Below are positions 1-64,000 of a stretch of DNA of 64,000 nucleotides, piece after piece; within the stretch, counting starts at the first letter, position 1; each line of letters begins with the position of its first letter. The stretch covers positions 416,001 through 480,000 of the forward strand of contig NZ_CP157522.1 of NCBI RefSeq assembly GCF_049075655.1. Reading direction: 5' to 3'. Source of the stretch: Methanothermococcus sp. Ax23. GTDB lineage: Archaea; AGJL01; Methanococci; Methanococcales; Methanococcaceae. A program made the position numbers and the translations under genes. The notes under the pieces are model-generated. The model made no database searches and was not told the origin of the DNA. It was given only the letters and a program-made list of their open reading frames with translations.

Positions 1-805
1 TTGATGTATAATCGTAATCATTCAACACATTAAAGATTTTTTCAGTCTTTTTAAATCCTTCTTCCGACATTTTCAGATGTAAAAATACGGCATTACATCC
101 TCTTTTGATCATCAGATATGAAGCCACTGGACTATCTATCCCATCGGAAAGCAGAACTAAAACCTTTCCCTGTGTTCCAACAGGTATTCCTCCAACTCCT
201 TCAATCCTTTTTGTAAAAATATATGCATTATCAATTAACTCTATGCCAATATGTATATCCGGATCTTTAAGATTTACCTTTAAATCAGCATTTAATTTCA
301 TCTTATTTTTAAGTTTATCAAATTCATTTATTATTACTGCCCCAATATGCCTGCTTAATTCCATTGAATTCATATTAAATTGCTTTTTAATCCTTTGAGT
401 TTTTACTGCAAAAGTTACGGTTTTATTGACACCAATATTTGCATTGATGTATTGGGTGAGCTCACCCTTAAATGCACCAATTGAAAAATTCTCAATATCT
501 TTTATATTTAAATCACATTCTAAACATGGACTAAATGAAACTATTCCAGGGATTTTTCTTAAAAGTTCAAGTGATTTATCCATATTATATTTATCAACAG
601 TCAAAAGCAATCTTGTATGAAGAATCTCCACTTCTGATTCAATATCATATTTTTTAAGCGTCATTTCAATATTATTTTTAAGTATTTGCTCAAATCTCTT
701 TCTTGTATGTCTTGACTTTGTTCCTATTTCTCCATACCTAATTATTATTTTGTTGTTTGAGTCTTTAATGCTATTATTTTTAATTTCATTTCCTTCAACA
801 TCCAA
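1..805 (-). CDS. thiI: tRNA 4-thiouridine synthase ThiI (N-terminal part; runs off the window edge)
   Basis: Manual minus-strand translation from TTG at 805 (GGTGA RBS upstream): IIIRYGEIGTKSRHTRKRFE, THUMP region FAVKTQR, then GGIPVGTQGKVLVLLSDGIDSPVA PP-loop. Not in the ORF track because it is truncated. Confidence 0.92.
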   Translation of the reverse strand, partial: MDVEGNEIKNNSIKDSNNKIIIRYGEIGTKSRHTRKRFEQILKNNIEMTLKKYDIESEVEILHTRLLLTVDKYNMDKSLELLRKIPGIVSFSPCLECDLNIKDIENFSIGAFKGELTQYINANIGVNKTVTFAVKTQRIKKQFNMNSMELSRHIGAVIINEFDKLKNKMKLNADLKVNLKDPDIHIGIELIDNAYIFTKRIEGVGGIPVGTQGKVLVLLSDGIDSPVASYLMIKRGCNAVFLHLKMSEEGFKKTEKIFNVLNDYDYTS

Positions 806-906
806 TGTTTCACCAATATAATATGTTTTTATATAAATATAAATATAAACATAAGATATAATATATTATAATTATTTAAATATATAATTACTAAAATCGT
901 GAGACT

Positions 907-1905
907 ATGATTGATATAAAAGAATTAAAAAAATACTGTAATCCATCTTATTTAACCATTCGAAATGACAAACTAATAATAAACAATAAACGATTAGCAA
1001 GATTATCCAAAGACAAGATAAAAAAAATAGAAGAAGATTTTAGAATCCCAGTGGTTTATTCAAGAAGCTATGAAGATATATCTCAAAAGATGGGAAGATA
1101 TATCTCAAAACATAAGATAATAAGCCCCAGAGACAAAATAATTGTGGGATTAAGCGGTGGAAAAGACAGTTTAGCATTACTGCATCTTTTAGAACCATAC
1201 AGGAGAAGATATGGAATAGAAATTTACGCCATTACAATTGATTTGAACATAAGTAATATTCGACCTTGGAGTGCAGATAACAAAAACATGGACGTTATAA
1301 AAAAACACTGCGAAAGCTTGAATATTCCCCACAAAATTATAGGTTTCGATAAAGATGTTGTCCAGATGTCCAAGATTTTATCGGAAAACACAAAAGGCAT
1401 TGAATATTCCCCATGCTTTTCCTGTTCCGTTGTAAGGAGACATATTCTAACAAATTTTGCCATGGAATTGCTGGAAAATGAAGATACAAATAATAATGGC
1501 GACATAAGCAAAATAAAAATATGTCTTGGTCATACATTAGAAGACAATTCCGACACAATATTGGCAAATATACTTAAAGGAGATGTAATAAAAACATTGG
1601 AACCTTTAAAGAACTTTGATGAAGCAGTATTTGATTTCAAAGAGTTTAAACTTAAATTACAGAAAAGCACAATTATTAGGCCGCTGTTAAGTGTATCTGA
1701 AAAAGATATTGTAAAGGCACTTAATGAATGTAATGTGGATTACTATAAAGATAAGGATGAATGTCCATACAGTAGAAATAAGGGAGATAGTATAAGAAAA
1801 AAAAGCCATGAAGTTCTTGATTATCTTGAAAAAGATGTTGAAAATATAAGAGAAATGATTGTTTCATCCATTTTAAAATCCATAGATTATTATAAAAATA
1901 GATAA
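907..1905 (+). CDS. PP-loop ATPase, TtcA/CTU1-like tRNA thiolation family
   Basis: SGGKDS PP-loop, SPCFSC CxxC, GHTLED, IIRPL and ECPY motifs. Confidence 0.75.
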   Translation: MIDIKELKKYCNPSYLTIRNDKLIINNKRLARLSKDKIKKIEEDFRIPVVYSRSYEDISQKMGRYISKHKIISPRDKIIVGLSGGKDSLALLHLLEPYRRRYGIEIYAITIDLNISNIRPWSADNKNMDVIKKHCESLNIPHKIIGFDKDVVQMSKILSENTKGIEYSPCFSCSVVRRHILTNFAMELLENEDTNNNGDISKIKICLGHTLEDNSDTILANILKGDVIKTLEPLKNFDEAVFDFKEFKLKLQKSTIIRPLLSVSEKDIVKALNECNVDYYKDKDECPYSRNKGDSIRKKSHEVLDYLEKDVENIREMIVSSILKSIDYYKNR

Positions 1906-1992
1906 TTATCAGTATAATATAAATATTATATGAATGTAATAACCCTATAAAAAAGAAATATTATGAAAAATATATGTAGAATATAAAACTAA

Positions 1993-2808
<816 letters not shown>

Positions 2809-2881
2809 ATTTTATTTTTGCTTTATTATTTTATATTTAATTTTATTCGTAATTTACAATAAAATGTTTTATGTGAAAATA

Positions 2882-3370
2882 ATGGTTAAAATTAGAAGGT
2901 TAAGGGAAAAGGATATAGATAGAATAATTGAAATAGAAAAGGAATCTTTTGAATATAATTATCCGCCCTTATTAATAAGACAATTATATATGTCTTTTCC
3001 AGACGGATTTTTGGTGGCAGAGGACACTCATAACGGAAATATAATTGGATATGTTATAGCAGTAATGGAGTGGGGAAATGGACATATTGTTTCTATTGCA
3101 GTAGATAAAAACAACAGAAACAAAGGTATAGGCACCCTATTATTAAATGCCGTAGAGGAATATTTATTTACAAACTGCAATGCAAAATATATTGTGCTTG
3201 AAGTAAGGTTCGATAACACAAATGCAAGAAAATTTTATTACAGAAGGGGATACAACGATAAAAGATTGCTACCAAAATACTATGATGATGGTTCAGATGC
3301 CATATTGATGGTGAAAAAAAATCCATATTTAGAATTCAACAATCATCCCATTATTGTTAGCATGTGGTAA
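2882..3370 (+). CDS. rimI: RimI/Ard1-type GNAT N-acetyltransferase
   Basis: GHIVSIAVD..RNKGIG, LEVRFDN..ARKFY..YYDDGSDAILM; probable start is ATG 2882 rather than the AT-rich extension from 2801. Confidence 0.85.
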   Translation: MVKIRRLREKDIDRIIEIEKESFEYNYPPLLIRQLYMSFPDGFLVAEDTHNGNIIGYVIAVMEWGNGHIVSIAVDKNNRNKGIGTLLLNAVEEYLFTNCNAKYIVLEVRFDNTNARKFYYRRGYNDKRLLPKYYDDGSDAILMVKKNPYLEFNNHPIIVSMW

Positions 3371-3372
3371 AA

Positions 3373-4716
3373 ATGAAAAAAATAACTATTTACTCACCTA
3401 ATTATTACACCTACGGTGCAATGCTTATTGGTGGAGTGTTGAAGGAGAAATTTAAAAATAAATACGATATTAAATTAGTTAGAGCTCTCAATAAAAATAC
3501 CATAAACTTATTTTTAAAATCTGATTTTGTTCTTTTAAGTTTATACTCAACTTTGCATCTTATGGATGAAAATTTAAAAAAAGTAATAGAGCTCATCCAA
3601 AACAATAATAAAAATAACAACAAAAAAACAAAAATATATGTTGGAGGTCCAGTATCCGCCTATCCTGAGATTATTCTAAATGAAATGAATGTTGATGGAG
3701 TAATTTTAGGAGAGGGGGAACTTACTACTCCAAATATTATAGATGGAGACAGAGAAGGACTTGCATACTTGGAAAATGGAGATATAATAACAAATATACC
3801 AAAATCAAAACCTGAGCTCGATTTTTCAAAACCACTAATACCAAAGGATGTAGGAGCTCAGAGTATAAGGGGTGCAAATGTATATATTGAAACCCACAGG
3901 GGATGTATAGGAAACTGCACATTCTGCCAAGTTCCAAAATTTTTTGGAAAGGACATAAGAAGCAAACCTTTGGAATTGGTTTTAGAGGAAGTTAAGGAAT
4001 TTAAAAAGAAAGGCGTTAAAAGAATAGCAATAAGCGGAGGAACGGGAAGTTTATATAATTTCAAAAAAGAAGTAAATAAATCCATGTTTATTGAACTTTT
4101 GGAGAATGTTTCAAAGATAATTGGAAATAAAAACCTATCCATACCTGATATGAGGGTTGATTATGTTGATGAAGACACCTTAAATGCCGTTAAAAAATAC
4201 ACAATTGGATGGGTGTTTTACGGAATAGAAAGCGGAAGCGACAAAATATTAAAATCCATGAAAAAGGGAACAAACAGAGGGAAAAACCTAAATGCTATAA
4301 ATTTAGCAAAAGAGTGCGGTGTGAAAGTTGGAGGAAGTTTTATCGTTGGGCATCCTGAGGAAAAGGAAGTGGATTATTTACTTACAAAGGATTTTATTGT
4401 TGATGCTGAGCTCGACGATGTTTTTGTATCTATTGCAGAACCGATACCAAAAACTGAATTATGCGATTTAATCTTAAATACTCCAAATGATAAAAATCCA
4501 ACATTTAAAACTCATTTGGGGCAATATAAAAGATTGAATTTAACAGAAAGCGAAGCACGATGTTTTGATTTAATGCTTCACGCTGAGAATTGGAAATCAA
4601 ATCCAAATATTTTGACAAAACAGCTGTATTCAATATATTTAAATGAGGCAAAAACACAGGGCAAAGATATAAGAAGTATTACAAATTTAGTATTTAAATA
4701 TAAAAAGTTTTTATAG
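3373..4716 (+). CDS. B12-binding radical SAM protein, MJ0865 family (probable methyl-coenzyme M reductase glutamine C-methyltransferase)
   Basis: N-terminal YSPNYYTYGAMLIGG and cobalamin-binding VGGP/GEGE region; ETHRGCIGNCTFC CxxxCxxC; GIESG. The start could also be GTG 3364. Confidence 0.75.
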   Translation: MKKITIYSPNYYTYGAMLIGGVLKEKFKNKYDIKLVRALNKNTINLFLKSDFVLLSLYSTLHLMDENLKKVIELIQNNNKNNNKKTKIYVGGPVSAYPEIILNEMNVDGVILGEGELTTPNIIDGDREGLAYLENGDIITNIPKSKPELDFSKPLIPKDVGAQSIRGANVYIETHRGCIGNCTFCQVPKFFGKDIRSKPLELVLEEVKEFKKKGVKRIAISGGTGSLYNFKKEVNKSMFIELLENVSKIIGNKNLSIPDMRVDYVDEDTLNAVKKYTIGWVFYGIESGSDKILKSMKKGTNRGKNLNAINLAKECGVKVGGSFIVGHPEEKEVDYLLTKDFIVDAELDDVFVSIAEPIPKTELCDLILNTPNDKNPTFKTHLGQYKRLNLTESEARCFDLMLHAENWKSNPNILTKQLYSIYLNEAKTQGKDIRSITNLVFKYKKFL

Positions 4717-4846
4717 GATAAAGTATTAGTTTGTTTTCTTATTTCCAATGCTTTTTTTATGCGAATTAATAATTATTTTATTAGTATTATGATAAGATTA
4801 TAATATGATTATAACAAAATTATGAGATAATCATTTTGGTGATTGA

Positions 4847-4871
4847 ATAAAAATCCCTCTGGGATTTTTAT
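4847..4871. repeat. triloop hairpin element ATAAAAATCCC-TCT-GGGATTTTTAT
   Basis: Perfect 11-bp inverted repeat with a 3-nt loop closed by C-G, just upstream of the NOG1 start. Confidence 0.7.
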
Positions 4872-4901
4872 AGCTCACCTTCATTTCATTCAGGTGATAT
4901 T

Positions 4902-5921
4902 ATGAAAAAAAGAATAGAAGCGAACCCATTTAGAAAAATACCTACAATATTGTATCCTGATGAGCTCATGGATAAGGCACACAACAGAGCTGAAAAAGTT
5001 GCAGGGGAGCTCCGAAAAACTACCCGTGGAGAGAGTTTATATAAATCGAGAATTATCGAAGAGCATAAGATAAGAACAACCACATCGGTAATAGCAGATT
5101 ATTTGGCAAATATAATAGCAAAAACTCCATCAGTAGATAATTTAAATCCATTTTATAGGGAAATACTTGAAATTTTGATAGATACTGATGAGTTTAAAAA
5201 ATCTCTCGGAGCTCTACAATGGGCTTCTGAATTTATCAAGAAACTTGGAAACACATATGCAAGGAAGATAAGGAGGGCAAGAACTGCTCAGCAAACTTCA
5301 ATTATAAGAAAGGAATTTTTAGGAAGGGCTTCATCAGTTTTAAAACAAATATACCCTAATTTAGCATGTATTGCTGTTGCAAGGGAAAAATTAAAGAACA
5401 TTCCAACTGTAAAAGATATTCCAACCGTTGTAATAGCTGGATACCCAAATGTTGGTAAATCCACATTATTAAAAAAATTAACAAATGCAGAACCTGAGGT
5501 AAATGCATATCCATTCACAACAAAAGGATTAAATGTTGGATATTCTGACTATGGAATTCAGTTCGTAGATACACCGGGAGTTCTCGATAGACCCATTTAT
5601 GAAAGGAATGATATAGAGCTCCACGCAGTTGTGGCTTTGAACTATCTTGCTGATTCAATAGTATATGTAATAGACCCGACGGAATACTGTGGTTATACTG
5701 TTGAAGAACAGCTGAATTTATTGAATGAAATTGAAAAAACCTTCAAAGTGCCAATAATTGTGGCAATAAATAAAATTGATGTTGAAGGTTATGTGAAAAA
5801 TCTTGAAAAAATAGAGGAATTCTTAAAAGATAAAAACATGGATGTTTTAAAAATATCCACTGAAAAAGGTATTAATTTAGATGAGTTAAAAAAGAAGATT
5901 ATGGAAATAATGGCTGAATAG
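4902..5921 (+). CDS. NOG1-family GTPase
   Basis: GYPNVGKS, YPFTTK, DTPG, NKID and a helical NOG1 N-terminal domain. Confidence 0.92.
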   Translation: MKKRIEANPFRKIPTILYPDELMDKAHNRAEKVAGELRKTTRGESLYKSRIIEEHKIRTTTSVIADYLANIIAKTPSVDNLNPFYREILEILIDTDEFKKSLGALQWASEFIKKLGNTYARKIRRARTAQQTSIIRKEFLGRASSVLKQIYPNLACIAVAREKLKNIPTVKDIPTVVIAGYPNVGKSTLLKKLTNAEPEVNAYPFTTKGLNVGYSDYGIQFVDTPGVLDRPIYERNDIELHAVVALNYLADSIVYVIDPTEYCGYTVEEQLNLLNEIEKTFKVPIIVAINKIDVEGYVKNLEKIEEFLKDKNMDVLKISTEKGINLDELKKKIMEIMAE

Positions 5922-6078
5922 GAAATATATGTAAAAATTTATATATTTAGCTCTTTTTACCATTATTTTTTATTCTTTTAACAAAAATAACTACAATATC
6001 AATGAAAACATTTATCTATAATTTATGTAAATATATGGATTAATTAACCTAAAAATAAAAAGAGAATAGATATATATT

Positions 6079-6564
6079 TTATTTAATTGGAACGAACATG
6101 GAACCTCTTGTAGCTCCCATACCTGGGGAACCGTGCTGAACAACTTTTCTTGTTGGTGCGAATTCTCCGAGGAATCTTCCAATAGCTTCTTCAACTATTT
6201 TTACTTCATGGAACTCTTTACCGTTGTAGATTCCAAAGGTCAATCCAACCATATCTGGAGTGATTACAAAGTCCCTACAATGTGTTCTAATTACTCTTGG
6301 TTCTTTTCCTCTGTTTAATAATCTTCTTGCCTTTTTAATTTTTATTACCAATTTTCTCTGTTTAGGGGTAATTCCTCTCATCATACTTCTTCTCTGTCTT
6401 GCAGGAATTAATTCCATGAACTTTTTCATAGGCATTTCTTGGAGCTCCTCTAATGTATATCCTTTGTATTTAAACTCCACTCTTCTTCTTGGTGCCACTT
6501 GTTTTTTTGTTTTGGATTTCCTTCTAGGCTTTCCTTTACCGCTAAATTTTTTTTGTCTAGCCAT
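6079..6564 (-). CDS. rps19p: 30S ribosomal protein S19
   Basis: IRTHCRD, GEFAPTR, GATRGSMFVPIK; GGTGA RBS before ATG 6564. Confidence 0.97.
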   Translation of the reverse strand: MARQKKFSGKGKPRRKSKTKKQVAPRRRVEFKYKGYTLEELQEMPMKKFMELIPARQRRSMMRGITPKQRKLVIKIKKARRLLNRGKEPRVIRTHCRDFVITPDMVGLTFGIYNGKEFHEVKIVEEAIGRFLGEFAPTRKVVQHGSPGMGATRGSMFVPIK

Positions 6565-6631
6565 TTTTTCACCCATTTTATATTTTTTGGGTCATGACAA
6601 AAAATTATTTGTCAAACCATGTTTTATTTAT

Positions 6632-7354
6632 TTATCTTTTTCCTGTTCTTCTTGCAGCTATGTGTCCTACTTTTCTACCAGGGGATGTTTTTCTTGAAAT
6701 TGTTGTAGGTTTTCCTGTGTGCTGGTGTCTTCCACCACCGAATGGGTGGTCCACAGCGTTCATTGCCACACCCCTAACTTTTGGCCAGATGCTTGCCTTA
6801 GCCTTCATAGCGTGGTATTTCTTACCTGCTTTTGTGATAGGTTTTTCTTTTCTACCTCCACCTGCAACTACACCGATTGTTGCCCTACACATTGGATTCA
6901 ATGTTTTCATAAATCCTGATGGTAATTTCACAATTGTTTTACCAACATCATGTGCAATAATGTGTGCGTAGCATCCACCAGACCTTACAAGTTTTCCCCC
7001 GTCTCCAGGGATTGTTTCAATGTTGTAAACTGGAATACCTTCTGGTATTTCACCCAATGGTAAAACATTTCCAGGTTTTATTTCCGCACTTATACCACAT
7101 TCAATTTCTTCATTGATTCTCATTCCTTCTGGAACCAATATTAATCTTTCTTCCCCATTTTCAAATCTTACCTTAGCTACTGGGGCACTTCTTCCAGGGT
7201 CGTGAAGTATATCTACAATTGTTCCAAGGACTTTGTCCTTTTTCTCCATCTCATCAAATTTTCTATATTTTACTTCTCCTTTTCTCTTATGGGTTGGTGA
7301 GGTATATCTTGGAGTTCCCCTACCTCTGTTTTGGGACATTAGTCTTTTACCCAT
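6632..7354 (-). CDS. rpl2p: 50S ribosomal protein L2
   Basis: MGKRLMSQNRGRG, HDPGRSAP, RGVAMNAVDHPFGGG. Confidence 0.98.
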   Translation of the reverse strand: MGKRLMSQNRGRGTPRYTSPTHKRKGEVKYRKFDEMEKKDKVLGTIVDILHDPGRSAPVAKVRFENGEERLILVPEGMRINEEIECGISAEIKPGNVLPLGEIPEGIPVYNIETIPGDGGKLVRSGGCYAHIIAHDVGKTIVKLPSGFMKTLNPMCRATIGVVAGGGRKEKPITKAGKKYHAMKAKASIWPKVRGVAMNAVDHPFGGGRHQHTGKPTTISRKTSPGRKVGHIAARRTGKR

Positions 7355-7474
7355 TATATCACCTATGAGCTCCTGTTTTAAGTAAATTATTCCTCAATAA
7401 TTAATTAAGTTATTTCCCCGAATATCATTAAATCATGAATAAACTCATGATATTTGATGTAATATCCTGTGAAT

Positions 7475-7735
7475 TTAGTAAATACCTAAATTAGCTGCAA
7501 TTTCTCCTGCATCATATTCATCTTTTAATTTTACATATACTTTTTTCTGACCTTTTGGGGTAATTAATGTGTTTAAGTCCTTTACTTCTGCATTGAACAA
7601 TTCCTTAATAGCGTTTTTAACATCAGCTTTTGTAGCTTTTTTATCAATATAAAATACCAATTTGTTTTCTTCTTCAATGAGTTTCATTGTTTTTTCACTA
7701 ATTATTGGCATTTTGATAACATCAAAGGCATCCAT
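7475..7735 (-). CDS. rpl23p: 50S ribosomal protein L23
   Basis: PIISEKT..ENKLVF..KKVYVKL; position in operon. Confidence 0.97.
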   Translation of the reverse strand: MDAFDVIKMPIISEKTMKLIEEENKLVFYIDKKATKADVKNAIKELFNAEVKDLNTLITPKGQKKVYVKLKDEYDAGEIAANLGIY

Positions 7736-7790
7736 GCCATCACCTCAATATAAGAATAAATACCTAAAATTAATAAAGTAAATTAAAATA

Positions 7791-8549
7791 TTAGAATCTT
7801 TCATTTAATTTTTCCACAGCTTTTTCGGTCCATAATGTCAATCTTCCAGCGTCTGCACCAGGTGCTATGTGCATTACTCCCAAGTCGTCAGCTGTGATTA
7901 CATCTACACCAGGAAGATTTTTTGAAGCTTTAACAGCATCGCATAAACCGCTTACCACAACTAAAACACTTTTTGGTTTTCTGTATTTTCTTCCCCTTAA
8001 TTTACCAATTCCAGCTCTAATTTTAATTCCATCCTTAGCTCTTTCAACGTCCTTGTCTAAACCTAAGTTCTTAAATGTTTCCAAAACTTCTTTTGTCTTT
8101 TTAAGGTTTTCAAATTCGTTATCTACGATTAATGGAACTGATGGAACTTCATCAATGATATGCCCTCTACTTTTTACGATTTCAGGATTTGCTGATGCAG
8201 CGATTGCACTCATTAATGCTTTCAATCTTTCTTTTCTGTTTATTCTTTCGTGGAGTATTTTCTCTACTTTTGGAGGGTGACATCTTCTTCCGCCTACTGC
8301 CTGAGGAACAAATGCCGCCTGTCCTTGTCCTGTTCTTCTAACTCTTGCTCTACCGTGTCCTTTACCTATTGATTTTGCAGAGGTTCTTTTTCCTGCCATT
8401 GGGTCTACGCCTTTTGGCTGTAATCTTGCAGTTAATGAGGATAAGAACGCCCTTTTAATCAAATCTGGTCTGTATTCTGTTTCAAATACCGCAGGTAATT
8501 CGGTTTCTCCCTTTTCAGAACCGTCCATGTTATAAACTTTAACCTTCAT
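7791..8549 (-). CDS. rpl4p: 50S ribosomal protein L4
   Basis: [29 protein letters not shown]. Confidence 0.97.
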
Positions 8550-8588
8550 TATAACACCCATCCGTGTTTTTATTTATTTTTTAATTAT

Positions 8589-9590
8589 TTAATTTCCTTG
8601 CTTGGACTCTTTACTTATGTATGTTATTTCTGGCAATCCAAACTTATCTTCTGGACATCTTATAGCTCCCCTTAATACAACCATTCTTTTTGCAGGTCCT
8701 TGAACTGAACCTTTAACTAAGACATAGTTGTTTTTAATTTCTCCATAGTGTAAATATCCACCTTTTGGAACTATTTCTTCTCCATTGTTTCCTATTTTTA
8801 AGATTCTCTTATTGTATTCTGTTCTTTGGTGGTATCCTACCTGACCAGCCATTGGGACTGTCCACATAACTCTCTTTGGTGTCCATGGACCGATGGAACC
8901 TGTGTGTCTTCCAACACCTTTGCTCTGGTGTTTTCCGAACTGTATTTTAATACCCCATCTTTTAACAGGTCCTTGGAATCCTTTACCTTTTGTGATTGCT
9001 ATTGTGTCTATGAATTCACCGTCTGTAAATACATCATTTATTGATAATGTTTTACCAAGTATTTCCTTAGCGTATGCCAATCTTTCACTGATATCTTTTC
9101 CACCGATTCTTATCTCAATTATTTCTGGTTTTTTCTTTGGCAAGTTTGTGTTTTTTGGATTTGTGTGAACAATTGCTCTTACTTCTGCAATTTTGTCTGC
9201 CACTTCATCTAATTTCTCCACATTAGCTTTTGGCTCTTTTGGTGCGGTTATTTTTCTGTTTAATTCTTTGTCTAAGTTTTCAGCCCAAACTTCTGTTAAT
9301 GTTTTTAAACCTTTTGTGGTCTTTTCATAAACTCTTATTCCAGCTACTGTAATATCAGGAGCTTCCAATACTGTAACTGGCGTGAATACATCCTGTTCTG
9401 CATTTGGGCTTTTAGGATTATTTTCTTTAATCAAAGCATGTGTTGTTCCTGCCTTATATACAGGGAATGCTTGAAGTCTAACTTTTTCATCCTTTGGCCA
9501 TGACCTGATTTTTGGTACTGGTCTTTTTGCTCTTTTTCTTGGGCTAAATGCCAAAGAACCCCTACGAGGTCTATTTCTTTTCATACCCAT
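8589..9590 (-). CDS. rpl3p: 50S ribosomal protein L3
   Basis: [36 protein letters not shown]. Confidence 0.98.
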
Positions 9591-9861
9591 CGTATAACCT
9601 CCTAATAAATTTGTTAATTTTAATATACTTAGATGATGGTTTAGTGCAATCTATAATTAAAAAATTATTTAACTGCTATTTGAATATAATTTAAAAAAAC
9701 TAAACCTGTCAGTAGCATAAATGCCTTTTCAGGTTTTTCGACATGATGCCTTATTAGTGTTAAGTATTGTTATATATATACTTAACCCTTAGGCACTATT
9801 AAATAATTAAAAAGATATATCTTATTAAAATTGAATATTATATAAAGTTTTTGGTGATTGT

Positions 9862-10461
9862 ATGAATAACACAGAATTAATTAAATATTTCGAAGAAAAA
9901 GACAATCTAAGAGAATCAATATTAAAATTTTCAAGAGAGATAGTGAGAGATTGTGCAATGAATATAAGACATATTCAAAAATTAGACAAAAATATTTCAT
10001 TTGATGAGCTAACTGATAAGCTTAGAGAACTAAACGCAATGGTGGAAAACTATGACGATTTTAAAAAATACCTAAACACACCTCAGCAGGAATATGTGGA
10101 AGCTATTGTATTTTATAATATTGTTTTTAATAACAAATTTTTAGAATATTCTGAATTTAAGGAAAATGATGTAAAGCCAGAAAATTATATTCTCGGACTT
10201 TGCGATGTCATAGGTGAATTAAGACGGATGATTTTAGAGTCAATTAAAAACGACGATGTTGAAGATGCTGAAAAATATTATGGATTCATGGAAAAAATAT
10301 ATGATTTTATAATGAAATTTGATTATTACCACGTAATAGATAGTTTAAGGAGAAAACAGGATATATCTAGAAGTTTATTGGAAAAAACCAATGGTGATTT
10401 AGTTAATTTCATTGAAAATTTAAAATTAAGAAACGAAATTAAAAAATTAAAAAATGAATAA
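9862..10461 (+). CDS. translin/Trax (C3PO)-family protein
   Basis: RESILKFSREI, QQEYVEA, YILGLCDVIGELRR, LRRKQD motifs. Confidence 0.82.
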   Translation: MNNTELIKYFEEKDNLRESILKFSREIVRDCAMNIRHIQKLDKNISFDELTDKLRELNAMVENYDDFKKYLNTPQQEYVEAIVFYNIVFNNKFLEYSEFKENDVKPENYILGLCDVIGELRRMILESIKNDDVEDAEKYYGFMEKIYDFIMKFDYYHVIDSLRRKQDISRSLLEKTNGDLVNFIENLKLRNEIKKLKNE

Positions 10462-10507
10462 GTTCTATTTTTTATATTTTAATATATAAATCAATAAATA
10501 TAATCTT

Positions 10508-10537
10508 CTAAAATAAAAAGTAGGATAGTGGGAATCC
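10508..10537 (-). repeat. degenerate duplicate of the tRNA-Ile 3' end plus trailer
   Basis: CTAAAATAAAAAGTAGG exact match, then ATAGTGGGAATCC versus GCAGCGGGGATTC at 10726-10755; all mismatches are transitions. Confidence 0.75.
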
Positions 10538-10539
10538 AG

Positions 10540-10691
10540 AAGAAGCCTTTAAAAATCTCAAAATTCACTTCGTGAATTTATACGATGCCGTAGGCAGTAA
10601 TGAAATCCATGGATTTCATTTGATTTCTCGCTATCGCTCGAAAAGGATGCTATCCAAAGTCCAAACATCACTTCGTGATGTTTGGAGCCTA
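10540..10691 (-). repeat. composite palindromic (triloop hairpin) element downstream of tRNA-Ile
   Basis: AAATTCAC-TTC-GTGAATTT (10561), TGCC-GTA-GGCA, 22-bp palindrome 10599-10620, TCCAAACATCAC-TTC-GTGATGTTTGGA (10660); flanks shared with 54601-54662. Confidence 0.8.
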
Positions 10692-10738
10692 AAAATAGTG
10701 TATGTAAATTAATAGATATATCCTCCTAAAATAAAAAG

Positions 10739-10813
10739 TAGGGCAGCGGGGATTCGAACCCCGGACCACTCGGTTATCAGCCGAGCACTCTAACCAGGCT
10801 GAGCCACTGCCCT
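10739..10813 (-). tRNA. tRNA-Ile(GAT)
   Basis: Cloverleaf AGGGCAG...CTGCCCT-A, anticodon arm CTCGG-CTGATAA-CCGAG, GTTCGAATC T-loop. Confidence 0.97.
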
Positions 10814-10922
10814 AATTGTCAATTTCACGAATTAAGAACGCAAGATGAAATAAGTTATTTTAGTATATAAACTTTTCTATAATCTAAAAATCCAAATTTA
10901 TTTTAATGGTAAGATAATACCA

Positions 10923-11741
10923 TTATATATCTAGGTTCTTTAAAACTTCTGGAATAACATTTATAATTTCTTCAATCTGCGTTCTTGGAGTAGCATTTAA
11001 ATATTCTCCCAAATGCCTGTTTATTTTAGAACCTAATACGCAAGCTTCTTCTGTTTTATATCCGCAGTATGTGAGGGAAGATACAAGACCTGTAAGGGTA
11101 TCTCCTGTTCCCCCAATGCACTCCATAGCTTCAATTTTTGGACTATTTATGGTATCCAAAATAATTCCATTTTTAACAATATAATCGGTTTCTCCCTTAA
11201 CAAGTAGATATTCTGGCATGTTGTTTTTATACGCCATTTCTATAAGCTTTGGAACTTCTGTATTGTCAATTTCAGATATAAACCCCCTTACATACGCAGG
11301 ATGCGAGCTCTTCTCATCTGCTAAAAAGGCGAGCTCCCCTACATCTGGAAGGAATAAATGAAACTTATTTCCAATACCTGCCGCCTTACCAGCATACATT
11401 CCGCCAGCATCTGCTATTATTTTTGGAGAAAAATCAATTTCTTTAATGCAGGATATTTTTGGTTTTATATAATGGATTACAAGTAAATCATCGTCAATAT
11501 TTTTCAATTCTTCGTAAATTTTCAAACTTCCGCTTCCATCCCCAATATCTCCCGCAGTTATTACAGTGGGAGCTCCCTTATTAAAATATTCAAGTGTTTT
11601 AACTACTGCACCAATCAGAGCTCCTGTTCCCATGGATACTGGAAACTCCTTATTATTTACAATTAATTTACTGCCTTTTAATTCTGCCCTTCCTTTTGTC
11701 AGTTCCAATCCTTCAATGGGCATTGTTCCAGCTATTATCAT
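10923..11741 (-). CDS. ribokinase-fold (YjeF-C/ThiM-like) carbohydrate kinase family protein
   Basis: IADAGG, LVKGETD and C-terminal GGTGDTLTG anion-hole motif; overlaps the upstream gene by ATGA. Confidence 0.7.
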   Translation of the reverse strand: MIIAGTMPIEGLELTKGRAELKGSKLIVNNKEFPVSMGTGALIGAVVKTLEYFNKGAPTVITAGDIGDGSGSLKIYEELKNIDDDLLVIHYIKPKISCIKEIDFSPKIIADAGGMYAGKAAGIGNKFHLFLPDVGELAFLADEKSSHPAYVRGFISEIDNTEVPKLIEMAYKNNMPEYLLVKGETDYIVKNGIILDTINSPKIEAMECIGGTGDTLTGLVSSLTYCGYKTEEACVLGSKINRHLGEYLNATPRTQIEEIINVIPEVLKNLDI

Positions 11742-12301
11742 TTTTCCACCGCCAATTCTTTTGCCTTTTCAAATGCCTTGTTTAGTGTGTATGCACATAA
11801 TGTGTATCCCAATGTTTTTGGAGATTCCTCTTCCTTTATATCTTTAATATTTCTACCCCTCATTTTTAATGTGAGGTATGGAACATCAGGACATCCGCCG
11901 CCGGAGATATTTAAAATATTCCCTTCTTTATCTATTGTTATTTTCATATTTCCGCATCTAACCATTAAATAATCATCATCTAGCTTTTTTATCTTTACCA
12001 GTTCAAGTGGCTTTAATGAATAGTCGTTTAATGATATAAATTTTAAAGGTTCTATATTGTTTTCCCTTAACTCTCGTTTAATGCCCGTTTCTTCAACCAA
12101 ATCATATTCAATTGCCAAATCACAACCTTCTCTAATTTCGGGAGGAGGAGCTACAACGGAAATATTATAATTTTTAAGAATTTTTTCTGATTTCATGGCA
12201 TCTTTAACATTTTTAAATATGATTAGCCCATTTTTATCCATTTTTTCATTTTCTGCTTTATCATCTTTTTTAAAAATAGAAGCTATTTTTTTAAAAACCA
12301 T
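11738..12301 (-). CDS. DUF3343-domain protein with Cys-containing C-terminal extension
   Basis: IIFKNVKDAMKSEKIL..VVAPPPEIREGCDLA, followed by SGGGCPDVP and TLCAY. Confidence 0.65.
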   Translation of the reverse strand: MVFKKIASIFKKDDKAENEKMDKNGLIIFKNVKDAMKSEKILKNYNISVVAPPPEIREGCDLAIEYDLVEETGIKRELRENNIEPLKFISLNDYSLKPLELVKIKKLDDDYLMVRCGNMKITIDKEGNILNISGGGCPDVPYLTLKMRGRNIKDIKEEESPKTLGYTLCAYTLNKAFEKAKELAVEK

Positions 12302-12402
12302 GGTTTCACCATTAATTAAACAATAGAAAAGAAATGCAAGATTAGACCACAAATTTGTATAAATAATAACACCAGAATAAAATAGAATGTAAATAATATA
12401 GT

Positions 12403-12876
12403 TTATAAAAGTATTGCTTTAACTAATGGTGCAACATACATATGGAATATGACTGCCCCAACTGCAAGACCTAATACATATGTGATAGCAGTTTTATTCC
12501 CCTCAGCTGCCATAACATAGTTTCTTAATGGACATCCCCCTTGAATCACTGACAAGAATCCCACTCCAAATCCTCCAACACATGCCAATATTAAATGACC
12601 CACTACTGTTCCACTAGCTCCGAGAGGATCCCCCGGAATTGGAGTTAATAATCCTTTTTCTAACATCCACGGAAATGCTGAAATATGCCCCATAGCACTA
12701 AAAATGGCATATCCAATAAATGCACCAGCAATGGTCCCCAATAATCCTTTTAATAAATAGCTATCTTTTATGAGATAAAAATCCCTCATTCCACCAACAA
12801 AACACATTCTTGACCTTTGGAATAAGTAGCCCAACGCTATACCAAACAGCAATGTTCCTATTGCATGAATATACAT
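12403..12876 (-). CDS. YeeE/YedE sulfur/selenium transporter, C-terminal half
   Basis: QRSRMCFVGGMRD and GGCPLR motifs, multiple TM helices. Confidence 0.82.
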   Translation of the reverse strand: MYIHAIGTLLFGIALGYLFQRSRMCFVGGMRDFYLIKDSYLLKGLLGTIAGAFIGYAIFSAMGHISAFPWMLEKGLLTPIPGDPLGASGTVVGHLILACVGGFGVGFLSVIQGGCPLRNYVMAAEGNKTAITYVLGLAVGAVIFHMYVAPLVKAILL

Positions 12877-12911
12877 AAAATCACCTTCTTTTAACTAAAT
12901 ATTGTCGTTAT

Positions 12912-13409
12912 TTATACATTCTTCTTTAAATAAACTTCACTAGCCACTATAACTCCGATAAACATGGCCACTAAACTTATAAGTGCTATAATATCTCCGT
13001 AGGCAGTCCTAAGGGATTCCCTAACTGGACAACCACCCATTAATAGGGCAAATATAATCACTAAAACACCGAGAACAAAACCTAATATCGGACTGTGAGT
13101 TTGCTTTAATTTAAATTCCTTGTGAGCATTTGAAGCAATAAATGCACCTACGAATATACCAACAACAGTTAAAACAGGAGCATAATTTGAAGCGACTATT
13201 CCAGTAGCAGCGTCTTTAAACACAGGAGCCACAAACAATTTAGTATCGAATATGCCTATTTTATTTACTATCCAATTTACTAAATCTCTTGTATGGCAGG
13301 CTATACAAATACCATATGCAGGTGGTGCGGTTATCTTAAAAAACGCCTGCAATATTGCCGCAGAAAATCCCGCAGCTAAACCCGCCATCAATGGAGTTAT
13401 TTTTTTCAT
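12912..13409 (-). CDS. YeeE/YedE sulfur/selenium transporter, N-terminal half
   Basis: AYGICIACHTRD and GGCPVR motifs, TM helices; GGTGA RBS before ATG 13409. Confidence 0.82.
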   Translation of the reverse strand: MKKITPLMAGLAAGFSAAILQAFFKITAPPAYGICIACHTRDLVNWIVNKIGIFDTKLFVAPVFKDAATGIVASNYAPVLTVVGIFVGAFIASNAHKEFKLKQTHSPILGFVLGVLVIIFALLMGGCPVRESLRTAYGDIIALISLVAMFIGVIVASEVYLKKNV

Positions 13410-13622
13410 ACTTTCACCCATTAGATATTTTAATAACAATTTTATGGAATCTACACTTGTTTTTAGTATGTTTCATAATATATATATCTTACTTTTTAAA
13501 AAATTTAATAATAATAGTGGTTATTAGGTAATTTAATATAAAAAAACCATATATAATAATAAAAATTTTATATAATCAAATGAAAAAAGAAAAACACCAT
13601 ATAACAATACATGGGGGGCATT

Positions 13623-14225
13623 ATGAAACTTACAGAGAAAAGAATTGTATATCTTTGTTTTACAGCAGTTTTGATGGGGGTTGCATTTTTACATTTTTAT
13701 GAGCTCACACCAAAAACCAAAAAGATAGCGGATATTAACGAAGGGGATTATGTCAAGATTACGGGGATTATTCAGGACATGAAGGTAATAAAAGATGATT
13801 ACGGATATATCCAAAAAATTAAATATATCAAAATAAGGGATGATTCCGGGGGAGATTTAAGGATATATGCATTTAAAGAAATAAATGAGGATTTAACTAA
13901 TTATATCAAAAGCACAAATCCTACAATCAAAAAAGGGGATGTTGTTGAAGTAATTGGGACTATTAAAGTATATAATGGATTTTATGAGATAATTTTGGAT
14001 GATATATCCAATTTTAAATTAATTGAAAAGAAAAATTTTAAGAGAGACATATATTTATCTCCAACCCCAACTAATATTTATGCTTCAAAATATGGAAAAA
14101 CATACCATACAACTCAAAATTGTCCGTATGGAAACAAAATAAAGGAAGATAACAGAATTTATTTCTATTCTGAGGAGGATGCAAAAGAACTAGGTTATAA
14201 AAAATGTAAATGGTGTGGGGAATGA
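13623..14225 (+). CDS. membrane-anchored OB-fold protein with C-terminal Ada-like metal-binding motif
   Basis: N-terminal TM, OB-fold (VKITGII..GDVVEVIG..YNGFYEI), YH..C..GYKKCKWC. Confidence 0.65.
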   Translation: MKLTEKRIVYLCFTAVLMGVAFLHFYELTPKTKKIADINEGDYVKITGIIQDMKVIKDDYGYIQKIKYIKIRDDSGGDLRIYAFKEINEDLTNYIKSTNPTIKKGDVVEVIGTIKVYNGFYEIILDDISNFKLIEKKNFKRDIYLSPTPTNIYASKYGKTYHTTQNCPYGNKIKEDNRIYFYSEEDAKELGYKKCKWCGE

Positions 14226-15430
14226 ATCAGATGTTCAATATATTTAATTTATTTTTTTTATTTTTAGGATGTATTTGTGGAACTTTTACAGGATTACTTC
14301 CGGGAATTCATCCAAATACTCTCATACCAATTTCGTTCTTAATACTTCCATATATCGGTTCTCAAAATTATGTATGTTTTTTAATAGGCATGGTAATTAC
14401 TCATTATTTTATAAATTATATACCTTCGGCATTCATTGGTGTTCCAGACGATGAAACTGCTGTCTCTGTCCTTCCATTGCACAACCTAACCTTAAAAGGA
14501 TATGGATATGAAGGAGTAATATTATGCGGATTTGGTGGATTTGTTGGAATAATTATTTCATTGTTTGTATTGTTTTTATTATACTCTATAAACTTAGATT
14601 TACATGGAGCATACCAATCATTTAAGCCATTTATTCCTTATGTGTTAATTTCATTGTTATTTATCACAGTCATCTTTTCAAAAAACAGATTTTGGAGTAT
14701 TGTTATTATAATTTTATCGGGTTTTTTCGGTATTGAAGCACTGTATAATCATCCGTCTATTAATAATATATTAACTGCAATATTTACAGGGATGTTCGGG
14801 ATTCCCCTATTGTTGGAGAATTTAAAAACAGATAAAATAAATCATCAAATCATCACATTTCCTGATTTAAATCTGTCCATTTTAAAGTCCGCTTTTGCTG
14901 GAACCATTGGTGGATTTATAAGAATATTTTTACCTGCCATTGGCGGAGCTCAGATAAATTTCTTTTTAAGCAAACTCATAAGGGAGGACAATATAAAAAA
15001 TTTCTTAGTGTCTCAGGGAGCAATTACACTTTCAAACGAGGTTTTTTCCATTCTTGCCCTTTTATTAATTGGATACGGAAGAAGCGGAACAGCTGTGGCA
15101 ATAAAAAATCTATCAATTGATTTAAATTTTAATATTATTGTTTATATGCTAATAGTGACTGGGTTAGGATACGCCATTTTGTGCTTTATCTCAAAATATT
15201 TTTTAAGGTATATGTCATATATTAACTATGGAAAAATTTCATTTTATTTAATCCTATTCTGTAGTGCCGTTGTTTTTATATTAGGGTATTTTTCAAATTA
15301 TTTATTTTACTACCTTGTAGTATATGTCGTATCAGCGTGTTTGGGAATATTATGTGTAAAATCTAGGGTAAATATGTCCTACATGATGAGTGTTCTTGTG
15401 TTTCCAACAGTTTTATATTATATTAGTTAA
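14222..15430 (+). CDS. TctA/DUF112-family tripartite tricarboxylate transporter-like membrane protein
   Basis: GTFTGLLPGIHPN, IPSAFIGVPD..VLPLH, GRSG motifs; about 11 TM segments. Confidence 0.8.
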   Translation: MNQMFNIFNLFFLFLGCICGTFTGLLPGIHPNTLIPISFLILPYIGSQNYVCFLIGMVITHYFINYIPSAFIGVPDDETAVSVLPLHNLTLKGYGYEGVILCGFGGFVGIIISLFVLFLLYSINLDLHGAYQSFKPFIPYVLISLLFITVIFSKNRFWSIVIIILSGFFGIEALYNHPSINNILTAIFTGMFGIPLLLENLKTDKINHQIITFPDLNLSILKSAFAGTIGGFIRIFLPAIGGAQINFFLSKLIREDNIKNFLVSQGAITLSNEVFSILALLLIGYGRSGTAVAIKNLSIDLNFNIIVYMLIVTGLGYAILCFISKYFLRYMSYINYGKISFYLILFCSAVVFILGYFSNYLFYYLVVYVVSACLGILCVKSRVNMSYMMSVLVFPTVLYYIS

Positions 15431-15439
15431 TATTAGGAT

Positions 15440-16820
15440 CTGACATACTCCCACGACTGAAGTCGTGGGGTTCTTTAGCAGGGTCTAACCCTACATGGGT
15501 TGCCAAGCCCACTACCCCTATCTCCGTTTAGGAGATTCAGGGCTACGCTACATGAAAATACTTTTTTTAAAATATTCAAAGCCCCGTTAATATCAGCATT
15601 CAACACAATCCCGCAATTACTGCATACATATAAACCCCTATACTTCCTATTACTCTTTTTAACCACACCACAATTACTACAAGTTTGAGAAGTATAAGAT
15701 TCATTAACCTGTTCTACTGTTAATCCCCTTTCCTCTGCTTTATACTGTATCATACTTACTAACCTACCAAAAGGTATCTTGTGTATTTTCTCGTTGTTCT
15801 TTCTACCAATATCAATACTTGAAATGCCCTTGTTTAACTCACCAATGACAACCCTTGAAACTTTGTTATCCACTGCAAAATCGATAATCATCTTACTGAC
15901 CTTATGAAGATAATCCTTAGTGTAGTTTTTCTCCTTTACTGTTAAGTGTGATAATCTTTTGTTATTCTTTAACTCCTGTTTTGTTAGTGCAGACTGTATT
16001 TTCCCCTTTGTTTTAGCAAACCATCGGAATTTAGAAATTAATCTCCTTCCATCGTAGATTACTGCACTGCCCGTGTTAGTTACTGCGGTCGCTAAATTCT
16101 TAATTCCTAAATCAATGCTCAGTATATTGCTTTCTTTAACTGGTTTTTGAATTACTGGTTTCTTATATATTAAATGAAGCATATAATAAGTTATACCATA
16201 GATTTTATGTGGAACTATTTCAACTTCTTTAACCTGCATGGTATCAAGCGGTAGAGTTTTCGATAACTCTACCCATAAGTACTTGGACTTGATACCATGC
16301 TTCTCTTTGAGATAGTTTTTAGTTTGTTTAGATAATGATAACCTTAACTTATTGCCTATGATTTTGAAACCTTGCTTCTTCCATTTTACTGGAAAATGCC
16401 CGTCTTTTGGTTGGTATCGTGGTCTTTTAGTGTGCTGTTTGAAAAAGTTATCCCATGCTATTGTGAGTCTTTGGCATACTGCCTGTGCTGACTGTGAGTG
16501 CAGGTTTTTAAACCAGAAGTTGTTCTTCATTTGAACATCTATTTTATTTGGTTTAATATTTCGTTGTATTACTTTATAATTGGATGTATTCCAGAGTTTT
16601 GATGCTGAGTAGGTTAAATGGTTTATGATTGTTAATTGTTCATTGGTTAGTTTTCTTGTTAGGTTTATTGTCAGCACTCTGGTTACTTGCATGGAATTCA
16701 CCAAATTTATATATGCCATTATTCTAATTACACTCATATATTATGTAGTTGAGCATATAAAAAAATGATGTCCGCCTATCATCCAACGATTAAAATCGTT
16801 GGCTTTCTCGGCGGTTTATC
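15440..16820 (-). mobile_element. IS200/IS605-family (IS1341-type) solo tnpB element
   Basis: Left end after TTAC (16824-16821) with hairpin CCAACGAT-TAAA-ATCGTTGG; right-end hairpin CCCACGAC-TGAA-GTCGTGGG followed by ...GTCAG; no tnpA. Confidence 0.82.
15475..16692 (-). CDS. tnpB: RNA-guided endonuclease TnpB (appears intact)
   Basis: RuvC motifs SIDLG / VIGEL / NADING, zinc finger CSNC..CSNC, NESYTSQ; GGTGA RBS before ATG 16692. Confidence 0.92.
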   Translation of the reverse strand: MQVTRVLTINLTRKLTNEQLTIINHLTYSASKLWNTSNYKVIQRNIKPNKIDVQMKNNFWFKNLHSQSAQAVCQRLTIAWDNFFKQHTKRPRYQPKDGHFPVKWKKQGFKIIGNKLRLSLSKQTKNYLKEKHGIKSKYLWVELSKTLPLDTMQVKEVEIVPHKIYGITYYMLHLIYKKPVIQKPVKESNILSIDLGIKNLATAVTNTGSAVIYDGRRLISKFRWFAKTKGKIQSALTKQELKNNKRLSHLTVKEKNYTKDYLHKVSKMIIDFAVDNKVSRVVIGELNKGISSIDIGRKNNEKIHKIPFGRLVSMIQYKAEERGLTVEQVNESYTSQTCSNCGVVKKSNRKYRGLYVCSNCGIVLNADINGALNILKKVFSCSVALNLLNGDRGSGLGNPCRVRPC

Positions 16821-16876
16821 GTAATTTTATTTACTTTCATATTATATCATGGTAATAATATTTAGCTGGTGAAAAT

Positions 16877-18094
16877 ATGGACTTTAAAATAATAGATAAC
16901 GGCGTAATAGCACCAAAAGGATTTAAAGCAAATGGAGTTAAAGAAGGAAAATACGGTGTGGGCTTAATATATTCAGAAAAAGACTGCATAGCAGCTGCAA
17001 CCTTTACAACAAATAAGGTTGTGGCACATCCCGTAAATCTATCAAAGGAAATTTTAAAAAATAATAGGGATAAAATAAGAGCAATTGTGGCAAACAGCGG
17101 TAATGCAAACTGCTTTACAAAAAATGGATACTACGATGCAAAGGAAATGATAAAAGAAACTGCAAAATTGCTAAATATTCCTGAAAACAGCATTTTAATA
17201 GCATCAACTGGAGTAATTGGAAGAAAGATGCCAATGGATATTATAAAAGACAGAATAAAAAATGCATACAATAGATTAACAGAAAAAAGCGATAATAACA
17301 ATACAGCAAAGGCTATAATGACGACAGACAGATTTCCAAAAACCATTGCAGTAGAATTTGAAGTGAATGGAAAAACTGTAAAAATTGGAGGAATAGCAAA
17401 AGGAGCAGGTATGATAGCACCAGATATGCTACACGCAACGATGTTATGCTTTATTACAACAGATATAAAAATAAACAATAGCGATTTAACAAAATCCATT
17501 CAAAATGCAGTAGATAAATCATTTAACAACGCTGTTGTGGATGGGGACACCAGCACAAATGATACGGTGTTTGTTCTTGCAAACGGTGAAAGTGGAGTTG
17601 AATATAAAGAATGTGCCGAGCTCTTCGATAATGCATTAACATACATATGCATAGAACTGGCAAAGATGATGGTAATGGATGGAGAGGGAAGCACCAAGCT
17701 CATGGAAGTTTGTGTAAAGGGCTGTGCATCAGAGGAAGATGCAATAAAAGCATCAAAGTCTGTTGTTAGGTCTTTGCTTGTAAAAACTGCACTTTATGGG
17801 GAGGACCCAAACTGGGGAAGAATCACAGCCGCAGTTGGATACAGCGGTGTAGAGATGGATATGGATAAAATGGATGTGTTAATTTCCGATTTTGAAAAAG
17901 AGGTTTATCTTGTTAAAGATGGTATCCCAATTGCCGACGAGGGAACAAAAGAGTTAGAGCTCGCAGAGGATATTATGAAAAATGACAAAATAAAGATAGT
18001 CGTTGATTTAAAGATTGGAAATTATGAAAACACTTCCTATGGTTGTGATTTAGGGCATGACTATGTGCAACTGAATTCAGAATATACCACATAA
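16877..18094 (+). CDS. argJ: ornithine acetyltransferase ArgJ
   Basis: NSGNANC, STGVIG, IMTTD, KGAGMIAPDMLHATML, DGDTSTND, PNWGRI, YTT C-terminus. Confidence 0.97.
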   Translation: MDFKIIDNGVIAPKGFKANGVKEGKYGVGLIYSEKDCIAAATFTTNKVVAHPVNLSKEILKNNRDKIRAIVANSGNANCFTKNGYYDAKEMIKETAKLLNIPENSILIASTGVIGRKMPMDIIKDRIKNAYNRLTEKSDNNNTAKAIMTTDRFPKTIAVEFEVNGKTVKIGGIAKGAGMIAPDMLHATMLCFITTDIKINNSDLTKSIQNAVDKSFNNAVVDGDTSTNDTVFVLANGESGVEYKECAELFDNALTYICIELAKMMVMDGEGSTKLMEVCVKGCASEEDAIKASKSVVRSLLVKTALYGEDPNWGRITAAVGYSGVEMDMDKMDVLISDFEKEVYLVKDGIPIADEGTKELELAEDIMKNDKIKIVVDLKIGNYENTSYGCDLGHDYVQLNSEYTT

Positions 18095-18256
18095 TTTATT
18101 TTTATTTATATGCTTTTTTCTATTGCTTTTATTTGTTATTTTTTAATATTTTTTTAATATATTAAATTATAGATTTGAATATTTAAAATAATATCAATTA
18201 ACTTTTTTAATAACTTACTACTATCTATTTTAAAAATATTTAACCACGGTGAATTT

Positions 18257-18916
18257 ATGATAATTTTTGGATTATTCGGTAAAACAGGATGTGGAAAAAC
18301 AGAAATTTTACAGGAATTAAAAAAATACCATCCTGTTGTAGATATTGAAGAATGTGGAAACACGAGAGGAAGCGTATTGGGTGATTTATACCACCTAAAA
18401 CAGCATTCGCAAGAGGAATTTGAAAAACTATTAAAGAAACAGCAAGAAAAAGCAGAAGAAAAGGGCTACTGCATCGTAGAATTTGAAGGACGGAAAATAG
18501 GTGGAACAGAAAAACTAAATATTCCTGAACCATTTTCCAACCTGAAATACTACAATTACAGTATAATAATAGAATGCCCCTATGAATGCCAAATACAGCG
18601 ACTTTTAAAATACTACCTTCCAAAAAACAGTATGGAAAAAGAAATTCTTATTTCAAAATTCAAAACCCTTAAAACACTTTTAACTAGGCCTGAAAAATTG
18701 GAGGCGTTGGATAATATACTAGAACTAATTGAAAAGGATGATTATTACAGTGCCGCAGTAGTTATTGAGGAAAAACTATACCGAGAACACTATATGAGGT
18801 CTATTAAAAAAGTTAAACCTGATTTAGTGATTTACAATGAAGACATGGGCAAATCCGTTGAAATAATAAACAATTTTGTCAATGAAAAATTAAAGAAATG
18901 TGGTATAATCAGATAA
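18257..18916 (+). CDS. tRNA 2-selenouridine synthase, P-loop subunit (archaeal bipartite SelU/YbbB)
   Basis: GKTGCGKT, DIEE..RGSVLG, EGRKIG motifs of the YbbB C-terminal domain; adjacent rhodanese gene. Confidence 0.82.
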   Translation: MIIFGLFGKTGCGKTEILQELKKYHPVVDIEECGNTRGSVLGDLYHLKQHSQEEFEKLLKKQQEKAEEKGYCIVEFEGRKIGGTEKLNIPEPFSNLKYYNYSIIIECPYECQIQRLLKYYLPKNSMEKEILISKFKTLKTLLTRPEKLEALDNILELIEKDDYYSAAVVIEEKLYREHYMRSIKKVKPDLVIYNEDMGKSVEIINNFVNEKLKKCGIIR

Positions 18917-18980
18917 TTTAAATAAATTAATTAAATAGATAACTCAATATAAACCATATAAATAAATTTAAAGGGATATA

Positions 18981-19634
18981 ATGGACGAAGAAATACTTTC
19001 AAGATTATTAACATTTAAAAATGATGTAATATTAGTAATACAATTAAAAGACGGAAGAAAAATGATAACTGATGGTAAAAAAATACTTGCTGGAAAAATA
19101 AGCGGAGAGCTCGCATCATTTATTTTAAATTACTCAAAAAATATTGACTCCCCAACTGTTGTAGAGTATAATGACGAGCTCCTATATTTTGAACCTATCG
19201 ACATTAAAAAATATCTGAGCTCCATAGGAAAAGAGCTTATAGATGAGCTCATCACCATTTCGGAATTTGAAGAGATGGATAAGGATAATATTATAATTGT
19301 AGATGCAAGAGCTCCGAGAGAATATGCTGAAAAAACAATTCCTAATGCCATAAATATTCCGCTGTTTTTAGACGGAGAACATGAATTAATAGGGAAAACC
19401 TATAAAAAAGAGGGAAAAGATAAAGCAATGACTCTTGCATCAGATATCATCGGAGAAGGAATAAAAAGGATAACTAAAACAGCAGTTAAACTTGATAGAA
19501 ACAAGACAGTTGTTGTATTTTGTGCAAGAGGTGGGATGAGAAGTCAGGCCATTGCCACAATCTTTAAATTATTGGGCTTTAAAGTTAAACGATTGGTCGG
19601 CGGATTTAAGAGCTATAATTTAAATAAAAGTTAA
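18981..19634 (+). CDS. tRNA 2-selenouridine synthase, rhodanese subunit
   Basis: [40 protein letters not shown]. Confidence 0.85.
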
Positions 19635-19654
19635 TGAGAAAATAATAAATTAAA

Positions 19655-20281
19655 TTATATCTTTTTAATTTTTTCAAAAGGTATTGCTCCCTCTCTTATG
19701 AGCTCTACATTATCATCCACTATTTTAATTATTGTAGATGGAGTTTTATATTTACATGTCCCAGTATCAATTATTAAATCCACTTTTTCCTTCAATTCTT
19801 CGCTTATTTCATCAGCAGAGGTTGGAGATTCTTCCCCGCTTAAATTTGCACTTGTTGCAGTTAATGGGATTATGGATAATTCCCTTATTATTTTGCTATC
19901 TGGAATCCTTATTCCAATATAATCCTTTGAAACAATATCTGGTATTATATCTTTTTTCTTCAATATTATTGTCAGAGCTCCGGGTAAAAACTTATCAATT
20001 ATTTTTTTGGAGATGTCATTTGTATATGCATATTTTTCAATATCCTCTTTGTCCTTTAAAAATATTGAAATAGGTTTATTTGGGTCTCTTTTTTTCAATT
20101 CATAAACCTTTTTAACTGCATTTTCATCTAATGCATTTGCACATAGCCCGTAAAGAGTATCTGTCCCGCAAATGATTATTTTTCCATCTAAAATCATCTT
20201 TTTAATGCTTTCTATTTCCTTTTTAATTTTTTCATTTAACTCTTTATCCCCTTCCAAGTCATTCAATTTTACTATCTTCAT
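19655..20281 (-). CDS. L-threonylcarbamoyladenylate synthase (YrdC/Sua5)
   Basis: TDTLYGL, KKRDPNKP, PGALT, GIRIP, ATSANLSG, STII. Confidence 0.93.
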   Translation of the reverse strand: MKIVKLNDLEGDKELNEKIKKEIESIKKMILDGKIIICGTDTLYGLCANALDENAVKKVYELKKRDPNKPISIFLKDKEDIEKYAYTNDISKKIIDKFLPGALTIILKKKDIIPDIVSKDYIGIRIPDSKIIRELSIIPLTATSANLSGEESPTSADEISEELKEKVDLIIDTGTCKYKTPSTIIKIVDDNVELIREGAIPFEKIKKI

Positions 20282-20285
20282 AATA

Positions 20286-21047
20286 TCACTTAATCACAGC
20301 GTCTTTTAATGCTTCTGCACAATAACAACTTTTTTCATAGTCGTAATGTATAAAATCCTCAACTATTTTTAAAATTCTTTCTTCCATTTCCCTTATTGTA
20401 TCAAAAACCTCACTAACTGTTAATTTATGCTTGGATATGCCTGTGCAGTAGTTAGATACTGAACATAATGATGCATAACATATTCCGAGCTCCCTTGCAA
20501 GAACAACCTCGGGGTATCCAGTCATTCCAACAACATCCCCCACAGTTTTATAAAAGTTTATCTCTGCCTTTGTTTCAAACCTTGGTCCTTCTGTGCATAC
20601 ATACACCCCCTCGTTATATTCGTAGTCTCTTTTGTTCAGCATGTCCTTCAAAATATTTATCATCTCTGGACAGTAAGGCTCTGAAACATCTATATGGACT
20701 ACTACACCATCTTCTCCATCGTAAAATGTGCATTCCCTTGCCTTTGTAAATTCTATAAAATCATTTGGAACAAAAAATGTTCCCGGTTTTACATGTTCCT
20801 TCAATGAGCCAACAGAATTTATTGCCAAAATTCTATCAACACCGAGCTCCTTCAACGCGTATAAATTTGCCCGATAGTTTATCTTATGTGGTGGGGTGTT
20901 GTGTTTTAATCCATGCCTAAACAGCAAAACTGTATCATTTTCATCATCTATTAAAACCTTTGATTTTCCGTATTTTGTGTTTATTATTTTCTCTTCGCCT
21001 TTGTTTAATATGGATGATACTCCGGTTCCTCCAATTATTCCTATCAA
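20286..21047 (-). CDS. mtnP: methylthioadenosine/methylthioinosine phosphorylase
   Basis: IGIIGGTG, RHG..HNTPPHKINYRAN, EGPRFETKAE, VVGMT; SVSNY points to the inosine-type enzyme. Confidence 0.88.
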   Translation of the reverse strand: MIGIIGGTGVSSILNKGEEKIINTKYGKSKVLIDDENDTVLLFRHGLKHNTPPHKINYRANLYALKELGVDRILAINSVGSLKEHVKPGTFFVPNDFIEFTKARECTFYDGEDGVVVHIDVSEPYCPEMINILKDMLNKRDYEYNEGVYVCTEGPRFETKAEINFYKTVGDVVGMTGYPEVVLARELGICYASLCSVSNYCTGISKHKLTVSEVFDTIREMEERILKIVEDFIHYDYEKSCYCAEALKDAVIK

Positions 21048-21224
21048 AATACCACCTACTATTTTTATTTAATATAATGTAAATATATTGACATTCGTAT
21101 CTATTATTTTATTATTGACTATATTATCCATTATATCTATCAAATATGATTTATTAAACACAATTCATAAATACAAATAATATCTAATGAATTAAAGGAA
21201 TATATAATACTGGTGATGATTTAA

Positions 21225-21629
21225 ATGTTAAGTAAATTATTTGGTCGTGTAGTTTCTGGAAAAGGCGAAGGAAGATACTATATGTCCCTATTGCCTTACA
21301 AAGAAAAATTTAAAAATATTCTTGGATATGAACCTTATGAAGGCACTTTAAATATTAAATTAGGGCATGAAATAGATTTAAATCAGTTAAAACCAATAGA
21401 AGTGGATGATTTTTATTATAAAAATAATAAATACTATGGGGTTAAAATAATACCCGTAAAAATATGCACAAAAGACTATTGTGTAAAAGGTGCCATCGTA
21501 TATCCAAAAAAAACCGAACATCCCAATAATATAATAGAGATAATAGCACCTATTAAATTGAGAAAGTATTTATTTTTAAAAAACAATGATATTATTATGA
21601 TTACATTAAACGGTGAAAAAAATGAATAA
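21225..21629 (+). CDS. ribK: CTP-dependent riboflavin kinase
   Basis: [30 protein letters not shown]; position in rib cluster. Confidence 0.92.
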
Positions 21630-22308
21630 TAACATAGAAAAAGCTATTAATGATTTAAAAAATGGAAAAATAATATTAATTTACGATAGCGACGATAGGG
21701 AAGGGGAAACTGATATGGTGGTTGCCTCTGAAAAAATCACACCTGCACACATAAGAACCATGAGAAAAGATGGTGGTGGATTAATTTGCACGGCAATCCA
21801 TCCAGATTTTTGTAAATCAATAGGTATTCCATTTATGGTGGATGTTCTTGATTACGCCTCTGAAAAATTCCCAGTATTAAAGGAGCTCTATCCAAATGAC
21901 ATACCTTATGATGAAAAATCATCATTCTCTATCACAATAAATCATAGAGAAACCTTTACAGGTATTACCGATAATGACAGAGCTCACACCATAAAGAAAT
22001 TTGCGGAGCTCTGTAATGAAAAAAGATTCGGTGATTTTGGAAAAGAGTTCAGAGCTCCGGGACATGTGGTTCTATTGAGGGCTGCCGAAGGACTTGTAAA
22101 AAATAGAAAAGGACATACGGAGATGACCGTTGCACTTGCTGAGATGGCAGGATTAACCCCAATCACCACAATTTGCGAGATGATGGGGGACGATGGAAAT
22201 GCCATGAGTAAAAGCGAAACAAAAAAATATGCTGAAAAAAATAATTTAGTTTATTTAAGTGGTGAAGAGTTGATAAACTACTATCTTGAACACATTGAAG
22301 AAAAATAA
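21622..22308 (+). CDS. ribB: 3,4-dihydroxy-2-butanone-4-phosphate synthase
   Basis: [41 protein letters not shown]. Confidence 0.96.
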
Positions 22309-22379
22309 AATATTAATAAATAATAATTATAGAATTTTTATTTTCATTACTTTATTTTTATATAATCCCTTTTAAATGA

Positions 22380-22865
<486 letters not shown>

Positions 22866-22902
22866 CAACTAAATAATTAATAAAATACTCTGCAATTGAA
22901 TA

Positions 22903-23005
22903 GTGAAGTACCCCTTCCTTACGGAAGGGGCTTCCTGCATCATCCATCTCTTAACAGAGCATGTCAGACAGGCTCACCCCCGCCTTCCGCAGGTGCGTAG
23001 TGTAT
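22903..23005 (-). ncRNA. probable TnpB omega/reRNA scaffold
   Basis: GC-rich segment between tnpB stop and right end (CCTGCGGAAGGCGGGG..TGCAGGAAGCCCCTTCC), the usual position of the TnpB guide scaffold. Confidence 0.6.
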
Positions 23006-24168
23006 TTATAATCCAATTAGGTTCTGTCTGTCCAAAGCAAACTTTTTAATATTAACCGCCGCATTAACATCCCTATCATGCTCAGTATTGCAGACAGGAC
23101 ACTTCCAAACTCTATTCTTTAAGTCCAAATTACCATTATAATACCCACAAACAGAGCATATTTTACTGGAAGGTTCAAACCTACCTATTTTTATTATGGT
23201 CTTTCCAAACTTCTCAGCTTTATACATTAGTTTAGATACAAAAGAAGACCATGCTACATCAAGAATTGATTGGGCTAAATTGTGATTCTTAACCATTCCT
23301 TTAACATTCAAATCTTCCAACGCTATGGCTTGGTTTTCCGTGCAAATCAAAGATTTGCAGGACACAAAAATCTTCGATTTTTGCTGTCGCCAATTAATTT
23401 AAAAGAGAGTTTGTGTTGGAAGTCATTCCTTTGATTAGTAATTTTCTCATGTAATTTAGCAAGTTTTAACCTTGCTTTCTCTCGGTTTTTAGAACCTTTT
23501 TGTTTTCTTGAAAGTCTTTTTTGTAATACTTTTAACCTCTGCAAACTCTTTTTGAGATGCTTTGGATTATCTATTTTCTCACCGTTTGATAATATGCAAA
23601 AGTGAGTAATACCTAAATCGATACCTATTGTGGTTTCCTCATTGAATGGTTGTTTTTTAGGAATTGGTTTTCCATCCTCTACTATAATACTTATGAAGTA
23701 TTTACCTGTTGGAGTTTTTGAGATTGTTACTGTTCTCATTTCCCCTTCGAATTTCCTGTGGAGTTTAGCTTTAACCCATCCTATTTTGGGTAGAAATACT
23801 TTGTTATTCTCCCAGTCCAGTTTATAATGTTGGGGAATTTGGAAGGATTGTCTGGGATGTTTTTTGGATTTGAATCTTGGGAAGGATGATTTCCTTCTGA
23901 AAAAGTTGGTAAATGCCCTCTCCAAGTTCAGAGTTGCCCCCTGCAATGATTGGGAGTTTATTTCTTTTAACCATGGGAATTCTTTTTTTAGTGTTGTTAT
24001 GGTTTTGTTTAGTTGGAATCGTGATATTGCCTTGCCTGTTTGTTCGTAAGATTGGATTTTAAGATTTAATGCCCAATTATAGATGAATCTACATGCTCCA
24101 ATGTGTTTGTGGATTAGTGTTTTTTGTTCTTTGTTAGGGTGTAATCTGAACTTGTATGCTGTTAGCAT
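23006..24168 (-). pseudogene. tnpB: tnpB disrupted by a 50-bp hairpin insertion
   Basis: MLTAYKFRL HTH and GIDLG in ORF 23347-24168; ALEDL, CSVC..CPVC, DRDVNAA in ORF 23006-23365. Removing 23337-23386 restores ..KLIGENQAIALEDL.. as one 370-aa ORF. Confidence 0.9.
23337..23386. repeat. 50-bp double triloop-hairpin insertion
   Basis: TGCAAATC-AAA-GATTTGCA and (GACA)CAAAAATC-TTC-GATTTTTG(C-TGTC). Confidence 0.85.
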
Positions 24169-24259
24169 TTTATCACGATGTATTATTTATGTTAAGTATT
24201 TTAGTTGCTGTATTATTTATAATTTTTGGTCAGCTCTCATCCCGCCCTTACGAACGGGG

Positions 24260-24350
24260 GATGTCTGAGCGGAGCGAAGACATTTTAAAATCACCAACTT
24301 TGTTGGTGAGTAATGGAGCTCTGCTCCATCTGAACCGCAGGTTTTTATAA
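24260..24350. repeat. hairpin-cassette insertion inside the IS left end
   Basis: ATGTCT-GAGCGGAGCGA-AGACAT, TCACCAAC-TTT-GTTGGTGA, ATGGAGC-TCT-GCTCCAT, AACC-GCA-GGTT; absent from the equivalent left end near 16.8 kb. Confidence 0.75.
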
Positions 24351-24394
24351 ACTTCTCGCCGACATTAGATAAATAAAATAACTATCATTATTAT

Positions 24395-24994
24395 TTATTT
24401 ACTATATTTTATTAATTTCATGTTGCTTCCCCAAAAACAGGCATGAAATGGATAAAAATCATTTCCTTTGCCGTTGCCATCTACTCGGTATACTGGAATA
24501 TTCTGTTTTTCGGTTATTTTAGCCAGTAAATTATTTACTTGATTAATCCTTTGATTATAAAGTTTTTTATTGATTCCACTATTACCACCCCATGCCTTGA
24601 TGATATGGTCGCTTTCTTTCACCAATGATTTGATATATCTATCATTTTCCAAACCTACCACATAATCCAAGCCATATGTCATTAGGGCATTATTCACATC
24701 CTTTGCATCTGTGGCACGGTATGCAAATATGTTTAAAATATTTAAATACGCCACATCGTGGAATTTTTCATAAACATATTTTTCCACCCTCCTTATTGTA
24801 TTATCTGCCTTTTTCTCGTCTGCTGATGAAGGATTTTTTAAAATTACAGTCATTGTATTTTTGTAATTTTCCCTATCTTTATATTTCATTTCCAAAGTAT
24901 ATCGGTATATCCTGTCTTCCGAAAATACTGCATTTATATTTTTGACATCTATAGCTTCAAAATGTTTAACCTGCCTACCTATTCTGGGGCTCAT
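24395..24994 (-). CDS. DUF1643-family protein
   Basis: FSEDRIYRYTL, ILKNPSSAD..DNTIRR, NIFAYRATD, KAWG. Confidence 0.8.
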   Translation of the reverse strand: MSPRIGRQVKHFEAIDVKNINAVFSEDRIYRYTLEMKYKDRENYKNTMTVILKNPSSADEKKADNTIRRVEKYVYEKFHDVAYLNILNIFAYRATDAKDVNNALMTYGLDYVVGLENDRYIKSLVKESDHIIKAWGGNSGINKKLYNQRINQVNNLLAKITEKQNIPVYRVDGNGKGNDFYPFHACFWGSNMKLIKYSK

Positions 24995-25029
24995 ATTTTA
25001 CCCTTTTTGTAGTTATTATATAGATATAC

Positions 25030-28000
25030 TTAATTCGGGTTAATTCCTATTATTAACCCTTCAACTGTCGATATATTTGTTTTTATTATAATGTTTTTTG
25101 TCTCATTTATATTAATTGCATTAAATTTGAACCAATAGATATTTCCATAAATTCCATTCTCATTATAATCCCCACTTATATTTATTACATTTATACCATT
25201 AGGTTTATCCCAATAAACATAAACATTTTGTGTATTGTTGTATAATATTAGAGATACATTATAACCTTCATTTGTCAACTCTATTGATGCCTTCAAATTA
25301 CAATATCTTAAAATTTCATAATCTGGTCCAAATTCTGATGTCCCAATATTTGGAAGCGTTGCCGTTGCAGTAACTAATGCTCCATTTTTAATCATTTTTC
25401 CAGATACATCTATTATCCCCTCAAAGTTTCCACTCTTATCTGCTGTGAGAGCTCCCAAATATATCCAGCCCTCACCATAGTAGTTGGATAAAACACTTCC
25501 ATCCGATGATATATCATTACCCATTAGATTATCTCCACCGATTAAGTTCGTTACAAGATAAATTTCCACTGTTGCATATGCAAATCCCGAAGAGCTCCCT
25601 TGTGTTTCGTTGCCTATAAACCCTCTTATGTGTAGATGAGTTCCGTCAAAGTAAGCACGAGTTATAACTGGATAATCAATACCATAGTTGGGTTGTGATG
25701 AATTGAATTGTCCGTCGTTGAGGGTTATATAATCATTGAGGAAATCAATTGCTATCTTTCCAGAGTTAATGATTGAGTTCTTTGTTATGACTATATTCTT
25801 TGCACAAGGATTATCTTCTTTATAATGGGACATTACTATGGCAGAGCCCTTTGCATTTCTTATGAGGTTGTATCTTATTATTACATCTTTTGTATATTCC
25901 CCCAAGCTTATCGCCGTCGAATTTCGTGTATCATATGTAATAATTGTATTATCTTCGACTATCAAGTTAAAAACATTGGCGCTTCTTGTTTCAATGCATG
26001 CCCATCCAATTGTATCAATATCCCGTGGCTTATTGCCGCCGCATATATAGTTGTGGTTTATAACTCCTGAAATAGTACTATATGAACCAAACATAATACT
26101 TGGAGTCCAATAACTCCAGATGATATTCTCTTCAATCAGTATGTTTTCCAATTCGCCATCACGACCTAAAAGTATTGGATGGTTTCTTGATAATAAGTTG
26201 TGTATTATTTTCAAATCACTGCAATTTGCAGGATCCCTACTGTCAATTGCTACCCATGAATTGGAAATGAATGTTCCATTTGGATATGCATTAAGAATTG
26301 TATTTTTTATGGTTATATTTTGTCCCCCAACCAAGATTGCTGCTCCAGTATCATCGCTCCAATCGCTAAATTCTCCACCATATATGCTAATATTAAGTAC
26401 CTTGGAGTTATTTGCACAAACTTTGAGAACATTTGTATCAACATTATTTCCATCTATTGCCAACTCAACTCTCTTTATTGCTGTGATTGTGTATTCGTCT
26501 CCACTATCAGGAATTGCATCTTGGCCAATTCCAACTCTTGTTTCCGAATATGCATCTCCGGGGTTATCATCCCTTACAGTTCCATTTGGATAATAAGCAG
26601 TTCCATCTATTATTGTATAGTCATCGGTTATATATGGCAGAGCTCCGATTGTTTTATTTATCTTTATAGTCCACCATACTCCATTTATATCTTGACCATT
26701 TGGATGAACCATTGGAACAAATTTCATATAATTTGCTCCTTGGATTGCATTTGCATTGATTATAAACTGTCTTAGTGTTCCTTGTGCATATCTTGAATTT
26801 GTTGTATTATCAGCATCGTCGTCCCTTGTGTTAACAATTACATCAAAACTATATCCAAAATCAATAGATTCCCCTTTGTAATTTGACGTATTTACTACAA
26901 TATAATGCTCACAAATCCCATCGCTCCAATCATCTGACTGTGAGGCATTCTGTCCCCCGAATTTTTGAATTATTGCCCAATTTGTTCCATTCCATTCTGT
27001 TTGATACGTTTCTTCTGCCCAAATATCATTTATCGTATATCCATTATTTAGCCCCCTTGTTGTATTAACTGTTTTCGAATTTACAACTACAAAGTAAATT
27101 CCATTTCCATTGAATGTAAAGTTATAGTTTCCTGTTGAGTTGGTTGAGGTATTATATAACCATAAATCATTAGCATCTGGCTTATTGTTTCCATTCGAAT
27201 CCTTAACTAAACTTACATTTACATTGGGGATTGGCACATCGGAAGAATCATTAACTCCCAATATTCCAAAATCCTCATATATTGTTCCGTTTAGGATTAT
27301 TCCCCCAACTTGAATTTTAGTAATATTTATAATATTTGTAAGATTATTTTTTAAACTAATATTTACGGTGTAATCGCCTCCATTATATGCAACTATTGTA
27401 AAATTTATTTCCTTTGTTTCATTTGGAGAAATACAATTAATTATTTTAGATGTATAATTACATTCTAATTCATTTGGCAATTCAACTGATACATTTGAAT
27501 TATTTAAATTATAATTTTCCGTATTTTTTATATAAATTGTTAAATTGAAAGTTTCCCCGACATTAACAGTTTTATTATATGCATAAACATTTATATTTTT
27601 TGTATTTTGTTGAATTTCGTATTCATCACTCGTCATATATATTGGATTTGTTGCTCCAATCCGGTATAAGTTTCTATTTGAATAACGTATTTTTCCAATA
27701 GAGTCATTAAATGTATTATTTGTCTCGGTTATTATGATTTTATAGATTCCACATATATTCGAATTTACACTTATAGTTTCCCAAATGTTATTGCCTGTCA
27801 GAATATTGTTATAATATAATGTTCCGTTTGGATAATAAATACTAACATTTAAATTGTCACCATCATAAATAGCAAATTTAAAATTTCCATCTGATTTAAC
27901 ATAATACGATTCGTTACATAATTTATTCGTGTTATATCCCAACATATAAATGAACGGACTTACTAAAAACTTTTCTCTGTTTATAATTGTCATATTGGTA

Positions 28001-30201
28001 AATGAAAGCAGCTTATTTGAAACTTTTAATCTATAATAATCCCCACGTGGATATGTACATGTTGTGTATATTTTAAACTTCCACCATCCATAAATACCAT
28101 TGGTGTTAATTGTAAAGTTGTCCCAAGTGTTTGTAAATCCCCTCGTAGAACCTATCGTAGAGTGGTATGTTCCATAATTCGTCCCATTGGGATAATATAC
28201 ATCTAATTTTATCGAATCCATATCTTCAATAGATATAGTAAATGATGATCTACCATAAGGAACTAGTGTTTTATACCAGTGTTCGAGTATTTTATTTCCA
28301 CTATTGTCTTTTAATCCCACAGTTGCTATATTTGATTCATCAAATCCAACCTGCCCAAGACCTCCATCGTCCACTATAACTCCATTGGTTTTTCCATCAT
28401 CATCCCCGAGAGCTCCATCTTCAAGTGTATATATAATTGTAGTCCTATATTTCCTCATAGGTATGTTGTACCATTTCAATGTATTTGGATTGAATTTATG
28501 ATAACCTATTTTTCTATCCTCTGCTGAAAATTTTGGGTAAGTTATTTTAACCTTGACTTTATACCCTTTTGGAATATCAGTAATTTTAAATTTAATTAAA
28601 TTATATGGTAAGTTGACATTGCTTTTAATGGGAATATTGTCTTTATCAACAAAATACAAATAATCAAATTTTCCTTTATCAATTTTTACGGTAAGGTTAT
28701 ATAATCCATTTCCTTTTGAATCATATATGTGTAAAATTCCAGTTTTATTACCATCCATAAATTCTGTTTTTACATTAAATTTTGGAATATAGAGTTTAAA
28801 TGAGCCTGTAATTTTTCCACTTTCTTTTTTACATTTATCGGTTCCCCCATCTTTTAAGAATATAACAACATGCTTTCTATCCTTTAAAATTGTGTAATTT
28901 ATTGGAGTTAATTTTCCACTAACATTCTCCCAATAATATATATACATGCCTTGTGGAATTTCAAAAGGTAATTCAATAGTTAGATTAACAGCGCGACTCC
29001 CTGAAAGATTATTAATTTCAAAGAAAACATTATCGTTAATATCAATGTCGAATTTTTTAAATTTTCCCTGATTTATATAAAAGTTGAATGGCAGATTATT
29101 ATAAATAACTGTTTTTTTATCAGTATAATTTTTTGTAGTGATTCCCATATACGGCAAATATATTGTTTTATTCAACGTCTCGTTATTGAATTTTGAATAA
29201 AGAACAATCGTGGTGTTTAGCAATAATGGATATATAATATATTCCGAATTATCCAATTTTTTTATAGATATATCTACTTTTTTGTTTAACATTGTTGTTG
29301 CTGTGAGCTCACCATTTGTAGATATTTTCAACTTATAATTTTCAATAGATATGTTTAAATAATGTTTTTCCTTTGGTTTGGTGTAATTTAAAAATATCGT
29401 TTTATTTAGTGTTTCATTGCTAAATTTAGAATAAATTATAATTGTATTGTTCAATATTAATGGATAAACTCGATATAAATCATATCCAATTTCTACTATA
29501 TTTGTCGATATATTTATAGAATCATATATAACATGTAATTTTCCATTAGTTTTTATTTTTAACGAATTGTTTTCATATTTTGTAATTAAATATGGTTTAT
29601 CTGTTCTTGTGATAGAAGTATGGTTTAAACTACAATTTAAGAATACAGTCTTACTAAGTATTTTATTTCCACCATATTTGGAGCAAATATTTATTGGAAC
29701 ATTTAATACTACGGGATGTACCACATATTCATTACTATCTATTTTTATAAATTCCAAAGGTATATCATTCTTTATAGATTGATGATTTTGTGGTGGGGAG
29801 ATATATCCAAAAGGTTCCCCATCTGTTTTTATTGTTATTTTATAACCTTCAATTTTAACATCTAAATAATTATTATTCGTTGAGTTTGTATTTTTAGTTT
29901 TGGTGGAATTATTTGTTTTATTGGTCGTTGTTAATTTAAAGTCATTGTCGCTTTCTGATTTATCTATATTATCAGTCAGACTTTCCGAGTTGTTACTAAT
30001 ATATATATCTGTTTGATTATATACCATAGTTCCATTTGATTGAGTTATTAGCTTATTGGACTCATTAAAATCATTTATACTATTATTTATGGCACTTATG
30101 TGACATGTGATATTTGAAAAATTTACTTCACCACCAATAACGGAGTTTAAAAATACCATGCCAAAAACAACAATTACCAATATTATTTTTAAGTTAATCA
30201 T
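25030..30201 (-). CDS. giant secreted multidomain adhesin-like surface protein (~1720 aa)
   Basis: Signal peptide; three ~80-aa repeats (..YPLILN..SKF.NETLNKTI.L); choice-of-anchor-U-like LEDGALGDDDGKTNGVIVD; DUF11-like Ig domain; SdrD-B-like domain; GTLRQFIINAN and beta-helix region; ends IIGINPN; many N-x-S/T sequons. Confidence 0.75.
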   Translation of the reverse strand: MINLKIILVIVVFGMVFLNSVIGGEVNFSNITCHISAINNSINDFNESNKLITQSNGTMVYNQTDIYISNNSESLTDNIDKSESDNDFKLTTTNKTNNSTKTKNTNSTNNNYLDVKIEGYKITIKTDGEPFGYISPPQNHQSIKNDIPLEFIKIDSNEYVVHPVVLNVPINICSKYGGNKILSKTVFLNCSLNHTSITRTDKPYLITKYENNSLKIKTNGKLHVIYDSINISTNIVEIGYDLYRVYPLILNNTIIIYSKFSNETLNKTIFLNYTKPKEKHYLNISIENYKLKISTNGELTATTMLNKKVDISIKKLDNSEYIIYPLLLNTTIVLYSKFNNETLNKTIYLPYMGITTKNYTDKKTVIYNNLPFNFYINQGKFKKFDIDINDNVFFEINNLSGSRAVNLTIELPFEIPQGMYIYYWENVSGKLTPINYTILKDRKHVVIFLKDGGTDKCKKESGKITGSFKLYIPKFNVKTEFMDGNKTGILHIYDSKGNGLYNLTVKIDKGKFDYLYFVDKDNIPIKSNVNLPYNLIKFKITDIPKGYKVKVKITYPKFSAEDRKIGYHKFNPNTLKWYNIPMRKYRTTIIYTLEDGALGDDDGKTNGVIVDDGGLGQVGFDESNIATVGLKDNSGNKILEHWYKTLVPYGRSSFTISIEDMDSIKLDVYYPNGTNYGTYHSTIGSTRGFTNTWDNFTINTNGIYGWWKFKIYTTCTYPRGDYYRLKVSNKLLSFTNMTIINREKFLVSPFIYMLGYNTNKLCNESYYVKSDGNFKFAIYDGDNLNVSIYYPNGTLYYNNILTGNNIWETISVNSNICGIYKIIITETNNTFNDSIGKIRYSNRNLYRIGATNPIYMTSDEYEIQQNTKNINVYAYNKTVNVGETFNLTIYIKNTENYNLNNSNVSVELPNELECNYTSKIINCISPNETKEINFTIVAYNGGDYTVNISLKNNLTNIINITKIQVGGIILNGTIYEDFGILGVNDSSDVPIPNVNVSLVKDSNGNNKPDANDLWLYNTSTNSTGNYNFTFNGNGIYFVVVNSKTVNTTRGLNNGYTINDIWAEETYQTEWNGTNWAIIQKFGGQNASQSDDWSDGICEHYIVVNTSNYKGESIDFGYSFDVIVNTRDDDADNTTNSRYAQGTLRQFIINANAIQGANYMKFVPMVHPNGQDINGVWWTIKINKTIGALPYITDDYTIIDGTAYYPNGTVRDDNPGDAYSETRVGIGQDAIPDSGDEYTITAIKRVELAIDGNNVDTNVLKVCANNSKVLNISIYGGEFSDWSDDTGAAILVGGQNITIKNTILNAYPNGTFISNSWVAIDSRDPANCSDLKIIHNLLSRNHPILLGRDGELENILIEENIIWSYWTPSIMFGSYSTISGVINHNYICGGNKPRDIDTIGWACIETRSANVFNLIVEDNTIITYDTRNSTAISLGEYTKDVIIRYNLIRNAKGSAIVMSHYKEDNPCAKNIVITKNSIINSGKIAIDFLNDYITLNDGQFNSSQPNYGIDYPVITRAYFDGTHLHIRGFIGNETQGSSSGFAYATVEIYLVTNLIGGDNLMGNDISSDGSVLSNYYGEGWIYLGALTADKSGNFEGIIDVSGKMIKNGALVTATATLPNIGTSEFGPDYEILRYCNLKASIELTNEGYNVSLILYNNTQNVYVYWDKPNGINVINISGDYNENGIYGNIYWFKFNAININETKNIIIKTNISTVEGLIIGINPN

Positions 30202-31413
30202 ATACAACACCATGCATGCCATTCAAGTATCTAAAATATCCATTCCATTTTTTTAATTGCATATTAATAATCGATTAACTATACGACCCAACACTTGGAT
30301 AAACTCGCCCCCATATTAAAAAAGATTTATTATCCCCTTATTCACTATCATCTACTCCACAATTGGAGTTTATGTAGTATATTATTTTATTACCCTCTTC
30401 ATAACTATCCACAATCCCCAATTCCACCATTTTTCTTAAATTATATCTCACAGTTTCAACAGGCATGTCTAAATCTTTGGATATTTTTCGTAAATAGGCA
30501 GGGTTTTTTAATAAATACTCAAAAATCTTTTTTGAAGTTTTATTATTTAAATATGAAAGTGGCAAATCTCTAATATCCATGTCTTTTGGATAATATATAA
30601 CTTTATTTCCTACATTCTTATTTCGAATTAAGTCTGCTTTTTCAAGTATTCTTAAATGCCATGTAATCGTGCTCATACTTTTGTTTAAATTTTTTGCCAT
30701 CTCCCTTAAATGTATTCCTGGATTATTTATTATGTGATTGTAAATCTCTTTTCTAGTGTCATTTGAAAGAACTTTTTCTTTATTATTGGTTGGTACTCTT
30801 CCAATAATGATTATCAAATGAGCTCCGAATTTTAATATAATTTCTTTGGCTCTTTGGGATGCAATGCTTAAATAAGATATTGTTCCAAGCAATAAAGTAC
30901 CAAATATCAACCCATAAGGAATATTTTTAATCATAAAAATATATATTAAATTATATAAAACTTCCTTATTTGGTTTAAAACCACAATATATTTTATTATT
31001 TAATTTAACACATGCCGGAGAACCATCACTATATGTTGCAATAACTTCTCCTTTTTTTGGGAGTTTATACTTTGCCACCACAACTGATGATTTATAATTT
31101 AATGGATCGGTTTTCCAATTTATCAAGGTTATTGTTTCTTTATTTAGATTAGTCGAACCATTTATTGGAATAAAAAGTATAGCATTTTTATTTGTTTCAA
31201 CTGTTTTATTTGATATTAAAACATCATAATCCTTTTTATCCAATATAAACCCCATATTATTTAATAAAGATTTATTTATTCCAATAACTTTGATTCTCAC
31301 AGGGCTTATATAATAGTCTTTTGGAGTATTCACATAAAATGTTGGATTATGTTCCTTATCATATTCTAAAAAGAACGTAGTATTATAACTCATTTTTGTT
31401 ATTTCATATATAT

Positions 31414-32342
31414 TAGTGTGGGTCATATTACACTCTAACCTCTAATACCTTCATATAAGGATAACCTCTGGTAATGAGATTATATAGTGCTAAAACCTGT
31501 GCAGAAACTACTGCACAGAGACAGAATACTTTTTTACGAATATAACCTTTGATATTAATCCAAAACTTATTCATAAATCGGTTCTTTAATATTGAATTGG
31601 TGTGCTCTATTTTAACTCTTATCTTAGAAACTTCCGAAGGAAGTTTCTTTTTATTTTTCCTACCCAATCTCCGTGGATTATGTGCTGTTATTAGTTCATT
31701 TTTGTATAATTCTATCGCTTTTTTTTAAATCTTTTGAATCATAGCCTGCATCTGCACAGGACTTTTTGGTAGGTACTAATAATTTATCAGCTACTTTACA
31801 ATCGTGAGTATTTGCTGTGGTAAATTCTGCTCTTAATGGTATTCCTAACTTATCTACTGCTAAATGTAATTTAAAGCCTTTAAACATTCCTACACTGTTA
31901 TATCCTATCTTTCCCTCAATATCTGTTTCGTCTTTTATTGGAGTGCTATCGTATATTGACCATTCAGGATTATTTAGTTCAATATATTTATCACCTAATA
32001 AAGTAATTATTGCATGCAATTCTTCATCTAGGGATTTTTTCCATCTATCGATGGTTCTTCTACCAGGGCAGGATTTAAATCCTAATGCAGTTAAAATCTG
32101 TGGATTATTTTGTAAGTGTAATACTAACGCTCTATTTGAATGTATGCCTTTTAAAAAGGCATACACTAATAGTTTAAGCCTCAACTCTAAATTATATCCT
32201 TTTCTCCCTACCTTTCTTCGTTTAGGGATTCGGTCAATTAAATCTGATGTAATTATCTCATTTACCACTTCCTCAGCCTTCATATTATCGTCTTTTTTAT
32301 AATATTATATTTAGTATAGGTTATATATTTTGACCCATACTA
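31414..32342 (-). mobile_element. ~930-bp DDE insertion sequence (IS5/IS4-like superfamily) with 16-bp direct repeats
   Basis: TIRs TAGTGTGGGTCA (31414) / TGACCCATACTA (32331-32342); GTTATTTCATATATAT at 31398-31413 and 32343-32358. Confidence 0.88.
31428..32283 (-). pseudogene. DDE transposase, frameshifted in an A8 run
   Basis: DUF772-like N-terminus, DSTP, GFKLHL, ANTHD, ADAGYDS, then RVKIEHTN in another frame; A7 instead of A8 at 31719-31726 gives a continuous DLKKAIELYKNELITAHNPRR. Confidence 0.85.
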
Positions 32343-32439
32343 GTTATTTCATATATATTATAAAGATTATCGGCCCCATGGATGCTTACCATACTACTCA
32401 ATGCTATTAAATATATAAATATAATAATTAATTTCATAA

Positions 32440-32838
32440 TTAATCCTCCACATAAATTAATGGATGATACAACAGCAAATATAATCCATATGCCAAGAAA
32501 ATCACGCCGATAAGTCCGATTGCTACTGCAAATATAGCATTTATGAAATTTATTATGGGGTTATTTATCATAAAAATCCATAATATCTCATATAATATAA
32601 CAAAAATAGAAACACATATTATTGCTTTAATATTCCTTTTCTTTCTGATTTTATTAATCTCTTGAAGCTTTTTTATGGTGTTTAAGGTATATATTATGTC
32701 GTTTATTCGATTTACTACCTTTTTTCTCTGGGACTCATCAATTTTTTTGATATAATATACATTTAATAAATCATTGTTAATTTTTCTAATAGTTATATGT
32801 GGAACCAATTCGCCAAATTTCTTTTTTTTATTTGTCAT
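32440..32838 (-). CDS. small membrane protein (two C-terminal TM helices)
   Basis: Basic N-terminus and two hydrophobic segments; 2-nt spacing to both neighbours. Confidence 0.65.
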   Translation of the reverse strand: MTNKKKKFGELVPHITIRKINNDLLNVYYIKKIDESQRKKVVNRINDIIYTLNTIKKLQEINKIRKKRNIKAIICVSIFVILYEILWIFMINNPIINFINAIFAVAIGLIGVIFLAYGLYLLLYHPLIYVED

Positions 32839-32840
32839 GA

Positions 32841-34253
32841 TTACTCACCTTCTTCTTTTAAGTATATAGCATTTAGTCCGATAATTTTTGCCAGTTCATA
32901 GGCCTTTTTATCATGAAGAATGATAATATTTCCTCCTCCGTATTGAAGTCCAATTGCAATAGCCTTCGCTGAATTAAGTGGAATGTCAAATACTTCATGA
33001 ATTTCCTTAAAAAGTTCGTACTCTGGTTCCACATAAGTTATATTTTCGCCCCCAATTTTCCTCAAACCAATATTATATGGAATATATAATCCATTATTTA
33101 GCATTTTTAAATTTATATTTTGAATAATATCTTTGTCCATTATAATTCTTGAATTAAATTTCGAGATTAATATTATTGTAAATATCAAAATGCCTACAAC
33201 AATATCTGGGAATGCCAATGTGGCATATTTTTTGGGTTTAATTAATTCTTCAACATCTGCCACAGTATCAACATTTTCTGGCAAGATTACCCTATATAAT
33301 TTATTATTTGGCATTTTGACTTTTGCAATACCTATTACGTACCCTTGATTTTCATTAACACAAGGCTTTATTGAGATATTAGTAGTATCATTTGCCCAGG
33401 CTACGAATTTAGCATGAAAATTTCCTATTGTGATTACTTTTGAGGTATTCCTATTCAGTGCAGAACATAATTTGTAAAAATCAGGTTTTTCTTTAAAATG
33501 TATATTATATTCATCATGCCATTCTTCTTCCGGAAGCAAAATGATAGAAACATTTTTACGATAGGATGCGTTTTTAATATCACCAAGCCATACATTCCCA
33601 TATATGTGTAGTGGAAATTTTTTATTATTTTTAATACTAAAATTCATATTATATGAAATACCATTTTGGTTTTTGTTATTCGAGACTCCACCCCTATATA
33701 TCATCGATGCCCATATAGGAAGTGCATAGTAATACTTTATTTTTATTTTTTGAGGTATGGTAAATGAAATATAACTATCTCCAAAGTAAATATCACTTAA
33801 ATTAGAATATTTAAATAATTCTATGGTTTTTTCTGAATTACCAGGGATTAATATTTTCGATTCATTTAAAGAATATCCTCCTGGGAATAACACGTGGAAT
33901 ACGATATCATAATTATAATTATTTTTAATTGTGTATTTTATTACCCATTTGCCTTCTTTTTCCCGTTCTTTTTCCACATATACTGAAATATTAAATTTAT
34001 TTGGGTATAAATTTATGTCTATATTTTTAGAATGTATTGTATTCACAGTTCCATTTTTATCCCCATATTCAAAATATATTTGATCAATATCGGGTCCATC
34101 AATAATGATTTTTAATCTTGACAGTTCAACGGACTGAGAGCCATCTGGATAAAATACTGCATCCCTATATTCGTACATCTCAATTCCACATACCATATTC
34201 AAGATATACAGTATAATTAGTACTAAAATCAATAATATCTTAAATATTTCCAT
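32841..34253 (-). CDS. bitopic protein: signal peptide, extracellular beta-rich region, TM, cytoplasmic PIN-like tail
   Basis: Signal ending VCG; TM AFPDIVVGILIFTIILIS; tail IIMDKD..SAKAIAIG..IILHDKKAYELAKIIGL. Confidence 0.6.
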   Translation of the reverse strand: MEIFKILLILVLIILYILNMVCGIEMYEYRDAVFYPDGSQSVELSRLKIIIDGPDIDQIYFEYGDKNGTVNTIHSKNIDINLYPNKFNISVYVEKEREKEGKWVIKYTIKNNYNYDIVFHVLFPGGYSLNESKILIPGNSEKTIELFKYSNLSDIYFGDSYISFTIPQKIKIKYYYALPIWASMIYRGGVSNNKNQNGISYNMNFSIKNNKKFPLHIYGNVWLGDIKNASYRKNVSIILLPEEEWHDEYNIHFKEKPDFYKLCSALNRNTSKVITIGNFHAKFVAWANDTTNISIKPCVNENQGYVIGIAKVKMPNNKLYRVILPENVDTVADVEELIKPKKYATLAFPDIVVGILIFTIILISKFNSRIIMDKDIIQNINLKMLNNGLYIPYNIGLRKIGGENITYVEPEYELFKEIHEVFDIPLNSAKAIAIGLQYGGGNIIILHDKKAYELAKIIGLNAIYLKEEGE

Positions 34254-34439
34254 AATATCACAATTTAAAATAAATGTGTGCTTCTATGGACACATCAATA
34301 CAATTGAAAGCCTCAAAAATAGCATTATATATTTCTATATATATTTATTATAGAACATTTTTCGGACATTTTTTTAGAAATGCCATATCCTAACATATAA
34401 ATTTAAATTAATTCGAACTGGCATTTAAAAAAGAAAAAA

Positions 34440-35040
34440 TATTAGTTAATTAGTAGTTATTTTTTATCTTTCCCTTTGGTTTTTCTTCTCAATACAAATC
34501 CAGTTCCTATTACACTACTTGCAAGTGCAAATAGCGGCTCAAAGTTGTTAGATACAGCCCCTCCTGCTAATACAGTTTTTGGAGAGGTTGATGGCACCAA
34601 TGAATGCCGAGGGTCGATACCGACCAAGAATGCATCTGTTGTTCTGAATGTTCCAGTTCCGTTCAACTTGTAGTGAATTACTACAGTTTGGTTATTATCT
34701 ATTTCAGCGGCGTCACTATAATTTCCATCCCCATCTGCTCCTGGATTCATGTAATTCAATGCCCACAAATAACTTAGTGAGTAATCTCCTGCTGATAATG
34801 ATTTATTTCCTGTATAATTATTGTTGGAATCATTATCTGCATGCTGAGCAAGCATGTCTGACCTATTTACCCACATATTGCTAGCATTGAAGTTTCTAGG
34901 TATTAAATCGTAGGCGTATACATAAGGTGATTTCTCAGCACCTATGTTTTCTACTACAATATATACATCATAGGTTCCATCTGCATTTGGAATTACATGC
35001 TTGGTTGCTTTGATTAAATAGCTTCCTACGACGTAGATTT
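34440..35040. repeat. ~600-bp near-identical duplication, copy 1
   Basis: Matches 38386-38983 apart from one 3-nt indel and one substitution seen by eye; extends past the stop codon. Confidence 0.92.
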
Positions 35041-37210
35041 TCTCAATAACTATGTAATTGTCTTTACCATTATATCCATTAGATACAGTAGTGATATTCT
35101 GGTTTGCTACTGTGAAGGTGCAATTTGCCCATACAACAGGCACATCGTTAAATGTGAAGTTATATGTATTAGTGCTCCAATATTGCCCTGGATTAATAAG
35201 TGTAGATGGTGTGAATGAATAATTACTACCATTAATTAACAAAGCCATGTTAAATGGATCAACAAGTGTAGGATCACTTCCATTTATTGCCCATAGATTC
35301 ATTTTTGTTAAATTAAATGCATAAGTTCTTGCAGTGTTATTAAATGAAGCCTCTTCATGCCATATATTGTATTCACCACTAGATTCATTTTTATAAGGTC
35401 CTTTTTTAGTTGCACTGATTTCCCCCATTCCTGCTGCATAGACTCCATTTATTTTAGTTCCACTCCTTGTGCCCTTAAAGTTATATTTCAAAGTTGCAAA
35501 ACCATAATTAACTAATATCGCATTCCTATTTTTACCCGAAAAATTACCTTGAACTGTGAATCTTAAAAATCCATTATTTGTAGAATTTAATGATATTCCT
35601 GACCAATTCAAAGCATTATTGGAATCCCCACTGAAATATGGTCCATCCCATAACTCTACCAACCCCCGATTTTCGCTATAGGATGAGATATTTAAAAATG
35701 TCCAATTAACATTCCCATGATAATTTGGGTCATTACTTAAATATTTTGTTAAATCCAACGATATTGTAGAGGGCGTGTTATTATTTGTCAAAGTCATATT
35801 TACAGTCCAATTGGATAATCTGTTTGATGGAATCTTAGTTGCATCATATGTTTCATTTATTAAAATTGGACTACCTAATGACTTATCCAAACTAATTTCA
35901 TATTTTACATAGGAATTATTGGGCAACATGGGGATGTGTATATATGTGTTTGCTGAGTTGTCTAATCCTGTGTATGCTGGCGCTGAACTCTCAATGAATA
36001 TATCTTTTGGTGTTCCATCATGAATGAGTCTTAATTCTGAAATATTATTTGATATGTTTATTGCAATCCATACATCACTTAATGTATCTTCGGTGTAATT
36101 TGCAGAGTTATTTATTATTAAGTATCCTGTAATGTTGTGTATGGTGTAATAAGTATTGCCATCACCACTTACATTTGCTGAAACATTGTAATCCTCAAGG
36201 TAAAATACGTTGAGTATGCAATCATATTCAGTGTTAATTACAGTTGCCGTTGGTTCTGATGGAATATAAGGTCTAACCAATATCCAATCCATTTTATATA
36301 TACCAGGGTTTAAAACGGAGATGTGTACCTCAGACCAATCACCTGAATAACCTGGATATGTATTTGACAAAATTGATATATCATTAAAATCCGTGGTTGG
36401 TCTATATATTCCAATATCACCAATTTTTTTATAACCTCCAATGAGATATTCTGAGCTCGTCGTTGGTGGATTGGATCTTCCTCCAGTCATATAGCCAGAT
36501 TGAGAATATATGTTAATATTATTATAGCTGTAATACCAAGCTTCCTTTTTCCAAAATCTCCATTTATATGCATAATAACCTTTATGTAAGGATAGCTGAA
36601 TTCCAGTATCGCTGACATCTACTGGAATTACTGCACTTTCTATTCTAACTTCCTTTGGAAGGTTATTACCTTTTGAAACTAATGAAATTTCATATCCAGT
36701 ACTGTTTATTTCAAGATATCCATTATTTTCAGATATTGTCCCGCTACCTGTTTTATTCCATTTATCCTGCCAATTCCCATCATTAAAATCATCAAAGAAT
36801 AGGAACATACCATTAGGGTTGCTTAGTGAATGCGCAGAAGGATTTCCACTATATATGTATATAGTTTTATTTGAATTAGCTGAAAGATGAGGTATTTTAA
36901 CCCAGATGTTGGCTTTTTTGGAAGATTTATTCCAATACCCAATCCAATACTGTAACTGAGTACTGCCATCTGAATCTATAACCCGTATGTCACTCCCATC
37001 ATTATTGGCATGACTGAAATCAAAGGAGTTATTATCTAACCTTATCAATACAGAATAATTGTTCAAATCCTGTACTGACGTTATATTTACAGTAGCCCTA
37101 TATGGAAATTCAGTATTCCACCAGCTATCTCCCATATCTCCCGCATAATTGGTATTTAGTACAATAACAACCATAAGCGACAGTATTACCAATATAAATT
37201 TCATATTCAT
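34457..37210 (-). CDS. secreted surface protein: DUF2341 N-terminus fused to a paralogue of the 622-aa protein
   Basis: WWNTEFPYR..DGSDIRV..YWI..IWVKIP..IYSGNP (DUF2341); from YLEDYNVSANVSGDG onward it is homologous to 38403-40271. Confidence 0.8.
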   Translation of the reverse strand: MNMKFILVILSLMVVIVLNTNYAGDMGDSWWNTEFPYRATVNITSVQDLNNYSVLIRLDNNSFDFSHANNDGSDIRVIDSDGSTQLQYWIGYWNKSSKKANIWVKIPHLSANSNKTIYIYSGNPSAHSLSNPNGMFLFFDDFNDGNWQDKWNKTGSGTISENNGYLEINSTGYEISLVSKGNNLPKEVRIESAVIPVDVSDTGIQLSLHKGYYAYKWRFWKKEAWYYSYNNINIYSQSGYMTGGRSNPPTTSSEYLIGGYKKIGDIGIYRPTTDFNDISILSNTYPGYSGDWSEVHISVLNPGIYKMDWILVRPYIPSEPTATVINTEYDCILNVFYLEDYNVSANVSGDGNTYYTIHNITGYLIINNSANYTEDTLSDVWIAINISNNISELRLIHDGTPKDIFIESSAPAYTGLDNSANTYIHIPMLPNNSYVKYEISLDKSLGSPILINETYDATKIPSNRLSNWTVNMTLTNNNTPSTISLDLTKYLSNDPNYHGNVNWTFLNISSYSENRGLVELWDGPYFSGDSNNALNWSGISLNSTNNGFLRFTVQGNFSGKNRNAILVNYGFATLKYNFKGTRSGTKINGVYAAGMGEISATKKGPYKNESSGEYNIWHEEASFNNTARTYAFNLTKMNLWAINGSDPTLVDPFNMALLINGSNYSFTPSTLINPGQYWSTNTYNFTFNDVPVVWANCTFTVANQNITTVSNGYNGKDNYIVIEKIYVVGSYLIKATKHVIPNADGTYDVYIVVENIGAEKSPYVYAYDLIPRNFNASNMWVNRSDMLAQHADNDSNNNYTGNKSLSAGDYSLSYLWALNYMNPGADGDGNYSDAAEIDNNQTVVIHYKLNGTGTFRTTDAFLVGIDPRHSLVPSTSPKTVLAGGAVSNNFEPLFALASSVIGTGFVLRRKTKGKDKK

Positions 37211-37441
37211 ATATATCACCAATATTTAACAAAAAATAAAAATAGATCATGTCTAAAATGTAGGTAATTATGTAGGTAGCTATAAATAAATTGCGATCAT
37301 ATATAAATTTTATAGAACATTTTTTAGATATTAAAAATAGGTAAAATAAAAAGAAAAATTAATCAATATTACTAAAAAAATAAATGGAAAATTTAAATAT
37401 TTAAAAAACTCCAATTATGACAATATTTAAATAATATATTT

Positions 37442-38236
37442 TTACATCTTCTTATTATCTTTCTCATCTACTTCCTTATTTTCTTCCTTATCTTTATTAT
37501 CTTTCTCATCTTTTTTGTCGCCCATTCCTTTTATTTCGTAGTATATAAATATTAAAACCAATATCGTTAAGATTGTTAGCCAGAATAATACATACCCGTA
37601 CGTTGGGAGCTCAGGGAACGGCAATATTGAAAATTCTGCATTTACAGTACATAATGTATTTTTTGGAACATATATATTTTTAGTATGGGCCGGTTCCTGA
37701 TAAGTCTCATATTCACTCGATTTAAAATTAATATTGAAATTATCGATATCCATATCACAGCCTATAGGGATGGACACTGTTTTAAATAACAACCCTTTAT
37801 CAACAATATCCTCTGCATCATATTCAATGATTATTGTTATATTGCTCTTTGGGTCGATTGGTTCCCAGATTTCATAATAAATTACACTATAATTATCAAA
37901 ATACTTTACACTAGTATTAATATTAGTCTTATTTCCATTATAATAATAATATCCTTTCAAATTTTTAACTTTGATTGGTTCGTTTGATTCTGTAAATGGA
38001 ATTGGGATTATCCACAATTTCTTTGAAGCTTGCTTTTGAAGTCTAAGTTCTCCAATCCCTAAAACTAATGGGTATTTAACAAGATTTTGAATTGTTATTT
38101 TATTAACTACATGCGATGGATTTGAATCTACACTAACAGTCATGTTGTAATCTGAAATTTTTGTTACGTCCGCATACACCGATTGTGAAATGCCCATTAA
38201 CAATAACAAGACAAGTAGATATTTTATTTTTATCAT
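37442..38236 (-). CDS. secreted Ig-like protein with C-terminal TM and charged tail
   Basis: Signal peptide ending VYA; PFPELPTYGYVLFWLTILTILVLIFIY TM; K/D/E-rich tail. Confidence 0.7.
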   Translation of the reverse strand: MIKIKYLLVLLLLMGISQSVYADVTKISDYNMTVSVDSNPSHVVNKITIQNLVKYPLVLGIGELRLQKQASKKLWIIPIPFTESNEPIKVKNLKGYYYYNGNKTNINTSVKYFDNYSVIYYEIWEPIDPKSNITIIIEYDAEDIVDKGLLFKTVSIPIGCDMDIDNFNINFKSSEYETYQEPAHTKNIYVPKNTLCTVNAEFSILPFPELPTYGYVLFWLTILTILVLIFIYYEIKGMGDKKDEKDNKDKEENKEVDEKDNKKM

Positions 38237-38385
38237 GGTATCACATATATATGAGTTTGTAATAAAACCTGCAAGCTTATAATTCCTTTATTAATCGAGA
38301 TATATTACCAGATATGCTTAAATCATAATACAAAAATTAGCAATACTCCTCTGTTAAAATTCAATTTAAAAAAGAAGAAAAATAT

Positions 38386-38983
38386 TATTAGTTAATTAGT
38401 AGTTATTTTTTATCTTTCCCTTTGGTTTTTCTTCTCAATACAAATCCAGTTCCTATTACACTACTTGCAAGTGCAAATAGCGGCTCAAAGTTGTTAGATA
38501 CAGCCCCTCCTGCTAATACAGTTTTTGGAGAGGTTGATGGCACCAATGAATGCCGAGGGTCGATACCGACCAAGAATGCATCTGTTGTTCTGAATGTTCC
38601 AGTTCCGTTCAACTTGTAGTGAATTACTACAGTTTGGTTATTATCTATTTCAGCGGCGTCACTATAATTTCCATCCCCATCTGCTCCTGGATTCATGTAA
38701 TTCAATGCCCACCAATAACTTAGTGAGTAATCTCCTGATAATGATTTATTTCCTGTATAATTATTGTTGGAATCATTATCTGCATGCTGAGCAAGCATGT
38801 CTGACCTATTTACCCACATATTGCTAGCATTGAAGTTTCTAGGTATTAAATCGTAGGCGTATACATAAGGTGATTTCTCAGCACCTATGTTTTCTACTAC
38901 AATATATACATCATAGGTTCCATCTGCATTTGGAATTACATGCTTGGTTGCTTTGATTAAATAGCTTCCTACGACGTAGATTT
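38386..38983. repeat. ~600-bp near-identical duplication, copy 2
   Basis: See 34440-35040. Confidence 0.92.
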
Positions 38984-40271
38984 CTTCTACAACGATGTAG
39001 GAACTTCCATATTTTGTATCGTAGGTATGAACGGTTCTATTTAATAATGTCATATTTTGGCCTGCAACTGTAAAGGTGCAGTTTGCCCATACAACAGGCA
39101 CATCGTTAAATGTGAAGTTATATGTATTAGTGCTCCAATATTGCCCTGGATTAATAATAGGAAGTGTAGGTGGTGTGAATGAATGATTACTTCCAGCAAT
39201 TAATAGAGAGCTGTTGAATGGATCAACAAGTGTAGGGTCACTTCCATTTATTGCCCATAAATTCATTCTTGTTACATTGAATGCATATTCACTTGCAGTG
39301 TTTTTTATTGTTGCATTTTCATACCATAATGTGTATGTCCCGTCTGTGTTTTTATGAGGACCGTTTTTGACTGCGTTGATTCTTCCCATACCTGTTGCAT
39401 ATATCCCAGATACTTCAGTTCCACTTACAGTTCCACTGTAGCTAAATGTAATCACTGCGAAACCATATTTGAATTTTGTTGGGGTCCTATTTTGGAAAGA
39501 GTTGTTTCCCATTACTTTGAATTCAATTGTTCCAATTTGTGAGCTGTTTAATACCACTCCTGTCCAATTCAATGAATCATTTGCAACCCCTGTGAAGTAT
39601 GGTCCATCCCAGAGTGCTGTAGTACCTTGATTTTTACTGATAACTTCGGATATATTCAATTTATTCCAATATTCACTTCCATAGTTGTTAGAATCATTGC
39701 TTAAATATTTGGTCATATTTACATGAACCACAGTATTTGGATTTGGTAAAGCTGATGTATTCCTACTTATGTTCATGTATATAGTCCAATTAGATTCCTT
39801 TCCTGCTGGAATCTTATCTGCACTATATGCTTCATCCACAAGTATTGGCACTCCAATACCCGGTGCGGATGTATTAATACTAAATGAATACTGTACATAT
39901 GAATTGTTTGGTAGGATTGGTATATGAATATACAAATCTGCACTACTTAACCCGGTGTATGCTGGCGCTGAGCTCTCAATGAATACACCCTTTGGTGTTC
40001 CATCATGAACCAATCTTAATTCAGATATATTGTTAGATACATTTACTGCTACCCATACATCACTCAGAGTATCGGTAATATTCGCTGCTGTGTTGTTAAT
40101 AGTTATATACCCTGTTACATTGTTGATGGAGTAGCTCGTTGAGCCGTCTCCACTAACATTTGCAGATACATTGTATTTTTCTGTGTAATCTACATATAAA
40201 GGGTTTGCAGAAACAGCAGCTATCATCCCGAACACAATCAATAGTCCGAGAACTGTTAGCATTTTTCTCAT
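38403..40271 (-). CDS. secreted Asn/Thr-rich surface glycoprotein (probable major subunit of the locus)
   Basis: Signal peptide ending VSA, many N-x-S/T sequons, beta-rich, LVGIDP motif, weak hydrophobic tail and RRKTKGKDKK; GAGGG RBS. Confidence 0.78.
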   Translation of the reverse strand: MRKMLTVLGLLIVFGMIAAVSANPLYVDYTEKYNVSANVSGDGSTSYSINNVTGYITINNTAANITDTLSDVWVAVNVSNNISELRLVHDGTPKGVFIESSAPAYTGLSSADLYIHIPILPNNSYVQYSFSINTSAPGIGVPILVDEAYSADKIPAGKESNWTIYMNISRNTSALPNPNTVVHVNMTKYLSNDSNNYGSEYWNKLNISEVISKNQGTTALWDGPYFTGVANDSLNWTGVVLNSSQIGTIEFKVMGNNSFQNRTPTKFKYGFAVITFSYSGTVSGTEVSGIYATGMGRINAVKNGPHKNTDGTYTLWYENATIKNTASEYAFNVTRMNLWAINGSDPTLVDPFNSSLLIAGSNHSFTPPTLPIINPGQYWSTNTYNFTFNDVPVVWANCTFTVAGQNMTLLNRTVHTYDTKYGSSYIVVEEIYVVGSYLIKATKHVIPNADGTYDVYIVVENIGAEKSPYVYAYDLIPRNFNASNMWVNRSDMLAQHADNDSNNNYTGNKSLSGDYSLSYWWALNYMNPGADGDGNYSDAAEIDNNQTVVIHYKLNGTGTFRTTDAFLVGIDPRHSLVPSTSPKTVLAGGAVSNNFEPLFALASSVIGTGFVLRRKTKGKDKK

Positions 40272-40455
40272 AATTATCCCTCATATGTTTATTAGTATGT
40301 ATTGTTATGTGTATATGTTTATGTAGGTATTGTAGTTAATATTATATTGTAATAATCCACACGTCTGTGGAATTTGGACACTCTATAAAACTAATTAATA
40401 CTTATTCGCAATATATAATATATTTTACCTTGCATGGATCTTATGGTGGTATTAT

Positions 40456-40728
40456 GGATACTGCATTATATGGGGAATATTGTCGATTTACCGCCTGCTA
40501 TATTGGTTAATACCTCACCATCAGTTATGTCAGAGATACACTAGTACTATCCAAGAGACCCCCTGCCTTGCAATACGAGCTCATCATCTTAGTGTGCAGA
40601 TACTTCTAAGTGCGAGCTCACCTCACATAGTATGAAACATTGGCTTGATAACATTTAATTTACTGGCAGGCACAATGGGCTCCCCCGCCCGGTAAGAATA
40701 CCTCACTGCATTTTTAGCTCAGTATCCC
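40456..40728 (-). ncRNA. candidate structured leader/ncRNA upstream of the surface locus
   Basis: ORF-free GC-rich island; nested pairings GGATACTG/CAGTATCC, TTACCG/CGGTAA, CCTGCC/GGCAGG, GAGCTC/GAGCTC, CTTAG/CTAAG; BRE-TATA-like GAAAATTATATATA near 40795-40782. Confidence 0.55.
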
Positions 40729-40904
40729 AGGTTTAATTATGTATTTTTTAATATTATACGTACAATTCTCTATTTTAATTATATATATAATTTTCTCGGA
40801 CAAAAACCCATTATCAAGTAAAATAAAGCTATAATCGAGATATATACCATTGATTGTAACTACATAACTATCAAAAGCCAAACCGGGTGGCTACCTTAGC
40901 AATT

Positions 40905-42308
40905 TCATGGATTTTGGGAGTCAATATCATAATCATACCTAAATGTCCCCCTAACCTTTACAACATTTTCCTTTATCAATCCACAAAAGATTAATTTTTG
41001 GAGCTCCGATAAAAATTCCGATTCTGATATACCCATCTCCTTTGCAATTGCAAGAAGTTTTCCCCTACCTTTTATAACTCCTTCTTTTTGTATAATATCC
41101 AATATGATGCTCTTTTTATATTTTTTATTTATATATTCAAAAATCATTTCTTTTTTATTCTCTTTAAATTTAGAATTTCCACTTTTAAACTCTTTTAATT
41201 TGTTGTATTGTTCTGGTGGAACATATATTCTAACATCCCATGATTTCATATATGCCCATTTTAAATTTTTTGCAAGTGGTGAAATTTCATCCAACCTGTA
41301 TTTTTTATCATCAATTAAAACTGTAATATTATGCTCATTTATTTTTGGATAGCCAGGAATGTCTAAAAACACAGTAGTTCCCAATTTCTCAGAGAGTTCA
41401 TACTCTAAGTTTTTAATATCTTCTTCATCTAAATTTATCAACAACCACTTTTCTTCAGGGGTTAAATCATCATATCTAAATGTTAAAATATTTTTAAATA
41501 AATGCCTCCTATCAAGCATATTAATTAGTTTATTCCCCTCTCCCTCGGAATTTCTTAATGTGCCAACTAAATCTATATCATCCATCACCGAAAGGTCATT
41601 TAAATTAAACAATTTTTCATTTAATCCATAAATTGTAGCATTTTTTAACATTATTTCAGCTATTCTTGAAGTTGGATGCATATATACCGTAGGATACATC
41701 TGATACCTTGCAATTAATAATGATTCAACAGCAATTATTCCTTTCTCCAAAACTCCCAATTTTGGTCGTATATCTTCAAATAACACCATACATCGCATTA
41801 ACCTTGCATAATCGATTGAGCCATAAGCCACGCCAGTGTGATAACTATCCCTTAGCAGATAATCCATTCTATCTGCATCCACATCCCCACTAAGTAGAGC
41901 TCCCTCAAATCCCTTAGATTGTAGAACATCCAATATTTCATTTGAAGTATAATTTTCAAAATTCATTTTTTTAATCTTTTTTCTTGTAAAATATTCATGG
42001 TTATAACCGCATATTTCAAGAGTGTGTGAAAATGGAGGGTGTCCTATATCGTGAAGCAACGCCGCAATCCTTATTAATCCTGCCTCCACATCTTCTAAAT
42101 TCTTAGAAATTTCTCCCGCAACATGCATTGTTCCTATGGAATGTTCAAATCTCGTATGATTTGCACTTGGATAGACCATGCATGTTAATCCAGTTTGTTT
42201 TATATTCCTCAGCCTTTGAAACTCTGGTGTGTCCATTGTGGCTATTTCATCACTACTGAGAGATATATCTGCATATATCGGATCCCTTATAATTTTTGTT
42301 TCGCTCAT
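40905..42308 (-). CDS. HD-domain phosphohydrolase (SAMHD1/dNTPase-like)
   Basis: IRDPIY, FQRLRNIKQ, HTRFEHSIG, LLHDIGHPPFSH, DADRMDYLLRD. Confidence 0.92.
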   Translation of the reverse strand: MSETKIIRDPIYADISLSSDEIATMDTPEFQRLRNIKQTGLTCMVYPSANHTRFEHSIGTMHVAGEISKNLEDVEAGLIRIAALLHDIGHPPFSHTLEICGYNHEYFTRKKIKKMNFENYTSNEILDVLQSKGFEGALLSGDVDADRMDYLLRDSYHTGVAYGSIDYARLMRCMVLFEDIRPKLGVLEKGIIAVESLLIARYQMYPTVYMHPTSRIAEIMLKNATIYGLNEKLFNLNDLSVMDDIDLVGTLRNSEGEGNKLINMLDRRHLFKNILTFRYDDLTPEEKWLLINLDEEDIKNLEYELSEKLGTTVFLDIPGYPKINEHNITVLIDDKKYRLDEISPLAKNLKWAYMKSWDVRIYVPPEQYNKLKEFKSGNSKFKENKKEMIFEYINKKYKKSIILDIIQKEGVIKGRGKLLAIAKEMGISESEFLSELQKLIFCGLIKENVVKVRGTFRYDYDIDSQNP

Positions 42309-42473
42309 AAAAAATAGTTTGATATACTAATATATAAATTTTTATACTATTTATTCATCTAATTAAACATATAAATTAATTGTAAAACTATAAATGAATG
42401 GTCTAAGAAAATAATAAAAAATAAAAATTAAAAAAAGAATAAATAATTATTAATTAATTTATGTTGATGTTAT

Positions 42474-44702
<2,229 letters not shown>

Positions 44703-44859
44703 TTAATAATTAATCAATATTTAGATAATATTTCTTTATTTGATATAATATATTAATAAATATTATTTTTTTAGATTTATTAATTAATAGTAATATGCCT
44801 TTGAACTTCTATATAAAGTTTTCGGTTTTGTGCAACTAAATACACAACCATATAAAATA

Positions 44860-45216
44860 TTAATCCCCTTGAACATCCATCATATGGAACCTATAATATC
44901 TTGTGAATCCACAATTTCTACATCTTACATACATGCCAGAATCCGTAATTAATATATCCTGAGGAGCATATTTTTCACAATTATAACATTTTGCATTTTT
45001 CTCTAAAACCCAATTATCGTATTTTCCTTTTTTATTTTTTTCAAGTTCTACAATATTATCCTCTTCCACTCCCACTTTTTTTAAAATATAATATCTCGTA
45101 GCTCCACAGTTGGAACACTTCACAAATGCCTGATTGGGGTATATTTCAATTATCTGGTCAACGACCTCCCCACAATTATAACATTTTGTGCTATACTTTA
45201 AACACCATTTATCCAT
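44860..45216 (-). CDS. small tandem zinc-ribbon protein
   Basis: Two repeats of W.L....KCYNC...V.C.NCG.TRYY. Confidence 0.75.
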   Translation of the reverse strand: MDKWCLKYSTKCYNCGEVVDQIIEIYPNQAFVKCSNCGATRYYILKKVGVEEDNIVELEKNKKGKYDNWVLEKNAKCYNCEKYAPQDILITDSGMYVRCRNCGFTRYYRFHMMDVQGD

Positions 45217-45352
45217 ATTTCCCCTCCTAACATATCATTGTTCATCTCATTACCTTACTACTATATTTTATTACCATAATATATTTGTCTTGTTTAAATA
45301 TAATAGTTAGTATTGAAACTAAATTTTACAGGTTTTTCTCACGATTATTATT

Positions 45353-45964
45353 TTATGACTTAATTTTTGATTTTAGGACGTTTAAATTTTCCAGAACTAT
45401 CTTATTGACTTCTTCATATATGCTCTTTCCATTTGCATCCATTGCAACCATCAATGGTCCAAAATCCTTAACTTCGAGCTCCCATATTGCCTCGGGCATT
45501 CCGAGCTCAGGGTGATGAACATTTTTTACTTCAACTATGGAATTTGCAAGTAATGCCGCACACCCGCCAGGTGCTGCAAGATAAACTACGCCATGTTCTT
45601 TAAAAATATCTAACAACTCTGTTTTCATCCCTCCCTTCCCTACTATTGCTGATATTCCGGTTATTTTAATGAATTCTGCTTCTACCTCGTTCATCCTTGC
45701 CGATGTTGTCGGACCTATTGCCACGCATTTCCATTTATTATTTTCTTTTTTCATAATAGGTCCTGCATGATATATTACCCCATTTTTCAATTTTTTTACG
45801 ATATTATCGTCATCATTATTCTCCTCAGCATTCTGCATGTTTTCCTCTATGATGGTTATATGTGCTTCATCCCTGCCAGTATATACCGTCCCATTTAAAT
45901 AAACTATATCTCCGACCTTTAATTTCTTTATAGTATTCTTTGAAATAGGGGTTTCCAATCTCAA
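45353..45964 (-). CDS. Fe-S fumarate/tartrate hydratase beta subunit
   Basis: LKVGDIVYLNG, TGRDEAH, HAGP, GPTTSARM, GKGGM, GMPEAIW; TTG start. Confidence 0.92.
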   Translation of the reverse strand: MRLETPISKNTIKKLKVGDIVYLNGTVYTGRDEAHITIIEENMQNAEENNDDDNIVKKLKNGVIYHAGPIMKKENNKWKCVAIGPTTSARMNEVEAEFIKITGISAIVGKGGMKTELLDIFKEHGVVYLAAPGGCAALLANSIVEVKNVHHPELGMPEAIWELEVKDFGPLMVAMDANGKSIYEEVNKIVLENLNVLKSKIKS

Positions 45965-46028
45965 AATATCACCATGCTGTTCTATATATTAATATTATAT
46001 TCCAATAGTATAAATATTTCTTTTTAAG

Positions 46029-46565
46029 TTATATAAATTTGAGTATAATCAAATTTATTAGGAAACCAAAAAATGTCCCAAGAGCTACTTGCAAAACTGT
46101 ATGTTTTTTTAGATATAAACGGGACCATATTGTCAATATCAAAAATACTGTATAGCATGTTATTAAGAATAACAATAAGTAAAAATTAGCATCAGTATAT
46201 TTTAATAAATATACCAATAGCATTATTAATGTGGATAATCCATAACAATGCATACTAATTTTCCAAAATGAAGTGATTACTAAAATAAAAACAACATTTA
46301 TCAAAAATACCTTGGAGTAGAAATCATTGATAATATAACCTATAATAACTCCATAAATTGCCAATAGGACTAATGGAATTATCCGATGATTCCTATCTTC
46401 AATATCCCACTTTTGACCACTTAATTTTGCAGATGATAACCATATTACACAGGGAATAACTGCCAACATTATTAATTCAAATACATTGTTTATAGTGGCT
46501 ACCAATGTAATTACCAACAAAAATGGAAACATATAAGATATGAATTCTGCAAATTTCGATTTCAT
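46029..46565 (-). CDS. PAP2-like integral membrane protein
   Basis: WKISMH and WSRLYLKKHT..QV..G motifs, multiple TMs. Confidence 0.6.
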   Translation of the reverse strand: MKSKFAEFISYMFPFLLVITLVATINNVFELIMLAVIPCVIWLSSAKLSGQKWDIEDRNHRIIPLVLLAIYGVIIGYIINDFYSKVFLINVVFILVITSFWKISMHCYGLSTLIMLLVYLLKYTDANFYLLLFLITCYTVFLILTIWSRLYLKKHTVLQVALGTFFGFLINLIILKFI

Positions 46566-46624
46566 AATATCCCATTGATAAAATTAACATAACTCATAAA
46601 TGATAATATTAATGATAATTAATG

Positions 46625-46673
46625 AAATCGCTTACAGTGTAAGCGAGCATTGAAATTGCGAAGCATTTGTCTA
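46625..46673 (-). repeat. two-hairpin mini-element (TTAGAC-hairpin-CTCGCTT..AAGCGATT family)
   Basis: Reverse complement TTAGACAAATGC-TTC-GCA..TGCTCGCTTAC-ACT-GTAAGCGATT; same layout as 59886 and 62407. Confidence 0.75.
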
Positions 46674-46726
46674 ATAATATAGTATATTTGAACTATTGTA
46701 TATATAAATTATAATATGGAGATATC

Positions 46727-47701
46727 ATGATAACGCGACCAAGAAGATTAAGGGCAAATCAGAAAATAAGGGACCTAGTTAGAGAAACCACCTTAACGAA
46801 AAATGATTTAATAATGCCACTATTTATTGATGAAAACCTAAATGCAGGAGATAAAAAAGAAATTCCTTCAATGCCAAATCAATATAGATTTAGTATAGAT
46901 GGAGTTGTTGAAGAGTGTAAGGAGATGGCAGATTTAGGCATTCCTGCGGTAATACTTTTTGGAATTCCAAAATATAAAGATGAAGTTGCCTCTTCCGCAT
47001 ACGATAAAAATGGAGTAATTCAAACATCCATAAGAAAGATAAAGGATGAGCTCGGAGATGAGCTCCTTGTTATAGCGGATACCTGTTTGTGTGAATACAC
47101 ATCCCATGGACATTGTGGGATAATTGAAAATAATAAGGTTTTGAATGACGAAACCCTTGAAATACTTTCAAAAATAGCTCTATCCTATGCTGAAAGCGGA
47201 GTTGATATTGTTGCCCCCTCAGATATGATGGATGGAAGAGTTGGAAAAATAAGGGAAATCCTGGAAGAAAATAATTATAAGGATGTAGCAATTATGAGCT
47301 ACGCCGCAAAATATGCATCCTCATTTTACGGACCATTTAGGGATGCTGCAGAGAGCTCTCCAAAATCATCCATAAAAGATAGAAAAACATATCAGATGGA
47401 TTATGGAAATTCAAGGGAAGCCCTGAGAGAAATTGAATTAGACATAAAAGAAGGGGCAGATATGATACTCGTTAAACCTGCACTTCCATATTTGGATATT
47501 TTAAAAATGGCTAAGGAGAACTTCAACATACCAATTGGTGGATACTGCGTAAGTGGGGAATATTCTATGATTGAAGCTGCTGCTCAAAAGGGATGGTTAA
47601 ATAGAAAGGAAGCAATTATGGAAACTCTATTGAGTATAAAAAGGGCAGGAGCAGATTTTATAATTACATATTGGGCAAAAGAAGTTGCGGAATATCTTTA
47701 A
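46727..47701 (+). CDS. hemB: porphobilinogen synthase
   Basis: [43 protein letters not shown]. Confidence 0.98.
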
Positions 47702-47843
47702 TATATCTTAAATACATTAAGCAATCATCTAAAAATTTATATACTATGTATTATAATTAATTATAGAACTTCATTGAGCGAAAACTTTTTTCGTTGAAAA
47801 ATTACAACAAAGAAAAGTGTAAAAAAACATTTAAATAGGTGAT

Positions 47844-48242
47844 ATGATGCCAGGAACAAAACCAGTAGAATTAGGTTCATTAAAAGAAGGACAGTACATT
47901 ATGATAGATGATGTGCCATGTAAAATCGTAAATATTACAAAATCAAAACCTGGAAAACACGGTGGAGCTAAGGCAAGAATTACTGCAATAGGTATTTTCG
48001 AACCAGTTAAAAAAGAAATCGTAGGACCTACCTCTTCAAGAGCTGATGTTCCAATCATTGACAAGAGAAAAGGACAGGTTTTAGCAATTATGGGAGACCA
48101 AGTTCAAATTATGGATATGGAAACCTATGAAACCTTAGAAATCCCAATGCCTGATGATGTAGAAGGATTAGACAGCGGTGTTGAAGTAGAATACTTCGAA
48201 GCTGTTGGAAGATACAAAATTACAAGAGTTATAAGCAAATAA
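47844..48242 (+). CDS. eif5a: translation factor aIF5A
   Basis: Hypusine motif KSKPGKHGGAK. Confidence 0.97.
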   Translation: MMPGTKPVELGSLKEGQYIMIDDVPCKIVNITKSKPGKHGGAKARITAIGIFEPVKKEIVGPTSSRADVPIIDKRKGQVLAIMGDQVQIMDMETYETLEIPMPDDVEGLDSGVEVEYFEAVGRYKITRVISK

Positions 48243-48300
48243 TTTAATTTTAATTTATATTACTTTTTTTATTAATGATATTCACTCTTGGAGCATGTCA

Positions 48301-49236
48301 TCAGAACATTAAATAATAAACTACCAAATAAATAACTAAAAACACAAATACGACTATATCAATAGCTTTTAAAGAATTATATGCTTTATCAATATCTATT
48401 TTACCGCAACCAAGTTTGTAGCATCCTATTTTTTCAAGAGTCATATTTAATCCATTGGAAAGGGTAGCCATGGTGTATCCAGAGTTTGGAGATGGTGTTT
48501 TATACCCTTCCTTTAAAAATCCATATAGTGCTTTTTTTGCACTTCCTCCATAAAGTGGTGCAGAAATAATTAATAAAATTCCAGCAATACGGGATGGAAT
48601 AAAATTAAGCAAATCATCCAAACGAGCCGCAAACTTTCCATAATATTCGTATTTTTCATTCCTATATCCAAGCATGGCATCCATCGTATTTACAGCTCGG
48701 TATATAAATGCACCGGGAAGACCAAATAAAGCTGCATAAAATAGTGGAGCTATAATGCTATCGGTAATATTTTCTGATGCACTTTCAATTGACGCCGATA
48801 AAATGTGCTCTTCATCCAATTTTGACGCGTCCCTACTTACAATACATTGAACAGATTTTCTCGCATTCTCCAAATCATTATTTTTTAAATAGTCTATTGG
48901 TTTTTTTGAAAAACTTAAAAGAGATTTATAGCCAATTGCCGTTGAAAGAATAAATGAATATGCAATATATTTTACAATAGCATAATTATTGGGTATTTTA
49001 TTGATAGCAGTTTCAATGGAGTAAGATGCTATAAAAACAACAATTACAACAGATAATACAGTTAAAACTCCAAAAACAAAATCTCTAATCTTATTTTTTG
49101 AATATGTTGATTTAAATAATTTTTCAAAAAAATAAATGAGATTTCCAATCCACACAACAGGATGAATTTTTTCCGGGAGCTCCCCCAATATCCTGTCAAA
49201 TAAAATAGATATAATTAATATAATTGGATTAATCAT
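48301..49236 (-). CDS. cbiB: adenosylcobinamide-phosphate synthase CbiB/CobD
   Basis: HPVVWIG, IVSRD, ESASEN..DSIIAP, YRAVNTMDAMLGY, SPNSG. Confidence 0.93.
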   Translation of the reverse strand: MINPIILIISILFDRILGELPEKIHPVVWIGNLIYFFEKLFKSTYSKNKIRDFVFGVLTVLSVVIVVFIASYSIETAINKIPNNYAIVKYIAYSFILSTAIGYKSLLSFSKKPIDYLKNNDLENARKSVQCIVSRDASKLDEEHILSASIESASENITDSIIAPLFYAALFGLPGAFIYRAVNTMDAMLGYRNEKYEYYGKFAARLDDLLNFIPSRIAGILLIISAPLYGGSAKKALYGFLKEGYKTPSPNSGYTMATLSNGLNMTLEKIGCYKLGCGKIDIDKAYNSLKAIDIVVFVFLVIYLVVYYLMF

Positions 49237-49272
49237 AATCTCACAAATTTTTATTAATTTTTAAATTTTAAA

Positions 49273-50718
49273 TTACAGTTTTCCAAGGGCATCAAGGAAT
49301 TTTTTTGTCCTATCTTTTTTGATTTTGTTGTATTTTTCCAGCTTTTTAATATCTATGCCTTTATTTTCCAAAACTGATTTTAAATCATCGATTGGAGCCA
49401 TGCTTTTTAAAACCTCTTCAACATCCTCTTTATTATAGTCAAACTGTTGAACAATTTCCCAATCATGAATCAAATACAATGCTGCTCCACCAATGTTTTT
49501 TAATGGTATATTGTATTTTGGGAGCTCCCTTTCAAGTAAAAATTTTAAATCAAGGACATCCAACGCATTTATTCCCTCAACTATCATCCATTTTAAATTA
49601 ACCTTTGAAGGAGTAATAAGTATGGATGGGAACATGTTTGACCGAGCTCTTTCATCAGGGGAGTTATATAAATAATATTTAAATAAATCCTGTGAGAAAT
49701 ATTTTATCGGAATTTTGAAACACAGTTCTTCTGAAATTGTTTTCTCCACATCAAGAGATACCCTAAGTTCCTCTATTGGCCTTCCGTGCTTATAAAGTCC
49801 CAATTTTTCCATTTCTTCTTTCATCTTTAACTTCTTTATTTTTAACTCATCCAAGACTCTAACATCAATTGCTCCTCCTTCAACCTCATCTCCTTCAAAA
49901 TCCACCATGATATTTTTATATTTATCAATTAAATCCCTCTGATGAGAAGATAGTAGTTTTTTTAATTTTTTCTCTATCTCTGCCTCTATTTCATCCTTGT
50001 ATGTCATAAGATAAACTAGTGCCAGAGTTTTTTTTACATAACTATCATTCAATAATTTATTTTTTGAATAATTTTTTTTCAAGGAAGTTATCAATGCATC
50101 GCCATAATTTTTTCTAATATATCCTTCATAGTCCTCATCTTCTATCTTTACCCGTTTAAACTTCCTTTTTCCATTTTCCATTACGATTAATGTCATTGTT
50201 ATAGAGCTTAAAACTCCCTTACCTTCGGATTCAAACATATTTAAAAGTTTTTTATAGGTATTAATAAAAAGGGGCGGCATATTCAATAGTAATTCCTTAT
50301 GAGAGCCATCATAAGGTAAAAAATATATTATCTTTTTATTTCCCGCAGACTCTTGTAAATGTCCCAATGCTATTTTATGAGATATTATGGCATATTTTAC
50401 TCTTTCCAATGCTCCTTTTTTCTCATCAACCATCCTTCTAAGGTAGGACGAATATGTTTTTATTTCATAAATATCACTTTCATCACTGCCTTTTAATTTT
50501 CCCACGCCAATAAATGGAGTATCAAACCCTTGCAACTCCATTTTTTCCTTTAAATCTTCTAAAATCTCTAAATTTTTGTTTAATTTTATTACCAGTTCCT
50601 TATATGTGGTATTGTCTAAGTATAAATTTTTTAAAAATTTTAAGTGCATTTCCTCTCTAAATTTTAACAATTCATCCAAAAATTCGTTGCATCTTTTTAT
50701 TAAAACACTGCTATCCAT
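49273..50718 (-). CDS. conserved archaeal protein (DUF530-like)
   Basis: Long ORF with KKGALERVKYAIISHKIALG and ERARSNMFPSILITP; family assigned from memory. Confidence 0.6.
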   Translation of the reverse strand: MDSSVLIKRCNEFLDELLKFREEMHLKFLKNLYLDNTTYKELVIKLNKNLEILEDLKEKMELQGFDTPFIGVGKLKGSDESDIYEIKTYSSYLRRMVDEKKGALERVKYAIISHKIALGHLQESAGNKKIIYFLPYDGSHKELLLNMPPLFINTYKKLLNMFESEGKGVLSSITMTLIVMENGKRKFKRVKIEDEDYEGYIRKNYGDALITSLKKNYSKNKLLNDSYVKKTLALVYLMTYKDEIEAEIEKKLKKLLSSHQRDLIDKYKNIMVDFEGDEVEGGAIDVRVLDELKIKKLKMKEEMEKLGLYKHGRPIEELRVSLDVEKTISEELCFKIPIKYFSQDLFKYYLYNSPDERARSNMFPSILITPSKVNLKWMIVEGINALDVLDLKFLLERELPKYNIPLKNIGGAALYLIHDWEIVQQFDYNKEDVEEVLKSMAPIDDLKSVLENKGIDIKKLEKYNKIKKDRTKKFLDALGKL

Positions 50719-50837
50719 ACTTTCACATGCATGTTAAAAATACCGGATAAATATAAATCGTTAGTAAAATGTTTAGAAACGGAGCTCCCATAGGGAAGCT
50801 GTGTAATGTATATAGTATATAAAAAATATAAATATAT

Positions 50838-50999
50838 TTATTTATTTCCAACTGATTTTTTTAACATCCTTCTATATTTCCCATATTTATCCTCTATTGA
50901 GTACCTAGGGGGCTTAACTGTTATGGTTTTTTCGTTGCATTCATTGCAAAAATCCTTTAATGTGTATTTTCCACATTTTGGACATTTTCTCATACGCAA
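50838..50999 (-). CDS. nop10: H/ACA RNP protein Nop10
   Basis: Below the ORF-track cutoff; MRMRKCPKCGKYTLKDFCNEC..PPRYSIEDKYGKYRR, directly downstream of aIF2 alpha. Confidence 0.93.
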   Translation of the reverse strand: MRMRKCPKCGKYTLKDFCNECNEKTITVKPPRYSIEDKYGKYRRMLKKSVGNK

Positions 51000-51032
51000 A
51001 ATATCGCCTTTTTATTATTTATTAATTATTAA

Positions 51033-51824
51033 TTAACTGCTTTCCCTAACGAAACTACCTTCTCCACCTTTATATTTTTTAATGTAATCTATGGCAGCAT
51101 TTGCAACAGTTTTCAATACCTCCTCACCACTCTTATAATCGGGGGAGAGAATTTCTATTCTATATTTCGGAGCTCCGATATATTTAATATCTACCTTAAC
51201 ATCCTCATAAGGATTAGACTTTAAAGCCTTTTTAAGTGCATTCTTAATTACTTTAATGCCATCAGGTTCTGCGGTCGTCAAAGTTAAAATACCATCTACC
51301 TTAACATTTGTTAGCTCAATATTTTCCTTTGCTACTTCATATAATGCATTCGCCCACTCTTCTGAAATTCCAAGTTCTTCTAAAACTTCTTTTCCCTCTA
51401 TGATGATATATTCTAGTGCCTCGTAAAGTTCCCCAAATTCTTCTTCCAATGCATATCCTACTTCTTCCCATGATTCTTCAAGGGATTTTCCAAGTTTCGC
51501 ACCTGCAAATTCAAGTAATTTTTCAGCCCTTTGGAGCCTCTTCCATTCTTGAATTTTCGCCTTTTTTTGCTGGTCGGTAACTCTTTTTAATGAAAGGTCT
51601 ATCTGTCCTTTTCTTTTATTTACTCTCATTACCTTTGCCACAACTCGCTGACCTTTTTTAACAAAATCCCTTATACTCTTAACCCATCCGGAAGATACCT
51701 CCGAGATATGCACCATTCCCTCTTTTTTAGGATAATCTAATAACTCTACAAACGCACCAAATGGTTTGACATCAATAACTGTGCCTATGACAATTTCCCC
51801 TTCGTCTGGAAAATCTTTTCTCAT
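51033..51824 (-). CDS. eif2a: translation initiation factor aIF2 alpha subunit
   Basis: S1 domain FPDEGEIV..GMVHISEV..IDLSLKRV; IGAPKYRI. Confidence 0.96.
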   Translation of the reverse strand: MRKDFPDEGEIVIGTVIDVKPFGAFVELLDYPKKEGMVHISEVSSGWVKSIRDFVKKGQRVVAKVMRVNKRKGQIDLSLKRVTDQQKKAKIQEWKRLQRAEKLLEFAGAKLGKSLEESWEEVGYALEEEFGELYEALEYIIIEGKEVLEELGISEEWANALYEVAKENIELTNVKVDGILTLTTAEPDGIKVIKNALKKALKSNPYEDVKVDIKYIGAPKYRIEILSPDYKSGEEVLKTVANAAIDYIKKYKGGEGSFVRESS

Positions 51825-52037
51825 AATTTCACCTGTAATAATTTTTTATAAATATAATATTTATATGTTATATATATAATGCATATATCAATTTTAAAAA
51901 ATTTATATATCAGTGTGTTATTTAAGAAGTTTAAAGTTAATCGGAGCTCGGAATAATATCGCATTACTATATATTTAAAAAAGAATATTCACCTGTTAAG
52001 TGGAAAAAATAAAATTTTTATTTATTTTATTATTTAA

Positions 52038-52892
52038 TTATTCAATCAATAACGAACCATATCCAACTACTGAGGAATAATCTCCTGTAATGTCTCCTGA
52101 TGTAGAATAAGATAGCAGCCTTGAATTTTTGGCACCCAACTCTTTCATTGCCTTAATCATGGCAATAACAGGACCATATCCGCACATTGTAATATTATTG
52201 TTAATTACATCAGCATATAACTCTTTTTCGTTCATATTTAATATGTCTTTTATCACTATTGCATCTTTTTTTGAAGCTACTTCTTGTGGTTCATAATGAG
52301 TAAAATCACTTGATGCTATAACAATTACTTTTTTATCCAACTCTTTTGATATTTTTGCTATGAAGTATCCAATTTCTACGGCAGTTTCATAATCTTGCAT
52401 CATCATACAAATAGGAACAATCCTAAACTTTACGGCATTTAAAAGTTCAAGATGCTGTAAGAATGGAATCTGAACTTCTATGGAGTGCTCCCTAAGGTGA
52501 GAAGTTTCATCTAAATCAATTACATCACACTCTTTCCAAAGCATGTCAATAAATTCATCATCTGTGTGCATATCACCCAACGGAGCTCTCCATATGCCCT
52601 TCATTGTAGAAACTCCTGAACCCAATCCAGTATGATTTGGACCGAGAACTACCGCAGTTATACTATCATCTATTTTTCTTGAAATGGCATTGTAAGAATG
52701 CGCTGCAACTGGTCCAGAATATAAATACCCTGCATGAGGACAGACTACTCCAATAGGCTTTTTAAATACGCCTTTTGAGGGAATAGTCCCAGGACCTAAT
52801 TTATGCAAATAACAATATTCTATCATTTCAACTAAATTATTTGGTTCTGCGGGATAGAATGCACCTGCAACAGCTGGATTTCTTATTATCAT
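52038..52892 (-). CDS. MEMO1-family (AmmeMemoRadiSam protein B)
   Basis: [43 protein letters not shown]. Confidence 0.93.
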
Positions 52893-53149
52893 AATGACAC
52901 CCCCTTTATAAAAAATCTAAGTTGGTATTATATTGTTATTGAATCATTATTATATGAATATTGTTTTAATCATTATTTATCTTTTGCCGTTTAAAACTGT
53001 TTAGTTTTTTGTGAGTATTTGAGTGTATGGGAGCATTTAGTTTTCGAAATGTTTATATGGTGTTTTCATGCATAGTTTATAGTGTCAATCTAATCAACCC
53101 CAAGACTTTCCTAAACCTCTTTTAAACATGTTAAAACATCCAACAAATT

Positions 53150-53306
53150 GCCGAATTGATGGGTGGAGCTGGGGTCCCCATGACAGGGGAGGAGACTGAT
53201 GACATGCTCCCAATGAACCCAGAGGGAGATGAAGTTGATGACGCCCAAGTCCAATGTGAGCATTTACTAACCAACGCTCACATTGGACAGACCCCCTGAG
53301 TAAGTC
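53150..53306 (+). ncRNA. K-turn/C-D-motif-rich small RNA, possibly HgcC-like
   Basis: GC-rich island; TGATGA twice, terminal CTGA; stems CTCCC/GGGAG, 13-bp GTCCAATGTGAGC/GCTCACATTGGAC, GGGGTC/GACCCC; TTTAAA about 25 nt upstream. Confidence 0.6.
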
Positions 53307-53352
53307 CAACTATAAAAATACCAATATACTAGAAATTTTAAAATTCATTTAA

Positions 53353-54378
53353 TTAAAATCCCACATATATCATAATAGCTGCAATAATTAGGAGAATAAA
53401 CCACGTCAATATTGCAAAAATTGTTAATTTTTTCGCTTCTTCTTTTTTCCACCATCTATATGGCGAAATACCATAGAGGGCAAAAATAACACTTGAAGAT
53501 AGATTCACACAGATGATATTTATCAAAAATAACATCAATATTGGAATAGATTCAATAAAATACCCTGCTCCAAAAGTCAATCCAAAAGCTACCAAAGGGG
53601 GCAATAATGCAACTGCTATCATCACACCTACAACAACAGATGATATACCGGAAACTGTGGATAACGCCCCAACAATACCTGCACATAATGCTATTATAAT
53701 ATCTGCCACCCCTAAATTCATCCTCGATACTATTTGTGGATTTTTTAGAGATATTGGGAGAATATGTCCTAAAAAAACTGAAAGTAATATCACCAATCCA
53801 ATACCTAAAAACAAATTTTTTAGAGATTTTTTTGCCAACTCTTTGTCGGCAATTGACATAGAAAAGGATAACGCTATATTCGGGCTTAAAAGAGGGGCTA
53901 TAATCATAGATGCTATAATAATTGCAACATCGTCTTTCCATATGCCTATCGCTGCAACAATTGTGGATAATATTATCATTAAATAATATTCTTTTGGAGC
54001 ATATATTATCTCTGATACTTTATTATATATTTCCTGACGGCTCAGCCTCTCCAATTCTTGAATATTCCCTTTTATGGAGTTATTTTCAATACCCTCACCA
54101 ATTATTTCTTTTTCCTCTTTTTCTACTTTTTCCGTTATCTCAGGAATTGTGCTTTTAGGTTCAAAAACGATAATCCTAAATTTAGAACCTCCATATTCTT
54201 TATTCAGTTTATCCACTATCACTTCGGTGTTTTTTAATGTTGTGAGTATCTTTATAACCATAGAATTGTTTATCTCTTCCACATTATGCCATATAATGTC
54301 TTCATAATCCCCCAAAATTTTATCCATGCCTACAAAAATATGTTTTGGAATATAACACTCTATATATCTTAACTTCAA
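53353..54378 (-). CDS. TIGR00341/DUF389-family membrane protein
   Basis: IIIASMIIAPLLSP, VGVMIAVALLPP, FLINIICVNLS; TTG start. Confidence 0.85.
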   Translation of the reverse strand: MKLRYIECYIPKHIFVGMDKILGDYEDIIWHNVEEINNSMVIKILTTLKNTEVIVDKLNKEYGGSKFRIIVFEPKSTIPEITEKVEKEEKEIIGEGIENNSIKGNIQELERLSRQEIYNKVSEIIYAPKEYYLMIILSTIVAAIGIWKDDVAIIIASMIIAPLLSPNIALSFSMSIADKELAKKSLKNLFLGIGLVILLSVFLGHILPISLKNPQIVSRMNLGVADIIIALCAGIVGALSTVSGISSVVVGVMIAVALLPPLVAFGLTFGAGYFIESIPILMLFLINIICVNLSSSVIFALYGISPYRWWKKEEAKKLTIFAILTWFILLIIAAIMIYVGF

Positions 54379-54517
54379 AATATCCCCTTAATTATTTTAT
54401 AAATTTTAAGATGGTTATTGTATATGATATTATTTATAAAATATATAAATATATGGTTAAACGAAAAGTTTATATAGTAGAATATCTATTTTAGAGTATG
54501 CTCTGGTAAGTTAGAGT

Positions 54518-54592
54518 GGGCCCGTGGCCTAGTCTGGATACGGCACCGGCCTTCTAAGCCGGGGATCGGGGGTTCAAATCCCTCCGGGTCCG
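54518..54592 (+). tRNA. tRNA-Arg(TCT)
   Basis: GGGCCCG...CGGGTCC-G, anticodon arm CCGGC-CTTCTAA-GCCGG; promoter AAAAGTTTATATA near 54464. Confidence 0.97.
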
Positions 54593-54600
54593 CTAATATA

Positions 54601-54685
54601 TAGGTTCCATTCATCACTTCGTGATGAATGGATTTTGGATAGCAACCTTTTTTAAAGGTTGCGTTTAAATCCCTCCGGGTCCGTT
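54601..54685 (+). repeat. palindromic element followed by a duplicate of the tRNA-Arg 3' end
   Basis: TCCATTCATCAC-TTC-GTGATGAATGGA, GCAACCTTT-TTT-AAAGGTTGC, then GTTTAAATCCCTCCGGGTCCG (54663), copying 54572-54592. Confidence 0.85.
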
Positions 54686-54719
54686 TAATTATTACAAATT
54701 TCGTTTTATATTATATAGT

Positions 54720-54794
54720 GCTCCAGTGGTGTAGTCCGGCCAATCATGCGGGCCTTTCGAGCCCGCGACTCGGGTTCAAATCCCGGCTGGAGCA
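54720..54794 (+). tRNA. tRNA-Glu(TTC)
   Basis: GCTCCAG...CTGGAGC-A, anticodon arm CGGGC-CTTTCGA-GCCCG. Confidence 0.97.
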
Positions 54795-55072
54795 TTTTTA
54801 TTTTATAAGGATATATTTATTAATTTATATATACGATTCTTTTGGATTCATCAGTCTATTTCCCAAAATATTGCCAACAAACACCATATTTATAATTCCA
54901 TGCTCACACAACACCATATTAAGGTATGACTATTTTTGAAAAAATATAAATATGATTGACATATAACTACATAAGAAAATAATTAAATATTTTTTATACA
55001 GGTATTGATAATTTACTTCATTTTTTATCGGTATTACATATATACTTTTTTTACAAACATAAGAGGGATAGC

Positions 55073-56776
55073 ATGGTAAAGATAACAGATACCACTTTTA
55101 GAGATGCACACCAGTCCTTAATGGCTACAAGATTGAGAACTGAAGATATGATACCAATTGCAGAAAAAATGGACGAAGTGGGCTTTTTTTCAATGGAAGT
55201 GTGGGGAGGAGCCACATTTGACGCCTGTATTAGATATTTAAATGAAGACCCTTGGGAGAGATTAAGGTCTCTGAGAAAGCGAATTCAAAATACTCCCTTG
55301 CAGATGCTTTTAAGAGGTCAAAATTTAGTAGGATATAGACATTATCCTGATGATATTGTAGAAAAGTTTGTTCAAAAATCCTATGAAAATGGAATAGAAA
55401 TATTCAGGATATTCGATGCATTAAATGATATGAGAAATGTGGAAATTCCAATAAAAGTTGCAAAAAAATGTGGAGCTCATGTTCAAGGTGCAATATCCTA
55501 TACCACAAGTCCTGTTCATACAATAGAGCAATTTGTAAATCTTGCAAAGGAGTTTGAAGAACTTGGATGTGATTCCATCTGTATAAAAGATATGGCCGGT
55601 CTCCTAAAACCTTATGAATCAAAAATACTTATAAATAGATTAAAAGAAGAAGTTTCAATCCCAATAGACCTTCACAGCCATTGCACAAGTGGAATTGCTC
55701 CACTTACATATTTAGCAGCAATTGAAGCTGGTGTTGATGTGGTAGATTGTGCAATGTCTCCGTTATCAATGGGAACGGCACAACCACCAGTTGAAAGTAT
55801 TGTAGCAGCATTAAAAGGGACCAAATTTGATACAAAATTGGACATGGAATTATTAAATGAAATTAGAGATTACTTTGATAAAATCAGAGAAAAATACAAG
55901 TATTTAATAAATCCAATCTCTGAAAGAGTAGATACAAGGATTTTATTATATCAAGTTCCTGGAGGTATGCTCTCAAACCTTGTTTCACAGTTGAAAGAAC
56001 AGGGAGCTCTGGATAAATTCGAAGAAGTTCTTAAAGAAATTCCAAATGTTAGAAAAGATTTGGGATATCCGCCGCTGGTAACTCCATCATCTCAAATAGT
56101 GGGAACTCAGGCTGTAATGAATGTATTAACGGAAGAAAGATACAAAATAATTACAAACGAAGTTGCAAATTATGTAAAAGGACTTTATGGAAAACCACCT
56201 GCTCCAATTAGTAAGGAGCTCGTGAAGAGAGTTCTTCAAGATGGTGAAAAACCTATTACATGCAGACCTGCTGATTTATTAAAGCCAGAATATGAAAAGG
56301 TAAAAGAAGAGGCTGAGAAAAAAGGTATAGTGTCAAAAGAAGAGGATATATTAACATATGCACTTTACCCACAGGTTGCAGTTAAGTTCCTAAGAGGAGA
56401 ATTGGAAGCTGAGGTAATACCTGAGGAAAAAGAAGTTTCTAAATTTATGGAAATTCCAACAGAATATATTATCGAAGTTGATGGGGAAGCATACGAAGTT
56501 AAAATTAACCCAAAATACGGAACTGAAATGAAGAAGAAAAAAGAGAAATTCACCGCAGAAACAGAAGGGGCAATATCGTCTCCATTTAGAGGAATGATTA
56601 CTAAAATAAAAGTTAAAGAAGGAGATGAAGTAAAACAGGGCGATGTAATTGTTATATTGGAGGCAATGAAGATGGAAAACCCTGTTGAAAGTCCAGTAGA
56701 TGGAAAGGTTGAAAAAATAATCGTTCATGAAGGGCAGTCCGTCAATGTGGGCGACATACTTATGATAATTAAATAG
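55073..56776 (+). CDS. pycB: pyruvate carboxylase subunit B (carboxyltransferase + biotin carrier)
   Basis: RDAHQS, WGGATFD, IKDMAG, HSH, LEAMKME. Confidence 0.95.
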   Translation: MVKITDTTFRDAHQSLMATRLRTEDMIPIAEKMDEVGFFSMEVWGGATFDACIRYLNEDPWERLRSLRKRIQNTPLQMLLRGQNLVGYRHYPDDIVEKFVQKSYENGIEIFRIFDALNDMRNVEIPIKVAKKCGAHVQGAISYTTSPVHTIEQFVNLAKEFEELGCDSICIKDMAGLLKPYESKILINRLKEEVSIPIDLHSHCTSGIAPLTYLAAIEAGVDVVDCAMSPLSMGTAQPPVESIVAALKGTKFDTKLDMELLNEIRDYFDKIREKYKYLINPISERVDTRILLYQVPGGMLSNLVSQLKEQGALDKFEEVLKEIPNVRKDLGYPPLVTPSSQIVGTQAVMNVLTEERYKIITNEVANYVKGLYGKPPAPISKELVKRVLQDGEKPITCRPADLLKPEYEKVKEEAEKKGIVSKEEDILTYALYPQVAVKFLRGELEAEVIPEEKEVSKFMEIPTEYIIEVDGEAYEVKINPKYGTEMKKKKEKFTAETEGAISSPFRGMITKIKVKEGDEVKQGDVIVILEAMKMENPVESPVDGKVEKIIVHEGQSVNVGDILMIIK

Positions 56777-56896
56777 ATAAATAATTAAAAATTATAGCTA
56801 AAATAACTACTCATTTATTAAATACTTATTAATTAAATACCCATTATCTATTTTATAAAGTAAAAACCATAAAAAATAATAAGCATGGGGATTATC

Positions 56897-58423
56897 ATGT
56901 TTAAAAAAGTATTAATAGCCAATAGAGGCGAAATTGCTGTTAGAATTATAAGGGCATGTCAAGAGCTCGGAATAAAAACTGTTGCAGTATATTCCGAGGC
57001 TGATGAACATTCACTATATACCACCCTTGCCGATGAATGTTATTGCATAGGACCACCACAGGCTTCAAAAAGCTATTTAAACATTGATAGAATCATGAAT
57101 ATTGCAGAAAAAACTGGGGCAGATGCTATACACCCAGGATATGGGTTCTTATCGGAAAACCCAAAACTTGCCGAAGCTTGCGAAGAGAGGGGTATTGTAT
57201 TTATAGGACCCCCAGTTGAGGCAATAGAATCCATGGGAAGTAAGATAAACGCAAAGAGAATAATGAAAGAGGCTGGTGTTCCGGTTTTACCAGGTAGAGA
57301 AGACCCAATAGAAGACCCTAATGAAGTAATAGAAGTTGCAGAGGAAATAGGCTACCCCGTCATAATCAAAGCCTCCGCAGGTGGTGGAGGTATGGGTATG
57401 GGTGTAGCATACAATAGACAGGAGCTCATAGAAACCATCGAATCCACAAAGTCAATAGCTCAAAGTGCATTTGGAGATTCCACAGTATTTATTGAAAAAT
57501 ACTTAGAAAAACCAAGGCATATTGAAATCCAGATTTTAGCGGATAAATATGGAAATGTAGTTCATTTAGGAGATAGGGAGTGTTCAATTCAAAGAAGGCA
57601 TCAAAAATTAGTTGAAGAGGCTCCTGCTCCAATAATGACAGAAGAATTAAGGGCAAGAATGGGAGAAGCCGCAGTAAAAGCTGCAAAGGCTATTAATTAT
57701 TACAGTGCTGGAACTGTGGAGTTTTTATACAGCAATGGAGAATTCTATTTCTTGGAGATGAACACGAGAGTTCAGGTAGAGCACCCAATTACTGAAATTA
57801 TTACAGGATGCGATATTGTAAAAGAGCAGATAAGAATAGCAGCAGGCGAGAAACTCTCCTTCACCCAGGAGGATGTGGAAATTAGAGGGCATGCCATAGA
57901 ATGTAGAATAAATGCAGAGGATGCGGTAAATGATTTTATACCATCTCCTGGAAAAATAAAACATTACAGGTCACCAGGAGGTCCTGGAATAAGGTTAGAC
58001 AGTGGAGTTTATGGCGGTGCAGAAATACCACCATATTACGATTCCCTTATAGCCAAACTTATAGCCTATGGAAAGGATAGAAACGAGGCAATAGCAAGAA
58101 TGAGGAGAGCTCTATCTGAATATATGATTATCGGTATAACCACCAACATTCCATTCCACAGAGCAGTTATGGAAGAGTCGGATTTTATAAAAGGAGATAT
58201 ATCTACACACTATATTGACGACCATGCGGAATATTTGAAAAATAAAGTAATTAAATATGCAATGGAAGCAAAAGACGACGAAAAAAGATACAGCGATAAA
58301 ATATTCCACGACGATAGAAAAATTGTGGCTCTTGCAGGAGGATTAAATGCCTACATTACAAGCATTGCAAGTAAAAATGTTGATAAATACGATAAAAAAT
58401 ACTCTGAGGACTATAAAGATTAA
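56897..58423 (+). CDS. pycA: pyruvate carboxylase subunit A (biotin carboxylase)
   Basis: [41 protein letters not shown]. Confidence 0.95.
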
Positions 58424-58604
58424 CTATAAAGATTAATTAACAATAATTATTTATTTTTTTATTTACAATTTCTTTTTTATGTGATGTTTTTTAATGTTTC
58501 TAAATGGATATTTTTATATATTCTTAATCTTATTTTATTATAATAATACATTATGATGGATAATTTATAATTTAAAATTGGAGTTTATAAGTGGTGATAA
58601 AAGG

Positions 58605-59906
58605 ATGACAATTGTTGATAGAGCTCATGAGTATCTTGAAAAAATTGAAAAATCAGACATAAATGCATACATACAAATTGATAAAGAGAGAGTTTTAAAA
58701 GAAGCGGAAGAGCTGGAAAAAAACGAGAAATTAAAAAACAAACCACTTTATGGAAAATTAATCGCTGTTAAATCAAATATAAATGTTAAAGGATACACAA
58801 TATCCTGTGCTTCAAAAACTCTTGAAAACTATGTGAGCTCCTACGATGCCACGGTGATTAAAAAGATAAAATCACAAGGGGGGCTTGTAATTGGAATGAC
58901 CAATATGGATGAGTTTGCAAGCGGAAGCAGTGGTGAAACATCCTATTACGGAGCTACAAAAAACCCAAACGCAGAAGGTAGAATTCCAGGAGGTAGTAGT
59001 TCAGGAAGTGCCGCCGCAGTAGCTGCTGATTTATGCGATATGGCACTTGGAAGCGATACAGGGGGAAGTATAAGAAACCCTGCATCACACTGTGGTGTTG
59101 TTGGATTTAAACCATCATACGGCGTAGTAAGCAGACAGGGATTATGCGACCTTGCAATGAGTTTTGACCAGATTGGACCTTTAACAAAAAGTGCAGAGGA
59201 TGCCCTTGTTTTAACAAATGTAATTAAAGGATTGGATATTTCAGACAGCACAACGGTAAATACTCCAAAATTCGAAAAGAAAGACATAGGAAATTATAAA
59301 ATCGGAATTGTAAAGGAATTCATGGAAGTTAGCGATGAAAAAATAAGAAACAAGATTGAAGAAGGTATCGAGGTATTTAAAGACCTTGGATGCGAAATTG
59401 TGGAATTAAGCTATAAATACACCGATTTGGCACTTCCTACATACTACTTAATAAATTATGTGGAGTTCTTCTCGGCAACAAGAAAATACGATGGAAGAAG
59501 ATATGGATATCCAATTGAGGAAGCGTGTGGTGAGGAAGTTTTAAGAAGAATTCTAATTGGAAAGCACATAAGTGAAAAAGAATTCAGCGGAAAATACTAT
59601 AAAAAAGCATTGCAGGCAAGAAGGTTAATGAAGATGGATATGTTAAAGCTCTTTAAGGAAGTTGATATCATTGCATCACCAACAGTTCCAAAACTTCCAC
59701 ACAAGATAGGGGAGGAGCTCACCCCAATGGAAATGTATGCCTACGATGTTTTAACAGTTCCTACAAATATCTGTGGAATATGTGCAGGAGTTGTTAAATG
59801 TGGAGATATAAACGGCATTCCAGTTGGATTGCAGATTCAAGGAAAGCCATTTGACGATGAAAAGGTATTAAGTGCTATGATTGAGTTAGACAAAATCACA
59901 AGGTGA
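58605..59906 (+). CDS. gatA: Asp/Glu-tRNA amidotransferase subunit A
   Basis: Amidase signature TNMDEFA, PGGSSSGSAAAV, GSDTGGSIRNPA; ATG 58605 after GGTGA. Confidence 0.95.
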   Translation: MTIVDRAHEYLEKIEKSDINAYIQIDKERVLKEAEELEKNEKLKNKPLYGKLIAVKSNINVKGYTISCASKTLENYVSSYDATVIKKIKSQGGLVIGMTNMDEFASGSSGETSYYGATKNPNAEGRIPGGSSSGSAAAVAADLCDMALGSDTGGSIRNPASHCGVVGFKPSYGVVSRQGLCDLAMSFDQIGPLTKSAEDALVLTNVIKGLDISDSTTVNTPKFEKKDIGNYKIGIVKEFMEVSDEKIRNKIEEGIEVFKDLGCEIVELSYKYTDLALPTYYLINYVEFFSATRKYDGRRYGYPIEEACGEEVLRRILIGKHISEKEFSGKYYKKALQARRLMKMDMLKLFKEVDIIASPTVPKLPHKIGEELTPMEMYAYDVLTVPTNICGICAGVVKCGDINGIPVGLQIQGKPFDDEKVLSAMIELDKITR

Positions 59907-59940
59907 TTTTGTTGCTCGCTTGCGTAGCAAGCGATTCGAA
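59886..59940 (+). repeat. two-hairpin mini-element overlapping the gatA stop codon
   Basis: ACAAAATCAC-AAG-GTGATTTTGT then TCGCTTGC-GTA-GCAAGCGA. Confidence 0.8.
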
Positions 59941-60045
59941 AATAATTATTAAATTATATAAATTATTAAATTAATTGAAAATACCTATAATTTTTTTATA
60001 ACTATCATTACATCCTTTTTTTAGAAAAATTAAAAAGGCAAAAAC

Positions 60046-61212
60046 ATGACCATGAATGAAAAAGAGGTTTTGGATGCATTAAAAAAATATCGGGAAATGG
60101 ATTTAAAATATGAGGACGGCAGAATATTAGGTTCCATGTGCACAAAACCCCACCCCATTTCAAAAAAAATAAGTGAAATGTTCTTTGAAACTAATTTAGG
60201 AGACCCTGGGCTATTCAAAGGAACAAAAAAATTAGAGGACGAAGTAATACAAATGATGGGGAATTTTTTAAATAACAACAATCCATTTGGATATATAATA
60301 TCCGGTGGAACAGAGGCAAATATCACCGCCATGAGAACCATAAAAAATATTTCAAGAAAAAAAGGCAATAAAACCACTACGGTAATAATTCCTGAAACTG
60401 CACACTTTTCATTTGAAAAAGCAAGAGAAATGATGGATTTACAGTATATAAAGCCCCCATTGACCGATTACTATACAATGGATGTAAAATATATTAAAGA
60501 TTACATTGAAGATAATAAAAACAATAAAATAGATGCAATAGTTGGTATAGCAGGATGCACAGAACTGGGAACCATTGATAACATAAAGGCAATTTCAAAA
60601 CTGGCTGAGGAAAATAGCATATATCTTCATGTAGATGCCGCATTTGGTGGTTTTGTAATACCGTTTTTAGAGGATAAATATAAATTAAACAATTATAACT
60701 ATGAATTCGATTTTTCATTAAATGCCGTATCATCCATTACAATAGACCCACACAAAATGGGACTTGCACCAATTCCTGCTGGTGGGATACTATTTAGGGA
60801 CATTTCATTTAAAAAATATTTAGATGTTGAAGCGCCCTATTTAACGGATATTCATCAGGCAACACTAATTGGAACAAGAACAGGTATTGGCGTGGCATCC
60901 ACATGGGGCGTAATGAAACTTTTAGGGGAAGAAGGATATAAAAACATAGTATCCGAATGTATGGATAAAACCTATTACTTAATAAAAAAAGCAAAGGAGT
61001 ATGGATTTAAACCTGTAATAGACCCCGTTCTTAATATTGTGGCTTTGGAGGATGAAAATCCATCAGAAACATGTTTAAAACTTCGTGAAATAGGATGGTA
61101 TGTATCAATATGCAAATGTGTAGGAGCTCTCAGAATAATAGTGATGCCACATATAGAAAAAGAACATATTGATGAATTTGTAGAAGCTCTCGCGAGCGTT
61201 AAAAAGAATTAA
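60046..61212 (+). CDS. mfnA: tyrosine/aspartate decarboxylase MfnA
   Basis: [36 protein letters not shown]. Confidence 0.95.
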
Positions 61213-61262
61213 TAAAAAAATTAAAATTAAAAAAATAATTTTTTTATTACTTATTATTTAAT

Positions 61263-61745
61263 TTATTCATTAAAGTATTCGTCGTATTCTCCGTTATCGA
61301 TTAATTTATGAACTTCCTTAGGGTCTTTACCATCAACAGTTACACCCAATGAAACACAGGTTCCAATTACTTCTTTTGCAGCATTTTTCAAGTTGTATGA
61401 TAACATTGATTCTCTTTTCATTTTTGCAATTTTCACTGCCTGCTCCATTGAGAGGTTGCCTACTATTTTATGTTTTGGTTCTGTTGAACCCTTGTCAAGC
61501 CCTAATTCTTTTTTTATGAGGGCTGATGTTGGTGGAATACCCACTTCTACTTCAAAGGATTTATCATCTGTATTTACAATTACTTTTACTGGAACGCTCA
61601 TTCCTTCATAATCCTTTGTTTTGTCGTTTATTTCCTTAACAACATTCATAATATTTACGCCAAGCGGTCCGATTGCTGGACCTAATGGTGGCCCTGCTGT
61701 TGCTTTTCCACCAGTTACTAATATCTCAACTATCTCAGTAGCCAT
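61263..61745 (-). CDS. rpl11p: 50S ribosomal protein L11
   Basis: [25 protein letters not shown]. Confidence 0.97.
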
Positions 61746-61937
61746 TATATTCACCTCAATTTACATCGTGTTTATAAATTAAAACTTACATATTTAACTT
61801 TTTAATCTTATTGTCCATATCTGTATTTAAAACTTACTATGTATCTTTTAAAAAAAGATGCAATTATAAATAAATAATTACTAAATGATGATTACATTAA
61901 GGAGGGAATCATATATGATAATTTTTATGTGTTATAT

Positions 61938-62378
61938 TTAATGATTCTTAGATACAATTTTAACCTGTTCAATTCCAACAGTTATAGGAATAGGCACTGC
62001 GGCGTCCATTAACTCCAATGTTATTTCTTCTTTATGCTTATCTACTCTTGTGACTCTCGCCCTCTCTCCCTTAAATGGTCCTGCAACCAATTCTACTACA
62101 TCTCCCTTATCGATGCTTTCTATTATCTTTGTTGGAGCCAGTAGATGTTCCAATTCATCTATTGAAGTTTCACCAGGGACGATACCCTTTACTTTAAATG
62201 TTTTTCTTACCAAATCTTCAACTGCTCCTTTGTTTGGGGCTTCCACAAGAATATACCCCTTTAAATCTTCTGTTGCTAGTATAGAATATATTTCAATCTT
62301 TTCTTTTTCAGCCTTTGAGGCTAAAAACTCTGCAACATTTTTTTCTTGACCCGTAGTGGTTCTAACGGCAAAAATCAT
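61938..62378 (-). CDS. spt5: transcription elongation factor Spt5
   Basis: NGN domain (IFAVRTTTGQE, GYILVEA) and KOW (GDVVELVAGPFKGE). Confidence 0.96.
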   Translation of the reverse strand: MIFAVRTTTGQEKNVAEFLASKAEKEKIEIYSILATEDLKGYILVEAPNKGAVEDLVRKTFKVKGIVPGETSIDELEHLLAPTKIIESIDKGDVVELVAGPFKGERARVTRVDKHKEEITLELMDAAVPIPITVGIEQVKIVSKNH

Positions 62379-62406
62379 AATATATCACCAGATTAAATGA
62401 TAAAAA

Positions 62407-62460
62407 TTAGACGAAAACCTTCGGTTTTCGTTTACTCGCTTATTTCGTAAGCGATTAGAA
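62407..62460 (+). repeat. two-hairpin mini-element between secE and spt5
   Basis: TTAG-ACGAAAACC-TTC-GGTTTTCGT then TCGCTTA-TTTCG-TAAGCGATT. Confidence 0.8.
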
Positions 62461-62583
62461 TAAAAACTTTTAAAATAGAATTAAAAAATCTTTAAAATAA
62501 ATAGTTGTTAATTATATATAATTTAATTTATTAAAAGAATCTATAAAATTTTATTAAAAAATGTTTGATATATTATATATATC

Positions 62584-62835
62584 TTATGGTTTTATGAGTC
62601 CTTTTAAATAAGTAATTGGTACATGTATTACAAAACCGATAGCACCAAGAAGGCATATTCCAAGACCTGTAACTTTGGATACATTCAAAAATTCATCCCT
62701 AGTAGGTTTTCTTGAAATCATCAACACTCGTTTACATTGATTTAAAAATGATTTCAATTCATCAAATTTAGCATTTATTTTTGCATTATTGATGTTATTA
62801 ATATTATTATTAGAATTTTTTTTCTCTTTTGCCAC
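62584..62835 (-). CDS. secE: protein translocase subunit SecE/Sec61 gamma
   Basis: RVLMISRKPTRDEF..KVTGLGI..GAIGFVI. Confidence 0.93.
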   Translation of the reverse strand: MAKEKKNSNNNINNINNAKINAKFDELKSFLNQCKRVLMISRKPTRDEFLNVSKVTGLGICLLGAIGFVIHVPITYLKGLIKP

Positions 62836-62855
62836 GATACCCCTCTATATATTAA

Positions 62856-63947
62856 TTAAATTGTTGGAAGGTCAATAAACACTTTCTTAGTGCCCTTTGG
62901 AGAATTAAATGGAGTTATTCCAGAAGACTTCGTTCCGGTAATTATCAGCAATACTCTCAATACGTTCTCAGAATTTTCGTCAATTGTTGTTCCCCAAATT
63001 ATTTTTGCATTCTCATCCAATCTTTCTGAAACTGTTGAAACTATTTCTTTTGCTTCTTCAAGACTCATATCCTCAGGACCAGTTATATGCACTAATGCAC
63101 CAGAAGCCCCATCTACATCAACACATAGTAAAGGACTATTTAAAGCCATGTTTATAGCTTCTTTCGCCCTCTTCTCAGAATCACTTTCGCCAATTCCCAT
63201 CATTGCTATACCGCCATTGCTCATTACTGCCCTCACATCTGCGAAATCTACGTGTATGTCTCCAACATTCTGAACTAAATCTATCATTCCCTTTACCGAA
63301 TTTATTAAAACCTCATCTGCAACTTTAAACGCTGTCCTCAAAGGCATATTCGGAACTATCTCCAATAATTTATCATTTGGAATAATCACAATTGTGTCTG
63401 CTGCTTCTTTCAATTTATTCAGTCCAGTAATTGCATTATCCATCCTAACTTTTCCTTCCATTGAAAACGGCAGTGTAACTACTGCAACAGTTAATGCACC
63501 CATTTTTCTAGATATTTCTGCCACAATTGGGGCTGAACCAGTTCCTGTTCCTCCACCTAAACCGCATGTGATGAATACCATATCCGAATCTTGAAGTGCT
63601 TTTTTAACATCCTCAGCATTCTCTTTTGCGGATTCCTCACCCTTAGTTGGGTCTCCACCAGCACCCAATCCTCTTGTAAGATTTTTACCTATCAATACCT
63701 TTTCATCCGCTTTGGTTTTTATCAACTGCTGAGCATCAGTATTTATTGCTACGGTTTTTGCATCTTTGATTCCTTCAATTGTAAGCCTGTTTATAGCATT
63801 ATTTCCTGCACCGCCGCATCCTACTACGGTAATCCGAACTTTTGATTCTTTTATCAACTCCAAAAGTTCTCTATCAACATCGGAGAGATTCTGCATATCT
63901 TCATGCAATGGATCATCTTCAACCACTATATTCTTTAAGAATTTCAA
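62856..63947 (-). CDS. ftsZ: cell division protein FtsZ
   Basis: GCGGAGNN, GLGAGG, GGGTGTG, DFADV; TTG start after GGAGG. Confidence 0.98.
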   Translation of the reverse strand: MKFLKNIVVEDDPLHEDMQNLSDVDRELLELIKESKVRITVVGCGGAGNNAINRLTIEGIKDAKTVAINTDAQQLIKTKADEKVLIGKNLTRGLGAGGDPTKGEESAKENAEDVKKALQDSDMVFITCGLGGGTGTGSAPIVAEISRKMGALTVAVVTLPFSMEGKVRMDNAITGLNKLKEAADTIVIIPNDKLLEIVPNMPLRTAFKVADEVLINSVKGMIDLVQNVGDIHVDFADVRAVMSNGGIAMMGIGESDSEKRAKEAINMALNSPLLCVDVDGASGALVHITGPEDMSLEEAKEIVSTVSERLDENAKIIWGTTIDENSENVLRVLLIITGTKSSGITPFNSPKGTKKVFIDLPTI

Positions 63948-64000
63948 AGTATTACCTCCTAATGGTTATAACCTTATATACTTGATAATTATATTATGAC

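Follow-up and report, generated by a model that had tools for sequence, protein, structure and literature searches.

A tnpB gene in a small archaeal insertion sequence (IS) is cut into two out-of-frame open reading frames (ORFs) by a segment that can fold into two hairpins. The locus raises the question of what this segment is, how it came to lie in the gene and what it does to the encoded RNA-guided nuclease. It is located within the window, that is, the entire 64,000-nt stretch of DNA analysed here (C1:416001-480000), in a genome of 1.67 Mb (two contigs, 32% G+C) whose gene content looks like that of a hydrogenotrophic vent methanogen. We consider it probable that the segment is a copy of a tiny, gene-less palindromic insertion element that inserted precisely in codon 261 of an IS1341-type tnpB and that the segment was later moved by recombination.

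The interrupted tnpB and its empty site

The insert comprises exactly 50 nt at window positions 23337-23386 and lies on the minus strand, along which the order is ...AAATTAATTGGCGA, 50-nt insert, AAACCAAGCC... The host is an element of the IS200/IS605 family, of the IS1341 (tnpB-only) type, with subterminal hairpins at both ends (24238-24263 and 22911-22930) and no terminal inverted repeats. The components of the locus, from the 5' to the 3' end of the IS, are as follows.

24169..24370, minus strand: 5' end of the IS, with the left-end hairpin (24238-24263)
23387..24168, minus strand: N-terminal part of tnpB, codons 1-260 and the first two bases of codon 261, with the HTH_OrfB_IS605 and OrfB_IS605 domains
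23337..23386, minus strand: 50-nt double-hairpin insert; the site is empty in metagenome contigs L084 and L085, and the insert is bridged by contigs of runs X1-X3 and X13
Layout of the insert: 3-nt tail CAG, hairpin 1, 5-nt spacer TGTCC, hairpin 2, 4-nt tail CGGA
23365..23383, minus strand: hairpin 1, CAAAAATC-GAA-GATTTTTG, perfect 8-bp stem
23341..23359, minus strand: hairpin 2, TGCAAATC-TTT-GATTTGCA, perfect 8-bp stem
23006..23336, minus strand: C-terminal part of tnpB, with ALEDL, a CxxC...CxxC zinc ribbon and HDRD; out of frame relative to the N-terminal part
22900..23005, minus strand: 3' non-coding end of the IS, the expected omega-RNA and right-end region, with the subterminal hairpin (22911-22930)

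As found, the N-terminal ORF (23347-24168) continues out of frame to 23347, and the C-terminal ORF (23006-23365) contains a Cas12f1-like TNB domain, such that the domain matches are split over the two (HTH_OrfB_IS605, 1.5e-19; OrfB_IS605, 2.3e-27; TNB, 3.3e-23). Once the 50 nt are taken out, the ORFs join into 370 codons followed by a stop, with zero internal stops and no further lesion, and the IGIDLG, ALEDL and HDRD motifs are all present; we take these motifs to be RuvC-I, RuvC-II and RuvC-III, respectively, and assume the identities of the catalytic residues in them. In an alignment with a designed RNA-guided nuclease of 408 residues (9yyg), residue E17 of the C-terminal ORF (in ALEDL, seven codons past the junction) falls at position 278, presumably the RuvC-II glutamate, and the solved chains of ISDra2 TnpB (8exa, 8h1j) likewise match the C-terminal ORF. 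The initial annotation of this DNA, made from the sequence, had placed the frame shift just before the RuvC-II glutamate, and the alignment agrees, provided that position 278 is, as we assume, this residue. Because the frame is shifted, the catalytic C-terminal third of the protein, with the RuvC-II and RuvC-III residues and the zinc ribbon, is uncoupled from the translation of the N-terminal part, and the TnpB nuclease is most likely knocked out, the loss of the protein being predicted from the reading frames.

When folded as DNA, a 70-nt stretch with the insert reaches -15 kcal/mol (z ~ -4), a stability equalled by 1 of 200 shuffles. The insert junction has an ambiguity of 2 nt (GA), which both a duplication and chance would fit. 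A search of the window against Rfam at the gathering threshold recovered three tRNAs and nothing else; neither the hairpins nor the IS end matched a family.

In the metagenome contigs L084 and L085, the same IS (93-94% amino acid identity) has an uninterrupted site, ...AAATTAATTGGC|GAAAACCAAGCC... (...TTGGC|GAAAAC...), which at the junction differs from the window copy by exactly 50 nt and nothing else. The rejoined ORF and the empty site agree with each other, and both confirm the claim, made from the sequence at the outset, of an exact 50-bp unit, ambiguous by GA, the removal of which yields a 370-aa TnpB without any other lesion. The genome also encodes three intact paralogues, all of them collinear over the junction. 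Both halves of the gene are contained in 156 of 160 related loci, with a length difference at the junction of 0 (115 loci), +3 (27), +9 (12) or -18 (2), and none of these 156 relatives has a frame-breaking insertion there; a DNA-level search for the IS across the genomes of 40 relatives gave no useful match. Logan contigs of three DNA runs (X1, X2 and X3, with three organism labels and from three studies) span 23337-23386 without a gap. Because empty sites, collinear relatives and bridging contigs are all at hand, neither of the two readings that the initial annotation had set against an insertion holds: the contigs of the three DNA runs that bridge the insert contradict an assembly artefact, and the 156 relatives, which have no frame-breaking difference at the junction, contradict a simple frameshift with retained codons.

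A sister IS in the same genome (copy B, C1:913225-914634) is ~94% identical to the window copy (copy A). Comparing sister copies, as had been suggested along with the claim, gives one filled site with an identical insert (copy B) and two empty ones (L084 and L085). Over window positions 23040-23424 (~385 bp), the insert is the only difference among copies A, B and L084; beyond this segment, on the 5' and on the 3' side, they diverge by several percent, with dozens of differing sites. Contig L085 is at the chromosomal site of copy B (the flanks match) and yet is insert-free and different in the central segment. The ends differ as well: copy A has at its left end an ~87-nt block of three hairpins (about 24264-24351, the perfect ones at 24291-24329) that copy B, L084 and L085 are without, and all three of these have, in the 3' region, a separate double hairpin of 56 nt that copy A does not have. 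In this four-way comparison, the IS family is a mosaic. The insertion in this IS is demonstrably young because ~385 flanking bp show no substitution relative to an insert-free allele. That both genome copies carry the insert we attribute to an exchange of the insert-bearing segment between IS copies by homologous recombination or gene conversion.

A family of double-hairpin modules

Perfect hairpins with stems of at least 9 bp number 366 in the chromosome, compared with 75 in a first-order Markov shuffle. With arrays defined as 2-4 adjacent hairpins with at least two G/C per stem, the genome contains 75 arrays, of which 12 lie in tnpB ORFs, 8 in tnpB-adjacent IS ends, 26 in solo right ends of a second tnpB family (family X), 6 in frame in other long ORFs and 23 elsewhere (other or intergenic). 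Accordingly, 46 of the 75 are in IS605-type elements or their solo ends, although these 46 are not independent events but mostly copies of a few events carried with the IS. The six non-tnpB ORFs with in-frame modules encode an ATPase, a helicase intein, a radical-SAM protein, two kinases and a DDE transposase, and one DUF362-like gene is broken by a module. The ATPase, of the P type, contains a 57-nt module that is missing from all four orthologues found in the family and is laid out like the insert (4-nt tail, hairpin, 5-nt spacer, hairpin, 4-nt tail). Four 'restored ORF' sites from a deletion scan (C1:557351, 1214765, 1505716 and 1135171) look like intergenic modules and were dropped as interruptions.

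Nine of the 21 TNB-domain (tnpB) loci are frame-broken, all nine at a hairpin module and with no stop within the reading frames, which shows that in this methanogen tnpB is usually broken by a hairpin mini-element and not by random decay.

The exact insert has two copies in the genome; its layout and its single hairpins recur many times, and a 15-nt core of hairpin 2 is present 10 times. A conserved hairpin with the motif TTAGACRAAA...TTTYGTTG, the distal stem of which varies by paired changes, has 42 occurrences in this genome; of the 39 other genomes of the order, 13 contain it, with 1-8 occurrences each, and the reversed control has none. An identical 45-nt module is present in an rve-type transposase gene of two other genera, and near-identical copies of other modules were found in several genera. 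Beyond the insert itself, filled and empty sites can be paired for modules of 47, 37 and 51 nt (family X), 56 nt (3' region of copy B) and 57 nt (ATPase). The junction overlaps in five filled/empty pairs, read from alignments, amount to 1-2 nt (GA, AT, TT, A, T), which fits a tiny duplication or microhomology alike. The insert is a member of a heterogeneous family of 37-57-nt double-hairpin modules; that such hairpins insert as discrete units, as had been proposed from this tnpB, is borne out by the exact empty site in L084 and L085 together with the filled/empty pairs of related modules.

Family X comprises nine copies, seven of which contain a frame-breaking 47-nt module (ATTAG, hairpin, TGC, hairpin) between ...CQKL. 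and IAWQNYF; the other two, one of them in the window (15478-16464), are empty at this site. Further modules show presence/absence variation in the same family: one of 48 nt, in frame, in three of the seven aligned copies, one of 51 nt between the two right-end hairpins in two of the seven aligned copies, and one of 37 nt in the arm of the left-end hairpin in eight of the nine copies.

If the 50 nt are such an element, two adjacent perfect hairpins with short tails would have entered codon 261, leaving at the junction a repeat of at most 2 nt (GA), and the element would have been mobilised in trans by some enzyme. A search for a donor with the 43-nt core of the insert, at up to three mismatches, retrieved only the two IS copies and nothing in the 39 other genomes of the order; only the single hairpins of the insert recur elsewhere. 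A Y1 (IS200-type) transposase is ruled out as the mobiliser, being absent from the genome (no PF01797 match in the 98.9%-complete sequence). Two IS607-type serine recombinases are encoded in the genome, and no link between them and the modules was found. The missing donor and the lack of a linked mobilising enzyme count against the insertion-element reading.

Targeting, recoding and local origin as alternatives

In the initial annotation, it was suggested that the hairpin modules may parasitise or silence IS200/IS605 elements. Stated as an explanation of the locus, the module would be a targeted anti-transposon element with an insertion preference for the hairpin-rich ends and the single-stranded intermediates of IS605-type elements, silencing them as proposed for the SMR-A repeats of a haloarchaeon, and targeting, not relaxed selection, would account for the hit in tnpB. 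The 46 of 75 arrays in tnpB ORFs, IS ends and solo ends of family X are in line with this explanation, as is the breakage of nine of nine frame-broken tnpB genes, none with a stop inside the frames, at a module; furthermore, modules of family X are located in or between near-terminal palindromes (37 nt in the left-end arm, 51 nt between the right-end hairpins), and the 45-nt module that is common to two other genera lies in a transposase gene. The excerpted account of SMR-A provides a published precedent (PMC3119063). However, most of the 46 arrays represent few events copied along with the IS, and modules are also found in frame in the six non-tnpB ORFs, in the broken DUF362-like gene and in 22 other places. 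There is no common target word in the flanks of the filled sites that were compared (this IS and family X), and this genome encodes no Y1 transposase to produce single-stranded IS intermediates. The ssDNA that such elements expose during transposition, which the initial annotation had put forward in this context, finds no support here as a mechanism. Because modules also occur in host ORFs and intergenic places, relaxed selection explains the skew as well as targeting does, and it can do so because essential genes keep only in-frame copies. The suggested association with IS200/IS605 elements is partly supported by the counts, which also include the six other ORFs and the 23 other or intergenic sites. 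We regard targeting as a rather unlikely explanation of the locus and favour the insertion of a mobile palindrome, with the excess of modules in IS605-type DNA coming mainly from relaxed selection and perhaps in part from a preference for IS ends that are hairpin-rich or single-stranded.

Recoding, that is, skipping of the module by ribosome hopping, programmed -1 frameshifting or excision from the transcript, would leave the gene functional, and we consider it very improbable for this tnpB. The case for it draws on family X, where the 47-nt module does not vary among the seven copies, with a flanking dS of up to 0.3, and where the module-bearing copies evolve with omega of about 0.15 (0.10-0.25 both upstream, over 77 codons, and downstream, over 326 codons, of the module) and contain no stops. 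Private variants in these copies (20 synonymous to 13 non-synonymous) resemble those in the two intact copies (30 to 17), and, in a by-eye reading of the alignment, in-frame ATG, GTG and TTG are absent from the first ~73 codons downstream of the module. Purifying selection of this kind on module-bearing copies is not what is seen in old pseudogenes. However, recombination can bring selected variation into dead copies, and it is evident here from polymorphisms common to empty and filled copies of family X. Recent spread by recombination accounts for the purifying selection better than recoding does: the copies may have been functional until a recent, site-specific spread of the module among them. 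For the insert of the present IS, no selection argument applies because the insert is young.

At the junctions, both tnpB families have an ATT in the upstream frame and, 44 nt further on, an ATT in the downstream frame (ATA in four copies of family X); ATT codons, however, are common in this AT-rich genome. Ribosome hopping over a 50-nt gap is known from gene 60 of phage T4, where a stop or an undecodable codon right after the take-off codon serves as a criterion; here, no stop follows the would-be take-off codon, the next codon being GGC. A -1 frameshift is unsupported: there is no X XXY YYZ slippery heptamer, the A/T runs are only five nucleotides long, and the second hairpin is too far downstream. 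An archaeal bulge-helix-bulge intron was rejected as well, with no canonical motif at the junctions that would restore the empty site and with relaxed hits within the range of shuffles (12 hits, compared with a shuffle mean of 5.2 and a maximum of 17, both modules having been scanned); a relaxed motif that would remove 47 nt exists in some copies of family X, and in others it lacks one pair.

A contig from an RNA library (X13, vent metatranscriptome), which is 6-9% diverged from the window copy, retains the insert, a result that speaks against recoding. Its listed differences fall at third codon positions in 26 of 35 cases in the N-terminal part and in 4 of 5 cases in the C-terminal part, as would be expected under recoding; DNA carry-over is possible for this contig, which is no proof of transcription. 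At the level of contigs, in which rare spliced forms are invisible, no joint that skips the insert is listed in any of the four runs (X1-X3, DNA; X13, RNA library). That the 47-50-nt modules at large act as recoding or switch elements, being skipped or, by precise excision, giving reversible on/off control of RNA-guided nucleases, strikes us as a long shot.

A local de novo origin, through template switching or snap-back synthesis during replication or repair that possibly copied short hairpins from elsewhere, seems very doubtful. It would fit the lack of an identical donor copy in the 40 genomes, the perfection of both stems, the 1-2 nt of microhomology at the junctions and the recurrence of single hairpins in differing pairings. 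Yet the flanking tnpB sequence provides no template for either hairpin, unrelated genes share the tail-hairpin-5-nt spacer-hairpin-tail layout (50-57 nt), and other modules have near-identical copies in several genera; given the recurring layout and the copies in multiple genera, the modules look like a mobile family. An assembly or sequencing artefact has practically no chance of being the explanation, given that independent contigs, from three DNA runs and from one RNA-library run, span the insert and that two copies in the assembly carry it.

Relation to known palindromic elements

Fungal mitochondria contain mobile GC clusters and, in Allomyces, double-hairpin elements, and in one yeast lineage ribosomes hop over related inserts that lie within coding regions (translational bypass elements). 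These elements and the modules described here are alike in being very small two-hairpin mobile units found in genes and in spacers; the mitochondrial ones, however, are organellar and GC-rich in an AT-rich background. REP and REPIN sequences are hairpin units, often paired, that are mobilised by RAYT, a Y1 enzyme, in a manner akin in logic to that of IS200/IS605 ends. In contrast, there is no Y1 or RAYT gene here and no conserved tetranucleotide head such as GTAG. A classical MITE was rejected: the modules have no terminal inverted repeats (the ends of the insert, CAGC... and ...CGGA, are not inverted repeats of each other), and the overlaps at the junctions vary (GA, AT, TT, A, T).

Rickettsia palindromic elements (RPEs) are ~100-150 bp long. 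In the excerpted text of Delihas 2008 (PMC2229807), RPEs and other intragenic MITE-like repeats appear as hairpin-forming selfish repeats that survive in ORFs when the frame is kept, and in this respect the in-frame 57-nt module of the ATPase is RPE-like. RPEs are typically in frame, whereas the tnpB copy, at 50 nt, breaks the frame. The same excerpt refers to palindromic repeats of M. jannaschii (Methanocaldococcus) that are fused into protein genes (Suyama, Lathe and Bork 2005, FEBS Lett 579:5281, via Delihas 2008, PMC2229807). As far as that description goes, those repeats and the modules analysed here, apparently from the same host order, are alike in being short, palindromic, gene-less and mostly outside genes, with some in-frame fusions. 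The comparison, by description only, differs in that the copy reported here is frame-breaking and lies in tnpB, and in that the modules are built from interchangeable single hairpins, one motif of which occurs 42 times as opposed to at most 8 in the 39 other genomes.

The SMR-A repeats of Haloquadratum walsbyi (Dyall-Smith et al. 2011) are, in the excerpted account, transposase-free and often located inside IS605-type transposons or PATEs, within near-terminal palindromes, and were proposed to inactivate IS605-type elements, so that the idea of silencing raised in the initial annotation had already been published (PMC3119063). According to the same excerpt, SMR-A repeats are ~110 bp long, carry terminal inverted repeats, show high conservation within each type and lie mostly outside the transposase ORF (PMC3119063); the modules here, by comparison, are 37-57 bp long, consist of two hairpins, have no terminal inverted repeats, vary in sequence and in several cases lie inside tnpB or host genes. 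SMR-A insertion makes no target duplication; the 2-nt GA overlap at the tnpB junction could be such a duplication or chance. The modules are a kind of selfish DNA known from other microbes, the closest kinds, as those sources describe them in excerpt, being the M. jannaschii repeats, RPEs and SMR-A. They differ from these in their very small size, in the modular reuse of single hairpins and in frame-breaking tnpB hits as the dominant lesion.

Together, the window copy and its exact empty site provide a clean natural comparison of before and after for an insertion unit that is among the smallest known in archaea. The pair bears on how tiny gene-less palindromes move, in this case without a Y1 transposase or a donor copy. 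Should the selection on module-bearing copies be real, it would point to archaeal recoding. For genome annotation, the modules account for a class of 'split' tnpB genes and for odd inserts of 16-19 residues in housekeeping proteins. The finding also bears on whether hosts or rival selfish elements restrain RNA-guided TnpB nucleases.

Modules in family-X tnpB copies

The 47-nt frame-breaking module is absent from only two of the nine copies of family X, the second tnpB family of this genome, and one of these two is an intact tnpB of 421 aa at window positions 15478-16464 on the minus strand (G000:C1:431478-432464), which is also the sole family-X copy with a left-end hairpin that is not split by the 37-nt double hairpin. 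Across the seven module-bearing copies (G000:C1:130893, 894137, 1075506, 1125379, 1279253, 1499309 and 1504659), the module is invariant, omega is 0.10-0.25 on either side of it, no stop codons are present, and the private variants comprise 20 synonymous versus 13 non-synonymous changes.

Other tnpB elements

A tnpB paralogue of 426 aa with 66% identity to family X (G000:C1:946116-947393, minus strand) contains an additional in-frame stretch, ...HYTK TEGFRCSPLRSE HTK..., directly past the position of the family-X module; this stretch is possibly a module that has decayed or one that keeps the frame. L085, the metagenome contig with the insert-free orthologue of copy B (the sister insertion sequence with the 50-nt insert), has one additional C in a C-run near the tnpB start (locus ~620-640); this extra base represents a frameshift or else a homopolymer sequencing error. 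Two IS607-type units, each consisting of a serine recombinase adjoining a 438-aa tnpB, are located at G000:C1:46898-48455 and 1510781-1512338, and the recombinase match of the second includes one internal TAG.

Modules inside and outside other genes

The P-type ATPase gene (L203) harbors a 57-nt double-hairpin module in frame (G000:C1:1121799-1121847) that adds 19 residues and is missing in all four orthologues found within the family. Five further ORFs, with names read from the translations rather than based on Pfam, contain in-frame double hairpins:

G000:C1:1296062-1296107, intein-bearing Hel308-like helicase
G000:C1:313974-314022, radical-SAM-like ORF
G000:C1:1064237-1064279, kinase-like ORF
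G000:C1:1536610-1536650, kinase-like ORF
G000:C1:281382-281434, DDE-type transposase

The module at G000:C1:1134572-1134621 stands between ORFs of 94 and 209 aa, which in silico removal of about 40 nt merges into a single 279-aa ORF; the two ORFs appear to be parts of one host gene, judged by eye to be DUF362-like, that the module has disrupted. Broadly similar hairpin modules also occur in the window outside long ORFs (10599-10620, 54606-54662, 59890-59934 and 62411-62454).

An identical module in other genera

The 45-nt module of family X is found, identical, within an rve-type transposase gene in genomes of two other genera, G017 (L197, G017:C1:155400-158400), where it is present twice, and G034 (L200, G034:C1:846300-848300), where the transposase ORF continues through the module in frame.
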